The notes beneath the pieces are model-generated. The model had not been told where the DNA came from. It was given only the letters and a program-made list of their open reading frames with translations, and ran no database searches. From a bacterium (GTDB taxonomy: Bacteria > Cyanobacteriota > Vampirovibrionia > LMEP-6097), in assembly GCA_038146805.1 (NCBI GenBank), contig JAYQSH010000002.1, forward strand, positions 26,373 to 90,372: DNA of 64,000 bases. Reading direction: 5' to 3'. How positions within the stretch are numbered: the stretch's first letter is position 1; each line of letters begins with the position of its first letter. This document shows positions 1 through 64,000 of this stretch, one piece after another. The translations under genes were made by a program, and so were the position numbers.

Positions 1-2
1 AT

Positions 3-791
3 GCATCTGGGTCTTCTACTGCAGGTGGAGCAGATACTCAATTCCAATTTAATGATGGTGGAACAACTCTATCTGGTAATGGTGCCTTAACCTTTACAAA
101 AGCAAGTAAAACTATTACTGTTGCTACTGATGCACCTCTTGATATAAATTCTACTAGCTTATCAATTGCTGATCCTGATATCACTTTTGATGGAGCAACA
201 ACAACCTTTACACAAAGTACTGGTGCTTTTACATTTAGTCCTGCTTCTGGATCAAGCGTTAACTATAGCCTTGCTACAACAGGTGATTTTATTGTAACTA
301 CTGATGACTTGGTTGTTGATACATCTGCTGATCGCGTGGGAATCCAAACTAATACTCCAGCTGCTACTTTAGATGTTGGCGGCGGCACTCTTACATCAAT
401 AGACGGCACTGATGATTTACTTGTTAAAGATGATATTGAAGTTGATGGTAGCGCTTATATTAATGGTGCAATTCTTAATAGTGGATTCATTAGTAATACT
501 TCAAGCACTGCTGTAACTGTTAATTGGAATACTGGAAATAGACAAAAAATAACTCTTGGTCACAACGTTGCCTTTACTTTCACTAATCCTACTAGTGGTG
601 TCGGTTCGTTTTCTTTAATTTTAACTCAAGATGGTACAGGTAATAGAGTTGTATCTTCTTGGCCTGCTTCTGTGAAATGGCCTAGTGGTGTCGAGCCAAC
701 TCTTTCAACGACTGCTAATGCAATTGATGTTATTTCTTGTTTATATGATGGTTCTAATTATTTATGTCAAACAGGTTTAGACTTTCAATAA
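3..791 (+). CDS. 3' part of a fibre-like/surface beta-rich protein, 5'-truncated by the window edge
   Basis: The frame is open from position 3 (ASGSSTAGGADTQFQFNDGG...) into the 309-791 ORF. It is Thr/Ser/Gly-rich, and the C-terminal module VNWNTGNRQKITL...LILTQDGTGNRVVSSWPASVKWPSGVEPTLST resembles C-termini of phage tail-fibre-like proteins. Confidence 0.6.
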   Translation, partial: ASGSSTAGGADTQFQFNDGGTTLSGNGALTFTKASKTITVATDAPLDINSTSLSIADPDITFDGATTTFTQSTGAFTFSPASGSSVNYSLATTGDFIVTTDDLVVDTSADRVGIQTNTPAATLDVGGGTLTSIDGTDDLLVKDDIEVDGSAYINGAILNSGFISNTSSTAVTVNWNTGNRQKITLGHNVAFTFTNPTSGVGSFSLILTQDGTGNRVVSSWPASVKWPSGVEPTLSTTANAIDVISCLYDGSNYLCQTGLDFQ

Positions 792-815
792 ATAGTCACC
801 TCGTTATTAGTTAAA

Positions 816-914
816 GGGCGTGCTTCCAAACCCGTAATAAGTATCTCGAGTCTTTAGATTTGGGCATAAGTAGGGTTTGGTTAGACACGCCTAAAAAAAG
901 AATTAAACACCGTC
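816..914 (-). repeat. Dispersed REPIN-like element with inverted ends GGGCGTGCTTCCAAACCC / GGGTTTGGTTAGACACGCC
   Basis: Its reverse complement matches nearly base for base a module of the 286-bp tandem unit at 11998-12829. It lies between convergent genes. Confidence 0.85.
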
Positions 915-1017
915 CCTTAAATGATCTCTAGTATTCCTTGAAGATCCACTGAAAATGAGACTTCGTCTATTTCTCAATCGTGCTCCAAATTTGCAACTTG
1001 TCTCAGGGAGAGAATCC

Positions 1018-3687
1018 TTAAACCTCTGTCTTAGTTTTTTTGCTTACAGAAAATTCAAATTCATCATTAAAGTCAATATGGACGACGTTGTTTTTTTCCA
1101 GTTGCCCAGACAAGATTAAATTTGATAATTCATTTTCTATTTTTTGTTGTATAACTCTTTTGACTGGTCGTGCACCAAAGCTCGGGTCATAGCCAATAAT
1201 TCCTAGTTGCTCTAAAGCATAGTCGCTTATTTCAAGATCGATATTTTTTTCATTGAGCCTTTTTCTTAAGCCTTGTAGTTGTATTTCAACTATAGCTTTC
1301 ATTTGTCCAACTTGTAGAGGTGAGAAAATCACTATTTCATCTATTCTATTAAGAAACTCTGGTCTGAAATATTCTTTCATCATGCCCACAACTTCTTCTT
1401 TGATAAATTCATGCTTACTTTCTTCGCTTTGTTCTAAGCTATCTTCTGTATCAGTGAGTTTGAGTCCTTGATTTAGTTGTTTTTCAATTATAAAATCACT
1501 GCCAAAATTTGAAGTCATTATAATAATGGTATTTTTAAAATCAACTTTTTTACCTTTTGCATCGGTCAAATGTCCCTCATCAAGTACTTGCAATAAAATA
1601 TTACTGATATCCGGATGTGCTTTTTCAAATTCATCAAATAGAATTATCGAATAAGGTTTTCTTCTAACGGCTTCTGTTAATTGTCCACCTTCATCGTAGC
1701 CAACATAGCCCGGGGGCGCTCCAAGTAATCTTGCTACTGTGTGTTCTTCTTGATATTCGGACATATCAATTCTTATCATTGCTGATTCATCATCAAATAA
1801 AGCTTCAGCAAGAGCTTTGGCAAGTTCTGTTTTACCAACTCCGGTCGGACCTAAAAACATAAAAGAGCCAATTGGTCGGTTAGCTTCGGCAAGTCCAGCT
1901 CTAGATCTTTTTACTGCTTCTGCGACTGCTTTTACAGCATTTTCTTGCCCTATTAATCTTTTGTGTAATTCTTGTTCTAAATTTAAAAGCTTTTGTGATT
2001 CTTCAGCGAGTAATTTTTTTACAGGAATTCGTGTCCAAGCACTAATAATGTCAGCGATTTCATTTTCGCCTATTTCTTCTTTTAAAAGTGAGTTGTTAGA
2101 TTTATTTTCTGATAAATTTTCTGCTTTTTGTAATTGTTTTTCTAGCTCTAGTAAAGTACCAAACTTTAATTCGGCAGCTTTTTGCAAATCGGCTTTTCTT
2201 TCTGCATCTTCAATTGCAATTTTGGTTTCGTCTATTTTTTGCTTAATCTCTTTTACACCAACTATAGCTGTTTTTTCTGCTTGCCATTGACTTCTGAGTG
2301 ATTCAGCTTCTTTTGTTAGTTGGCTTAGTTCTTTTTCAAGTTTTTCGAGTCTTGTTTTATTGTCTTTTTCAGCTTCTTTTATCAATGCTTCTTTTTCAAT
2401 TTTAAGTTGCATTATTCTTCTGTCTAATTGGTCGAGCTCTTGCGGTGATGAATCGATTTCAACTCTGACTTTTGCTGTAGCTTCGTCAATTAGGTCAATT
2501 GCTTTATCAGGTAAAAACCTATCAGCAATGTAACGTTGAGATAAATTTGCTGCTGCGATAATAGCATTGTCTTTTATTCTTACACCATGATGCGCTTCGT
2601 ATTTTTCTTTTAAGCCTCTTAAGATTGAAATTGTTTCTTCGACTGATGGTTCATCAACACTTACCATTTGAAATCTTCTTTCTAGTGCAGAATCTTTTTC
2701 TATATGTTTACGGTATTCGTCTATAGTGGTTGCACCAATACAATGCAATTCTCCGCGCGCCAGTGCTGGTTTTAATAAATTGCCTGCATCCATTGCGCCG
2801 TCAGCACCACCTGCTCCAACTACCGTATGTAACTCATCTATAAATAAAATTATTGCACCATTTGAACTTTGTACTTCTTTTAAAACAGCTTTTAAACGCT
2901 CTTCAAATTCACCTCTAAATTTTGCGCCAGCAATTAAAGCGCCCATATCTAGTTCGATAACTTTTTTATCTTTTAAACCTTCTGGTACATCTCTATTTAT
3001 AATTCTTTGTGCAAGTCCTTCTGCAATAGCTGTTTTCCCAACTCCGGGTGGACCAACTAGCACTGGGTTGTTTTTACGGCGTCGAGAAAGTACTTGAATA
3101 ACTCTTCTGATTTCTTCATCTCTACCAATAACAGGATCTAGTTTTCCGGATGCGGCAATTTCTGTTAAATCTTTTCCGAATTTTTTTAGTGCATCTAAAG
3201 TTGCTTCGGGGTTATCAGAATTAACTTTCATGCCTTTGCGAACTTTATCAAGAGCTTTTTTAACTTCGTTTTCTTTGATACCCAATTCTTTATATATTTC
3301 AGGAAGCTTACTTTTGTCATTAAAACCCGCAAGTAAAAGGTGTTCTAAAGATACAAAACCATCTTGCATTGATTTTGCTATTGCTTCGGCATTTTCTAAA
3401 AACTTTTGAGTTGTCAAAGATATGGCTAATTGTTCTTGTGCCATTGCAAGTGCACTTGCTTTTGGTTTTTGCTTGAGATACTCTTTTGTTTTTTCACTCA
3501 AAGCTGAAATAGATACTTTAATTTCCTGAAAAATTTTTGCAAAATGTGAGTCGTTTATATTATCTAACAGACATATTGAAGCCATGATATGCTCTGGGTC
3601 AATTGCATTATGATCAAGATTTTGCAAAATCTCTCTTGTATTTAAAATTGCGTTTTGGGTATTTTTGGTAAATTTACTAAAATCCAT
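1018..3687 (-). CDS. clpB: ATP-dependent chaperone ClpB
   Basis: Two Walker A motifs ([16 protein letters not shown]), [13 protein letters not shown], middle coiled-coil domain, IDMSEY, GARP; 889 aa. Confidence 0.97.
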
Positions 3688-3744
3688 ATTAATATAAATA
3701 TTATTCCCTCGTAATGCTCTTTTTCAAGGCTTTAAGATAAATCC

Positions 3745-3762
3745 AATACTGAGCTTAGTATT
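3745..3762. promoter_or_regulatory. Near-perfect 18-bp palindrome (candidate operator) between divergent clpB and elbB
   Basis: AATACTGAGCTTAGTATT has one mismatched pair and sits just upstream of the elbB -10 hexamer TAAAAT (3768-3773). Confidence 0.35.
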
Positions 3763-3779
3763 TGCAGTAAAATTAAGAC

Positions 3780-4469
3780 ATGCAAAAAAATGTTTTAGTT
3801 TTACTAGCAGGTTGTGGAGCAAAAGATGGTGCTGAAATTCAAGAATCAGTTTTGACTTTACTTGCAATAAAAAAAGAAGGTTGTAACTATACTTGTGCGT
3901 CTTTAAATAAAAACCAAAAACATGTTTTAAATTTTATTGAGGATTCTGAAATTGATCAAGAGCGTAATATGATGGTTGAAGCGGCAAGGATTTCTCGTGG
4001 ACAAATGGAAGATATTACAAATCTTTCTATGAAAGATTTTGATGCTTTGATAATCCCAGGAGGTTTTGGTGTTGCCAAAAACTTTTGTAGCTTTGCTTTT
4101 GATGGAACAAAAGCAAGTGTTGAACCTGAAATAAAAAAAATTATTCAAGAAGCTTATGAACTAAAAAAACCGATTGGGGCTATTTGTATCGCACCAGCAC
4201 TTGTTGCTCTTTCTTTGGTTGATAAGAATCCAAATATCACTATGACACTTGGAACAGCTCAAGAAGCTAACCAAAACTTGACTGAGATTGGTGTTAAATT
4301 TAAGACCTGCCCTACAAGTTCTTTTACTGTTGATGAGGAAAATAAAATTGTTTCTTCACCTGCTTATATGCACGGTGATTCGACTATTGTTGAACTCGAG
4401 GAAGGTATCTCAAAGTGTGTAAAAGCTGTTGTTGAGATGGCTTATGCAAAAGTTACAAGCGCCAATTAA
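3780..4469 (+). CDS. elbB: ElbB/ES1-family glyoxalase (class I glutamine amidotransferase-like, DJ-1 fold)
   Basis: LAGCGAKDGAEIQE, FDALIIPGGFGVAKN, KPIGAICIAP, VDEENKIVSSPAYM. Confidence 0.92.
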   Translation: MQKNVLVLLAGCGAKDGAEIQESVLTLLAIKKEGCNYTCASLNKNQKHVLNFIEDSEIDQERNMMVEAARISRGQMEDITNLSMKDFDALIIPGGFGVAKNFCSFAFDGTKASVEPEIKKIIQEAYELKKPIGAICIAPALVALSLVDKNPNITMTLGTAQEANQNLTEIGVKFKTCPTSSFTVDEENKIVSSPAYMHGDSTIVELEEGISKCVKAVVEMAYAKVTSAN

Positions 4470-4608
4470 TTTATTAATGACCCTTTGAAAAATGCGTCTT
4501 TGTTGATTTTTCAACCCTGATCTTAGAGTGCAACTTTGCTAAGCGAGTGAATCTTTATTTTTTTTGTTAAGCAGATTACAGCTCAAAACTTTCTCTTTTA
4601 GGGGATCC

Positions 4609-5901
4609 CTAAGCTAGAATTTTAAATTTTTTTTCTATATAACTTTTTAAAATCTCTCTAAAATCACTTGCGATATTTTTACCTTTAAGAGTTTGGCTAA
4701 GTTTACCATCGATGTAAACAGGGGCAGAAGGCTCTTCGTTATCTCCAGGTAGTGAGATGCCGATATCTGCATACTTTGATTCGCCCGGACCGTTTACAAT
4801 ACAGCCCATGACAGCTACTTTTAATTTTTCAACTCCGGGATATTGAGTTTTCCATTGATTGATCTCAGATTGAATATATTCATTAATTTCTTGCGCTAAG
4901 CTTTGAAAATAATTACTTGAGGTTCTACCACAGCCCGGGCAACTAGTGACTGAAGGTTTGAAATAATCTAGTTCTAAAGCTTGAATTAATTCTTGGCAAG
5001 CTCGAACTTCTAGGCTTCTATCATTGAGAGGGTTTGAGCCGTCGCCAACTCCGGGCGTGAGTGACATACGAATAGTATCGCCAATTCCTTCGTTAAGTAA
5101 TACTCCAAGTGCTGCTGAACTTGCAATCATACCTTTTATGGGTGTTCCAGCTTCTGTTAAACCTAAATGCAAAGGAAAGTCACAAGATTTTGCTAACATG
5201 CGATAGATATTTATTAAGTCTGGTACTTCTGACATTTTCACGCTGAGTATAATTTTGTCTTCTGCTAAACCGGCTCTTTGAGCGAGTTCACAGGACCTAA
5301 GGGCACTTTCTCGCATCGCAAGGTAAACAACTTTTTTGAAATCAAGTTCTTGATTATTACTATTAAAAACAAAAGAGTTATTTTCTATTTCTTGATATCT
5401 TTTGGCTAACTTACCATCAGCATTTAAATTCATAAACTCTGTAAGTAAATCCTGATCTAAAGAACCCCAGTTAACCCCAATACGAATTGCTTTGTTATTT
5501 GCTTTTGCAATTTTTATAATAGTGTCAAAGTTATAATCGTGTTTTTCACCGTAGCCAACATTACCTGGGTTAATGCGATATTTTACAAGTGTCTCAGCAC
5601 ATTCTTTAAATTCAGCAAGTAATAAATGACCATTATAGTGAAAGTCTCCAACTAAAGGCACATTCAAACCTTGAGCTTTAAGAGCTTTGTCTATCTCAGG
5701 GATTGCTTTTGCTCCAGCCTCATCTTTTACTGTGAGTCTAACAAGCTTTGAACCTGCTAGGTATAAGGCTTTAACCTGCTCTGTACTACTTGCAATATCA
5801 TGAGTTGCAGTATTTGTCATAGACTGTATTGCAATAGGGTGCTCTGAACCTATGCTTAGTTTATCGGTGATTTGTACTTGTTTAGTTTGTCTGCGAGGCA
5901 T
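4609..5901 (-). CDS. ispG: (E)-4-hydroxy-3-methylbut-2-enyl-diphosphate synthase
   Basis: IQSMTNT, LVGDFHY, RINPGN, RIGVNWGSL, LHLGLTEAG, Fe-S ligands SCPGCGRT and GCIVNGPGE. Confidence 0.97.
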   Translation of the reverse strand: MPRRQTKQVQITDKLSIGSEHPIAIQSMTNTATHDIASSTEQVKALYLAGSKLVRLTVKDEAGAKAIPEIDKALKAQGLNVPLVGDFHYNGHLLLAEFKECAETLVKYRINPGNVGYGEKHDYNFDTIIKIAKANNKAIRIGVNWGSLDQDLLTEFMNLNADGKLAKRYQEIENNSFVFNSNNQELDFKKVVYLAMRESALRSCELAQRAGLAEDKIILSVKMSEVPDLINIYRMLAKSCDFPLHLGLTEAGTPIKGMIASSAALGVLLNEGIGDTIRMSLTPGVGDGSNPLNDRSLEVRACQELIQALELDYFKPSVTSCPGCGRTSSNYFQSLAQEINEYIQSEINQWKTQYPGVEKLKVAVMGCIVNGPGESKYADIGISLPGDNEEPSAPVYIDGKLSQTLKGKNIASDFREILKSYIEKKFKILA

Positions 5902-5938
5902 TAAAGCTAATTATAGCTTATAGTTCAAATTGCTAAGC

Positions 5939-7342
5939 CTAGCTTTCTTTTTTTTCTTTTTCTTCTTTTTCTTTTGCTTCTTGCTTTTTCTTTTCTAAGT
6001 CTTCATCAAAGCTCGCTATCTTATTTACGATATCTTCGGTTAGCGGTTTTGAATCAAATTTTTTCTTTAAAACTTCTACTGCTTTCATTAGCTGTTTGTC
6101 TTTGCCATCATGAGGTTGACGGACGCCATATTTTTCATTTGGATCAAAAAACCAAGGACCACGACTATTTTCATAATCAATTTTTTCTAACTTCACAAGG
6201 TAATCAGGTTTGATTCCTTTTTTGTTAATGTCTGTTTTGTTTGGTGTTAGATATTTGGCAATTGTAACGTTAATGCCTGAACCATCTCCAAGTTTGTTGA
6301 TTTCTTGAACTAAACCTTTACCAAAAGTTGTCGTGCCAACAATTTCAGCTCTAGCATTATCTCTCATGGCACCACTAAAAATTTCACTAGCAGAAGCGCT
6401 ATTAGAATTTACAAGTAAAATAATCGGTTTTTCGGTTGAAACAATTTTTCTTGAACTGTATGAGTTGATGTAACCGTTTTTGTTTACTGTACTTACAATT
6501 ACACCTTCTTCTAAAAACATGTCAGAGATTACCATTGCGTTATTTAATAAGCCTCCCGGGTTGTTTCTCAGATCAATAATGAGTGCTTTGGTTTTTTCTA
6601 ATTCTTTAAGAGCATCTATTAATTCTTCTACTGTATCTTTTGAGATAAATGTACTTAGTCTGATATAGCCAATGTCATCAAAGATTGTTTGCACTTGTCC
6701 ATCTGGAATTGCTTTGATTGGAATCACAGCTCTAGTGATGGTTTTGCTCAACTTCTCTTCATCTCTTTGAATAGTTAATGTAACTTCTGTATCAACAGGA
6801 CCTCGAATTTTTCTTGCCGCTTGATCAATGGAAATTCCTGATGTATTTTGTCCATCAATCTCTATAATTAAATCATTTGGTCTTAAGTCTGCTTGGGCAC
6901 CTGGAGTACCAGCAATAGGGGCAATAATGATTACTCTATTTTCTTTATCTAAGCCGATTTGTATACCAACTCCAGTCAACTCGGCATTAATTGATTCTTT
7001 TTCTTCTTCAAAAGCTTCTCGGTTAAGAAATCTGGTATATCGATCTCCCAAAGAAGCTATCATCGTTTCGATAGCTTTATAAGCATCTTCTCTATCTTTT
7101 AGATGACTATCATAGCGATGTCTCCATATTTCCCAATCTTGTTGGTTATAATTTTGATCTAAATAATCACTTTCGATAATTTTCCATACTTTGTCATAAA
7201 GTTTTTTTGGTGGAATTTCAGGATATTTTTTTGTTTCATCTGAACTATTAAAAAGATTGACTGCTGAATAACTTGGTGAACAAATACTAAATAAAGAGAG
7301 TATAAATATTGAAATAATTTTCAATTGCAATGATTTAAGCAT
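5939..7342 (-). CDS. ctpA: S41 family C-terminal processing peptidase with PDZ domain
   Basis: Signal peptide, GVGIQIG PDZ, IGYIRLSTF, IIDLRNNPGG, SASASEIF, TTFGKG. Confidence 0.92.
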   Translation of the reverse strand: MLKSLQLKIISIFILSLFSICSPSYSAVNLFNSSDETKKYPEIPPKKLYDKVWKIIESDYLDQNYNQQDWEIWRHRYDSHLKDREDAYKAIETMIASLGDRYTRFLNREAFEEEKESINAELTGVGIQIGLDKENRVIIIAPIAGTPGAQADLRPNDLIIEIDGQNTSGISIDQAARKIRGPVDTEVTLTIQRDEEKLSKTITRAVIPIKAIPDGQVQTIFDDIGYIRLSTFISKDTVEELIDALKELEKTKALIIDLRNNPGGLLNNAMVISDMFLEEGVIVSTVNKNGYINSYSSRKIVSTEKPIILLVNSNSASASEIFSGAMRDNARAEIVGTTTFGKGLVQEINKLGDGSGINVTIAKYLTPNKTDINKKGIKPDYLVKLEKIDYENSRGPWFFDPNEKYGVRQPHDGKDKQLMKAVEVLKKKFDSKPLTEDIVNKIASFDEDLEKKKQEAKEKEEKEKKES

Positions 7343-7348
7343 ATTAAA

Positions 7349-8272
7349 TCAGTATACCAAAGCTCCAGAATTTGAAACTCTGCACTTTATGCTCTTGCTC
7401 ACAATATCTTTTTCGAGCCATTTTTCTTTGGCATAATTTTCAATTATTTCAGCATCTTTTGTATCTTTGACAAAAACTATTAAACTGGCACCCGAGCCTG
7501 AAATGGTTGCCGCAATAGCATTGTTGTTTGCAAAATCTATAATTTCAGTAGCGTTTGGTATTAAGTTAAGGCGGGCTTCTTCGTGTATTTTATCTTGGAC
7601 GCTTTTTTGAAATGTATCTAGGTCATTTGTTAAAACGGCACTTGTAAAAAGTGCGGCATTAGCAATATTAAAAATACAATTCTCAAGTTTTTGTTTTTTT
7701 TGAATTACTTTTCTTGCTTCATTTGTGTTTACTCTAAAGTTTTCTGGATAAAGCATTAAAATCTTTAAATCAAGATTCCAGTTGATTTTTTTGTAATGCA
7801 GTTTGTTGTTAAAAAAACTTACCAAGCAAAATGCCCCTAGCATACTTGCACAAACATTATCTGCGTGACCCTCTATGTTAGCGGCTTCTAACAGAATCTC
7901 CTCAACGGATAATTTATTACCTAGAAATTTATTTGCCGCAAGTAAGCCGGCTAAAACAGCAGTTGAGCTTGAACCAAAACCACCACAGCTTGGTATTTGA
8001 GCTTTTAGTTCTAAATCAATTCCGGGCATTTTATTTTTGCAGAGTTTTTTATAAAGATGACTAAAACTTTTAAAAACAAGATTTTTTTTATTGTTGACAA
8101 AAATATTTTCATCAAGATTTGAGTTGGCTTTAAAACCCGAGCTTGTGAAATTAAATATATACTCATTGTATAGATCTAAAGCAAGCCCAAAACAATCAAA
8201 ACCTGCTCCTAAGTTGGAGCTACTTGCGGGGATTTGAATTTTGATGCAATACGTCATATATATAGAATACAT
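7349..8272 (-). CDS. thrB: Homoserine kinase (GHMP family)
   Basis: IPASSSNLGAGFDCFGLAL, GGFGSSS, EGHADNV, ISGSG. Confidence 0.92.
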   Translation of the reverse strand: MYSIYMTYCIKIQIPASSSNLGAGFDCFGLALDLYNEYIFNFTSSGFKANSNLDENIFVNNKKNLVFKSFSHLYKKLCKNKMPGIDLELKAQIPSCGGFGSSSTAVLAGLLAANKFLGNKLSVEEILLEAANIEGHADNVCASMLGAFCLVSFFNNKLHYKKINWNLDLKILMLYPENFRVNTNEARKVIQKKQKLENCIFNIANAALFTSAVLTNDLDTFQKSVQDKIHEEARLNLIPNATEIIDFANNNAIAATISGSGASLIVFVKDTKDAEIIENYAKEKWLEKDIVSKSIKCRVSNSGALVY

Positions 8273-8316
8273 CTTTATCTATCTTTTTAATATGCTTTGA
8301 TGTTATTATCAAAAGT

Positions 8317-8736
8317 ATGACTAACGATAAAAAACTTTATAATTTTACACAACTGTTACTAGAAGCATTGGATTTAGTAAGTAAAGCAAATCAAATGCCA
8401 GAATATATAATCGCAAAAGGGAGCAGTTTAAATGCGATAAAAATTGTTGAAGGTTTTAAGGAATATTCTGAAGAAGATAAGAAAGAAGTTTTTAAAATAA
8501 TTTCTGAAAAAAAATCTAGTGCGCAAGTTTTAAATGTTGTTGGTTATTATTCAAAATCTGATTTATATAATCTTATCAACAGTCGTAAAGATGCACTGCT
8601 AAGATTAGTAGATCCAATGTTTTCTAGAACTTTACAAAAATATATTACAATTGCAAACATTGCAAATGATTTAAATGAAATTTTTGCAAATCTACTACAA
8701 GTTGAAGCAGCTTTAATGAATGAAAGAAAGAAATGA
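8317..8736 (+). CDS. Hypothetical protein
   Basis: 139-aa ORF, preceded by TGnTATTAT and overlapping the next gene. Confidence 0.65.
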   Translation: MTNDKKLYNFTQLLLEALDLVSKANQMPEYIIAKGSSLNAIKIVEGFKEYSEEDKKEVFKIISEKKSSAQVLNVVGYYSKSDLYNLINSRKDALLRLVDPMFSRTLQKYITIANIANDLNEIFANLLQVEAALMNERKK

Positions 8737-9595
8737 TAATCAAAAAAAATTACTTCGTTCTTGTATCAAAGCCAAAGATGGCTGGTGGGCAACTTTGTTT
8801 GCTGGACCTGTTGCAAACAGGCTCTTAGAACCAATTTGCAACTTAAAATTTTTAACTCCAAATCATTTGACTTTATTTTCTTTGTTTATAGGATGTCTTG
8901 CCGCTTATTGTTTTTTTAAGGGTGATAATAGTTCTTTATTGTTAGGAGCAATTCTTGTGCAATTGTCTTTTGTTGTTGATTGTATGGATGGTCAATTTGC
9001 TCGTTACAGTAAAAAATTTTCCGACTTTGGTGCTTGGCTTGATCGGATTAGTGATAGAGTAAAAGATTTTTTGTATTTTTTTTCTTTGGCTTGGGGTTTT
9101 TACACACAGCACTCTGAGAGCTTTTCTTATGGTTGTACACCCTTTGTAAATTTCATTTCTAACTTTATTGACAAAGATCAATTTTTTACGATTAATCCAA
9201 ACTTGCATATGATTACCATGCAGGCAAAACAAGTTGAAACATGGTTGGTGTTTCCAATTGCTATGATTGCTATGTTTGCTGTGTTTTTGATTGATTACTA
9301 TGTCAACCAAGATATGAAATTTCCAACTGCAAAAAAAACAGAGAATAAAGTTAAACAAGTTCAGCAAAGAAATATTTTTTTAAGATTCTTTAAAATCTTT
9401 TTAACTTTTGGCTTAAGTGTTTACAGGTCTGTACCTATTTTGAGGTTCAATATTGGTGAGCAAGCATTGTTGATTTCTTTGTTTTGTGCTTGTGGTGCGG
9501 TTTTTAGCTTGTTAAGTTTCTTTGCATTATTGGGAAGCTTTTATATTATTTATTGGCCTTTTGCTAAATATTTTGGTTTCACCGAAGATAAATGA
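8720..9595 (+). CDS. CDP-alcohol phosphatidyltransferase family membrane protein
   Basis: LTPNHLT and the signature DCMDGQFARYSKKFSDFGAWLDRISDR; several hydrophobic segments. Confidence 0.9.
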   Translation: MKERNDNQKKLLRSCIKAKDGWWATLFAGPVANRLLEPICNLKFLTPNHLTLFSLFIGCLAAYCFFKGDNSSLLLGAILVQLSFVVDCMDGQFARYSKKFSDFGAWLDRISDRVKDFLYFFSLAWGFYTQHSESFSYGCTPFVNFISNFIDKDQFFTINPNLHMITMQAKQVETWLVFPIAMIAMFAVFLIDYYVNQDMKFPTAKKTENKVKQVQQRNIFLRFFKIFLTFGLSVYRSVPILRFNIGEQALLISLFCACGAVFSLLSFFALLGSFYIIYWPFAKYFGFTEDK

Positions 9596-9709
9596 AAATA
9601 GTTTTAACTTTCTAAGTTGTTTTAGGCATAAAATATACATATTCTTAACAATATAAAGCCAAGTATTTGCTAGTATTTTAATTCGCGAGGTTAATAACTC
9701 CTCTGCACT

Positions 9710-9752
9710 GTAAACTGAAAACTGAATAGTAAATAACAATATTTTGTTACAA
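9710..9752 (+). other. 5' arm of the 16S pre-rRNA processing stem
   Basis: GTAAACTGAAAACTGAATAGTAAAT...TTTTGTTACAA is complementary to 11581-11617. Confidence 0.7.
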
Positions 9753-9918
9753 ATTCTTGTCAATATAAATTTGAGTAGGCCAGTTAGTGAGCTTGTAAGT
9801 AAATATAGCTAGAAACTTACAAAAGCAAAATCTAACGGCGAAAGTTAGTTTAATTATCAGCTCTTTGAGTTGGTAATCAAAAGTATTAAACTCGCGATTG
9901 TTTCAATCGCTTCGTTCT

Positions 9919-11415
<1,497 letters not shown>

Positions 11416-11580
11416 TATGGAGTATGAGATTAGATTCTAATCTTATTTTAGTAAAAACGTCTCTCACGAGACATAACTAAAAGGAAAACGAAGATCTCTA
11501 GGTCGGTCGCAATGAAGCTTTAAGAGTAACCATACTAGGTCAACTCGAATCTTTTAAAGTGGAGCGATGGACAAGAAAGC

Positions 11581-11617
11581 TTGTGACAAATATTTTACTA
11601 TTCAGTTTTTAGTTTAC
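11581..11617 (+). other. 3' arm of the 16S pre-rRNA processing stem
   Basis: TTGTGACAAATATTTTACTATTCAGTTTTTAGTTTAC pairs with 9710-9752. Confidence 0.7.
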
Positions 11618-11630
11618 TTAATACATAAAG

Positions 11631-11664
11631 GACTCAGTACTTAGTAACTGGGTCTTTTTTTTTT
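11631..11664 (+). terminator. Rho-independent terminator closing the 16S transcript
   Basis: Stem GACTCAGT/ACTGGGTC (8 bp, one G-U pair) followed by T10. Confidence 0.85.
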
Positions 11665-11670
11665 ACTTAT

Positions 11671-11777
11671 GAGACACTTCGGACCGTGTTAAATCTGTCT
11701 CACTCATGAGACACTTCGGACCGTGTTAAATCTGTCTCACTCATAAGACACTTCGGACCGTGTTAAATCTGTCTCAT
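11671..11777 (+). repeat. Three tandem copies of a 37-bp palindromic REP-like unit
   Basis: GAGACACTTCGGACCGTGTTAAATCTGTCTCACTCAT starts at 11671, 11708 and 11745, with no spacers. Confidence 0.9.
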
Positions 11778-11812
11778 AAGGGGACTGATTCCAAACCCCA
11801 TTTTGAATTTTA

Positions 11813-11997
11813 TAAACTGATGCCCTAAACTCCACCTGAAAATAAAATTAATAAAAAAAAGCCCTACAATACCTATATTTAAGGTACTTTTATTTTGTAA
11901 TTACACAAACACCCAACTATCTTCTAAATAAACTCTGTAAAACTCTTATTTTCAATAGTTTTCAACTATTCAGGTGGAGTTTAGGGCAGCAGTTTGT
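11813..11997. mobile_element. MITE-like element: 27-bp terminal inverted repeats and 8-bp target-site duplication
   Basis: TIRs at 11814-11840 and 11969-11995 differ at one base. GAATTTTA flanks both sides (11805-11812, 11998-12005), while neighbouring empty copies at 12284 and 12570 carry it once. Confidence 0.7.
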
Positions 11998-12829
11998 GAA
12001 TTTTAAAATACAGTGAAATGTTAAAATCACTAGCAAATGGGGTCAGAAATCAGTCCCACAAACGACCTTGCGCTTAGCTTGTTTCACTGCGTGAAACTCA
12101 CTAAGCGACGGTGTTTGATTCTTTTGTTAGGCGTGTCTAACCAAACCCTACTTATGCCCAAATCTAAAGACTCGAGATACTTATTACGGGTTTAGAAGCA
12201 CGCCCATAAGACAAAATTGACACGGTCCGAAGTGTCTTAAGTAAAATAACATCTTCTTAGGGACTGATTCCAAACCCCATTTTGAATTTTAAAATACAGA
12301 GAAATGTTAAAATCACTAGCAAATGGGGTCAGAAATCAGTCCCACAAACGACCTTACGCTTAGCTTGTTTCACTGCGTGAAACTCACTAAGCGACGGTGT
12401 TTGATTCTTTTGTTAGGCGTGTCTAACCAAACCCTACTTATGCCCAAATCTAAAGACTCGAGATGCTTATTACGGGTTTGGAAGCACGCCCATAAGACAA
12501 AATTGACACGGTCCGAAGTGTCTTAAGTAAAATAACATCTTCTTAGGGACTGATTCCAAACCCCATTTTGAATTTTAAAATACAGAGAAATGTTAAAATC
12601 ACTAGCAAATGGGGTCAGAAATCAGTCCCACAAACGACCTTACGCTTAGTTTGTTTCACTGCGTGAAACTCACTAAGCGACGGTGTTTGATTCTTTTGTT
12701 AGGCGTGTCTAACCAAACCCTACTTATGCCCAAATCTAAAGACTCGAGATGCTTATTACGGGTTTGGAAGCACGCCCATAAGACAAAATTGACACGGTCC
12801 GAAGTGTCTTAAGTAAAATAACATCTTCT
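11998..12829 (+). repeat. About 2.9 tandem copies of a 286-bp mosaic of hairpin modules (BIME-like array)
   Basis: The period of 286 is seen at GAATTTTAAAATACAG (11998, 12284, 12570). The identical 67-aa shadow ORFs are also 286 apart. Confidence 0.92.
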
Positions 12830-12899
12830 AAACTAGCTTAAATTGGATATTCAGCAATACTTTGTACTTGTATTTTTTTTACTCCACCTGAAACTACAC

Positions 12900-13412
12900 T
12901 TACTTCATATGCGCCTGTTGATATGGTTTTGATTGCGGCTTTTTCTTCTGATAAACTTTTAAACCGAGTAATGTTTCTGCGATAGCTAATGTATAACCTT
13001 TAAACAAAGCACCTTTGTTACTTGCAAGTATTGAGCTTTTGTAGGTGCCTTTAAAATCAAATAATACTTCGTATTTTATCTCTTCTAAATTTTCTGAAAT
13101 TCCTGTAAAGCTATAAATTAGTGCTCCATCACTAAGAGAGATTAATTTTGCTGTGCCGTTAAATTTTTGATTTTGTTTTTTTATTTCCCCTGCTATATAA
13201 TCACAGCTTTCACACTCTTTTTTTCCCTCATTTTGAATTTCGGTATTTACAAAAATTTTCGCATCAGTAATCGACAAGTTATGTATGATTTCTTCTTGGT
13301 TTAAACCGTCAGTAAAAAAATCTGTTTGCTCAAAACTATATGCATGAGCTTTTAAAAAGCTGCTTGACATAAAACCTATAAAAATTAAAACCCAAAAAAT
13401 ATGTTTTGCCAT
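12900..13412 (-). CDS. Hypothetical exported protein
   Basis: 170 aa with a signal-peptide-like N-terminus ending AHA and a G-rich SD-like run upstream. Confidence 0.65.
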   Translation of the reverse strand: MAKHIFWVLIFIGFMSSSFLKAHAYSFEQTDFFTDGLNQEEIIHNLSITDAKIFVNTEIQNEGKKECESCDYIAGEIKKQNQKFNGTAKLISLSDGALIYSFTGISENLEEIKYEVLFDFKGTYKSSILASNKGALFKGYTLAIAETLLGLKVYQKKKPQSKPYQQAHMK

Positions 13413-13480
13413 CAGCCCCCCTTGCTTTAGTTTTTTTTCCCATTATTATTGGGTTTTTTATTAAATAATGTTAATACCTA

Positions 13481-13521
13481 CTGTATTTTAAAATTCAAAA
13501 TGGGGTTTGGAATCAGTCCCC
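13481..13521 (-). repeat. Solo half-copy of the GGGACTGATTCCAAACCCCATTTTGAATTTTAAAATACAG module
   Basis: Reverse complement is identical to 12260-12299. Confidence 0.85.
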
Positions 13522-13591
13522 TAATAGAAAATTAGTGTATTACACCTAGCTGTATCTAAAAAAATCCTGATAATTGCCTTATTTTAGTGCC

Positions 13592-13624
13592 TAAGACACT
13601 TCGGACCGTGTTCATTTTGTCTCA
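13592..13624 (+). repeat. Dispersed copy of the AGACACTTCGGACCGTGT REP-like unit
   Basis: TAAGACACTTCGGACCGTGTTCATTTTGTCTCA. Confidence 0.85.
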
Positions 13625-13663
13625 TGATGCAGTAAATTAATAATAGCTAATTTAACTTACAAC

Positions 13664-13693
13664 TTGACAATACATATTACATGGGGCTATAAT
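13664..13693 (+). promoter_or_regulatory. Sigma70-type promoter
   Basis: TTGACA-N18-TATAAT, 36 nt upstream of the ATG at 13730. Confidence 0.7.
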
Positions 13694-13729
13694 TTACGTA
13701 TTGATATATTGTGCTAAAGAAAATATATT

Positions 13730-14686
13730 ATGACCACAGTACTCACAACTACTAATAAACCTAATACTAGTGGGCCAAGCAAAAGTCCAGCGACTAATTC
13801 TGCAGTTGTTTCAAAAGAGAGCACAGAACAAAAAAGATCTACAGGAACTACTCTTGCAACAGCTGTTAAAGAAGGTGCAACAGATCTTGCAAAATCTGCG
13901 GCTTCTGCGTCTCAAGAAGTTATAAGAGACAGTGTTACGGGTGGAGTTAGTAAAGCTTTATTACATTCGGTAATGCCTTTAAGAGGTATTTTGATGTCTA
14001 ACCCAATTGGTTACTATGGTGCAAAACCATTGATAAATTATTTAGCACCAAAATTAGATAAATATTTAGCTGAAAATAATATTGAACTAAATATGGATTC
14101 TAAAAAAATGTTACATCAACTTTTGTTTGGTGATATCCATGAATTAGACACAGACATTACTAAGGCTCTTGAAGGTTTCTTTGAGAAAGCAATTCCTCAA
14201 AATATCAAAGAAGCATTTGCAAGTGGTAGCTTAACTAAAATTGCTACTGCAACTGGTGTTAGTTTATCTAGTGGTGCCGGTGGTATTTTAAATTCCTTGT
14301 TTAATGTGCCGGGTAGTAATAAATTTACAAGTCCTTTTAAATTTTTAGGAATGAAAATTCCTTTTATTAATAAGCTTGCTCCTAAGTTTCAACCTTGGGC
14401 AGCTGGCGCTGGTATTTTTCTTTTTGGTGGTTTCATTTTAAAAGGTGTTTCAAAACTCTTTAAGGTAATTTTTGCTGGTGGAGTTCTTGCTGGTGGTGCT
14501 GCAATTGCAAAAAAAGTTTTCAATAAAATGTCAGCTCCTCCTCAGGCTCAAAACTCAGGAATTGGTGGTGCAATGAATGCACTTACAAGTATGGCTGGTG
14601 CTGGAAATCCTGCGGCGGCTCAAAACCCAGTTGCTGGCATGCTTGGTGCCGCTAAGGGTTTAGCTGGTATGTTTGCTAAGAAATAA
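13730..14686 (+). CDS. Hypothetical Ala/Gly-rich protein with C-terminal hydrophobic segments
   Basis: 318-aa ORF with typical codon usage and a clear promoter; no family recognised. Confidence 0.75.
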   Translation: MTTVLTTTNKPNTSGPSKSPATNSAVVSKESTEQKRSTGTTLATAVKEGATDLAKSAASASQEVIRDSVTGGVSKALLHSVMPLRGILMSNPIGYYGAKPLINYLAPKLDKYLAENNIELNMDSKKMLHQLLFGDIHELDTDITKALEGFFEKAIPQNIKEAFASGSLTKIATATGVSLSSGAGGILNSLFNVPGSNKFTSPFKFLGMKIPFINKLAPKFQPWAAGAGIFLFGGFILKGVSKLFKVIFAGGVLAGGAAIAKKVFNKMSAPPQAQNSGIGGAMNALTSMAGAGNPAAAQNPVAGMLGAAKGLAGMFAKK

Positions 14687-14753
14687 AAAAAACTTTTTAT
14701 CTGTATATTTTGGCTAGTTACTAGCTGCATTTCTTGAAGTACAATAAATATAT

Positions 14754-17700
14754 ATGGTCATTGATCTATATTTCTTGGCAAAAACTTGTGCTAATGATGA
14801 TTCTTTAACTAATTGGGCTAATACAAAAGCCGCTGATAACTCTCGTCAGGATGTTTTAAGTTATAACCTAGAAAAATTTAAATTTAAACAGCAAGATCAA
14901 TTTCAAGATTTTCTCAAAGAAGTCACTTATGAAGTAAAAGAAAATGATTTTCTGCGTAAATTATTTGCAGAATTTTCCGGAGATAAAATTGACGTAGAAT
15001 TTATTGATGATTATCATCATTGTTTTTTATATGATGATAAAAAAGCAGTTCTTTATTTAGATGCAAAGATTGATACTAATTTAACGCCATTGTATATTTT
15101 TGCTTTTTATTTTTCTTTAGCTAGGCAAAAATATACAGCAAATCAGATCTATGCAAAGTTTTTTGATTTCTTAGAAAGTTTTGAAAGTTCACAACTGCAA
15201 AAAATTGTCAGTTATTTAAATTCTAATGCCTTCGATCCCGGTGCTTATTTACAAGAGTTTTTAAAGCTAGTTTTAAATGCAAAAAAACATAATTTAAAAT
15301 CTGAAAATACTGAAAAATATAGACAAACACAGCTACTAAGAAATAGAGCGATTGCAGGTCAGCTTCCTTTTGATTTAAAAGCTTTTAGTTTTTTGTTAGA
15401 AGATTGTTCACAGTCTTTTAGTGCAGAAATTAATCAAGAGCTTTTTGATTTGATAAATGAAAGTTATGATCACGAGTATGCAAAAAAATATTATAAAAAT
15501 TTGTGTCGTGCTTTAAATATTATTGGTGTCAAAGTTGTGGCACAACGTGGCTCAAGAGTAGCTCACGAACAAGGACCTTTACTTGTAAATGCTAAGCAAT
15601 TGAGTTTTGCTGATGAATTTAAAATCCAAGTGAAAAAAACTAAGTCACGTATTGAAGAGAGCTTTTCAAAACTAAAAGAAAAGCTTAAAGCTTTTGACTT
15701 AGATTTTGTCAATGATCTAACTGATATCTCAATTAAATTGGATTCATTAGTTTATGTAACAGAGCTTAAAGATATTCAATTGGCACGCTTCAAAAAAGAA
15801 TTAATTGCAGTAGAAAAAACTTGTTCTGCTTTTACGGCAAAGGTAAAAAAATATATTAGAGAGTTTATTTTACAAGAAAAACAATGCCCAGAAAATCTGC
15901 TTGATGAAACTCAGGGACTGCTTTTAGAGATAGATGAGTTCCTGCAAAAGAGTTTTTTTGATTTGGCTAGTGATGCTGCTAAACAAAAATCAGAATTAGC
16001 AAATTCTGTTATTTATTTACAGCGTCTTTCTGCACGCTCTGGTCATTTTTTGGCAAGGATTTTACTTGGGCAAAAGCTTTATGTCGAAACAGATGAAAAT
16101 TCTGAAATCCAGCGCTTAGATGCAATTCCCTTTACTTTTGTTTGTCCTGATTTAGATTTAGTTGCTTCTGGTATTAATTCTTTTTTTGAAAATGCTTCAA
16201 TTTCAATTTTGACAGATAAAGATACAGGCAAGCCTGAAATCAAGTGGGATAATGCAGAAGATTTGGCAAAAACTTTAGCTCCATCTTTGTTTCAAGCTAT
16301 TATTAATAAGCAAAACAAATTAAAAGATGGTGATTTGTTCCACTATCAGCTTGAAACAACCTTGCTTGGTCCATTGATAGATTTGTTTAAAATAATTTTA
16401 GAAAATGAAATCTCTAATATAGCAAGTGTTTCAGAGTATGTGAAAACTCTAGGACCGAATGCTTGTTACCAAGAGCTTTTAAAGCAATATATAGATAAGT
16501 ATGAAGCTGAAATTTGTCATTCTGCAAAATTTATAAGCAAATTTTATCTATTAGAAAATAGTCTTGAAGAAATAATACTTCTTGAAAAACTTAATGAACA
16601 AAAAGCATTACTAGAGCTTTTAAAACATCATACTGATGTACAAAAAGATTGTTTTGCATTAATGGCACAACTAAAAGCAGGTAAGATTACAGAGTCTAAA
16701 TTAGAAGCTATTTTGCAGCCTAACAAAAGTTCAAAAGAAAAATTAGCAGAGCTACAAAAACATCTCTATGACAAGATTGACATTGTTTCTTTAAAAAGAG
16801 AAATCAAAGATAAACTCTATTATCCAAGTTCGACTGCAATAAAAGAATTTTTTGTTGATAATCCAGAAATAAAAAAAGTTACAGTAAGCTCAAACAAAAA
16901 TATTAAAGACGCAGATTATTTCTATAATTTTTCAGTTGCACCTAGTAGGATTGATTTTGGTAAGCATGTAGTTGCATCGGTAACAACCCTTATGGGAAGA
17001 ATGATTGGTGCTGACGATAATGAAGCTTTGAAATTGGCAAAAAACTATATTGATTTTGTTAGTCAAAGTCGAAATTCTATTTTTAGTACTGCATCTGAAG
17101 CAGGTTCTGTTAAAGTTATTGAAAATACTTGTAGAGCAATCCAATACGCAAAAGCAATTAGTTTTCAAGGTGCTTTTCAATCTTTTGCGATTGATGGTAT
17201 GCAGGCAAGACAAACGATTAACTCAAGAAATACTCCAGAAGCAGGTTTGCATGTTATGGAATTTGCGACCATGGCTTCAACTGGTTACTGTATTACTAAA
17301 GAGCCTTTGTTTATAATTTTGGGATTAAGTTTAAAATCCAAAAAAATCTTTGAACAAATTGGTATTTTTGATGAAACACTGCAACTTAAACTGCAAACTT
17401 TTTTTGAGAATCTTATTAGTTCTAAATCACGTTTTCAAACACAATTAGACTGGGAGCTTCATGCTTATGAAGAGATTGCATCTTCTAGTTTGATTCAATC
17501 TTACATTGCTGATGCAAGATACAAAATATTACCAAGACCAGAAGCCTTTTTAGCCCTATTAAAGTTTATGGCTCATGAGTCGCCGGACCAAAAAATATCA
17601 GCTCTTTATAATGAGTTTTCAGCAAACTTAATTGAAATGACAAGGGTTATTAATGAAACAGGAATTATTCAAAGAGTGCAACTTGTTAATAATCAAATTT

Positions 17701-20447
17701 CAGCTAGTGATAAAGACTATTCAAAACTTAAAATCTTGATGAATGCTTCTTACAAGGGTAATGTATCCGATGAAAGAGAAAATGCGAATCAATATATTTT
17801 AGCTTTCTTATTAAATAAAAAACAATTCCTAAAGAATAGTTCAAATGAAACTATTAAATCTTTAATTGATTTCCAAGCAAGTAAAAATAGTTTTCCTCAA
17901 GAAATTAAAATTTTTGATCCTTTTGTTGATAAAGATTTATTTATGAATGGAGTACTAAAACAAATTGCACAAGATACTTTGACAAAAATCCAAAACTTGC
18001 AACTTAGTTCTAGTTTAGAAATGAAATTTTTAGAAGCATGTTTTATTACTTATGGTGCAAATGTTGATCTATGGCAAAATCTAAGTCTAGATGACAAAAA
18101 ACAAATCAAAGCTTTTGCTGAAGATTTGCTAATTACTGAAATTTACCTCAAAGGTTTTTATACTGAAGCTGACTGTGCTTTTCAAAATTTAGATATTGCT
18201 TTTTTAAATTCAGATCATGATGCACAAAAAAATATTTTTAAAAATATGGTGCGTCTCAAAGAATTAATGCTTATTAATAATCCTGATTCTTTATTGACCT
18301 TGGTAGATAATCCACAGCAAGCAAAAAAACCATTTTTAGACTTTGATTTATCTCGTGAATGGCTTGCTCTAGGCGGAAAGATAGTCTCGCATATGATTGC
18401 TCCTGAGCTCTATAAAAAATGGCTTAGTGATATTAATGCACAAGCTCATTTTGCCAAACTTTTCTCACAATTTTTAATCTATAAAACCAAATACAGCGAT
18501 GAAGTCTTAGCCAATAATGATGATTTCATTTCTTTAAAGTCAAATTTAACTGATTACTTTGTTGAAATGAAAAAATATGCTGATTTAAGCAGAGATATGC
18601 TTTTACAAAAGTTTGAAGAGGCAAAAGAATTAGGCTTAGCAAACAAAGTCTTGTCCCGCTATTCTTTTACATTAAAAAGCTATGCAAAACTAGTAAACTA
18701 TCAAGAATTTGAGGATATTAATTTTGTAGATTGGCTATGTCTAGGTGGAAGATGGGTTTTAAATGGAAAATCTCAAAAAGAAATAGATTATATTATTAAA
18801 ACTTTTGAAGATAGTCATAAAAAAGTTGGTAAATTAGGTTACCAAGTTTTGTCTGATTTTGTTGCGGCGAGTGATGACTTAAATATCACTCGTAAATATC
18901 GAATAATTGAAAATGCTGGTTCTACTAAAGAAGCTGATTTGTTACTTACGAATGCCGCTGATACTTTAGAGCAAAGAGAAACTTTACAAGAAGATTTTTT
19001 GATGTCTAGTATTCGCTTTAGATCTTTGTTTGATTTTGATTCAAAGTATTCTAATCTTGATCAAAAAGCACTGAGCCTCAGTTGGGATCAAAGTGTGCAA
19101 GATCTAATGACTTTGATGAAAAACTCTAAGTCTAGTTTAGATACAAAAAAAGAATTTAATTTGCGTTTTGCAAAAATCTTAAAAATCACTCATTGTTTTT
19201 CAAAATATTATGAAATTTATTTACCTGCTATCAGTAAAGAAGTTGATCGTTTTATAAAACAAAGAGCTTTTTGTGAAAATTCAATTCAAGTGTTTTTTGG
19301 TGATCATAAAAAATCTCAAGGTCTTTATAAAGAGCTTGTGGATAGAATTAAAAATTCTGAAAGGCTTGAAGCTGAGTTAGACAACGTAATCAAACTTGCT
19401 GAGATGCTTTATTTTAATTATTTGTTGTTTTTAACTATTAATGTTGCTGATGAAAATGAAATGATAAATAAGCTAGCCATATTTTTTGATCAGTATTTAA
19501 ATGTTCATGAAGAAGATTATCCGCCTTATATGTTTCATAGTTTATGTGCGGGTTCTGCTTTTGGGTTTGACCAAAGTTATTTTTATGATACAAATCTTAG
19601 AGTAAAAATGTTTAAACTTGCTTGTAAGTCAGGTATTCATCTTTATAAACAATTATATTTTTTAATATCTCAAAAAACTGTGCTTGCAAAAACAAGTGAC
19701 GAGTATAAAGATTCATTGATTGGTGATTATGAAAATGGTTTAATGCCTTTTTGTTATCAACATGAAACTGTTTGTATTGAAGAAAGGCTTTGGGATTGTA
19801 TGCGTGCATTGAGAAATTTTGTACGTAACTATCATGATAGACACCCTTTACCGGTAGTCATTAAATCTAAAGATGCCACGATAAAAAAACTATTTGCTCT
19901 TGAAGATGACGTTGAATTAGTATGGCTTTGTGGTGTTGCTAATCCTGGAAAACATTCTTGGGACTTGAATTGTGTGTTTAGATCGCCAGAATTACGTAAG
20001 GTTTTTGTAAGTGCAAATTCTAAATACTCTATTGTTTCTGTTTTTAGTCCTTATTTAACTGCAAATGGTGAAGTCAAACAAATTTATACTGCTTTTGAGC
20101 CTGAAAAAATCAAAGGTCTAGATATCTTGTATCCATTTAAGAATTCAGTCTTTGAAGAAAATAAATATGGTTTTATTCATGCAATTGTTGATCTGCAAGG
20201 TCAATTGGTTAAGCCCGATATTACTATGGCGGCGCATACTCACGAACAATATGTATCAAACTTTTTGAGAGATTTAAAAGTGCCAGAAGTTTGGTCTTTA
20301 TTGAGTATGCGCCAAATGTATGCAAAAACGGAGCTTGCAAAAATTTTAGAAACAGCTAATTTATCAACTCTAGCTCAAGTAGAATTTTTGCAAAAAGAAT
20401 TTGATAATAAAGACGAACTTAAAATCCACCATAGAAAAAAGAATTAA
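14754..20447 (+). CDS. Giant multidomain protein with an embedded UDP-glucose/GDP-mannose dehydrogenase-like region and the start of an ATP-grasp domain
   Basis: Ordered motifs GDLFHYQLETT, SVAPSRIDFG, VKVIENTCR, GYCITKEP, SYKGNVSDERE, IFDPFV. The C-terminus QMYAKTELAKILETANLST resembles an ATP-grasp entry helix. Confidence 0.65.
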   Translation: MVIDLYFLAKTCANDDSLTNWANTKAADNSRQDVLSYNLEKFKFKQQDQFQDFLKEVTYEVKENDFLRKLFAEFSGDKIDVEFIDDYHHCFLYDDKKAVLYLDAKIDTNLTPLYIFAFYFSLARQKYTANQIYAKFFDFLESFESSQLQKIVSYLNSNAFDPGAYLQEFLKLVLNAKKHNLKSENTEKYRQTQLLRNRAIAGQLPFDLKAFSFLLEDCSQSFSAEINQELFDLINESYDHEYAKKYYKNLCRALNIIGVKVVAQRGSRVAHEQGPLLVNAKQLSFADEFKIQVKKTKSRIEESFSKLKEKLKAFDLDFVNDLTDISIKLDSLVYVTELKDIQLARFKKELIAVEKTCSAFTAKVKKYIREFILQEKQCPENLLDETQGLLLEIDEFLQKSFFDLASDAAKQKSELANSVIYLQRLSARSGHFLARILLGQKLYVETDENSEIQRLDAIPFTFVCPDLDLVASGINSFFENASISILTDKDTGKPEIKWDNAEDLAKTLAPSLFQAIINKQNKLKDGDLFHYQLETTLLGPLIDLFKIILENEISNIASVSEYVKTLGPNACYQELLKQYIDKYEAEICHSAKFISKFYLLENSLEEIILLEKLNEQKALLELLKHHTDVQKDCFALMAQLKAGKITESKLEAILQPNKSSKEKLAELQKHLYDKIDIVSLKREIKDKLYYPSSTAIKEFFVDNPEIKKVTVSSNKNIKDADYFYNFSVAPSRIDFGKHVVASVTTLMGRMIGADDNEALKLAKNYIDFVSQSRNSIFSTASEAGSVKVIENTCRAIQYAKAISFQGAFQSFAIDGMQARQTINSRNTPEAGLHVMEFATMASTGYCITKEPLFIILGLSLKSKKIFEQIGIFDETLQLKLQTFFENLISSKSRFQTQLDWELHAYEEIASSSLIQSYIADARYKILPRPEAFLALLKFMAHESPDQKISALYNEFSANLIEMTRVINETGIIQRVQLVNNQISASDKDYSKLKILMNASYKGNVSDERENANQYILAFLLNKKQFLKNSSNETIKSLIDFQASKNSFPQEIKIFDPFVDKDLFMNGVLKQIAQDTLTKIQNLQLSSSLEMKFLEACFITYGANVDLWQNLSLDDKKQIKAFAEDLLITEIYLKGFYTEADCAFQNLDIAFLNSDHDAQKNIFKNMVRLKELMLINNPDSLLTLVDNPQQAKKPFLDFDLSREWLALGGKIVSHMIAPELYKKWLSDINAQAHFAKLFSQFLIYKTKYSDEVLANNDDFISLKSNLTDYFVEMKKYADLSRDMLLQKFEEAKELGLANKVLSRYSFTLKSYAKLVNYQEFEDINFVDWLCLGGRWVLNGKSQKEIDYIIKTFEDSHKKVGKLGYQVLSDFVAASDDLNITRKYRIIENAGSTKEADLLLTNAADTLEQRETLQEDFLMSSIRFRSLFDFDSKYSNLDQKALSLSWDQSVQDLMTLMKNSKSSLDTKKEFNLRFAKILKITHCFSKYYEIYLPAISKEVDRFIKQRAFCENSIQVFFGDHKKSQGLYKELVDRIKNSERLEAELDNVIKLAEMLYFNYLLFLTINVADENEMINKLAIFFDQYLNVHEEDYPPYMFHSLCAGSAFGFDQSYFYDTNLRVKMFKLACKSGIHLYKQLYFLISQKTVLAKTSDEYKDSLIGDYENGLMPFCYQHETVCIEERLWDCMRALRNFVRNYHDRHPLPVVIKSKDATIKKLFALEDDVELVWLCGVANPGKHSWDLNCVFRSPELRKVFVSANSKYSIVSVFSPYLTANGEVKQIYTAFEPEKIKGLDILYPFKNSVFEENKYGFIHAIVDLQGQLVKPDITMAAHTHEQYVSNFLRDLKVPEVWSLLSMRQMYAKTELAKILETANLSTLAQVEFLQKEFDNKDELKIHHRKKN

Positions 20448-21423
20448 AAATAGAAACTTGGATCATATAGATTTTTGGATTGTTAAAGCAAGTAAAGATT
20501 CAGGTGGTAGAGGAATTAGTACAAAGCTTCATCTTACAAATGACATCGACATGATTGTTGATTTTATTTTTGAAAAAACAAAAACTGATGATGTCGTTAT
20601 GCAAGAGTTTGTGCCAAATAATGCTAGAGCTTTTATAAATAATGATTTTTATCAAAATATTGTAAATTCTTTTGTTAATTCAGGAATTGCTATTGAAAAT
20701 GTTACACCTTATGAACAAATGTTTTTTGCTATGCGTGCCTTTCAAAGTATAAGTGGTATTAAAGGCTATTTGTTTTCTGTGAACATTGGCAATGTTACAG
20801 TAAATGCGGGTCAGGGAGCGAAGTTGTTCTATGGCGAACCTATAAAAATTATGCCAATGTATATAGCCGGAAAAATACAAACTCTTTTAGATGATGAAGG
20901 TGAAATAATTTTAAAAGAAGCGATACCAGCTCATGCTCAAAAGTTTGCTCGTGATAATGATATAAAAATTGTTGAAAATGTGATTGGCTCAAACAATTGT
21001 TTTATGCTTAATGGTTTATTTGATTATATTCCTTATTTATATGTAGAGCGTAATGATTCTGAAAATAATTTGCGAGAGTTTAAAGTTTTTGTTGAAGACA
21101 ATGCTTTTGGTGGTTTAGATTTTTACTATAATTATTTTTCAAAAAAGATTTTATTGCTCTCTGAAAAAAATCAAGAAAAAGCCGTGCTTGCACTTGAAGA
21201 GCTTTTAAAATCTTTTGCTAATGGCGAATGTACAGGGCCAGAATTAAAACTTGATATAAAACTTGCCAAAATTGAACTCAATAGTGGTTTAGGGCAAGCA
21301 AATTTATTGCAAAATGCTGTTGAAGCAGAAGCAAAGGAACAAAGAAATTTGTTTTTAGAATGGAGTGAAGATTTAGGTGCTATTGCCTATGCAAGTAAAA
21401 AAGCTCAAGAGAAATCTAGCTAA
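20401..21423 (+). CDS. ATP-grasp ligase-like domain, probably the frameshifted C-terminus of the 14754 ORF
   Basis: WIVKASKDSGGRGI, VVMQEFV, TVNAGQG, GLFDYI, KIELNSG. It overlaps the upstream ORF by 47 bp in the +1 frame and has only a TTG start. Confidence 0.7.
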   Translation: MIIKTNLKSTIEKRIKNRNLDHIDFWIVKASKDSGGRGISTKLHLTNDIDMIVDFIFEKTKTDDVVMQEFVPNNARAFINNDFYQNIVNSFVNSGIAIENVTPYEQMFFAMRAFQSISGIKGYLFSVNIGNVTVNAGQGAKLFYGEPIKIMPMYIAGKIQTLLDDEGEIILKEAIPAHAQKFARDNDIKIVENVIGSNNCFMLNGLFDYIPYLYVERNDSENNLREFKVFVEDNAFGGLDFYYNYFSKKILLLSEKNQEKAVLALEELLKSFANGECTGPELKLDIKLAKIELNSGLGQANLLQNAVEAEAKEQRNLFLEWSEDLGAIAYASKKAQEKSS

Positions 21424-21470
21424 TTTTAATAACTTGCTTTAGAGCCTAGTCTTATGCTATTATCTTTAAT

Positions 21471-22123
21471 GTGATGGGCGGAGATCTACAATATTTTAAA
21501 TTAAATTCAGTAAATCTTGCAGGTCAAGATTTAACTCCAATTGTTATTCCTGTTATCGGAGATACTGATAATAACAGGCCTTTAAAAATTGCATTTGCTA
21601 AATGGTTTGATCATCTTTTTAGTTATAGTTCTAAAGCAAAATCTCTGTCTCCATTACAATTAAGCCATGATAATACAACTGATCGGTGTTCTGTAGAACT
21701 TTTGCATGATAAAGAAAAACCTATTGAATTTTTATTGGCTTTTGTTAATGATAATAACAACACTCCAATAAATGCTAATCTTATTAATGTTAATGGTAAA
21801 ATTAATGAAAAGAGCCCTTTAGGATCTAATTTTAGTCGTGCAGTTGAGCTCGCTAATCCACATATTGAAGCTTTTTATGGAATACTTGAAAAAGGAAAAT
21901 CTTATGTCATTGGAAGAAATCAAGATTGCCAAATTAGATTAAAGGATCCATGTGTTTCTAGGGATCATGCACGCATAGTTGTTGATAAAGACGGAAAAAT
22001 TACAATTACTGATCTCGGATCTTCTAACGGTACTTTTGTTAATAAAGAGAGAATAAACGGTTCAACAGAAATTAATGAAGGAGATTTGTAAGATTTGGAA
22101 AACTACGCTTAAATTTTCTGTGA
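21471..22123 (+). CDS. FHA-domain protein (last strand frameshifted; ORF as given ends 22091)
   Basis: YVIGRNQDCQI..VSRDHARI..DLGSSNGTFVN..EGDL. Adding one G at ~22088 restores VRFGKLRLNFL-stop. Confidence 0.88.
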
Positions 22124-22157
22124 AAAAGATGATTGAAATCCTTTTTAGAGTTTCATG

Positions 22158-22319
22158 AATATAGACACTACTTGCAGTAATTGAAAAAATCGCACAAACG
22201 ATGAAAACATCAACAAAAGCTTCACGAGTAAAATTAAATGAAAAAAATAGTGGGGCAAATATAAAGAGGTTCTTTATATATTCTTTAGGTCGCAAAACTT
22301 TTACAAAAGCTAAATTCAC
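22158..22319 (-). pseudogene. N-terminal remnant of a UbiA-family (decaprenyl-phosphate phosphoribosyltransferase-like) prenyltransferase
   Basis: VLRPKEYIKNLFIFAPLFFS...ASSVYI matches the family N-terminus, and similarity stops where the ND..D motif should begin. Confidence 0.7.
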
Positions 22320-22396
22320 TATTTAATTTTAATATATTTTCAAAAAAACCTTGATATTGCTCTATTATTTAGGCTAATGCTAAGATACATATTTGT

Positions 22397-22843
22397 ATGG
22401 CAATAGAAAATTTACAAAATGAAAGCACAAAAAACCTTAGTTTGCTTGGATCAACTACCACTGCATATCCAAGCAACCCTGCTGAGGCAAAACTCGAAGC
22501 TATTCCCAATCTTTTTCAAGAAAATCATTATATGGTTAATCTCGATTGTCATGAATTTACCTGTCTTTGTCCGAAGACGGGTCAACCAGATTTTGCCAAG
22601 ATTTATATTAGTTATTTGCCAGATGAATTTTTAGTGGAATCAAAATCTTTAAAGTTATATCTTTTTGCTTATCGTAATGAAGGAATTTTTCATGAATTTG
22701 TTATTAATAAAATCGCAACTGATTTACAAAAAATTTTAAAAGCCAAATACATTAAAGTTGTAGGTGATTTTAGCCCGCGTGGTGGTATTGCAATAAAGCC
22801 TGTTGTTGAGCTTGGTGATAAGAGTTTAGCTAGCGATGGATAA
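22397..22843 (+). CDS. queF: NADPH-dependent 7-cyano-7-deazaguanine reductase (type I)
   Basis: EFTCLCPKTGQPDFA, ESKSLKLYL, FHE, FSPRGGI. Confidence 0.96.
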   Translation: MAIENLQNESTKNLSLLGSTTTAYPSNPAEAKLEAIPNLFQENHYMVNLDCHEFTCLCPKTGQPDFAKIYISYLPDEFLVESKSLKLYLFAYRNEGIFHEFVINKIATDLQKILKAKYIKVVGDFSPRGGIAIKPVVELGDKSLASDG

Positions 22844-23558
22844 TTTAGATATTAAAAAAGCCTTAGTTATTTTTTCTGGTGGTCAAGACAGTACCACTTG
22901 TTTGTTTTGGGCAATAAAAAAATTTGGCAAAGAAAACATCAAAACTATTAGTTTTGATTACGGTCAAAAACATGATATCGAGCTTGAGTCTGCAAAAAAG
23001 ATTTGTGAATTAACGGGAGTTGATTTTGATAAAGTCGAGATTAAGGATATTTTACGTTCTGCAAGCCCGCTTGTTGACAGCAAAGTAGAAATGGATCTCT
23101 ACAATTCTTGTGCTGAGTTTAAGCCCGGCGTGCAAAAAACCTTTGTGCCCGGAAGAAATATTTTGTTTTTAACTATTGCCGCAAATCTTGCATATCATCA
23201 CGGGGCAAAAAATATCGTAATGGGAGTGTGTCAAGAAGATTTTGGTGGTTATTATGATTGCCGCGAGCAATTTATAACAGAAATGCAAAAAGCTTTAAAC
23301 CAAGGTCTATTTGGTTTTGATGAGGGCTTACAAGTTTATACACCTTTAATGTATTTAAATAAAAAAGAAGCTGTTGAGCTTGCAATGGAATTAGGTGAAG
23401 ATTGTCTTGAAGCACTTGCTTATTCTCATACTTGTTATGAAGCTAAGTTTCCTCCTTGCGGCAAATGTCACTCTTGTTTGCTTCGCGAGCGTGGCTTTAA
23501 AGAAGCTGGTTTAAAAGATCCACTTGTAAAAAGGAGCTTAGCTTATGCTCTTAGTTAA
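22836..23558 (+). CDS. queC: 7-cyano-7-deazaguanine synthase
   Basis: FSGGQDSTTCL, FDYGQKH, FVPGRN, YYDCR, Zn ligands TCY..PCGKCHSCLLR. Confidence 0.96.
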   Translation: MDNLDIKKALVIFSGGQDSTTCLFWAIKKFGKENIKTISFDYGQKHDIELESAKKICELTGVDFDKVEIKDILRSASPLVDSKVEMDLYNSCAEFKPGVQKTFVPGRNILFLTIAANLAYHHGAKNIVMGVCQEDFGGYYDCREQFITEMQKALNQGLFGFDEGLQVYTPLMYLNKKEAVELAMELGEDCLEALAYSHTCYEAKFPPCGKCHSCLLRERGFKEAGLKDPLVKRSLAYALS

Positions 23559-24264
23559 CAAAAGTCAAGAAAACAAAGAAGCTTGCTCTACATTAGAAAT
23601 TTTTTCAACAGTTCAAGGTGAGGGGCTTGATTCTGGTGTACCGGCGATTTTTGTAAGGTTTCAAGGTTGTCAGGTGCATTGTTTTTTTTGTGATGAAAAA
23701 GATACTTGGCTAAAATCTGCAAATAATGCAGAACAAATTGAAGAAGATAAAATTTTATTTGCCATTAAAGCATTAAACAAAAACATCAAACGTGTAGTTT
23801 TAACTGGCGGTGAACCTACTGAACAGAGCTTAAAAAATTTGGTTAATTTATTGATTGCTAATGGCTATATAGTAAGCATAGAAACAGCCGCTACTGGTGA
23901 GTATCTTTCTGAGCTTTTTCAAGATTATCCTTTGGTGCAAGATGGCACTGCATCGTCATTTAAAAAAGTTTTTAATTTTACTTTTAGTCCCAAAGAAATT
24001 TATTCTCGCACCAAGATTGCCGATGAGCGTATTTGGCAGGAGTGTGATGAATTAAAGTTTGTAGTGGCAAATTCTGATGCCAAGGCATATTTATTTGAAA
24101 AAATCTTAGTGAAACTCAAAGCCTACAACAATAATTGTCCAGTTTATTTAACGCCAGATTGGTTTAATTTTGAAGTCAGTAAAGAAATGATTTTAAAGAT
24201 TTTAGCTGAGAATATAAGCAAATACCCTCAATTACGCTTGGGGATTCAAGGTCATATAGTAATT
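23545..24264 (+). CDS. queE: 7-carboxy-7-deazaguanine synthase (radical SAM), read through in frame into an unrelated downstream domain
   Basis: EIFSTVQGEG, VRFQGCQVHCFFCDE, LTGGEP, SIET, SPK, LRLGIQGH. No stop codon follows. Confidence 0.88.
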
Positions 24265-25530
24265 ATGTCTATTGAACAAGCACAAGCAAGGTTATATAAC
24301 GGACTACGAAATCTTAGTCCTGATATAGATGATAAGCAGGCTGATCAGATCTCAAGAGAATTTTTCTCTGGATTTATGGATAATGTAGTTAGACTAGACA
24401 AAGAAGATCCTCCTAATTTATTTAAAGTTGCAGATGCTGGTATTGAATATGCTAGAGGCTTGTTTGAACTTAAAAATCGTGGTGCTCTTGAAAATCAATC
24501 AGATATTATGGAGCTTCGAAGAGATGTCGCTGGTACAACTTTATATGAAGCAAATGCTACTTTGCATGCAAGTGCTTTTGATGCTATCGATAGTCTTATC
24601 CAGGATTCAAGTACCGAATCAACAGAAAATTTTGATACTCGAGATACTAAATTAAAAGAAGCTTTTGAACCAGTTATTATGCACTTAAGTGAAAAGCCTG
24701 ATGATTTCCAAGAGCTATTAAAGCTTTTTGATAATTTAGTAGGTGACCAAGCTGTCAGCTTCAGCACTAAAGATCTAGATGATGTTAAAACAGGCTTGTC
24801 TAAAGCTTTGGCTGATGGTGATATTAATGAGGTTTCAAAATTCTTAGATTCTATTAATAATGCTGGTGTTAAATTCTATTTGTCTCAGTATATGAAGACA
24901 ACTGCAATGCCTTTGATTGCTGCTGAGCACGGAGCAAAAGTTGCTTTGCAAACTGATAAATCTATTCAAGGACAATTAAGAACTGGTATCAATATAGCTT
25001 TAGGCTTTGAAGGATTAATCCCAGAAAGATCAGAAGCTCCTAATAGAGAAGAACTTGCTGTAATTCAAGAAAAAAGAGACTATATTGCTGATGCTTTAAT
25101 TGGTCTAGCTTCTGATGCTCAACGGTACAGTGCACAAATTCCTAATTTTAAAACTGAACAATTTATTGCTCAAGGTATAGCTGACCTTAAAGGTAGAATT
25201 GACGAACAATTTGGTGAAGGTGTTTCTTTGTATAAAGATGATTTAAAACTTGTTGCTGATCACTTAGAGGCTACAAAAGATATTTCTCAAGAAGAACAAA
25301 AAGCAAGTTTATCTAGTTTCTTAAATGATTACGGTAAGTTTATAGCACCTATAGCAGTCTTTATGTTAGGTCCTGTAATTTCAGGTTTAAGTATGATCCC
25401 TATTCTTGGTAAGCCATTAGCAAGGCTCACTGCACCACTTTTAAATAATGTTGAAAAATTTGCACCAGTTGCAGTTGGTTTATTAGCTGCTAATGCAGGT
25501 AATAAAGCTCCACGGGAAGCTGCTGCATAA
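24265..25530 (+). CDS. Hypothetical helical protein with C-terminal hydrophobic hairpin, in frame with queE
   Basis: An internal ATG (MSIEQAQARL) falls where QueE similarity ends; the architecture resembles the next gene. Confidence 0.6.
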   Translation: MSIEQAQARLYNGLRNLSPDIDDKQADQISREFFSGFMDNVVRLDKEDPPNLFKVADAGIEYARGLFELKNRGALENQSDIMELRRDVAGTTLYEANATLHASAFDAIDSLIQDSSTESTENFDTRDTKLKEAFEPVIMHLSEKPDDFQELLKLFDNLVGDQAVSFSTKDLDDVKTGLSKALADGDINEVSKFLDSINNAGVKFYLSQYMKTTAMPLIAAEHGAKVALQTDKSIQGQLRTGINIALGFEGLIPERSEAPNREELAVIQEKRDYIADALIGLASDAQRYSAQIPNFKTEQFIAQGIADLKGRIDEQFGEGVSLYKDDLKLVADHLEATKDISQEEQKASLSSFLNDYGKFIAPIAVFMLGPVISGLSMIPILGKPLARLTAPLLNNVEKFAPVAVGLLAANAGNKAPREAAA

Positions 25531-25580
25531 TTAATAATCCTTATCAAATTTAAACAGTCTTTAACGTTGTACAGGTAGCT

Positions 25581-26708
25581 ATGTCTACAGAAGTAACTAC
25601 TCCAGCGCCTAATAAGCTACGAAATTATCTTCAATCTCTATTGGAAAGAGTTTCTTCTGATGGAGTGAATTTGACTAAACAAGAAGTTTCTCTTCTTTCA
25701 GCTCACTTAGATAATTTGATTCGATTTGGAGTAGAAGATGCCTCTGGGACTTTTATTAAGGCTGATGCTGTTGAAGTGAAAGTTGCTTTAACTAACTTAG
25801 CTAGAACTAATGCTGGTATGCAGCAGAGTTTACAAAGGCTAGCTCAAGAAAAATATAATTTGCATGTTCATCATGCAGACGCAAGAATCCCAGAACAATT
25901 TGCCCGTCATTGTAATTCTCTAAATGAAGTTTGTTCACTAATTGACGATGCAGTATCTGGTACTACTGCTGAAACTCCAGCAGATTATTCAAAGCGAGAG
26001 GTAGAGTATAAGTTTTATTTAAAATTACATGATATTGGTCAAGAAATAGAAGATTTAACTGGTCAAGAAAAATTAGAAAAATTTAGAGAGCTTACCAGTG
26101 AAGCGGCTTTAGAAATTGGTAAAGAGTATGGTCCAACGGCTTTAGAGAATTTATCAAATTCTATAAAAGACAGCTCTGCTATTGCATTTGCTTATAGTAG
26201 AACAGGTGGCTCTGGTTTACCTGATCTTGGTTCAGAAGATGAGCTTAAATCTTATCAAAAACATATTTTAGAATTTAAAAATGGAGATTTTTCTTCATTT
26301 GGTGATACATATGCTATTCAGCAATCTAAATCGAGAGTAATTTCTTTAATAAATGAAATCGCTGATAACAAAGGACAAATAAAAGGCAATTTAGATTTAG
26401 AATTAAAAGCTAGTCGTTTGAGTGATGCAGAGAAAGCTTACTATAGTTATTTACAAGAAGGTGTTGAAGGTATTAAGCAAGTAGCTTCAAAGCCAGAGGA
26501 TCTTTTAAAATCTTTTACAGGAAGTTTACCTGATATGCTGGCACCAGCTTTAATCGGGGCGGTAGTTGGTTATTTAGTTGGTGGTATGGAAGTTGCATTT
26601 GGTATTGGTGCAGTTGCGGCAAACTTTATCATGCCTCATCTTAGTGGTGATGGTACAGCTTCTGCAAAACCAAAACCTCCAGAATTTACAAGACAGCAAG
26701 CAGCATGA
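25581..26708 (+). CDS. Hypothetical helical protein with C-terminal hydrophobic hairpin
   Basis: 375-aa ORF; LAPALIGAVVGYLVGGMEVAFGIGAVAANFIM near the C-terminus. Confidence 0.75.
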   Translation: MSTEVTTPAPNKLRNYLQSLLERVSSDGVNLTKQEVSLLSAHLDNLIRFGVEDASGTFIKADAVEVKVALTNLARTNAGMQQSLQRLAQEKYNLHVHHADARIPEQFARHCNSLNEVCSLIDDAVSGTTAETPADYSKREVEYKFYLKLHDIGQEIEDLTGQEKLEKFRELTSEAALEIGKEYGPTALENLSNSIKDSSAIAFAYSRTGGSGLPDLGSEDELKSYQKHILEFKNGDFSSFGDTYAIQQSKSRVISLINEIADNKGQIKGNLDLELKASRLSDAEKAYYSYLQEGVEGIKQVASKPEDLLKSFTGSLPDMLAPALIGAVVGYLVGGMEVAFGIGAVAANFIMPHLSGDGTASAKPKPPEFTRQQAA

Positions 26709-26802
26709 GGTTTTCAGTAAAGGTTCCCGAAAGTTTCAAAAAAACCCGTTATTATTTTTGACTCATTGAGATTTTGCCTAAAATTTTTTTACTTTGCATA
26801 TA

Positions 26803-26831
26803 TTTACAAAAACCTGTTTTATCAATAATGT
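26803..26831 (+). promoter_or_regulatory. Candidate sigma70 promoter of the decayed paralog
   Basis: TTTACA-N17-TAATGT, 9 nt before GTG; same arrangement as 28679-28707. Confidence 0.5.
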
Positions 26832-26840
26832 AGATATTAC

Positions 26841-27612
26841 GTGGCAATTAACGTAACATTTAATAATATATCTCAAGTGAATTCAGAAATTCTGAAAGCT
26901 TTTAATTCTGCTAAAGCAGATGGAGCTACTTTACAAGCGATGCTCAATTTATTATCTGCAAAGATGATTTAATGAAATAAGTATGTATATACAAGTAAGA
27001 CTCAAGCTGAAGATGTTAAAGCGAAAGTTCAGAAAAACTTCAAGACAAAGATAGAGAAAAGCAAGAACAAAATAAGAAAGAAGAATTTAGCAAAAAGAAA
27101 GGTGAAAATGAAGAAAAACAAGCAATTGAAAAACTTGTTGATGCTGTTATTACTTATTTTGAAGAAATTAGAGATGACTTTATTGAGAAGCACAAAAGTT
27201 TTATTGCTGTAGTATCACTCAAAAATATCCAAAAAGCTTTTAGTGAAGGTGTAGATTTATTGCGCCGTTACACTCTAGAAGCTCCAGTTGAGCTTTTTAA
27301 TGAGTATGTAGTTGAGCCTATTAATGATTTCCGTGAAAACTTAAAGATTTAATCGATAACTCAGTCAAAAATAAAGTCCGTCAAATTTCAAGTAAGTCTT
27401 TTTCTTCTACTGATATCAAATCAATGCTTAACAAGTCTTTTGTAAAAAATAGAGTTACTAAGCCTGAAAGTAACAAAGTACTTGATGAAGAGAAGCTCAA
27501 GTCTAGTGTTGATGTAATGAATAAGTCAGTTATTCTTAAAAAGAAAATCAAGAGCAGGAAGAGACTTAAGGTTCACTCTGCTGAAGATATCAAGTTAGCT
27601 TTACATAGGTAG
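26841..27612 (+). pseudogene. Decayed paralog of the 28717-29661 gene
   Basis: Starts MAINVTFNNISQVNSEILKAFNS and ends SAEDIKLALHR. It has an internal deletion, tandem TAA-TGA at the paralog's EQ codons, and frameshifts. Confidence 0.9.
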
Positions 27613-27618
27613 CTTTAA

Positions 27619-28565
27619 ATGAAGCTCAATACTTTTTCTAAAACGTATTATTGCTTTTAATACCACTACTTGTTATTGGTTCAATATTCTTTTATAAAAC
27701 AAAAAAAGAAAAGACAAAAAAACAGAGTATTTTTATTTAGAAGCGATTGATCGCTGGAATAAAGGTCATAAATCAAAAGCAGAACAATTTTATTGCTTCA
27801 GCGATAAAAAATAATGATCTTGCTGAGTATAACTATATTGCTTATAAATTTCTTGCTTATCAAAACAAAAAGACTTTATCTCATTCCTATATTAAAAGAG
27901 CAGCTGACTTAGATGAAATTAATCCTCTCTATCAATATAAAGCTGCAATTTATGCTGCAACAGAAGACTATAAAGTTTCATTAGATTATATAGAAGATGC
28001 TTTAAAACAAGATCCTAAGAATTGTCTTTATTTGAGCCACGAGGCAAGTATGTTGATGCGCTTAGATAAAGACAAAGAAGCAATGAATAGTTTTCGTGAA
28101 TGTTTGAAAAATGATCCTGCTTACGAGATGGTTTGGAATAACCTTGCTTTTCACAGTAGAAGGCTTGATGGTCACCAAAAAGCAATTGAAGTAATGCAAG
28201 AAGCAGTCACAGGAAATCCAGATTCTGCTTATCTTTGGTATCAAAAGGCTCTATATGAAAAAGAGCCTGATTTAATTGATGAAGCTGTTATAAGCCTTGA
28301 GACTTCTATTGATGTTAAGCCAGAACTTGGGAAACAGGCAGCCAAGCTTATACATAAACTAACTGGTAGAAACTATCAGGGTAAATACAAAGCAATAGTC
28401 AAAGGTTTAATGCAAGAATTGCCATTTAAATTGCAAGGCAATCATGTTTACTTGTAAACAAAAATTAGGGATAAAGCTGGATGGTTTTTACTTGATACTG
28501 GTGCAAGTACAATAATTATTTATGAAAGGTTTTTAAGAATTAATAAACTGAAATTGGCTCCTTAA
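27619..28565 (+). pseudogene. Disrupted TPR-repeat protein with a C-terminal retropepsin-like aspartic protease domain
   Basis: TPR-like helices in 27747-28457, a frameshifted hydrophobic N-terminus from ATG 27619, and in-frame GWFLLDTGAST after the TAA at 28455-28457. Confidence 0.7.
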
Positions 28566-28678
28566 TTTAAAAACACTGCTACACCTACTACTAATGCCGC
28601 ATAAAAAGTTCCCTTGTTTTTGAAATTTTTTGTTCTTATCTTCGTTTTGAGTATAAATTTTTTTTTACTTTAAATCTG

Positions 28679-28707
28679 TTTACAAAAAACGCTTTTATAC
28701 ATAATCT
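28679..28707 (+). promoter_or_regulatory. Candidate sigma70 promoter
   Basis: TTTACA-N17-TAATCT, 9 nt before GTG 28717; conserved in the paralog. Confidence 0.5.
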
Positions 28708-28716
28708 ATTAGTTAC

Positions 28717-29661
28717 GTGGCTATAAATGTAACTTTTAGTAATATCTCTCAAGCGAATTCAGAAATTCTGAAAGCTTTTAATTCTAATACTTCGGCAAAA
28801 GCGCTTGAGGCTTATCAACCTTTGACAAGCAAACAAAGAAAGCTTGAGAAGTTACGTGCTTTGCAAATTCTCAAAAAAAGTTCTGATTCGGCTACTTTAG
28901 CTGATATTTCACTTGAAACTGATTCTCTTGCTGTTGCACTAAAAAACGCTGAAGGAGCGACTTTGCAGGCAATGCTTAATTTGCTGAGTGCAAAAATGAT
29001 AGAGCAAAATAAATATATTTATAGCTCAAAAAACCAAGCTGAGGATATTAAAGCAAAAGTTAAACAAAAACTTGAAGAAAGACAAGAGCAACAACAAGGT
29101 AATAAAAAACAACAAGAGCAAGAGCAACAAGAGCCAGAAGAAAATGCTATCGATAAACTTGTTAATGCTGTTGTTACTTATTTTGAAGAAATTAGAGATG
29201 ATTTTATTGAAAAATATAAAAAGTTTTTGGATGCAGTTTCGCTGGAAAATCTACAAAAAGCTTTTAAAGATGGTGTTGATTTAGTTCGCCGTTATACCCT
29301 TGAGGCTCCAGTAGAGCTTTTTAATGAGTATGTAGTTGAGCCAATAAATGACTTTAGAGAAAATTTACAAAAACTCATTGAAAATTCTTTGCAAACAAAA
29401 GTAAAAACTGTTTCTAGTAAAACCTTTAGTGCAAATGATATTAAGTCGATGCTAAATAAGTCTTTTGTACAAAAACCTAGTGTCGCTCAAAGAAAAACTG
29501 TTGTACAAAAAGCAAAACATGGATTTGCTGTTGATAATGCAAAACTGGAATCTTCAATTGATACTATGAGTAATTCTTTGATTCTCAAAAAGAAAATTAA
29601 ATCAAGAAAACACCTTAAAGTTTATTCGGCTGATGAACTCAGACTTGCTCTACACTCTTAA
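28717..29661 (+). CDS. Hypothetical coiled-coil protein (intact paralog)
   Basis: 314-aa ORF with a Gln/Glu-rich middle and Lys-rich C-terminus. Confidence 0.75.
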   Translation: MAINVTFSNISQANSEILKAFNSNTSAKALEAYQPLTSKQRKLEKLRALQILKKSSDSATLADISLETDSLAVALKNAEGATLQAMLNLLSAKMIEQNKYIYSSKNQAEDIKAKVKQKLEERQEQQQGNKKQQEQEQQEPEENAIDKLVNAVVTYFEEIRDDFIEKYKKFLDAVSLENLQKAFKDGVDLVRRYTLEAPVELFNEYVVEPINDFRENLQKLIENSLQTKVKTVSSKTFSANDIKSMLNKSFVQKPSVAQRKTVVQKAKHGFAVDNAKLESSIDTMSNSLILKKKIKSRKHLKVYSADELRLALHS

Positions 29662-29662
29662 T

Positions 29663-29695
29663 TAAGACACTCCGGACCGTGTCATTTTTGTCTCA
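29663..29695 (+). repeat. Dispersed copy of the AGACAC(T/C)CGGACCGTGT REP-like unit
   Basis: TAAGACACTCCGGACCGTGTCATTTTTGTCTCA directly after a stop codon. Confidence 0.8.
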
Positions 29696-29849
29696 TCTCT
29701 TATTTTAAGCTAGGGTTGATTAAATTTCAGTGTTTGTTTTAAATCGCTAGAGCTAGAATTAGTAGTCTTAAGCATCCACTCAAAAATATGACTGTGCAGG
29801 CTTTTCAAGTTGGATTTTTTTGTTATCACTGTTTAATAATATATATCAA

Positions 29850-29886
29850 ATAAGAGCAAAAACTGTGGTCTTCGTGCCTGGCACAA
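29850..29886 (+). repeat. 37-bp dispersed repeat with a GTGCC-T-GGCAC palindrome (copy 1)
   Basis: ATAAGAGCAAAAACTGTGGTCTTCGTGCCTGGCACAA; one mismatch to 35270-35306. Confidence 0.8.
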
Positions 29887-29889
29887 TGA

Positions 29890-30621
29890 TTACATGTATT
29901 TTTGTAAATTATACTTTGAATTTATTAATGCCAGTCTTAAGCCATTGATGCCATCTAAAAAGCCAAGACGAATAAAACATTTAAAACAAAAAACATACGC
30001 CGCACTCAAGAGAGCTTTGAATAGATTTTTCTTTTTGCTACTTAATTTGGCATATTTTAAAAAACTATTTTCTAATTCCTCAATATTTCTATAGGCATAA
30101 TGTAAAATCGGGTTTTTAAACTTAAATAAACCAATACGATTTTTATCGTATTCACCTTTGTCATTTTTCAGTTCAACACTTTCATGTACAGCACTATGAC
30201 AAAAACGTCCTTGTGATTTTTGAAATAATCTAAGTTGATAGTCAGGATAAAATCCACCAAAGTTTATTTTTTGTTTGCCAATAAATAATTTGCGCGCAAA
30301 TAAATACGCTTTTGCTTGATTCTTTAAATCTATTGCTTGAATTTCATTAATTAGTTCGTCTGATAAAATCTCATCTGCGTCAAGGTTTAAGACCCATTCG
30401 TAAGAACATTTTTCTAAGGCGATGTTTTTTTGTTTGCCAAAACCAAGCCAATCTTGATGAAAAACTTTATCGGTATATTTTTTGCAAATTTCAATAGTTT
30501 GGTCGGTGCTACCAGAATCAACTACAATAATTTCGTCAGCAAGCTTTCTTGCTTGTATTAAACAAGCTTCAATTTTTTCTTCTTCGTTTTTGCATATTAT
30601 AAATATTGAGATTTTTTGCAT
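29890..30621 (-). CDS. Glycosyltransferase family 2 (WaaE/KdtX-like beta-1,4-glucosyltransferase type)
   Basis: IICKNEEEKI, IIVVDSGSTDQT, WLGFGKQKN, WVLNLDADE, YPDYQLRLF, VHE. Confidence 0.88.
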   Translation of the reverse strand: MQKISIFIICKNEEEKIEACLIQARKLADEIIVVDSGSTDQTIEICKKYTDKVFHQDWLGFGKQKNIALEKCSYEWVLNLDADEILSDELINEIQAIDLKNQAKAYLFARKLFIGKQKINFGGFYPDYQLRLFQKSQGRFCHSAVHESVELKNDKGEYDKNRIGLFKFKNPILHYAYRNIEELENSFLKYAKLSSKKKNLFKALLSAAYVFCFKCFIRLGFLDGINGLRLALINSKYNLQKYM

Positions 30622-31173
30622 TTATTCTTCTAATAAATATAGCTTATGATCTTCAACTTTATATAGCATTGGTACAACTGTTGTATTTGGAAATTCACTT
30701 GCTAAGCGTTTTGCCTCTTTTACAACAAATTCTGATCCATCTTCAATAAAAAACTCTTTTGCATTTGTCTCAAAATATTGTTCTGAGTTTTCTTTGCTCC
30801 AGCCAAGTAATTCTTGAAAACCTTCGAGTGTTGCTTCTTTCTTTTTTGGCAGGTTGACCATACCACAATCAGTATGTGCAATCATTGCAATATGTTGTAC
30901 TTTTGCCGCACCAATTGCAAAAGACAAACCAAATTCATTGCCTTTAATACGAGCTCCCGGTGAGCGTACTATATAGGCGAAATTATTAGGTATATTAAGT
31001 TTTTTACGATTATCCATACACATAACTATTGCCATTTTGGCAGCAGTATAATCTTGCGCAGATTCTTTGGAGTTATTGTGAAACTCAAAGAGATCTTGGA
31101 TAGGTGTATTTTGTAAATTGCTCGGCAAGTCTTGAGCATGGTTAATAGCTATTTCTTTTATTTTAGTTGTCAT
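30622..31173 (-). CDS. Beta-class carbonic anhydrase
   Basis: Zn ligand motifs CMDNR and HTDCGM, plus VRSPGA. Confidence 0.88.
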   Translation of the reverse strand: MTTKIKEIAINHAQDLPSNLQNTPIQDLFEFHNNSKESAQDYTAAKMAIVMCMDNRKKLNIPNNFAYIVRSPGARIKGNEFGLSFAIGAAKVQHIAMIAHTDCGMVNLPKKKEATLEGFQELLGWSKENSEQYFETNAKEFFIEDGSEFVVKEAKRLASEFPNTTVVPMLYKVEDHKLYLLEE

Positions 31174-31243
31174 AATTTTAAAATTATAACATTGCTTTTC
31201 TTAATCCTTTTATAACCTGATTTTGTTACTAATTTATTAGCTT

Positions 31244-31426
31244 ATGACCTTGAAAAACAATGATTCTTCAGAAAATTTACTAGAACTTTTCGCCGAAGTT
31301 CAACAAATTTATTTTAAAACAAAAGATGATTTTGCCAATATGTCACAAGTTGAATTTGAAAGAGAGCTTCTTGAATTAGATAAGCACATAGAATGCAAAA
31401 TAGAAAGTTTAAAAAGAAAAAAATGA
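31244..31426 (+). CDS. Small hypothetical protein
   Basis: 60 aa; ATGA-coupled to the next ORF. Confidence 0.5.
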   Translation: MTLKNNDSSENLLELFAEVQQIYFKTKDDFANMSQVEFERELLELDKHIECKIESLKRKK

Positions 31427-32173
31427 AAAATCAATTTACCACAAAACTTAAAGATCACAATAAGTCAATTAAAAAACATGATGTTATAGAAAAACGTCTT
31501 TTTGATTTAGAGTCTAAATTAAAATTTGATCTTGATAAAGCACAAAAAGATATTTTTGATCTAAAAAAAGATTCTTCAAGAATTACAAATATTTTAAATG
31601 AAACTCGTGAAATACAAGAACTTGATTTTAATGATTGCAAAAAGAAAGATTTTAAAACTCAAGAAAAATTAGAAAAAAAACAAGAAAAGTTTGAAGAGAA
31701 GCAAGAAAAATATTATGAAAAGAAATATGAAAAAAATAAAGAACGAGATTGTGATTCTAATATCCATCCTTTAAGTGATTTGGTAACAAGGTCTGTTTCT
31801 CAGCAATATCAACAAGCTTGTGAAAGATTTCAAGTTGCAGATGAAAATTTTAGAGCTGTGAATAATTCAAGATCTTTTGAAGATGAGCTTGAGATGAGAG
31901 ATATCTTAGGTAGATCATGGCTTCAATTAGAAAATGAATCGGCAAAATTAAAAATCGAAATGCAAAATATATTGTTTACTGATTTGCAAAAGCTTACTGA
32001 AAAAAATAACAAAGAATACGAAGAGACCCTAAAAAAAGAAGAAGAAAAACAAAAAATATCATGATGAAATCAAAAAACAAGAAGAAAAAAACAAAAAATA
32101 TTTTGAGGAAATTCAAAAATTAGATAAGGAAAGACAAGAATATTATAAAAAACTAGTGAATATAGGTGGATGA
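31423..32173 (+). CDS. Hypothetical coiled-coil protein (frameshift near 32051; ORF as given ends 32064)
   Basis: Removing one A from the A6 run at 32051-32056 extends the frame to a TGA that overlaps the next ATG (ATGA at 32170). It shares a domain with the next gene. Confidence 0.6.
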
Positions 32174-34707
32174 AAAACTTTGATTTAAAAAAAAATATCT
32201 TTGAGGATGTTTCTGAATTTAAAAAAAATCATATCGAAAGTGTTATAGAGTTATTGCTTTATGGCTCACAAGCAGAATTACTTTTGCAAAAGAGCTCAAT
32301 GCAAGCGCAAATTTTTGAACTGCAAGAAAAATCTAATATTAATTTCTTAGTCAAAGAAACTAAAAAAATTCAAAATGCTTTAAAACAACTTGCTGAAACT
32401 AATAGCTATGAAGATGAATTAGTCATCAGAAAAGATATGGGTAAGTCATGGCTTAGTTTAGAGTCTCGCAAAGCAGAACTGGAAATAGATTTGTATAATC
32501 AGCTTTTTAAAGAATTAAATGGTTTGTCAAATAAAACCTTGCCTTTTGAAAAGTTTAAATTTAATGATTTAGAATTACAAAAAAAATATATTCAACAAGA
32601 CCAAACTCTTGATCTAAAGCAAAAAAATATTGATTTTAAACAACTGCAAATTGAAAATCATATAGAAAGTGTTATAGAGTTATTGCTTTATGACTCAGAA
32701 GCAGAATTACTTTTGCAAAAGAGCTCAATGCAAGCGCAAATTTTTGAACTGCAAGAAAAATCTAATATTAATCTCATAGTCAAAGAAACTAAAAAAATTC
32801 AAAATGCTTTAAAACAACTTGCTGAAACTAATAGCTATGAAGATGAATTAGCAATCAGAAAAGATATGTGTAAGTCATGGCTTAGTTTAGAGTCTCGCAA
32901 AGCAGAACTGGAAATAGATTTGTATAATCAGCTTTTTAAAGAATTAAATGATTTGTCAAATAAAACCTTGCCTTTTGAAAAGTTTAAATTCAATGATTTA
33001 GAATTACAAAAAAAATATATTCAACAAGACCAAGCTCTTGATCTAAAGCAAAAAAATATTGATTTTAAACAACTGCAAATTGAAAATCATATCGAAAGTG
33101 TTATAGAGTTATTGCTTTATGACTCAGAAACAGAATTACTTTTGCAAAAGAGCTCCATGCAAGCGCAAATTTTTGAACTGCAAGAAAAATCTAATATTAA
33201 TCTCATAGTCAAAGAAACTAAAAAAATTCAAAATGCTTTAAAACAACTTGCTGAAACTAATAGCTATGAAGATGAATTAGCCATCAGAAAAGATATGGGT
33301 AAGTCATGGCTTAGTTTAGAGTCTCGCAAAGCAGAACTGGAAATAGATTTGTATAATCAGCTTTTTAAAGAATTAAATAATTTGTCAAATAAAACCTTAC
33401 CTTTTGAAAAGTTTAAATTCAATGATTTAGAATTACAAAAAAAATATATTCAACAAGACCAAGCTCTTGATCTAAAGCAAAAAAATATTGATTTTAAACA
33501 ACTGCAAATTGAAAATCATATCGAAAGTGTTATAGAGTTATTGCTTTATGGATCGCAAGCAGAATTACTTTTGCAAAAGAGCTCAATGCAAGCGCAAATT
33601 TTTAAACTGCAAGAAAAATCTAATATTAATCTCATAGTCAAAGAAACTAAAAAAATTCATAATGCTTTAAAACAACTTGCTGAAACTAATAGCTATGAAG
33701 ATGAATTAGTCATTAGAAAAGATATGGGTAAGTCATGGCTTAGTTTAGAGTCTCGCAAAGCAGAACTGGAAATAGATTTGTATAATCAGCTTTTTAAAGA
33801 ATTAAATGATTTGTCAAATAAAACCTTACCTTTTGAAAAGTTTAAATTCAACGATTTAGAATTACACAAAAAATATATTCAACAAGACCAAGCTATTGAT
33901 TTAAAGCAAAAAAATATTGATTTTAAAAAACTGCAAATTGAAAATCAACAAGGGCTTGAAAGATACATCCAAAAACAATTTGAAGAAGGTTTTTATCTTG
34001 AAGAAAATTATCATCAGGATAATTTGTTGGAGCAAGAACAAACTAATTTACTATTTGATAAAAATCATATAGAAAGTGTTATAGAGTTATTGCTTTATGG
34101 CTCACAAGCAGAATTACACAAAAAATATATTCAACAAGACCAAGCTATTGATTTAAAGCAAAAAAATATTGATTTTAAAAAACTGCAAATTGAAAATCAA
34201 CAAGGGTTTGAAAGATACATCCAAAAACAATTTGAAGAAGATTTTGATCTTGAAGAAAATTATCATCAGGATAATTTGTTAGAGCAAGAACAAACTAAAG
34301 TGCAAGATAGTAATTATCAATCTTGCTTAGAATTAAAGCTCCAACAGCGTAAGAAACAAAGACAAAAAACACAAAATGAATATATAGAAAACAAAAAGTT
34401 AAAAAATAAACAAATTCTTGAACAAATACAAAAAGAAGATGCCGCAAAGTTACAAAGCATTGAAGAAGAATATAAGTCTCTTTTAGAGCTAAAAAAGTTA
34501 GAAGATTTAATGAAAAAAAATAACGAAGACTATATTCGTGCGACTCGCCGTTATAGAGAAATGCTTGAACAAACCACAGAAAAAAATGATTTATTTTATC
34601 GGCAAGTTAAAGAACAGCAAAAAAGAGAAGAGCTAGAGCATGATTTAGAGCAAAAAGAAAATTTAAAACATGAGCAAAAGAATTTTATAAATTACAATAT
34701 AATGTAA
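32170..34707 (+). CDS. Coiled-coil protein with four 143-aa tandem repeats
   Basis: NHIESVIELLLY...DFKQLQIE units recur every 429 bp. Confidence 0.8.
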   Translation: MKNFDLKKNIFEDVSEFKKNHIESVIELLLYGSQAELLLQKSSMQAQIFELQEKSNINFLVKETKKIQNALKQLAETNSYEDELVIRKDMGKSWLSLESRKAELEIDLYNQLFKELNGLSNKTLPFEKFKFNDLELQKKYIQQDQTLDLKQKNIDFKQLQIENHIESVIELLLYDSEAELLLQKSSMQAQIFELQEKSNINLIVKETKKIQNALKQLAETNSYEDELAIRKDMCKSWLSLESRKAELEIDLYNQLFKELNDLSNKTLPFEKFKFNDLELQKKYIQQDQALDLKQKNIDFKQLQIENHIESVIELLLYDSETELLLQKSSMQAQIFELQEKSNINLIVKETKKIQNALKQLAETNSYEDELAIRKDMGKSWLSLESRKAELEIDLYNQLFKELNNLSNKTLPFEKFKFNDLELQKKYIQQDQALDLKQKNIDFKQLQIENHIESVIELLLYGSQAELLLQKSSMQAQIFKLQEKSNINLIVKETKKIHNALKQLAETNSYEDELVIRKDMGKSWLSLESRKAELEIDLYNQLFKELNDLSNKTLPFEKFKFNDLELHKKYIQQDQAIDLKQKNIDFKKLQIENQQGLERYIQKQFEEGFYLEENYHQDNLLEQEQTNLLFDKNHIESVIELLLYGSQAELHKKYIQQDQAIDLKQKNIDFKKLQIENQQGFERYIQKQFEEDFDLEENYHQDNLLEQEQTKVQDSNYQSCLELKLQQRKKQRQKTQNEYIENKKLKNKQILEQIQKEDAAKLQSIEEEYKSLLELKKLEDLMKKNNEDYIRATRRYREMLEQTTEKNDLFYRQVKEQQKREELEHDLEQKENLKHEQKNFINYNIM
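32227..33942 (+). repeat. Four intragenic 429-bp tandem repeats
   Basis: Unit starts at 32227, 32656, 33085 and 33514; further partial duplication at 33859 and 34111. Confidence 0.92.
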
Positions 34708-34710
34708 GTC

Positions 34711-35268
34711 ATGAGATTTTTTGTTTTCTTTTCATTGTTTCTGAGCTTGTTTGCCTGTGCCAAAAAAGATACTTGTTTGAATCCTGCAGTTAAGCAAAAT
34801 CAGTCTGGCTTTACTTTAGCTACTTCTATCACTTATTCTATGCCGGGCGGCTGGCTAAAGGCATTGGACAAGGGGCAAATGAGTTTTGAGGAGCGTATAA
34901 TTGACCCGATAAGTCAAGCTCGCATCAAGGTTTTTTACTTTGAAGGAATGCGTGATATGGTCAGCGAAAATATACAAAGATGGAAAAAGCAATTTCAAAG
35001 TGATAGCATGAATATTCTTTCTGAAAAGCTTATAGAAAAAAACGGTTTGCAAATAAATGAACTCATTATTTCAGGTACTTTTATTGATAAATTAGAACCA
35101 ATGAACCCTAACTCTGATGCTATTTTGCGACCTAACCATATGTTAAGAGCATATATTGTAGAAACACAAACAGGGACTTGGTTTTTTAAAGCGCTTGCCT
35201 CTGAAAATGTAATGCAATTGCAAGAAAATAATTTTAAAAATTTTGTTAATGGCTTAAAAGCTAATTGA
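34711..35268 (+). CDS. Putative lipoprotein
   Basis: MRFFVFFSLFLSLFA-C lipobox. Confidence 0.75.
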   Translation: MRFFVFFSLFLSLFACAKKDTCLNPAVKQNQSGFTLATSITYSMPGGWLKALDKGQMSFEERIIDPISQARIKVFYFEGMRDMVSENIQRWKKQFQSDSMNILSEKLIEKNGLQINELIISGTFIDKLEPMNPNSDAILRPNHMLRAYIVETQTGTWFFKALASENVMQLQENNFKNFVNGLKAN

Positions 35269-35269
35269 G

Positions 35270-35306
35270 ATAAGAGCAAAAACTGTGGTCTGCGTGCCTG
35301 GCACAA
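35270..35306 (+). repeat. 37-bp dispersed repeat with a GTGCC-T-GGCAC palindrome (copy 2)
   Basis: ATAAGAGCAAAAACTGTGGTCTGCGTGCCTGGCACAA. Confidence 0.8.
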
Positions 35307-35347
35307 AGAACACACACGTATTTTTGTAAGGTGCTAGAATACTTACT

Positions 35348-36685
35348 ATGATTATAGCTTTATTGTTTTTGTCTTTAGTGAATATTATTTTATTGGTTTT
35401 TTTACTGAAAAACCAAAATCAAAGCAAAGCTCACTTTGAGCTAGTTGCAAAACTTAATGAGCAAAATACTCAACTTATTGCTTTAAATTCTACTTTTGAA
35501 AACTCACAAAAAAACCAACGTGAAGATGCTGTTCTAATCAAGGATTCCATCACTAAATCAGCTCAGGATTCGCGTAGTGAATTAAAAGATTCGATAAAAG
35601 ATTTTAAAGAAGAACTTGCAAAAACTCTCAAAGAAAGTTCTGAAGCACTTACCAATCATGTGCGCGACTTAACAAAAGCACAAAAAGAACAGTTGGCAAG
35701 TTTTGCTGAAGCATTGAAAGGTTTTGGTGACAACAACTACAAGCAACTTAAAAATTTACAAGAAAGCAATGAAAAGAAACTAGAAGAAATGCGCTTAACC
35801 GTCGATGAAAAACTGCAATCAACTTTAGAAAAAAGATTAGACTCGTCTTTCAAACAAGTGTCAGAAAGACTTGAAAAAGTTCATGCCGGTCTTGGTGAAA
35901 TGCAAAACTTAGCAACAGGTGTTGGTGACTTGAAAAAAGTTCTAACCAATGTAAAAACTCGTGGAACTTGGGGTGAGGTTCAGTTAGCCAATTTATTAGA
36001 AGACATTATGTCGCCTGAACAGTATCAAGCAAATGTTGGCATCAAAGCAAAGTCACAAGAAAGAGTAGATTTTGCTATTAAACTACCCGGTAGTTCAGAT
36101 ACTGCCGAAGTTGTCTGGTTGCCTATTGATTCAAAGTTTCCACAAGAAGATTACCAAAAACTTGTTGATGCTAACGAAATCTCAGATCCTGTCGCCGCAG
36201 AACTTGCAAGTAAACAATTAGAAAACAGAATCAAACTAGAAGCGAAATCAATATCTGAAAAATATATCGACCCACCACAAACAACAGATTTTGCTCTTTT
36301 GTTTTTACCAACAGAAGGTTTATATGCTGAAGTTTTAAGAATGCCGGGTTTGGTTGATTTTGTTCAACGCAAACATCGAGTTAATCTTGTTGGTCCAACT
36401 ACTCTTGCCGCTTTGTTAAATTCATTACAGTTAGGTTTTAAAACTTTAACGATCCAAAAAAGAACAAGTGAAGTTTGGCATTTACTTTCTGATATCAAAA
36501 AACATTTTGGTAGCTTTGGCGATCTTCTAGAAAAAGCACATGATAAAGTTGGTCAGGCTACAAAAGTTATTGAAGATGCCGGAAAGCGTTCGCGTACTAT
36601 TGAAGCAAAACTAAGAAAGGTTGAATCAATACAAGGTCCAACATCGACTAATATTCAAGCTATAGCATCTAGTAATTTGAATTAA
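35348..36685 (+). CDS. rmuC: DNA recombination protein RmuC
   Basis: N-terminal TM and coiled coil, KTRGTWGEVQL, WLPIDSKFP, TTDFALLFLPTEGLYAE, GPTTLAALLNSL. Confidence 0.95.
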   Translation: MIIALLFLSLVNIILLVFLLKNQNQSKAHFELVAKLNEQNTQLIALNSTFENSQKNQREDAVLIKDSITKSAQDSRSELKDSIKDFKEELAKTLKESSEALTNHVRDLTKAQKEQLASFAEALKGFGDNNYKQLKNLQESNEKKLEEMRLTVDEKLQSTLEKRLDSSFKQVSERLEKVHAGLGEMQNLATGVGDLKKVLTNVKTRGTWGEVQLANLLEDIMSPEQYQANVGIKAKSQERVDFAIKLPGSSDTAEVVWLPIDSKFPQEDYQKLVDANEISDPVAAELASKQLENRIKLEAKSISEKYIDPPQTTDFALLFLPTEGLYAEVLRMPGLVDFVQRKHRVNLVGPTTLAALLNSLQLGFKTLTIQKRTSEVWHLLSDIKKHFGSFGDLLEKAHDKVGQATKVIEDAGKRSRTIEAKLRKVESIQGPTSTNIQAIASSNLN

Positions 36686-37636
36686 GCAACAAATCTCTTT
36701 TAAAAGCCCTCTCCAATTGGTCTTCGCCACGTTTGACTTTTCTTTCGATTTCAAGGATTTTAGTAAGACATGAATTTAAATCTGCAATACTTACACGCGC
36801 TAATTCTTTTTGTTGATAATAAAGTCTTCCGGGTGTGATACCCAAAAAACTTGCAAGCTCGTTTTTATTGCGATATTGTTTTTCTGCTAATTTTAGTTTC
36901 AAAGAGTTTGAGATGCTCGTTTCAACTATGGCAAGTATTCCTATGTTTAATTCACGTGCTTTGACAATCTTTTCAAATTCTTGCAAAGCTTGATTTTTTT
37001 GTTTTTGACTAATGTATTTTATTAATTTGAAAATGTCATGTTTGCTATCAAGCTCAGTGCTCAAATATTCTTTATCAAGTTCTTTGCCGCTAATGACAAG
37101 TCTTTCAAGTTCACTATAAAGCTTGGCGCTATCTTCAACACCGACTTGTTCAGCTATAAATTCTGCTATCTCTAAATTGAGTTTTTTGCCGTCTGCAAGC
37201 TCAGCATAAATCTGTACTAGCCATTGACTGGCTTCTTTGAGATCCCATGATTTAAAATCTTCAAATTTTATTTCTTGTACAATTGCCTTAAAATCTTTTT
37301 TGATTTTTTTTACAAGTTTTAATGCACCATTGATTTTTTCGTTATTAAAAATCACGATATTATTTTCTGGTTTGTTTTTTAGTGAGTTGCAAATTCTTTC
37401 AACTTCTTTATCATCAGATTTATTTTCCAAAGGCTTAAAATCGTGCACTAAAATGATTTTTGCCCCCCACCAAATGCGGGTGTTTGAATATTGGCACAAA
37501 AACTATTTAAATCTGGATTAGTTAATTCTTGAAAATTAAAGCCATTAAGTTCCTGCTCAGCAAAAGTATCTTTGCAGATCTTTTTAAATTTGAGCTGTCT
37601 TCTAAATTTATCTTTGCCTGCAAGCAAATAAAGCAT
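36669..37636 (-). CDS. holA: DNA polymerase III delta subunit, split by a frameshift in a G6 run
   Basis: MLYLLAGKDKF...QTPAFGGG continues in another frame as AKIILVHDF...LYSELERL...KHDIFKL. One extra G at 37463-37468 joins them. Confidence 0.85.
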
Positions 37637-37653
37637 GTAAATATTTTAGCTTT

Positions 37654-38067
37654 TTATTTTGCTCGTGCTAATAAATTTTCTATAGTTCTTGGAATTCTTG
37701 AAAATGAAGCAGACTGCCTAGAAGCTTTTTGGGGCTGTTTAGTTTCACATTGAACTTGTGTATGGCTAATTGTTACATGTGCCGCCGCTACATCTCTATG
37801 CGCCCTTGGCTCTGGTCCGTATTCCTTTAATAAAGTAGGTGTTTTGAATTGTTCTTGTGGATTTATGAAGTTATTTCTAGCTTCATAATCTTTTCTTTGA
37901 GGTCTTTTAGTTGGGCTTCTGTGTAAAGCGCTTATTTTGCCTTGTTTGGCTAGAAAATCTGCGGCGGCGCTTCTGTTTACTGCTACTGCAGCAGGTTTTT
38001 CTTGTCTTTGTATGTTTGTAGAAACTTTTGCTAGTACTAGGTCTCTAATTGATTCGATTTTTGCCAA
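37654..38067 (-). CDS. Hypothetical protein
   Basis: 137 aa, TTG start with GGAGG SD. Confidence 0.6.
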   Translation of the reverse strand: MAKIESIRDLVLAKVSTNIQRQEKPAAVAVNRSAAADFLAKQGKISALHRSPTKRPQRKDYEARNNFINPQEQFKTPTLLKEYGPEPRAHRDVAAAHVTISHTQVQCETKQPQKASRQSASFSRIPRTIENLLARAK

Positions 38068-38386
38068 AATTTAAGTCCTCCGTGTTCTTTTTATTAAATA
38101 ACTTAGAGTTTAAGTTTTGATTAAGGACCTAATTAAAAGCTTTTAAGACTTCAATTAAATTAACAAGCACAAGGGCAAGCCCTAGTGCCGCGCTGAATTT
38201 AATTAGAATTTTTAGCCTTAACTATTTTCTTTGATTTTGTATTGCAAATTTAAGCTTTTCTTCCATATATAGCCTTAATAACTATGTGCTTGCTCTGTTA
38301 AGATTATGCTTCGCGTCTTGATAGGGACTTTCCTATTGGATGCAATTTAAGCGCATGCGCTGAAAACCCAAAAAAAGAAGGAAACA

Positions 38387-39232
38387 ATGGCCCTAAAAAA
38401 ATTAAAACCACGTACACCTGGTAGCAGAGGAACTATACTTCTAGATAGATCAGATATTACTAGTTCTAAATCTGAAAAAAGACTTACCAAAAAATTAAAC
38501 AAAAACACTGGTCGTAATAATTCTGGAAAAATTACTACTCGTCACAAAGGTGGTGGCAATAAGAAAAAATACAGAGTGATCGATTGGAAAAGAAATAAGT
38601 TTGGTATTAAAGCGACTGTTAAGTCAATTGAATACGATCCAAACAGAAACGTTCATATCGCTTTGCTTGTATATGAAGATGGAGAAAAAAGATATATTTT
38701 AAGACCAAACAACTTACAAATTGGTGCAACTCTTGAATCTGGTCCAGATGCAGAAGTTAGAACTGGAAACTCAATGGCACTCAAAGATATGCCACTTGGT
38801 TCTGTAATTCATTGTATTGAGCTTACTCCGGGTAAGGGTGCTCAAATGGTTAGAGCGGCTGGTAATTCAGCTCAGTTAGTTGCAAGAGATGCTGGATTTG
38901 CAACTTTAAGAATGCCTTCAAGCGAGATGAGAAAAGTTAAAGAAGATTGCATGGCTACTTTTGGTGAGCTTTGTAATTCAGATTGGAAAAACGTTGTTTG
39001 GGGTAAAGCAGGACGCAAACGTCACCAAGGTATCAAGCCTACAGTTCGTGGTTCTGTGATGAACCCTGTAGATCACCCTCATGGTGGTGGTGAAGGTAAA
39101 TGTCCAATTGGTGGAGTTCCTAAATCTTACACTGGTAAGAGATTAGGACGTAAAACTCGTAATCCACGTTTGGCATCTTCTAAGCTAATCATTACTAACC
39201 GTAGAGGTAAAAAGGTTGCGGCAACTTCATAA
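38387..39232 (+). CDS. rplB: 50S ribosomal protein L2
   Basis: GRNNSGKIT.RHKGGG, EYDPNR, VRGSVMNPVDHPHGGGEG. Confidence 0.98.
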   Translation: MALKKLKPRTPGSRGTILLDRSDITSSKSEKRLTKKLNKNTGRNNSGKITTRHKGGGNKKKYRVIDWKRNKFGIKATVKSIEYDPNRNVHIALLVYEDGEKRYILRPNNLQIGATLESGPDAEVRTGNSMALKDMPLGSVIHCIELTPGKGAQMVRAAGNSAQLVARDAGFATLRMPSSEMRKVKEDCMATFGELCNSDWKNVVWGKAGRKRHQGIKPTVRGSVMNPVDHPHGGGEGKCPIGGVPKSYTGKRLGRKTRNPRLASSKLIITNRRGKKVAATS

Positions 39233-39251
39233 GGATTTAAGGAAATAAAAA

Positions 39252-39527
39252 ATGGCAAGATCACAAAAAAAAGGACCATACGTACACGAATCACTTTGGA
39301 AAAAAGTGCAAGAAGCTCAAAGTGCTGGTAAAAAAATGGTTATCAAAACTTACAAAAGAGCGTCAATGATTTTACCTGATATGGTAGGTCTAACAATTGC
39401 TGTACACAACGGTCGTAAATTTATCCCTGTTTATTGTACTGAGTCTATGGTTGGACATAGATTAGGTGAATTTGCAATAACCAGAACATTCAAAGGACAC
39501 GCTGGATCTAAAAAGGCTGGAAAATAA
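39252..39527 (+). CDS. rpsS: 30S ribosomal protein S19
   Basis: [26 protein letters not shown]. Confidence 0.98.
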
Positions 39528-39545
39528 TTTTAATAGGAAATAAAA

Positions 39546-40193
39546 ATGGCTACTAAAGAATCAACTAATACAAAAATTGCAAAAGCTTCATTAGCTTTTA
39601 CAAGACAGTCAGCAAGAAAGGTTAGAAGAACTGCTAACTTGCTTAGAAAGCTTACTGCTGGTGAAGCTGTAACTCAATTAGAGTTTATGCCTTACGAAGC
39701 GGCTCAATGCCTAAAAAAACTAATTGGCAGTGCAATGGCAAATGCTAATCATAATTTAGAAATAGAAAATCCTGCGGATTTGAAAATTTCTCAGTTGTTG
39801 GTTGATGAAGGTGTTACTTACAAAAGATGGAGAGCTATGAGTAAAGGTAGAGCTTATAGCATTATGAAACGAACTTCAAAAGCTTCAGTTGTTTTAAGTG
39901 AAATGGATGCTGCTGAATACGCAAAATATGTTTGGGATCATTCACCAAGAAACAAAAAAAGAATTATTGAGGAAACTGTTACTGAAACAAAAAAATCTAA
40001 AGCTGAACCAAAAGCTCAAAAAGTAGAGGAAAAAGCAGAAACAGCTTCTCAAGAAGAGCCTAAGGCTAAAAAATCAAAAGCAAAGCCTAAAGCAAAAAAA
40101 GAAGATAAAGAGCCAAAGGCTGCAAAAACTTCTACAAAAAAGAAAAAAACTTCTAAAAAAGAAGAGACTAACAATCAGGAGGCAGATAGTTAA
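39546..40193 (+). CDS. rplV: 50S ribosomal protein L22 with long Lys/Glu-rich C-terminal extension
   Basis: RQSARKVRR, SAMANA, VDEG...RAMSKGRAYSIMKRTS. Confidence 0.95.
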   Translation: MATKESTNTKIAKASLAFTRQSARKVRRTANLLRKLTAGEAVTQLEFMPYEAAQCLKKLIGSAMANANHNLEIENPADLKISQLLVDEGVTYKRWRAMSKGRAYSIMKRTSKASVVLSEMDAAEYAKYVWDHSPRNKKRIIEETVTETKKSKAEPKAQKVEEKAETASQEEPKAKKSKAKPKAKKEDKEPKAAKTSTKKKKTSKKEETNNQEADS

Positions 40194-40906
40194 TGGGACA
40201 AAAAGTACCACCTAGAGCAAATAGACTTGGAGTTATTGATGACCCAGATTCTACAACTTATGCAAGTTTTAGATCTGGCGAATTTGCCGCTATTTTACAA
40301 GAAGATACAATGATCAGAAATTACTTGAAAAAGAAATTGAAGAACGCAAGCGTATCAAAAATTTTAATTCAAAGAAAGCCTGGACAAGTACAAGTTGGTA
40401 TCGTAACTGCTAGACCGGGTTTGATTATGGGTAAAGCTAATGAAGGTGTTGATGCTTTGAAAAAAGAAATTCAAGCAATGATCTCAACAGCTGATTTGAA
40501 CTTAGTTTTAAATATTTTCGAAGTAAATAAAGTTGATATAGACGCTCAGTTGATTGCTGAATCTATCGCTCAACAATTAGAAAGAAGAATTGCTTTTAGA
40601 AGAGCAATGAAACAATCTATTCAAAGAGCGATGAGAGCTGGAGCTAAAGGTATCAAGATTATGACTTCTGGAAGATTGTCTGGTATTGAGATTGCTCGTA
40701 GTGAAAAAGCACAAGAAGGAAGCGTTCCTTGTCACACTTGGAGAGCTGACATTCACTATGGTTTTGCTGAAGCCTTCACTACTTATGGAAACATCGGTGT
40801 GAAAGTTTGGGTAAACAAAGGTATTTTAGAGCCGGGTGAAAAATCAAGACCTAATATTAAGGCTGCTGCTGGAAGAACTGAGGAGACTGCTGTACTTGCT
40901 GCATAG
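40193..40906 (+). CDS. rpsC: 30S ribosomal protein S3
   Basis: MGQKVPP..RLG, RIAFRRAMK, SGRLSGIEIARSE, GNIGVKVW. Confidence 0.98.
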   Translation: MGQKVPPRANRLGVIDDPDSTTYASFRSGEFAAILQEDTMIRNYLKKKLKNASVSKILIQRKPGQVQVGIVTARPGLIMGKANEGVDALKKEIQAMISTADLNLVLNIFEVNKVDIDAQLIAESIAQQLERRIAFRRAMKQSIQRAMRAGAKGIKIMTSGRLSGIEIARSEKAQEGSVPCHTWRADIHYGFAEAFTTYGNIGVKVWVNKGILEPGEKSRPNIKAAAGRTEETAVLAA

Positions 40907-40928
40907 TAAAGCTTAGAAAGGAAATTTT

Positions 40929-41354
40929 ATGTTACTACCAAAAAGAACAAAATTTAGAAAACAGATGAGAGGCAGAATGAAGGGTAAAGAAACTCGTGGT
41001 GCTTCTGTACATTTTGGTGAGATTGCTTTGCAAGTACTTGAGCCGGGTTGGATTAACTCAAGACAAATTGAAGCCGCTCGTCGTGCTATGACTCGTCATA
41101 TCAAAAGGGGTGGAAGAATTTGGATTCGTGTTTTCCCTGATAAGCCAATTACACAAAAACCTGCTGAGACTCGAATGGGTGCTGGTAAGGGTAATCCTGA
41201 GTATTGGGTTGCTGTTGTTAGACCGGGAAGAATTATTTTTGAAATAGCTGGTGTTAATTTACAAACTGCTTCAAGAGCATTGGAACTTGCTGCAGCTAAG
41301 TTTCCAGTGAAATGTAAAGTTGTAGTCAGAGAAGGGATCGAGACTCCTAACTAA
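40929..41354 (+). CDS. rplP: 50S ribosomal protein L16
   Basis: [32 protein letters not shown]. Confidence 0.98.
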
Positions 41355-41376
41355 GTGAGTTAAAGAAGGAAAAGTT

Positions 41377-41577
41377 ATGATACTTAAAACAAGAGAGTTA
41401 CAAGAGAAATCAACAACAGAACTAAATGAAGAATTAGCTAAAGTTCGCAAAGAGCTTTTTGAAGCTAGAATGAAGTTTTATTCACGTAATTTAGAAAACA
41501 GTTCTTTGATGCGTGAACTTAGAAAGTCGATCGCGAGAATCAATACAGTTTTAAAACAAAAGGAGACTCAAGCTTAA
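41377..41577 (+). CDS. rpmC: 50S ribosomal protein L29
   Basis: ELRKSIARINTV and operon position. Confidence 0.95.
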   Translation: MILKTRELQEKSTTELNEELAKVRKELFEARMKFYSRNLENSSLMRELRKSIARINTVLKQKETQA

Positions 41578-41599
41578 TTAGGAGCAAGAGGAAAATTTT

Positions 41600-41845
41600 A
41601 TGCCAAAGAGACAATTAACAGGTAAAGTAAAAAACAATTCAACAGATAAAACAATCTCTGTTGTTGTTGAACGTAAAAAGAATCACCCAATTTACAAAAA
41701 AGTTGTAAATTTCCGTAAAAATTTCGCTGCTCATGATGAAAATAATGAAGCAAATATTGGCGATACAGTTTTGATCGAAGAGTGTGCTCCTAAATCAAAA
41801 ACAAAAACTTGGGTACTGAAAGAGGTTTTAGAAAAAGCGATTTAG
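41600..41845 (+). CDS. rpsQ: 30S ribosomal protein S17
   Basis: HPIYKKV, AHDENN, GDTVLIEECAPKSKTKTW. Confidence 0.97.
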   Translation: MPKRQLTGKVKNNSTDKTISVVVERKKNHPIYKKVVNFRKNFAAHDENNEANIGDTVLIEECAPKSKTKTWVLKEVLEKAI

Positions 41846-41879
41846 TTTAGAAAATTTTGCTTAGGTTAAAGGAAAAAAT

Positions 41880-42245
41880 ATGTTAGGTCAAGAGTCAGAA
41901 TTAGAAGTAGCAGATAACACAGGTGCAAAACGAGTAAGAGTAATAAGAGTTCTTAAAGCAAACTCAAATAAAGCTTTTCTTGGAGATATTATTGTTGCAA
42001 CTGTTAAAGATGCAAACCCTAATATGCCAGTGAAAAAATCAGATGTGGTTAAAGCAGTGGTTGTTAGAACTCGTAAACGTAAAAAACGTGCAGACGGTAG
42101 TTGGATTAGTTTTGATCAAAATGCTTGTGTGATTGTTGATAAAGATGGTAACCCAAGAGGTTCTCGTGTTTTTGGTCCAATCGCTCGTGAACTGAGAGAA
42201 AAAGGATACATGAAAATTGTTTCTTTAGCTCAGGAGGTTGTTTAA
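41880..42245 (+). CDS. rplN: 50S ribosomal protein L14
   Basis: [33 protein letters not shown]. Confidence 0.98.
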
Positions 42246-42266
42246 TTAAGGTTTAGGTAAAGAAAA

Positions 42267-42707
42267 ATGCAAAAAGCAAAGAAAAGAAAAATTAGATACA
42301 CTAAAGCGGCAAAACCTAGTTGCGATAAAAAATATAATCGTAGTTTAGCTTCTCAAGCTTTAATCAAAAAAGGTAGTCGTAACCTTAAAGTTAAACTTCA
42401 CGTTAATAAGGGTGATGAAATTATTGTTATTAGTGGTGATGATAAAGGTAAGATTTCTAAAATTTTAGAAGTTTTCCCTAAGAAAGGTAAAGTTTTAGTT
42501 GAAGGTGTAAACCTTATCAAAAAACATAGTCGTGCTCAAGGTCCTGGACAAGAAGGTGAGATTATCGAAAGAGAAGCTCCAATCTTTGCTTCAAAAGTGA
42601 TGCTTTGGGATGATGAAAACAAAAAAGCTTCTAGAGTTGCTCACAAAAATTTAGAGTCTGGAAAAAAAGTTAGAGTTTATAACACTTCTGGAGAGCAGAT
42701 AGATTAA
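42267..42707 (+). CDS. rplX: 50S ribosomal protein L24 with basic N-terminal extension
   Basis: KGDEIIVISGDDKGK, VEGVNL, EAPIFASKV. Confidence 0.96.
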   Translation: MQKAKKRKIRYTKAAKPSCDKKYNRSLASQALIKKGSRNLKVKLHVNKGDEIIVISGDDKGKISKILEVFPKKGKVLVEGVNLIKKHSRAQGPGQEGEIIEREAPIFASKVMLWDDENKKASRVAHKNLESGKKVRVYNTSGEQID

Positions 42708-42725
42708 TTTTAAGGGATAAAAATC

Positions 42726-43289
42726 ATGGCAGTATTAGTAATAAAAGATAAGTATGAAGAAATTAGAGCTAAGTTAAAAGAAGAACTTGGTTTGGTTAAT
42801 GATCTTCAAATACCAAAATTAGAAAAAATCGTTATTAACTTTGGTTTAGGTGAGTCGGCAACAAACGCAAAAACTTTAGAAAATGCTATTGAAGATATAG
42901 TAAATATCACTTCTCAAAAACCAGTTATCACTAGAGCTAAAAAATCAATTTCAACTTTTAAAGTTCGTGAAGGTATGGCTTTAGGTTTAAAAGTTACTTT
43001 GAGAAAAGAAAAAATGTATAACTTCTTTTCTAAGTTAGTAAATGTTGCTTTACCTCGTGTAAGAGATTTTCAAGGTCTTTCTCCAAGATCTTTTGATGGT
43101 AAGGGTAACTATACTTTTGGTGTAAAAGAACAATTGATTTTCCCTGAAATCAAATATGACAAAGTAGACGCAGTTCGTGGAATGGATATCACTATTTGTA
43201 CAAGTTCAGCAAATAATGTTGGTGCTAGAGCTCTTTTAAAAGCTTTAGGTTTTCCGTTCAAAAATTTATCTGTTAAGGAAGGAATGTAA
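42726..43289 (+). CDS. rplE: 50S ribosomal protein L5
   Basis: [35 protein letters not shown]. Confidence 0.98.
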
Positions 43290-43300
43290 GGAATTTAATT

Positions 43301-43606
43301 ATGGCAAAAAAATCAGCAGTACAAAAATCTATAAACAAAAGAAAGCTAATGGATAAATATGCTAAAAAGCGTGAAGATCTTAAAAAGCAATTAGCAAATA
43401 CAGAGCTTGATTTTGAAGAAAGAATTTTGATTCAGAAGAAATTAGAGGCATTGCCTTTAAACTCTTCTCAAGTTCGTCATAAAAATAGATGTTGGTTAAC
43501 AGGTCGTCCAAAAGGCTACCACAGAGATTTAGGTCTGTGTCGTAATGCCTTAAGAACAATGGCGCATCAAGGTTTAATACCAGGAATGACAAAGGCGAGT
43601 TGGTAA
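43301..43606 (+). CDS. rpsN: 30S ribosomal protein S14 (long form)
   Basis: MAKKS, RHKNRCWLTGRP, GLCR, IPGMTKASW. Confidence 0.97.
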   Translation: MAKKSAVQKSINKRKLMDKYAKKREDLKKQLANTELDFEERILIQKKLEALPLNSSQVRHKNRCWLTGRPKGYHRDLGLCRNALRTMAHQGLIPGMTKASW

Positions 43607-43627
43607 TTTAAGTTAAGGATTTTAAAA

Positions 43628-44074
43628 ATGGAAACAGCAAACAAAGAGACAAATAGAAGAAAGTTAATTAACAAGACAACCAATGATCCTGTATCTGACT
43701 TTTTAACAAGAATAAGAAATGCTTTATTAGTAAAAAAAGAGAAAGTATCAGTTCCTTTCTCAAAATTAAAACTGAATTTGGCAGAGTTATTTAGAAATGA
43801 AGGATTTATCAATGATGTAAAAGTTGTAAATGAAAATGATGCGGCTTTAAAATCTTTGGTTTTGGATTTGAGATATGTTAATGGCAAACCTGCTATTTCA
43901 GGAATGCGCAAAATTTCAAAGCCGGGTCTTAGAAAGTATTCAAAAGCAAAATATGCACCGCGAGTTTTCAGCGGTCTTGGAATTAGTGTTTTGACAACTT
44001 CAAATGGTTTACTTACTGATAGAGCAGCAAGAACTCAGAAAGTTGGAGGTGAAATTCTTTGCCAAGTTTGGTAA
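43628..44074 (+). CDS. rpsH: 30S ribosomal protein S8
   Basis: DPVSDFLTRIRNA, ISKPGLRKY, GLGISVLTTSNG, GGEILCQVW. Confidence 0.98.
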   Translation: METANKETNRRKLINKTTNDPVSDFLTRIRNALLVKKEKVSVPFSKLKLNLAELFRNEGFINDVKVVNENDAALKSLVLDLRYVNGKPAISGMRKISKPGLRKYSKAKYAPRVFSGLGISVLTTSNGLLTDRAARTQKVGGEILCQVW

Positions 44075-44108
44075 TTGAGTTTTTAGGATTTTAAGAAGAG
44101 GAAAAAAA

Positions 44109-44663
44109 ATGTCACGTATCGGAAAAAAAGAAATATCTATCCCAGCTGGAGTCGAGATTAAAATCGAAGCTCTTGATCTTGGTCAAAAAGTTTCTGTTAA
44201 GGGACCTAAAGGTGAATTGAGCCGTGTTATTCGTCCTGAGATTGAAGTTGTGCAAGAGGGTGAAACACTTTTGGTTAAACGTCGTAATGAAGAAAGAAAA
44301 ACTAGAGCTCTTCATGGTTTATCTCGTACTTTAATCAATAATATGGTTATTGGTGTTACAACTGGTTTCAAAAAAGAACTTAGTATCGTCGGTGTTGGTT
44401 ATAGAGCACTTTTAAAAGGAACTGATTTAGATTTTCAAGTTGGTAAATCTCACCCAGTAATTGTTAAGCCACCTGAAGGTGTAAAGTTTACAGTAGAAGA
44501 GAACAATACTTTGATAGTAATCGAAGGTTTTGATAAAGAATTAGTTGGTCAAATTGCTGCTAATATAATTGCAATTAGACCACCTGAGCCTTATAAAGGT
44601 AAGGGTATCAGAATCAAAGGTCAGCATATCCGTCGTAAAGCTGGTAAGAGTGGTTCTAAATAA
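44109..44663 (+). CDS. rplF: 50S ribosomal protein L6
   Basis: MSRIGK, GVGYRA, RPPEPYKGKGI. Confidence 0.98.
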   Translation: MSRIGKKEISIPAGVEIKIEALDLGQKVSVKGPKGELSRVIRPEIEVVQEGETLLVKRRNEERKTRALHGLSRTLINNMVIGVTTGFKKELSIVGVGYRALLKGTDLDFQVGKSHPVIVKPPEGVKFTVEENNTLIVIEGFDKELVGQIAANIIAIRPPEPYKGKGIRIKGQHIRRKAGKSGSK

Positions 44664-44686
44664 ATTTTATAGTTAGGAAAGTAAAA

Positions 44687-45049
44687 ATGGTACAAGCAAC
44701 AAGAAAAGAAAAAAGATTAAAAAGACACTTTAGAGCAAGAAAGAAAATTTTTGGCTCTTCTGAAAGACCTCGTATGGTTATCACCAGAACAAACAAGCAT
44801 ATTGGTGCACAAGTTATTAACGATCAAGACGAAAAAACTTTATGCGCTATTTATTCTTATTCAAAAGATTTGAAAGGTAAAGTTCGTGGATATGATATAG
44901 CTGGAGCAGAAGAAGTTGGTAAAGCAATTGCTCTTAAGGCTATCGAGGCAGGTGTTGCTAAAGTTGTTTGTGACACTGGTGGAAACCTTTATCATGGTAG
45001 AGTAAAAGCTTTAGCTGAAGCAGCTAGAAAAGCAGGTTTGGAGTTTTAA
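44687..45049 (+). CDS. rplR: 50S ribosomal protein L18
   Basis: RPRMVITRTNKHI.AQ, YHGRVKALAEAARKAGLEF. Confidence 0.97.
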   Translation: MVQATRKEKRLKRHFRARKKIFGSSERPRMVITRTNKHIGAQVINDQDEKTLCAIYSYSKDLKGKVRGYDIAGAEEVGKAIALKAIEAGVAKVVCDTGGNLYHGRVKALAEAARKAGLEF

Positions 45050-45065
45050 TTAGGATTTTAAAAAG

Positions 45066-45863
45066 ATGAACGAAGAAAATAAAAATTTAGAAGAAACAAA
45101 AATTGCACAGGAAGCACAAGCAAATAGCGAAGCTCCTGCAGAGTCTGCTGAGCAACAAGCTCCTGCGGCAGAAGCACAAGAAGTTGCTGAAGTAAAAACA
45201 GATGCACCAGCACAAACTGAATCAAAAGTTGAAGTGCAAAGTCCAAGAGCTCCTAGTGCTGAATCTAAAGCGGCAAACGCAAAGCAAGCTGAACAAAGAG
45301 CAAAGCGTGGTCCGGGTGCAAAAGACAAAAAAGGTTCAAAAAGAAGATCAAGAGCTGATCAAGAACAACAACAAAGTGAATATATAGAAAAAGTTGTTCA
45401 AGTAAGAAGAGTTACTAAGGTTTGTAAAGGTGGTAAAAAACTTTCTTTTAGAACAACTGTAATTATTGGTAACGAAAAAGGTAAAGTTGGTGTTGGTGTT
45501 GGTAAAGCTGCTGAAGTTTTGGTAGCAATCAAGAAAGCAATTGCTGATGCTCGTAAAAAAGTTGTAGATATTTCAACTGTACCTAATACAAATACAATTT
45601 CTCATACTGTTCAGGGTATTTCTGGTGGTTCAAAAGTAATGTTAAAGCCAGCTGCTGATGGTACTGGAATTATTGCTGGTGGTACAGCGCGTATCGTGCT
45701 TGAGCTTGCAGGTGTTGGTGATATTCTTTCTAAATCACAAGGATCAAAATCACCACTTAATGTAGCGCGTGCAACTGTGAATGCTTTGGGTCAATTAAGA
45801 TCTTTTCAAGAAGTTGCTCAGTTAAGAGGTATTTCAGTGAAAAAGATGCTTTTTGCGTCATAG
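45066..45863 (+). CDS. rpsE: 30S ribosomal protein S5 with long N-terminal extension
   Basis: VRRVTKVCKGG, GKVGVGVGKAAEV, PAADGTGIIAGG. Confidence 0.97.
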   Translation: MNEENKNLEETKIAQEAQANSEAPAESAEQQAPAAEAQEVAEVKTDAPAQTESKVEVQSPRAPSAESKAANAKQAEQRAKRGPGAKDKKGSKRRSRADQEQQQSEYIEKVVQVRRVTKVCKGGKKLSFRTTVIIGNEKGKVGVGVGKAAEVLVAIKKAIADARKKVVDISTVPNTNTISHTVQGISGGSKVMLKPAADGTGIIAGGTARIVLELAGVGDILSKSQGSKSPLNVARATVNALGQLRSFQEVAQLRGISVKKMLFAS

Positions 45864-45897
45864 ATTAAGTTAAAAAAGGTTTATAAGGAAAAGAAAA

Positions 45898-46104
45898 ATG
45901 GCAACAGAAACAAGTAGTAAAACAAAAGAATTAAAGATCACCTTAGTTAGAGGTAGAGCTAAAGCTTCTAAAAAACAATCTTTGATTTTAGATGCACTTG
46001 GTATCAAAAAAACAGCAAGCGTTGTTTTTCATGACAACAGCCCAACTATTAAGGGGATGCTAGCTAAGGTTGCACATTTAGTAAAAATAGAGGACAACAA
46101 ATAA
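45898..46104 (+). CDS. rpmD: 50S ribosomal protein L30
   Basis: LKITLVRG, LDALGIKK, IKGMLAKVAHLVKIE; position between rpsE and rplO. Confidence 0.92.
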   Translation: MATETSSKTKELKITLVRGRAKASKKQSLILDALGIKKTASVVFHDNSPTIKGMLAKVAHLVKIEDNK

Positions 46105-46123
46105 ACTAAAAAAGTAGGAAATT

Positions 46124-46621
46124 ATGGCGGAAACTTTGAGACAATTAAAACCTGCAAAAGGTTCAATAAAAAAGAGATTTAAAAAAGGTCGTGGAATTCC
46201 TTCGGGTTCTGGTAAGACTTGTGGTCGCGGACATAGAGGTCAAAAATGTAGAAGTGGTTATAGTGCAACTCCTTGGAAAGAGGGTGGTCAAACTCCTTTT
46301 TATAGAAGAATACCTAAACACCAAACAAACACTAGAGTTAATAGAAAAATCTTTACTGTGATTAACCTTGATGATATTCAAGATTTTGCTGATTTAAATG
46401 TTACTGAAGTAAGTGTTGAAACTTTGTTTGAATACGGCAGAATTAAATCTTTGGAAGATTGGGGAGTTAAAGTATTAGGTACTGGTGAGATCAAATCAGC
46501 AGTTACTGTTAAAGCTGATAGATTTTCTGCTTCTGCAAAACAAGCTATTGAAAGTGCTGGTGGTAAAGCTCTTGAAGTAAATACTTCTGAGATCGTTGCG
46601 AGTGCTGTTATTGAAGAGTAA
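46124..46621 (+). CDS. rplO: 50S ribosomal protein L15
   Basis: GRGIPSGSGKTCGRGHRGQK, EGGQTPFYRRIPK, VKVLGTGE. Confidence 0.97.
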   Translation: MAETLRQLKPAKGSIKKRFKKGRGIPSGSGKTCGRGHRGQKCRSGYSATPWKEGGQTPFYRRIPKHQTNTRVNRKIFTVINLDDIQDFADLNVTEVSVETLFEYGRIKSLEDWGVKVLGTGEIKSAVTVKADRFSASAKQAIESAGGKALEVNTSEIVASAVIEE

Positions 46622-46733
46622 GTACAGGTTCTGCTAATAATTTGGTTTACTTAGGTAAATAATTTATCATTTAATTTCAATTAAGTTTAAGCCATTTTCT
46701 ATTATTGGCGCTAGAATATTATTTAGGTTTATT

Positions 46734-48119
46734 ATGGCAAAAGAAAAAATCAACAATCATAGTCTTAGTATCAAAGATATTTTTAATTCTTCAGGATTAC
46801 CTGAAAAATTAGGTTTTACGGTTTTGATGCTCGCAATCTATAGATTAGGTGTGCATATTCCACTTTATGGTGTCGATCAAGAGGCTCTTAGATCTAACCC
46901 TACTTTATCTTCTGGTTTGCTTGCTTTGGTTGATATGTTTGCTGGTGGTGCTTTAAGTGCGCTTTCGATTTTTGCACTTGGAATTGGTCCTTATATTACC
47001 TCAAGTATTATTATGCAACTTCTTGTTGAGGTGATTCCGCCTTTGAAAGATTTACAAAGAAACCATGGAGAAGATGGTAGAAAACAATTTCAGAAAATCA
47101 CTCGCTATACGACTTTAGCACTTGCAATGATTCAGAGTTTTGCTTTAGCACGTTTTTTAGATGTTGCACAAATTGCAACAAATCCCGGTTTTAGTTTTTA
47201 TTTGACAACTATAATGGTTTTAACTGTCTCTGCTTTGTTAGTCATGTGGATTGGTGAAATCATTACAGAGAAAGGAATTGGTAATGGTGCATCTCTTTTG
47301 ATTTTTATCGGAATTGCTTCAAAATTACCAGTAATGATTTCTGATACAGCAACTGCTGTCAGAGTTGGATCTTCACCGCAGTGGGGTGTTTTAACTTTGA
47401 TTGGAATTTTTCTTTTGCTCACTGTTGTCATTATTATGATTCAAGAAGGGTCAAGAAATTTATTGATTTTAGGTTCGCGCCGTGTTGGACAACAACAAAA
47501 AGGTCATTATCTACCTTTGAAAATCAATCCAGCAGGAGTTTTGCCGATTATTTTTGCTTCAGCTGTTTTGTTTATGCCTATGCAATTATTAACTTTTGCA
47601 GGTATTCAAAATAAATCTGTGTCAATTTTATTGCGTGATCTTTTTGCTAAAATCCCTGGAGTAACTGCAATGAGCGGTACGAGCTTAGGTGATGCAGGTT
47701 CATGGATTGCACAACGTATAGAATTTATTTTTGCTTATAACAGAGTAGAACATTCTATTTTTTACTTTATATTGATTGTTGCTTTTACTTTTTTCTATGC
47801 AACAATTGTTACAAACCCAAGAGAGCTTGCCGACAATCTAAAAAAGAACGGCTCAGCTATTGAAGGTGTTAAACCGGGTAAAGCTACAACTGATTTTCTT
47901 GAAAAAATTCTTTCTAGAATTGTTTTTATTGGTGCAATAGCAATTGGTTTAATAGCTGTTTTGCCTATTCATGCAGAACAATGGTGCCAAGTAAACACTT
48001 TAGGTGGCTTAGGTTCAACCTCTCTAATTATTTTAGTGGGTGTTGCAATTGATACGAGAAACCAATTACTTGCCTATGTTCATTCACATCGTTATCAAGC
48101 TAAATCACTTTTAAACTAA
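46734..48119 (+). CDS. secY: Preprotein translocase subunit SecY
   Basis: SIFALGIGPYITSSIIMQLL, GIGNGASLLIF, LPLKINPAGVLPIIFA, GSTSLIILVGV. Confidence 0.98.
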   Translation: MAKEKINNHSLSIKDIFNSSGLPEKLGFTVLMLAIYRLGVHIPLYGVDQEALRSNPTLSSGLLALVDMFAGGALSALSIFALGIGPYITSSIIMQLLVEVIPPLKDLQRNHGEDGRKQFQKITRYTTLALAMIQSFALARFLDVAQIATNPGFSFYLTTIMVLTVSALLVMWIGEIITEKGIGNGASLLIFIGIASKLPVMISDTATAVRVGSSPQWGVLTLIGIFLLLTVVIIMIQEGSRNLLILGSRRVGQQQKGHYLPLKINPAGVLPIIFASAVLFMPMQLLTFAGIQNKSVSILLRDLFAKIPGVTAMSGTSLGDAGSWIAQRIEFIFAYNRVEHSIFYFILIVAFTFFYATIVTNPRELADNLKKNGSAIEGVKPGKATTDFLEKILSRIVFIGAIAIGLIAVLPIHAEQWCQVNTLGGLGSTSLIILVGVAIDTRNQLLAYVHSHRYQAKSLLN

Positions 48120-48136
48120 ACTCTAAAATAAAAAAC

Positions 48137-48679
48137 TTAAGAACTAAGTTGCCAGCTTCTGGTCATTTCAGAAGTATTGAGTCCTTGGCTTTCTACATAA
48201 TCAGTTTGTTTTTCTAGGCTTCGAATTATATTCGCTGCATACTCTTGTAATTTTTTGTTGTCTTTGGGTAAAAGACTGTTTTTTAATTCCAAGAAACTAT
48301 GTTTGCTGTTATTTAAAAACTTATTTAACTTAGAATTGTATTGAGAAAAACTAAAGCCTAATTTTTGCAGTATGTTTTGTAAGATCTGTTTAGGCAAGAA
48401 AGACAATAGCGCATCTAAAAACTCATCTCTTTTTAGATTTGTGCGACCTGCGGGTGGTATTTCCTGGTTATCATTTTCATTAGCGTTATTAAAACCCGAC
48501 CATGCTGAAGCTATTTGTTGGGCAAAGCTTGCTCCAGATATTTGAGCAAGGCTAAAATCTCTATTGCCTAAAGTACTAAAGTTACTGCTTAATTGCCCTT
48601 CTTGTGGTGATTGAGCTCGTCGCTGTTGTGCTCTTTTAAAACTTTTTTTTGTGCGTCTTGATATAGGTCTTGCCTGCAA
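48137..48679 (-). CDS. Hypothetical protein
   Basis: 180-aa ORF convergent with secY; start uncertain. Confidence 0.55.
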   Translation of the reverse strand: MQARPISRRTKKSFKRAQQRRAQSPQEGQLSSNFSTLGNRDFSLAQISGASFAQQIASAWSGFNNANENDNQEIPPAGRTNLKRDEFLDALLSFLPKQILQNILQKLGFSFSQYNSKLNKFLNNSKHSFLELKNSLLPKDNKKLQEYAANIIRSLEKQTDYVESQGLNTSEMTRSWQLSS

Positions 48680-48804
48680 AATTTTCTAAGTATGTATTTT
48701 CTTCCACCGTGCTCATATTATATTAATTCTATTATGAAAGTATAATTATGATTGTTAAATTTTACTTAGAGCCTTATTCTAAGATCTTTTGTTATAATTG
48801 ATCT

Positions 48805-49504
48805 ATGAATTACGATCCAACAAACCCGAGTATAACTTTGAACCCAATATCTTCAAAGGCTAAAGAAAAGAGTTTTATAAATAAGGTTTTTAATTTAATG
48901 TTTTGGGGCTTAGCAGCGTCTGCCCTATCGGCTTTTTTCTTTGCTACTAATGAAACTTTAATGAGGGTTCTGCTCAGTAGTCAGTTGTTGTTTTTCGGCT
49001 TAGCTATTGGACTTGTTATTATGGTTATTACTCTTTCTGCCAATATAACTAAAATGTCGCCGCAAACGGCTTTTATTTCTTTTATGATATATGCACTGTT
49101 AAATGGTGTATTACTCAGCACTATATTTTTGGTATATACCTCGGCATCAATTTTTAGCACTTTTGTTGTCGCCGCGGCAACTTTTGCGGCTATGGCAATT
49201 TATGGATACACTACAAAAAAAGACTTAACTTCGATTGGATCTTTTGCTTTTATGGCTTTAATTGGTTTAATAATTGCTCAAGTTGTCAATATGTTTATGC
49301 ATTCAACTGGTCTTGCGGCACTAATTAACTATGCAGGAGTTTTGATTTTTGTTGCAATAACAGCCTAAGATGTCCAAAAAATCAAACAAATAGGGAATCC
49401 AACTCTTTTCATCCAAATTATGCTGTTATGGGGCTTTAAGACTTTACCTTGATTTTATTAACCTTTTTATACATCTTTTGAGAATTATGGGTAAGAGACG
49501 TTAA
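48805..49504 (+). pseudogene. Bax inhibitor-1/YccA family membrane protein, 3' end disrupted
   Basis: Typical TM pattern and YGYTTKKDL. The family motif TAYD.QKIK reads TA-stop-DVQKIK, and the C-terminal ALRLYLDFINLF is present out of frame. Confidence 0.8.
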
Positions 49505-49576
49505 GTTTTTTTAATCTTAGCTGGCTTTGTAAATAAAAATATTACCGATAAATACATATAGGCTTTTAAGCTTTTT

Positions 49577-52500
49577 ATGTATAAAAATCATTAGAAAAAA
49601 AGATTTTTACTTTTTGTGTTTTTATTGGCACAAATTTTTTTCTGTTGTCTATGCGTTACCTGCAAAATTTTTGAGAAACTTTAAAGAGTTAGACAATAAT
49701 GAAAATTCTTATTTGCAATTTTTTGTAAATGAAAAAGATTTACAGCATGATTTGAGTGAAGGTGTTTTTGATGTCCGAGTTTTCTTTGATGCTCGCCCTC
49801 TATTAAAAGAAACAGTTTTTCCACAAAATATTAAATTGGAAATTTATCAAGAAATTGCTGGTCAAGAAAGTCTTTTAAGTATAGTAAACAAAACAGTCAA
49901 AAGTAGAAAGTCTGCCGCAAATGTCTATCATCATTTGTATCTCGAAAGAGTAGAAGCAAGTACTAATTTAGTCTTTAAAATTTATAATTCGCAAAATATT
50001 TTAGATAGTGTGTTTCAGCAAACAGTTACAGTCTTAAATAATGATATTTCTGATTTTGCTAGTCTAGAAGATTTTGTTTGTGAAGATAGTGATGGAGAGT
50101 GTTTGCTTGAATATGTTTTACGAAATGTTACTTTTAGTGCGAATTATGATTATAATCTAAGAACTCATGTTTATAAAAATGATAAGGGAAAATATTTTGT
50201 TAATATCCCAATTAAAAAAGCTCGAAAATTAAACAATAAAGTAAACACAATAAAGGTGTCAAATACAAGTTCAAAAGACAGTTCCTTTTTTGACCAAGTT
50301 TTAAATGCTGTAGTTTTAAATTTCCCTAGCTCAACTGATTTTTTTAAATTTAATAATGATGGAAGATTACAAATCAACACCAATACAAATAATGGAGTTT
50401 TAAATATTGCAGCTGGAACGACTAGTCGTGCTTCTATTGTTTTTGATCAAGGTGATTTATTAGAGGAACCTGTTGATGGCGCTCTTGAGTTTGATGGTGA
50501 AAATTTGTATTTTACTTCTCAAGGTGTGCGTAGTGTACTTGGAGAGGGAGGTTCATTAACTGGTTTAGTTGAAGGTCCTCAAGGACCTCCCGGACCTCAA
50601 GGACCTTCAGGTCCGCAGGGAGCAACAGGAGCTCAAGGACCTGCCGGACCACAGGGACCTGCGGCATCTGGAATTGACTTGTCTAATGGCGGAGTGCTTG
50701 ATGGTGTAATTAGTTTTGTTACAGGCTCTTTTCTTCAAGATGCAAGTTTTAACGGTGTCACTATGCTCAAAAACACTTCAAGCTTAAAAATAAATGGTAG
50801 TTTACAGTTTGTTGATGGCAATGAAAATGACGGTTATGTTTTAACTTCTGATGCAGATGGTAATGCGCGTTGGCAAGTTTCAGCTTCTGGTGCCGATAAT
50901 ATGGGAGATCATTTAGCAAGAAATAATATTGATATGGATAGTTATAGTATTTTAGATGCCCAAAATGTAAACGGCGTGACAGCAAACTTTAGTAATTTAA
51001 ATTTAATGGGAACAGCATTATTTAATGCATCATCATTATTACAAATAAACGGTAGTATCAAAATTCCAAGTTCTGCCGCTTTAGATTATGTTTTAACCTC
51101 AGATGCAGATGGCAATGCGACTTGGCAAGATTTACAAACTCTGCCAAGTAACGGAGATAATCTAGGAGATCATATTGCTAGAGAAAATTTAGAAATGAGT
51201 AATTTTAATATCGTCAATGCCCAAAATGTAAACGGGGTGACAGCAAACTTTAGTAATTTAAATTTAATGGGAACAGCATTATTTAATGCATCATCATTAT
51301 TACAAATAAACGGCAGTATCAAAATTCCAAGTTCTGCCGCTCTAGATTATGTTTTAACCTCAGATGCAGATGGCAATGCGACTTGGCAAGATTTACAAAC
51401 TCTGCCAAGTAACGGAGATAATCTAGGAGATCATTTAGCAAGAAATAATATTGATATGGATAGTTATAGTATTTTAGATGCCCAAAATGTAAACGGGGTG
51501 ACAGCAAACTTTAGTAATTTAAATTTAATGGGAACAGCATTATTTAATGCATCATCATTATTACAAATAAATGGCAGTATCAAAATTCCAAGTTCTGCCG
51601 CTTTAGATTATGTTTTAACCTCGGATGCAGATGGCAATGCGACTTGGCAAGATTTACAAACTCTGCCAAGTAACGGAGATAATCTAGGAGATCATATTTG
51701 CTAGAGAAAATTTAGAAATGAGTAATTTTAATATCGTTAGATGCCCAAAATGTAAACGGGGTGACAGCAAACTTTAGTAATTTAAATTTAATGGGAACAG
51801 CATTATTTAATGCATCATCATTATTACAAATAAACGGCAGTATCAAAATTACAAGTTCTGCCGCTTTAGATTATGTTTTAACCTCGGATGCAGATGGCAA
51901 TGCGACTTGGCAAGATTTACAAACTCTGCCAAGTAACGGAGATAATCTAGGAGATCATTTAGCAAGAAATAATATTGATATGGATAGTTATAGTATTTTA
52001 GATGCCCAAAATGTAAACGGGGTGACAGCAAACTTTAGTAATTTAAATTTAATGGGAACAGCATTATTTAATGCATCATCATTATTACAAATAAACGGCA
52101 GTATCAAAATTCCAAGTTCTGCCGCTTTAGATTATGTTTTAACCTCAGATGCAGATGGCAATGCGACTTGGCAAGATTTACAAACTCTGCCAAGTAACGG
52201 AGATAATCTAGGAGATCATTTAGCAAGAAATAATATTGATATGGATACTTATAGTATTTTAGATGCTAAAAATGTAAACGGCGTGACAGCAAACTTTAGT
52301 AATTTAAATTTAATGGGAACAGCATTATTTAATGCATCATCATTATTACAAATAAACGGCAGTATCAAAATTCCAAGTTCTGCCGCTTTAGATTATGTTT
52401 TAACCTCAGATGCAGATGGCAATGCGACTTGGCAAGATTTACAAACTCTGCCAAGTAACGGAGATAATCTAGGAGATCATTTAGCAAGATATAATATTGA

Positions 52501-53773
52501 TATGGATAGTTATAGTATTTTAGATGCCCAAAATGTAAACGGGGTGACAGCAAACTTTAGTAATTTAAATTTAATGGGAACAGCAGTATTTAATGCATCA
52601 TCATTATTACAAATAAACGGTAGTATCAAAATTCCAAGTTCTGCCGCTTTAGATTATGTTTTAACCTCAGATGCAGATGGCAATGCGACTTGGCAAGATT
52701 TACAAACTCTGCCAAGTAACGGAGATAATCTAGGAGATCATTTAGCAAGAAATAATATTGATATGGTAAGTTTTAATATCGTCAATGCCCAAAATGTAAA
52801 CGGGGTGACAGCAAACTTTAGTAATTTAAATTTAATGGGAACAGCATTATTTAATGCATCATCATTATTACAAATAAACGGTAGTATCAAAATTCCAAGT
52901 TCTGCCGCTTTAGATTATGTTTTAACCTCAGATGCAGATGGCAATGCGACTTGGCAAGATTTACAAACTCTGCCAAGTAACGGAGATAATCTAGGAGATC
53001 ATATTGCTAGAGAAAATTTAGAAATGAGTAACTTTAATATCGTCAATGCCCAAAATGTAAACGGGGTGACAGCAAACTTTGATAATTTGAATTCACTATC
53101 TTCTAATACAGTAGAGGTACTTGCTCAAAATTTAAATGGAACAACATTGAATTTTGCAAATAGCGTGATTACCAATTCGTTTAAATATATAGATGGAAAT
53201 CAGCAAGATGGCTATATTCTAACTTCTGATGCTGATGGTAATGCAAGTTGGAAAATACCTCCTCCTGATGATAATTTAGGAGATCATTTAGCAAGAAATA
53301 ATATTGATATGGATGGCTTTGATATTGTAGATGCAGGAGATGTCGCCGGCGATACAGCTAACTTTGGTACATCTTTGACTACACAAAAGATTGAGGGCGT
53401 TATAACTGTTGATACAGATGGAAGTACAATTATCACTTTGACTGATGCTAGTGTTAATGCTTTAAAAGTCATCTCTGCAAGTTCTCAAAGTGCTGATATT
53501 ATTCGTGTTGAAGATTCTAATACAAATGAACTTTTTAGTATTAGTGCCACTGGTCAAATAAATGCAATAGGACAAATTAATGCTAATGCAGGGATAAGAT
53601 TTTTTAATATGGGAACCAGCCCTACTCCTACTTGTGATGCTAGTATTCGAGGATCTACTTTTTACGAACAAAAAAATGGAAATAATAGTGATAAGTTATA
53701 CATTTGTATGAAAACTGGGCAAACTGCTAGTAATGATGAGTTCGCTTGGAAAGAGATAACACTCATATTGTAG
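49577..53773 (+). CDS. Large fibre-like surface protein: N-terminal domain, collagen-like segment, 87-aa tandem repeats, Cys-containing C-terminal cap (frameshifted near 51697-51740)
   Basis: ORFs 49614-51704 and 51761-53773 carry the same repeat. (GXY)10 lies at 50574-50663. A signal-peptide-like RFLLFVFLLAQIF.SVVYA reading exists near 49577 if homopolymer shifts are corrected. Confidence 0.75.
50895..52984 (+). repeat. Eight near-identical 261-bp intragenic repeats plus diverged flanking units
   Basis: DN(L/M)GDH units start at 50895, 51156, 51417, 51678, 51941, 52202, 52463 and 52724; diverged units at 52985 and 53270. Confidence 0.93.
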
Positions 53774-53896
53774 CTTTACCTATTTTGAAAATAAACTAGT
53801 TACTTTGACATAACAAAGATGGTATAATAAATAAAGTTATATAGCTTTAAAAGCAGGCTTTTTATGCCTGTTTTTTTGTTATTAAAGGGCCAAACA

Positions 53897-64000: not shown

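Follow-up and report, generated by a model that had tools for sequence, protein, structure and literature searches.

The window, by which we mean the whole 64,000-nt stretch of DNA analysed here, carries on its + strand an ORF of 1897 aa (14754–20447) and, in the +1 frame, a further ORF of 340 aa (20401–21423). Are these two genes or one? Intact homologs give the answer, and with it the exact length of the product. The homolog P0003 is 2222 aa long and 99% identical to the window protein, 43 further homologs are full-length, and an uninterrupted 2222-aa ORF, again 99% identical, is found on two independent metagenome contigs (L030 and L031). Where these contigs read AAA the window reads AAAA, and this single nucleotide accounts for the split into two ORFs; the frame break falls after K1890. 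We conclude that the two ORFs are a single gene for a 2222-aa protein (table 1), as the initial annotation supposed in proposing one polypeptide of about 2200 aa. Its +1 ORF is indeed the continuation of the same gene, but the change of frame is a one-base indel and not a feature of design, the frame being open in the other 30 of the 31 genomes of the order. Of the architecture and single-gene status of this giant protein we are nearly certain.

Table 1. Features of the giant gene in window coordinates, and the basis on which each was assigned.
Feature	Residues (aa)	Position	Strand	Basis or remark
Whole gene	1–2222	14754..21423, stop codon included	+	2222-aa protein; a 1-nt insertion interrupts the frame in this assembly
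N-terminal module	1–410	14754..15983	+	AF2: small beta/alpha domain and long helices
Rossmann-like N-domain	411–545	15984..16388	+	Secondary structure of AF2 model; Foldseek UGDH matches
Helical insertion 1	546–720	16389..16913	+	Helices 540–702 (AF2); 37% mean identity; module in distant relatives
Central (catalytic) domain	721–860	16914..17333	+	TIGR03026, NF040825, PF00984; hhalign to Ugd
Helical insertion 2	861–985	17334..17708	+	AF2; length comparison among relatives
C-terminal domain (putative, nucleotide-sugar-binding type)	986–1215	17709..18398	+	TIGR03026, hhalign
All-helical middle region	1216–1700	18399..19853	+	AF2; module profiles
Pre-ATP-grasp (N) domain	1701–1890	19854..20423	+	Beta-rich region of AF2 model
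AAAA run, one extra A		20421..20424	+	Window aligned with L030 and L031
ATP-grasp central and C domains	1891–2222	20425..21420	+	Foldseek; conserved motifs

If the gene is open elsewhere, is it truly broken here? Most likely the frameshift is a consensus error and not the usual reading of the gene. Four other conserved genes, lpxB among them, are frame-broken on the same contig, and broken genes were met at 4 of about 13 sampled places here but at 1 of about 50 on the rest of the assembly; such clustering supports an artefact, which is our probable, if not confident, explanation. The alternative, independent of any reading of function, is that a real and recent inactivation has left a pseudogene in this genome and that the pathway is being lost. 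The frameshift does cut the N domain of the ATP-grasp off from its ATP-binding domains, and a partner GHMP kinase, described below, is likewise broken in this genome, into at least three frames. However, lpxB and an M16 peptidase, housekeeping genes beside the kinase, are broken too, within the same concentration of broken genes on this contig; a single homopolymer base is changed while the rest of the 6.7 kb is undamaged; and the environmental copies at 99% identity are intact. We therefore regard true inactivation as unlikely.

What kind of protein does the long first ORF encode? The motifs of the UDP-glucose/GDP-mannose dehydrogenase family that had been quoted from it are all present: GDLFHYQLETT (aa 526–536), SVAPSRIDFG (727–736), VKVIENTCR (with K787), GYCITKEP (with C846; 17280–17303), SYKGNVSDERE (999–1009) and IFDPFV (1053). 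Its three domains follow one another as they do in the UDPG_MGDP_dh enzymes (Ugd/UGDH; the WecC/Cap5O-type UDP-ManNAc dehydrogenase 4r16; BceC 2y0c; GDP-mannose dehydrogenase 1mfz), which are also the best structural matches to the N-terminal half. Foldseek aligned this half with whole-length UGDH and with dehydrogenases of the Rossmann-plus-helical type; UGDH, UDP-ManNAc dehydrogenase and GDP-mannose dehydrogenase stand at the top, albeit weakly, with E values of only 0.03–0.1. In common with these enzymes the giant protein keeps Lys-x-x-x-Asn, Cys-x-x-Lys-(Asp/Glu) and, apparently, in the C-domain, (F/Y)K-x-x-x-x-D-x-R. In contrast to them, the unit has two conserved helical insertions, occupies about 800 aa rather than about 420–470 aa (family range 400–480), and forms only one part of a 2222-aa chain.

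The Rossmann-like domain, which is predicted to be beta-alpha-beta and also holds YVETD, FFENAS and HYQLETT, departs from the family at its β1 loop. There QRLSARSGH (16020–16046, translated) replaces the GxGxxG of the UDPG_MGDP_dh enzymes, whose absence was correctly noted in the initial annotation; QRFSxRSGH is conserved in P0046, P0050 and P0052, and the general form is QRxSxRSGH. PF03721, the NAD-binding Rossmann model, matched neither the window protein nor other family members, and positions 1–130 of TIGR03026 were never aligned, in the window protein or in the genomes of the order. Because the loop is replaced and PF03721 does not match, NAD(P) binding by this unit stays putative.

In the central domain TIGR03026 (NDP-sugar dehydrogenase) matches aa 722–855 with an E value of 1.9e-5, and NF040825 matches the domain with 5e-5; TIGR03026 also matches inside the orthologous giant ORF in 31/31 genomes of the order, with E values down to 3e-15. 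The window protein itself scores below the family cut-offs (23.6 bits against 189.8 for TIGR03026; 12.3 against 25.4 for PF00984), but PF00984 matches 12 of 21 family members (best E value 2.9e-7) and exceeds its gathering score in colinear distant relatives (44.4, 39.1 and 27.2 bits). When aligned by hhalign with the order's own Ugd (E value 2.9e-5), K787 (17112–17114), N791, C846 (17289–17291), K849 and E850 pair with the canonical residues, and none of these five catalytic residues varies in 41 sequences. Around the catalytic Cys, the more distant members have GG(F/Y)C(V/I)PKDG. Mean identity across the domain is 75%, with 41% of columns invariant; AF2 confidence is low here (pLDDT 30–40).

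The second departure from the family lies in this same domain. The PSR of APSRIDFG, universal in the superfamily, places Ser731 (16944–16946) where the Glu of (N/S)PE(F/R) normally stands; the PSR/PEF register is moderately certain, and in either alignment register the motif contains no Glu. In UGDH this Glu hydrolyses the thioester intermediate (PMC3265891). A Ser at the position of the hydrolytic Glu is not what one would expect of an enzyme that simply releases free uronic acid.

The putative C-terminal dehydrogenase domain, in which LNSDHD, VDNPQQ and ALGG follow the two motifs named above, gave no match to PF03720. TIGR03026 nevertheless extends to model position 348 in a clade of shorter proteins, and hhalign pairs ASYKGNVSDER with AFKPNTDDLR of Ugd, the end of the domain lining up with that of Ugd. 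In the 2130–2186-aa clade insertion 2 is about 80–90 aa shorter (281 residues against 361–371 over aa 715–1075). The profiles and the predicted structure together confirm that the dehydrogenase-like part resembles NDP-sugar dehydrogenases beyond chance. Every adequately complete genome sampled from the order carries in addition a normal Ugd of ~465 aa, in 28/31 over the cut-off.

For the model of the other end of the protein, the C-terminus (pLDDT 82), Foldseek returned with probability 1.0 GshB (1gsa, E value 6e-5), RimK, Ddl/VanA, DcsG, PurK and LysX; the alignments of ~440 columns span whole ATP-grasp enzymes of 290–314 aa, and TM is 0.55–0.61 to GshB and RimK. The quoted motifs VKASKDSGGRGI, VVMQEFV, NAGQG, FDYI and IELNSG are all found. 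As in GshB/RimK/LysX/Ddl-type ligases, with which the whole three-domain fold is shared, there is an ATP-binding Lys (K1911), a Gly-rich SGGR (1916–1919), a hinge QEF (in MQEF, 1949–1952), N-x-G-x-G (NAGQG, 2017–2021) and the E-x-N Mg ligands (E2174-x-N2176), together with R1994, D2090 and D2167; these roles are assigned by motif, not by residue-level structural alignment. The motifs are invariant or nearly so in the 41 family sequences and are kept in distant relatives. Pfam scores fall below threshold for GSH-S_ATP (PF02955 and relatives; 13.3 bits for the second ORF against 23), although a relative, P0053, reaches 27.1 bits; TupA-like Pfam models gave no match at E<=1 in the window protein. 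In contrast to those ligases, the giant protein carries about 75 additional, beta-rich residues ahead of E-x-N, and its ATP-grasp is preceded by a conserved helical extension of its own, mid2. By fold prediction and motif content, the C-terminus is an ATP-grasp of GshB/RimK type with all the usual motifs, and ligase activity is predicted.

What of the remaining parts? The N-terminal 410 aa, the helical insertions and the 485-aa middle region are conserved modules of a wider superfamily, a point not recognised in the initial annotation. The N-terminal module has an invariant AQRGSRVAHEQGP at aa 262–275, and its HMM also matches relatives from Omnitrophica and Thermoprotei; searches of Pfam and PDB gave it no match. 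Within the middle region mid2 (aa 1501–1700; FFDQYLNVHEEDYPPYMFH, YQHE, RNYHDRHPLP) is highly conserved (60% identity), travels with the ATP-grasp and is shared more widely than any other part of the superfamily. Representatives of about 700–800 aa (P0074, P0075 and P0101) consist of mid2 and ATP-grasp only; these may be contig fragments.

Within its order, whose homologous loci bear the labels Caenarcaniphilales/Melainabacteria, the giant gene is single-copy in 31/31 genomes; a further 400 genomes sampled from the phylum did not yield it. The order-wide single copy had escaped the initial annotation, as had the kinase partner. Proteins of 2,100–5,600 aa labelled Omnitrophica and Thermoprotei have the same ten modules in the same linear order, and in full-length homologs the dehydrogenase-like and ATP-grasp parts are always linked. 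Mean identity is 57–75% in the enzyme modules against 36–47% in the helical insertions and parts. No hydrophobic segment was found in the giant protein, which we take to be soluble and cytoplasmic. The suspicion that no protein of this architecture had been described was well founded: neither a family model nor a paper was found that describes it.

Does the giant gene have a partner? It is genetically linked, by fusion, adjacency and phyletic pattern, to a GHMP kinase that resembles GalNAc kinase and galactokinase. The kinase is fused to the giant protein in P0052, P0056/P0124, P0050 and P0127, in other phyla; it adjoins the giant gene in L007, L008, L019, L020 and L022, and in L085 the two genes overlap by 4 nt. 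It occurs in 31/31 genomes of the order, while elsewhere in the phylum there are only weak GalK-like matches. Like galactokinase and GalNAc kinase it has GHMP_kinases_N and _C domains, and the nearest solved structures to its profile are GalNAc kinase (2a2c, E value 6e-22) and galactokinases; the galactose-binding signature differs, reading PGRISFSKHCDY where the usual type is GRVNLIGEHTDY. This linkage points to sugar chemistry. Housekeeping genes surround the giant gene, and a consistent link to a nucleotidyltransferase, a glycosyltransferase or an exporter was not seen.

How might these activities be combined? To our knowledge, Campylobacter jejuni provides the sole documented case in which the C6 carboxylate of a UGDH-made sugar is amidated by an ATP-grasp enzyme. 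There a separate UDP-glucose dehydrogenase is accompanied by an ATP-grasp amidoligase domain, Cj1438C, that amidates the C6 carboxylate of GlcA (PMC11800379). The logic first proposed for the giant protein, dehydrogenation and then amidation, matches this glucuronate amidation. But in C. jejuni the proteins are separate and encoded in a capsule locus, and a TupA-like ATP-grasp is fused to a glycosyltransferase; here a GshB/RimK-like ATP-grasp is fused to the dehydrogenase-like unit, and the gene lies among housekeeping genes with a sugar kinase for a partner.

Our best explanation, to which we give an even chance, is that the giant protein is a soluble multi-enzyme protein that channels a sugar derivative, encoded by a single gene whose frameshift here is an artefact. 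In order, it comprises the N-terminal module, a unit derived from nucleotide-sugar 6-dehydrogenases (Rossmann-like, catalytic and sugar-nucleotide-binding domains spaced by the two insertions), the helical middle and the ATP-grasp ligase. The kinase would provide a sugar-1-phosphate or phosphorylated precursor. Oxidation of a primary alcohol by the dehydrogenase unit would run via a thiohemiacetal and a thioester on Cys846, and from the resulting carboxylate the ATP-grasp would make an acyl phosphate that reacts with an amine to yield a sugar-acid amide. The most economical reading is that a sugar is oxidised at C6 and the acid is then joined to an amine, but we give this chemistry somewhat less than an even chance. 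That the unit makes a nucleotide-uronic acid is inferred, since GxGxxG is missing and Ser stands for the hydrolytic Glu. Possible, though somewhat doubtful, is a broader proposal, in which cytoplasmic megaenzymes of about 2,100–5,600 aa, scattered over bacteria and archaea, form an ancient superfamily, so far without description, that performs a new kind of sugar-acid activation or ligation. Here a UGDH-derived Cys dehydrogenase would have shed its hydrolytic Glu and canonical NAD loop and been hard-wired to an ATP-grasp and a sugar-1-kinase, possibly with hand-off of a thioester between active sites; its product would be an unseen metabolite or polymer, indispensable enough to be retained in single copy in every Caenarcaniphilales genome.

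The missing Glu might itself be a design feature. Either the chemistry is reversed, the ATP-grasp activating a carboxylate whose acyl group is transferred to Cys846 to form a thioester, with reduction to follow in the manner of a carboxylic-acid reductase, or oxidation yields the thioester and an amine, in place of water, resolves it. In favour stand the presence of Ser in every member from Caenarcaniphilales to archaea, where Cys, Lys and Asn are invariant, the documented role of the Glu, and the union of both modules in one chain across phyla. Yet an ATP-grasp passing an acyl phosphate to a UGDH-type cysteine has no known precedent, the register is only moderately certain and cofactor binding is putative; we consider these two versions, taken together, improbable.

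We think no better of the chances that the ATP-grasp acts independently, as a GshB/RimK-like ligase of amino acids or peptides that builds or lengthens a peptide, or alters the C-terminus of a protein, on a carboxylate not supplied by the dehydrogenase, with the dehydrogenase-like body as a ligand-sensing or regulatory module. Its closest structures (glutathione synthetase, RimK, LysX/ArgX and tubulin-tyrosine ligase) and the short mid2–ATP-grasp proteins, if these are not fragments, are in keeping with such a role, but the kinase linkage favours sugar chemistry, and nowhere in the whole protein is constraint stronger than at the catalytic residues of the dehydrogenase, unexpected for a mere sensor. 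The pseudo-enzyme scaffold offered in the initial annotation as an alternative, a large structural or organising protein descended from enzymes, would suit the extensive helical regions, the non-canonical NAD loop and the want of operon partners save the kinase, but is very improbable given that Cys, Lys, Asn, Lys-Asp/Glu and all the ATP/Mg motifs show no variation among 41 sequences and persist in other phyla and archaea, and that the modules bearing catalytic motifs are the most conserved.

A 6.7-kb gene kept in single copy in all 31 sampled genomes of an order of non-photosynthetic relatives of cyanobacteria, and missing from the other genomes sampled in the phylum, must serve central biology, and yet it has no family model, name or paper. 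The fixed colinear pairing of dehydrogenase-like unit, ATP-grasp and sugar kinase, seen also in proteins labelled Omnitrophica and Thermoprotei, appears to mark an unknown sugar-processing pathway. Its two departures from UGDH chemistry, at the Glu and at GxGxxG, make it a test case for the repurposing of a covalent-thioester dehydrogenase. Automatic annotation will render the gene as two hypothetical genes or as 'UDP-ManNAc dehydrogenase', and both are wrong.

How should the giant gene at 14754–21423 be read, lying as it does in two frames? The initial annotation had described an apparent fusion of a UDP-sugar dehydrogenase to an ATP-grasp ligase, and all the motifs that it quoted for either part were found at the residues named. 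A search among 5.8 billion proteins yielded 44 homologs, nearly all 2130–2316 aa long and covering the query end to end. The best of these, P0003 (2222 aa, 99% identity), runs uninterrupted across the ORF junction (...KEFDNKDELKSTIEKRIKNRN...) and is encoded exactly by two independent metagenome contigs (JGI, ENA). On alignment, the single difference at the junction is AAAA in the window (20421–20424) versus AAA in both contigs; the frame shifts one base after K1890, and S1891 begins at 20425. Since the intact contigs differ there in this respect only, we conclude that the giant gene is one 2222-aa gene broken by a one-nucleotide homopolymer insertion. A programmed frameshift or two overlapping genes can be dismissed: the near-identical contigs without the extra A have an open frame, and the 30 other genomes examined of the order each have one ORF. 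Residue numbers are those of the intact protein.

Features of the giant gene and its surroundings (window coordinates, except for the partner kinase)
Feature	Position	Strand	Remarks
16S rRNA gene, complete	9919–11415		Rfam, 1564 bits
318-aa Ala/Gly/Ser-rich low-complexity protein, hydrophobic C-terminal part	13730–14686		directly upstream of giant gene
ORF, ATG start, 1897 aa	14754–20447	+	ORF translation
Loop QRLSARSGH	16020–16046		re-translation
TGYCITKE	17280–17303		re-translation
ORF, 340 aa	20401–21423	+	ORF translation; +1 frame relative to 1897-aa ORF
FHA-domain protein (206 aa), then queF, queC, 661-aa ORF	21471–25530		downstream of giant gene
Partner kinase of the window's genome (G000; locus L083)	C2:110534–111699		at least three frames: 186-aa N-terminal ORF, gap, 147-aa C-terminal ORF

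Does the extra base reflect faulty assembly or a decaying gene? About 63 conserved neighbour genes from related loci were compared by tblastn with the window's own genome (2.06 Mb, 12 contigs). Frame changes occurred at 4 of about 13 places on the window's contig, C2, among them lpxB, the M16 peptidase and the partner kinase, and at one of about 50 places on the other contigs. This clustering of broken housekeeping genes on one contig favours consensus errors over selective decay. The break in the giant gene is probably an assembly artefact; that the gene is truly a recent pseudogene in this genome seems less likely. The partner kinase lies on the same contig, 63 kb downstream of the giant gene and some 20 kb past the window's right end. 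Its neighbours lpxB and the M16 peptidase gene have broken frames as well, and this stretch is either low-quality assembly or the site of local gene decay. At window 27747–29661, two adjoining ORFs of 236 and 314 aa, lying on one strand, both match the same 311-aa protein of the related locus L001 (tblastn coverage 1.6); the pair is a tandem duplicate or one more gene with a broken frame.

How good is the case for a dehydrogenase? The NDP-sugar dehydrogenase model TIGR03026 matches the window protein at E 1.9e-5 (aa 722–855, model positions 145–273), and a model of the archaeal UDP-ManNAc dehydrogenase matches at E 5e-5. In a six-frame scan the TIGR03026 match fell inside the giant ORF in all 31 genomes of the order. 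Among the members of 2130–2186 aa (the short clade), which are without insertion 2, it reaches E 3e-15 over model positions 133–348, well into the C-terminal domain. PF00984 gives only 12.3 bits on the window protein and matches 12 of 21 family members; distant colinear relatives exceed Pfam's own threshold for it (44.4, 39.1 and 27.2 bits). A first global hhalign alignment to the order's bona fide UDP-glucose dehydrogenase (Ugd, UGDH) was misaligned because of the insertions. Profile–profile alignment to the same Ugd (E 2.9e-5) sets K787 and N791 opposite the catalytic Lys and Asn, C846-x-x-K849-E850 opposite Cys-x-x-Lys-Asp, and ASYKGNVSDER opposite AFKPNTDDLR. Searched against PDB sequences, neither the whole-family profile nor a profile of the short-clade dehydrogenase region gave any match.

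The AF2 model of residues 1–1199 (pLDDT 73) contains a Rossmann-like beta-alpha-beta domain at about 413–540. Its best structural matches in the PDB are UGDH (BceC), the UDP-ManNAc dehydrogenase 4r16 (probability 0.96), C. elegans and human UGDH, and GDP-mannose dehydrogenase. The E-values are weak (0.03–0.1), with the whole target aligned over about 780 columns, a span that implies large insertions. The model is poor over the catalytic central domain (pLDDT 30–40), for which the absent dimer partner may be responsible.

In two defining features the giant protein departs from the UGDH family. The GxGxxG sequence is not present in it; instead, the beta1 loop reads QRxSxRSGH, which is invariant and is kept even in Omnitrophica relatives. 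Secondly, the (N/S)PE motif, whose Glu carries out thioester hydrolysis in human UGDH (PMC3265891), reads PSR here and throughout the superfamily. Ser731 appears to occupy the position of that Glu, the alignment register here being only moderately certain, and neither register offers a Glu. A suspected internal duplication, pairing an N-terminal QRGSRVAH with the Rossmann loop QRxSxRSGH, gave no hhalign match.

For the ATP-grasp end, the AF2 model of residues 1150–2222 of the intact allele (pLDDT 82, pTM 0.66) matches glutathione synthetase (E 6e-5), RimK, VanA/Ddl, DcsG, PurK, LysX/ArgX and tubulin-tyrosine ligase in the PDB, with probability 1.0 and target TM 0.55–0.61 across entire ATP-grasp enzymes. 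Pfam returned a sub-threshold GSH-S_ATP match alone. The functional motifs usual in such enzymes are invariant: K1911, SGGR (1916–19), QEF (1950–52), R1994, N-x-G-x-G (2017–21) and E2174-x-N2176.

Might the protein be a scaffold rather than an enzyme, as the initial annotation had also allowed? We split the alignment of the family into ten modules, which were compared with the distant matches of an exhaustive HMMER search (1.84 billion representatives). Their order (N-term, DH-N, insertion 1, DH-central, insertion 2, DH-C, mid1, mid2, pre-ATP-grasp, ATP-grasp, where DH is dehydrogenase-like and mid1 and mid2 are the halves of the helical middle region) is retained in proteins of 3063–4445 aa, one labelled Candidatus Omnitrophica (PIU42171.1), in the 2230-aa RLE64815.1, labelled Thermoprotei archaeon, and in many unnamed proteins of 2100–5600 aa. 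The 'insertions' and unassigned regions therefore belong to an old architecture and are conserved with it, rather than being noise. Constraint within the family is strongest in the modules that bear the motifs: mean pairwise identity is 75% in DH-central (41% of columns invariant), 67% in DH-N and 60% in both ATP-grasp and mid2, as against 36–47% in N-term, the insertions and mid1. This concentration of constraint argues for an active enzyme over a scaffold. A scan for a hydrophobic segment found none, so the protein is predicted to be soluble.

Pfam runs on another ten relatives, distant or short, added nothing new. The short clade (loci L013–L016, L018, L023–L027) is missing some 80–90 aa of the helical insertion 2. 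At L085 1–9975 (JGI Ga0105164_10000306), a second giant gene, encoding at least 4402 aa, comes before the distant homolog P0046 (3063 aa) on the same strand; it lacks any Pfam match and resembles none of the module HMMs.

The giant gene is single-copy in all 31 genomes of the order and was not found in 400 genomes sampled evenly across the rest of the phylum. Homologous loci bear the titles Caenarcaniphilales, Caenarcanales, Melainabacteria and Vampirovibrionia, and some 'uncultured Gammaproteobacteria'. Many metagenome-assembled records of the last kind carry the gene (e.g. L003, L006, L008–L010, L012); these titles look like mislabels, since gene content and similarity group the loci with Melainabacteria records.

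What works alongside the giant protein? Its sole recurrent partner is a GHMP kinase of 420–505 aa, whose closest solved structures are GalNAc kinase and galactokinases. The kinase gene shares the distribution of the giant gene (all 31 genomes of the order; weak, ordinary GalK-like matches only elsewhere in the phylum), and in five loci it lies immediately upstream of it. At the locus of P0046 a GHMP-kinase protein of 923 aa follows immediately downstream with a 4-nt overlap, and several distant members carry the kinase as a fusion to the giant protein's C-terminal part. Pfam GHMP_kinases_N matches the homologs P0052 and P0056, and source records name such fusions 'galactokinase'. Three candidates for a dedicated second ATP-grasp partner failed. 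A 717-aa neighbour at the archaeal locus, with a weak ATPgrasp_ST match, found a counterpart, itself weak, in one of 31 order genomes; PF14397 matches belong to the ordinary rimK operon, intact in the window's genome; and the gene downstream in the short clade (cluster 3, alignment A8) has no ATP-grasp resemblance.

Motifs and models together place a UGDH-type cysteine-dehydrogenase site and a complete ATP-grasp site in one soluble chain. The two sites are strongly constrained, always occur together and are tied to a sugar-1-kinase-like enzyme. What chemistry might they perform? The partner kinase would phosphorylate a sugar derivative; a primary alcohol would be oxidised, with Cys846 carrying the thiohemiacetal and thioester intermediates; and the ATP-grasp site would turn the acid into an acyl phosphate and join it to an amine. 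We offer this scheme as a whole tentatively. Among documented reactions the closest comes from the C. jejuni capsule, where glucuronate is amidated by the ATP-grasp domain Cj1438C (PMC11800379); that system, however, uses separate enzymes and a TupA-like ATP-grasp, whereas the giant protein is one chain with a different ATP-grasp type. The systematic absence of the hydrolytic Glu and the non-canonical NAD loop leave room for other readings. A thioester might possibly be handed from one site to the other, or the reaction run in the reverse, carboxylate-reductase-like direction; possibly, too, the ATP-grasp part has amino acids as its substrates and works separately from the dehydrogenase-like body. 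Pfam, NCBIfam and the PDB hold no entry covering the giant protein beyond weak domain matches; full-text searches on the architecture and on Caenarcaniphilales biology found no description of it. The folds are known; the architecture, the two systematic active-site changes, the partner and the order-wide conservation are not known to have been described. The gene marks an unexplored pathway and lends itself to immediate testing in vitro.

No operon clue came from the flanking genes, which vary by clade and are housekeeping: LepA, LeuRS, RibBA, ATP synthase epsilon, SufE, LpxB, M16 peptidase, queF/queC and an FHA protein. The 318-aa upstream protein is confined to the genus and to the closest relatives (L001, L030); it has no Pfam match and is not related to the partner kinase. 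The 16S gene stands in the 64-kb window with no 23S, 5S or tRNA gene, so the rRNA operon is unlinked. In the short clade a conserved gene of about 500 aa (cluster 3) always lies just downstream on the opposite strand, with a 219-aa gene and a PHP-domain gene beyond it. In the 661-aa ORF a radical-SAM/4Fe-4S match, perhaps QueE-like, is confined to the first 120 or so residues, leaving some 540 aa without a match.
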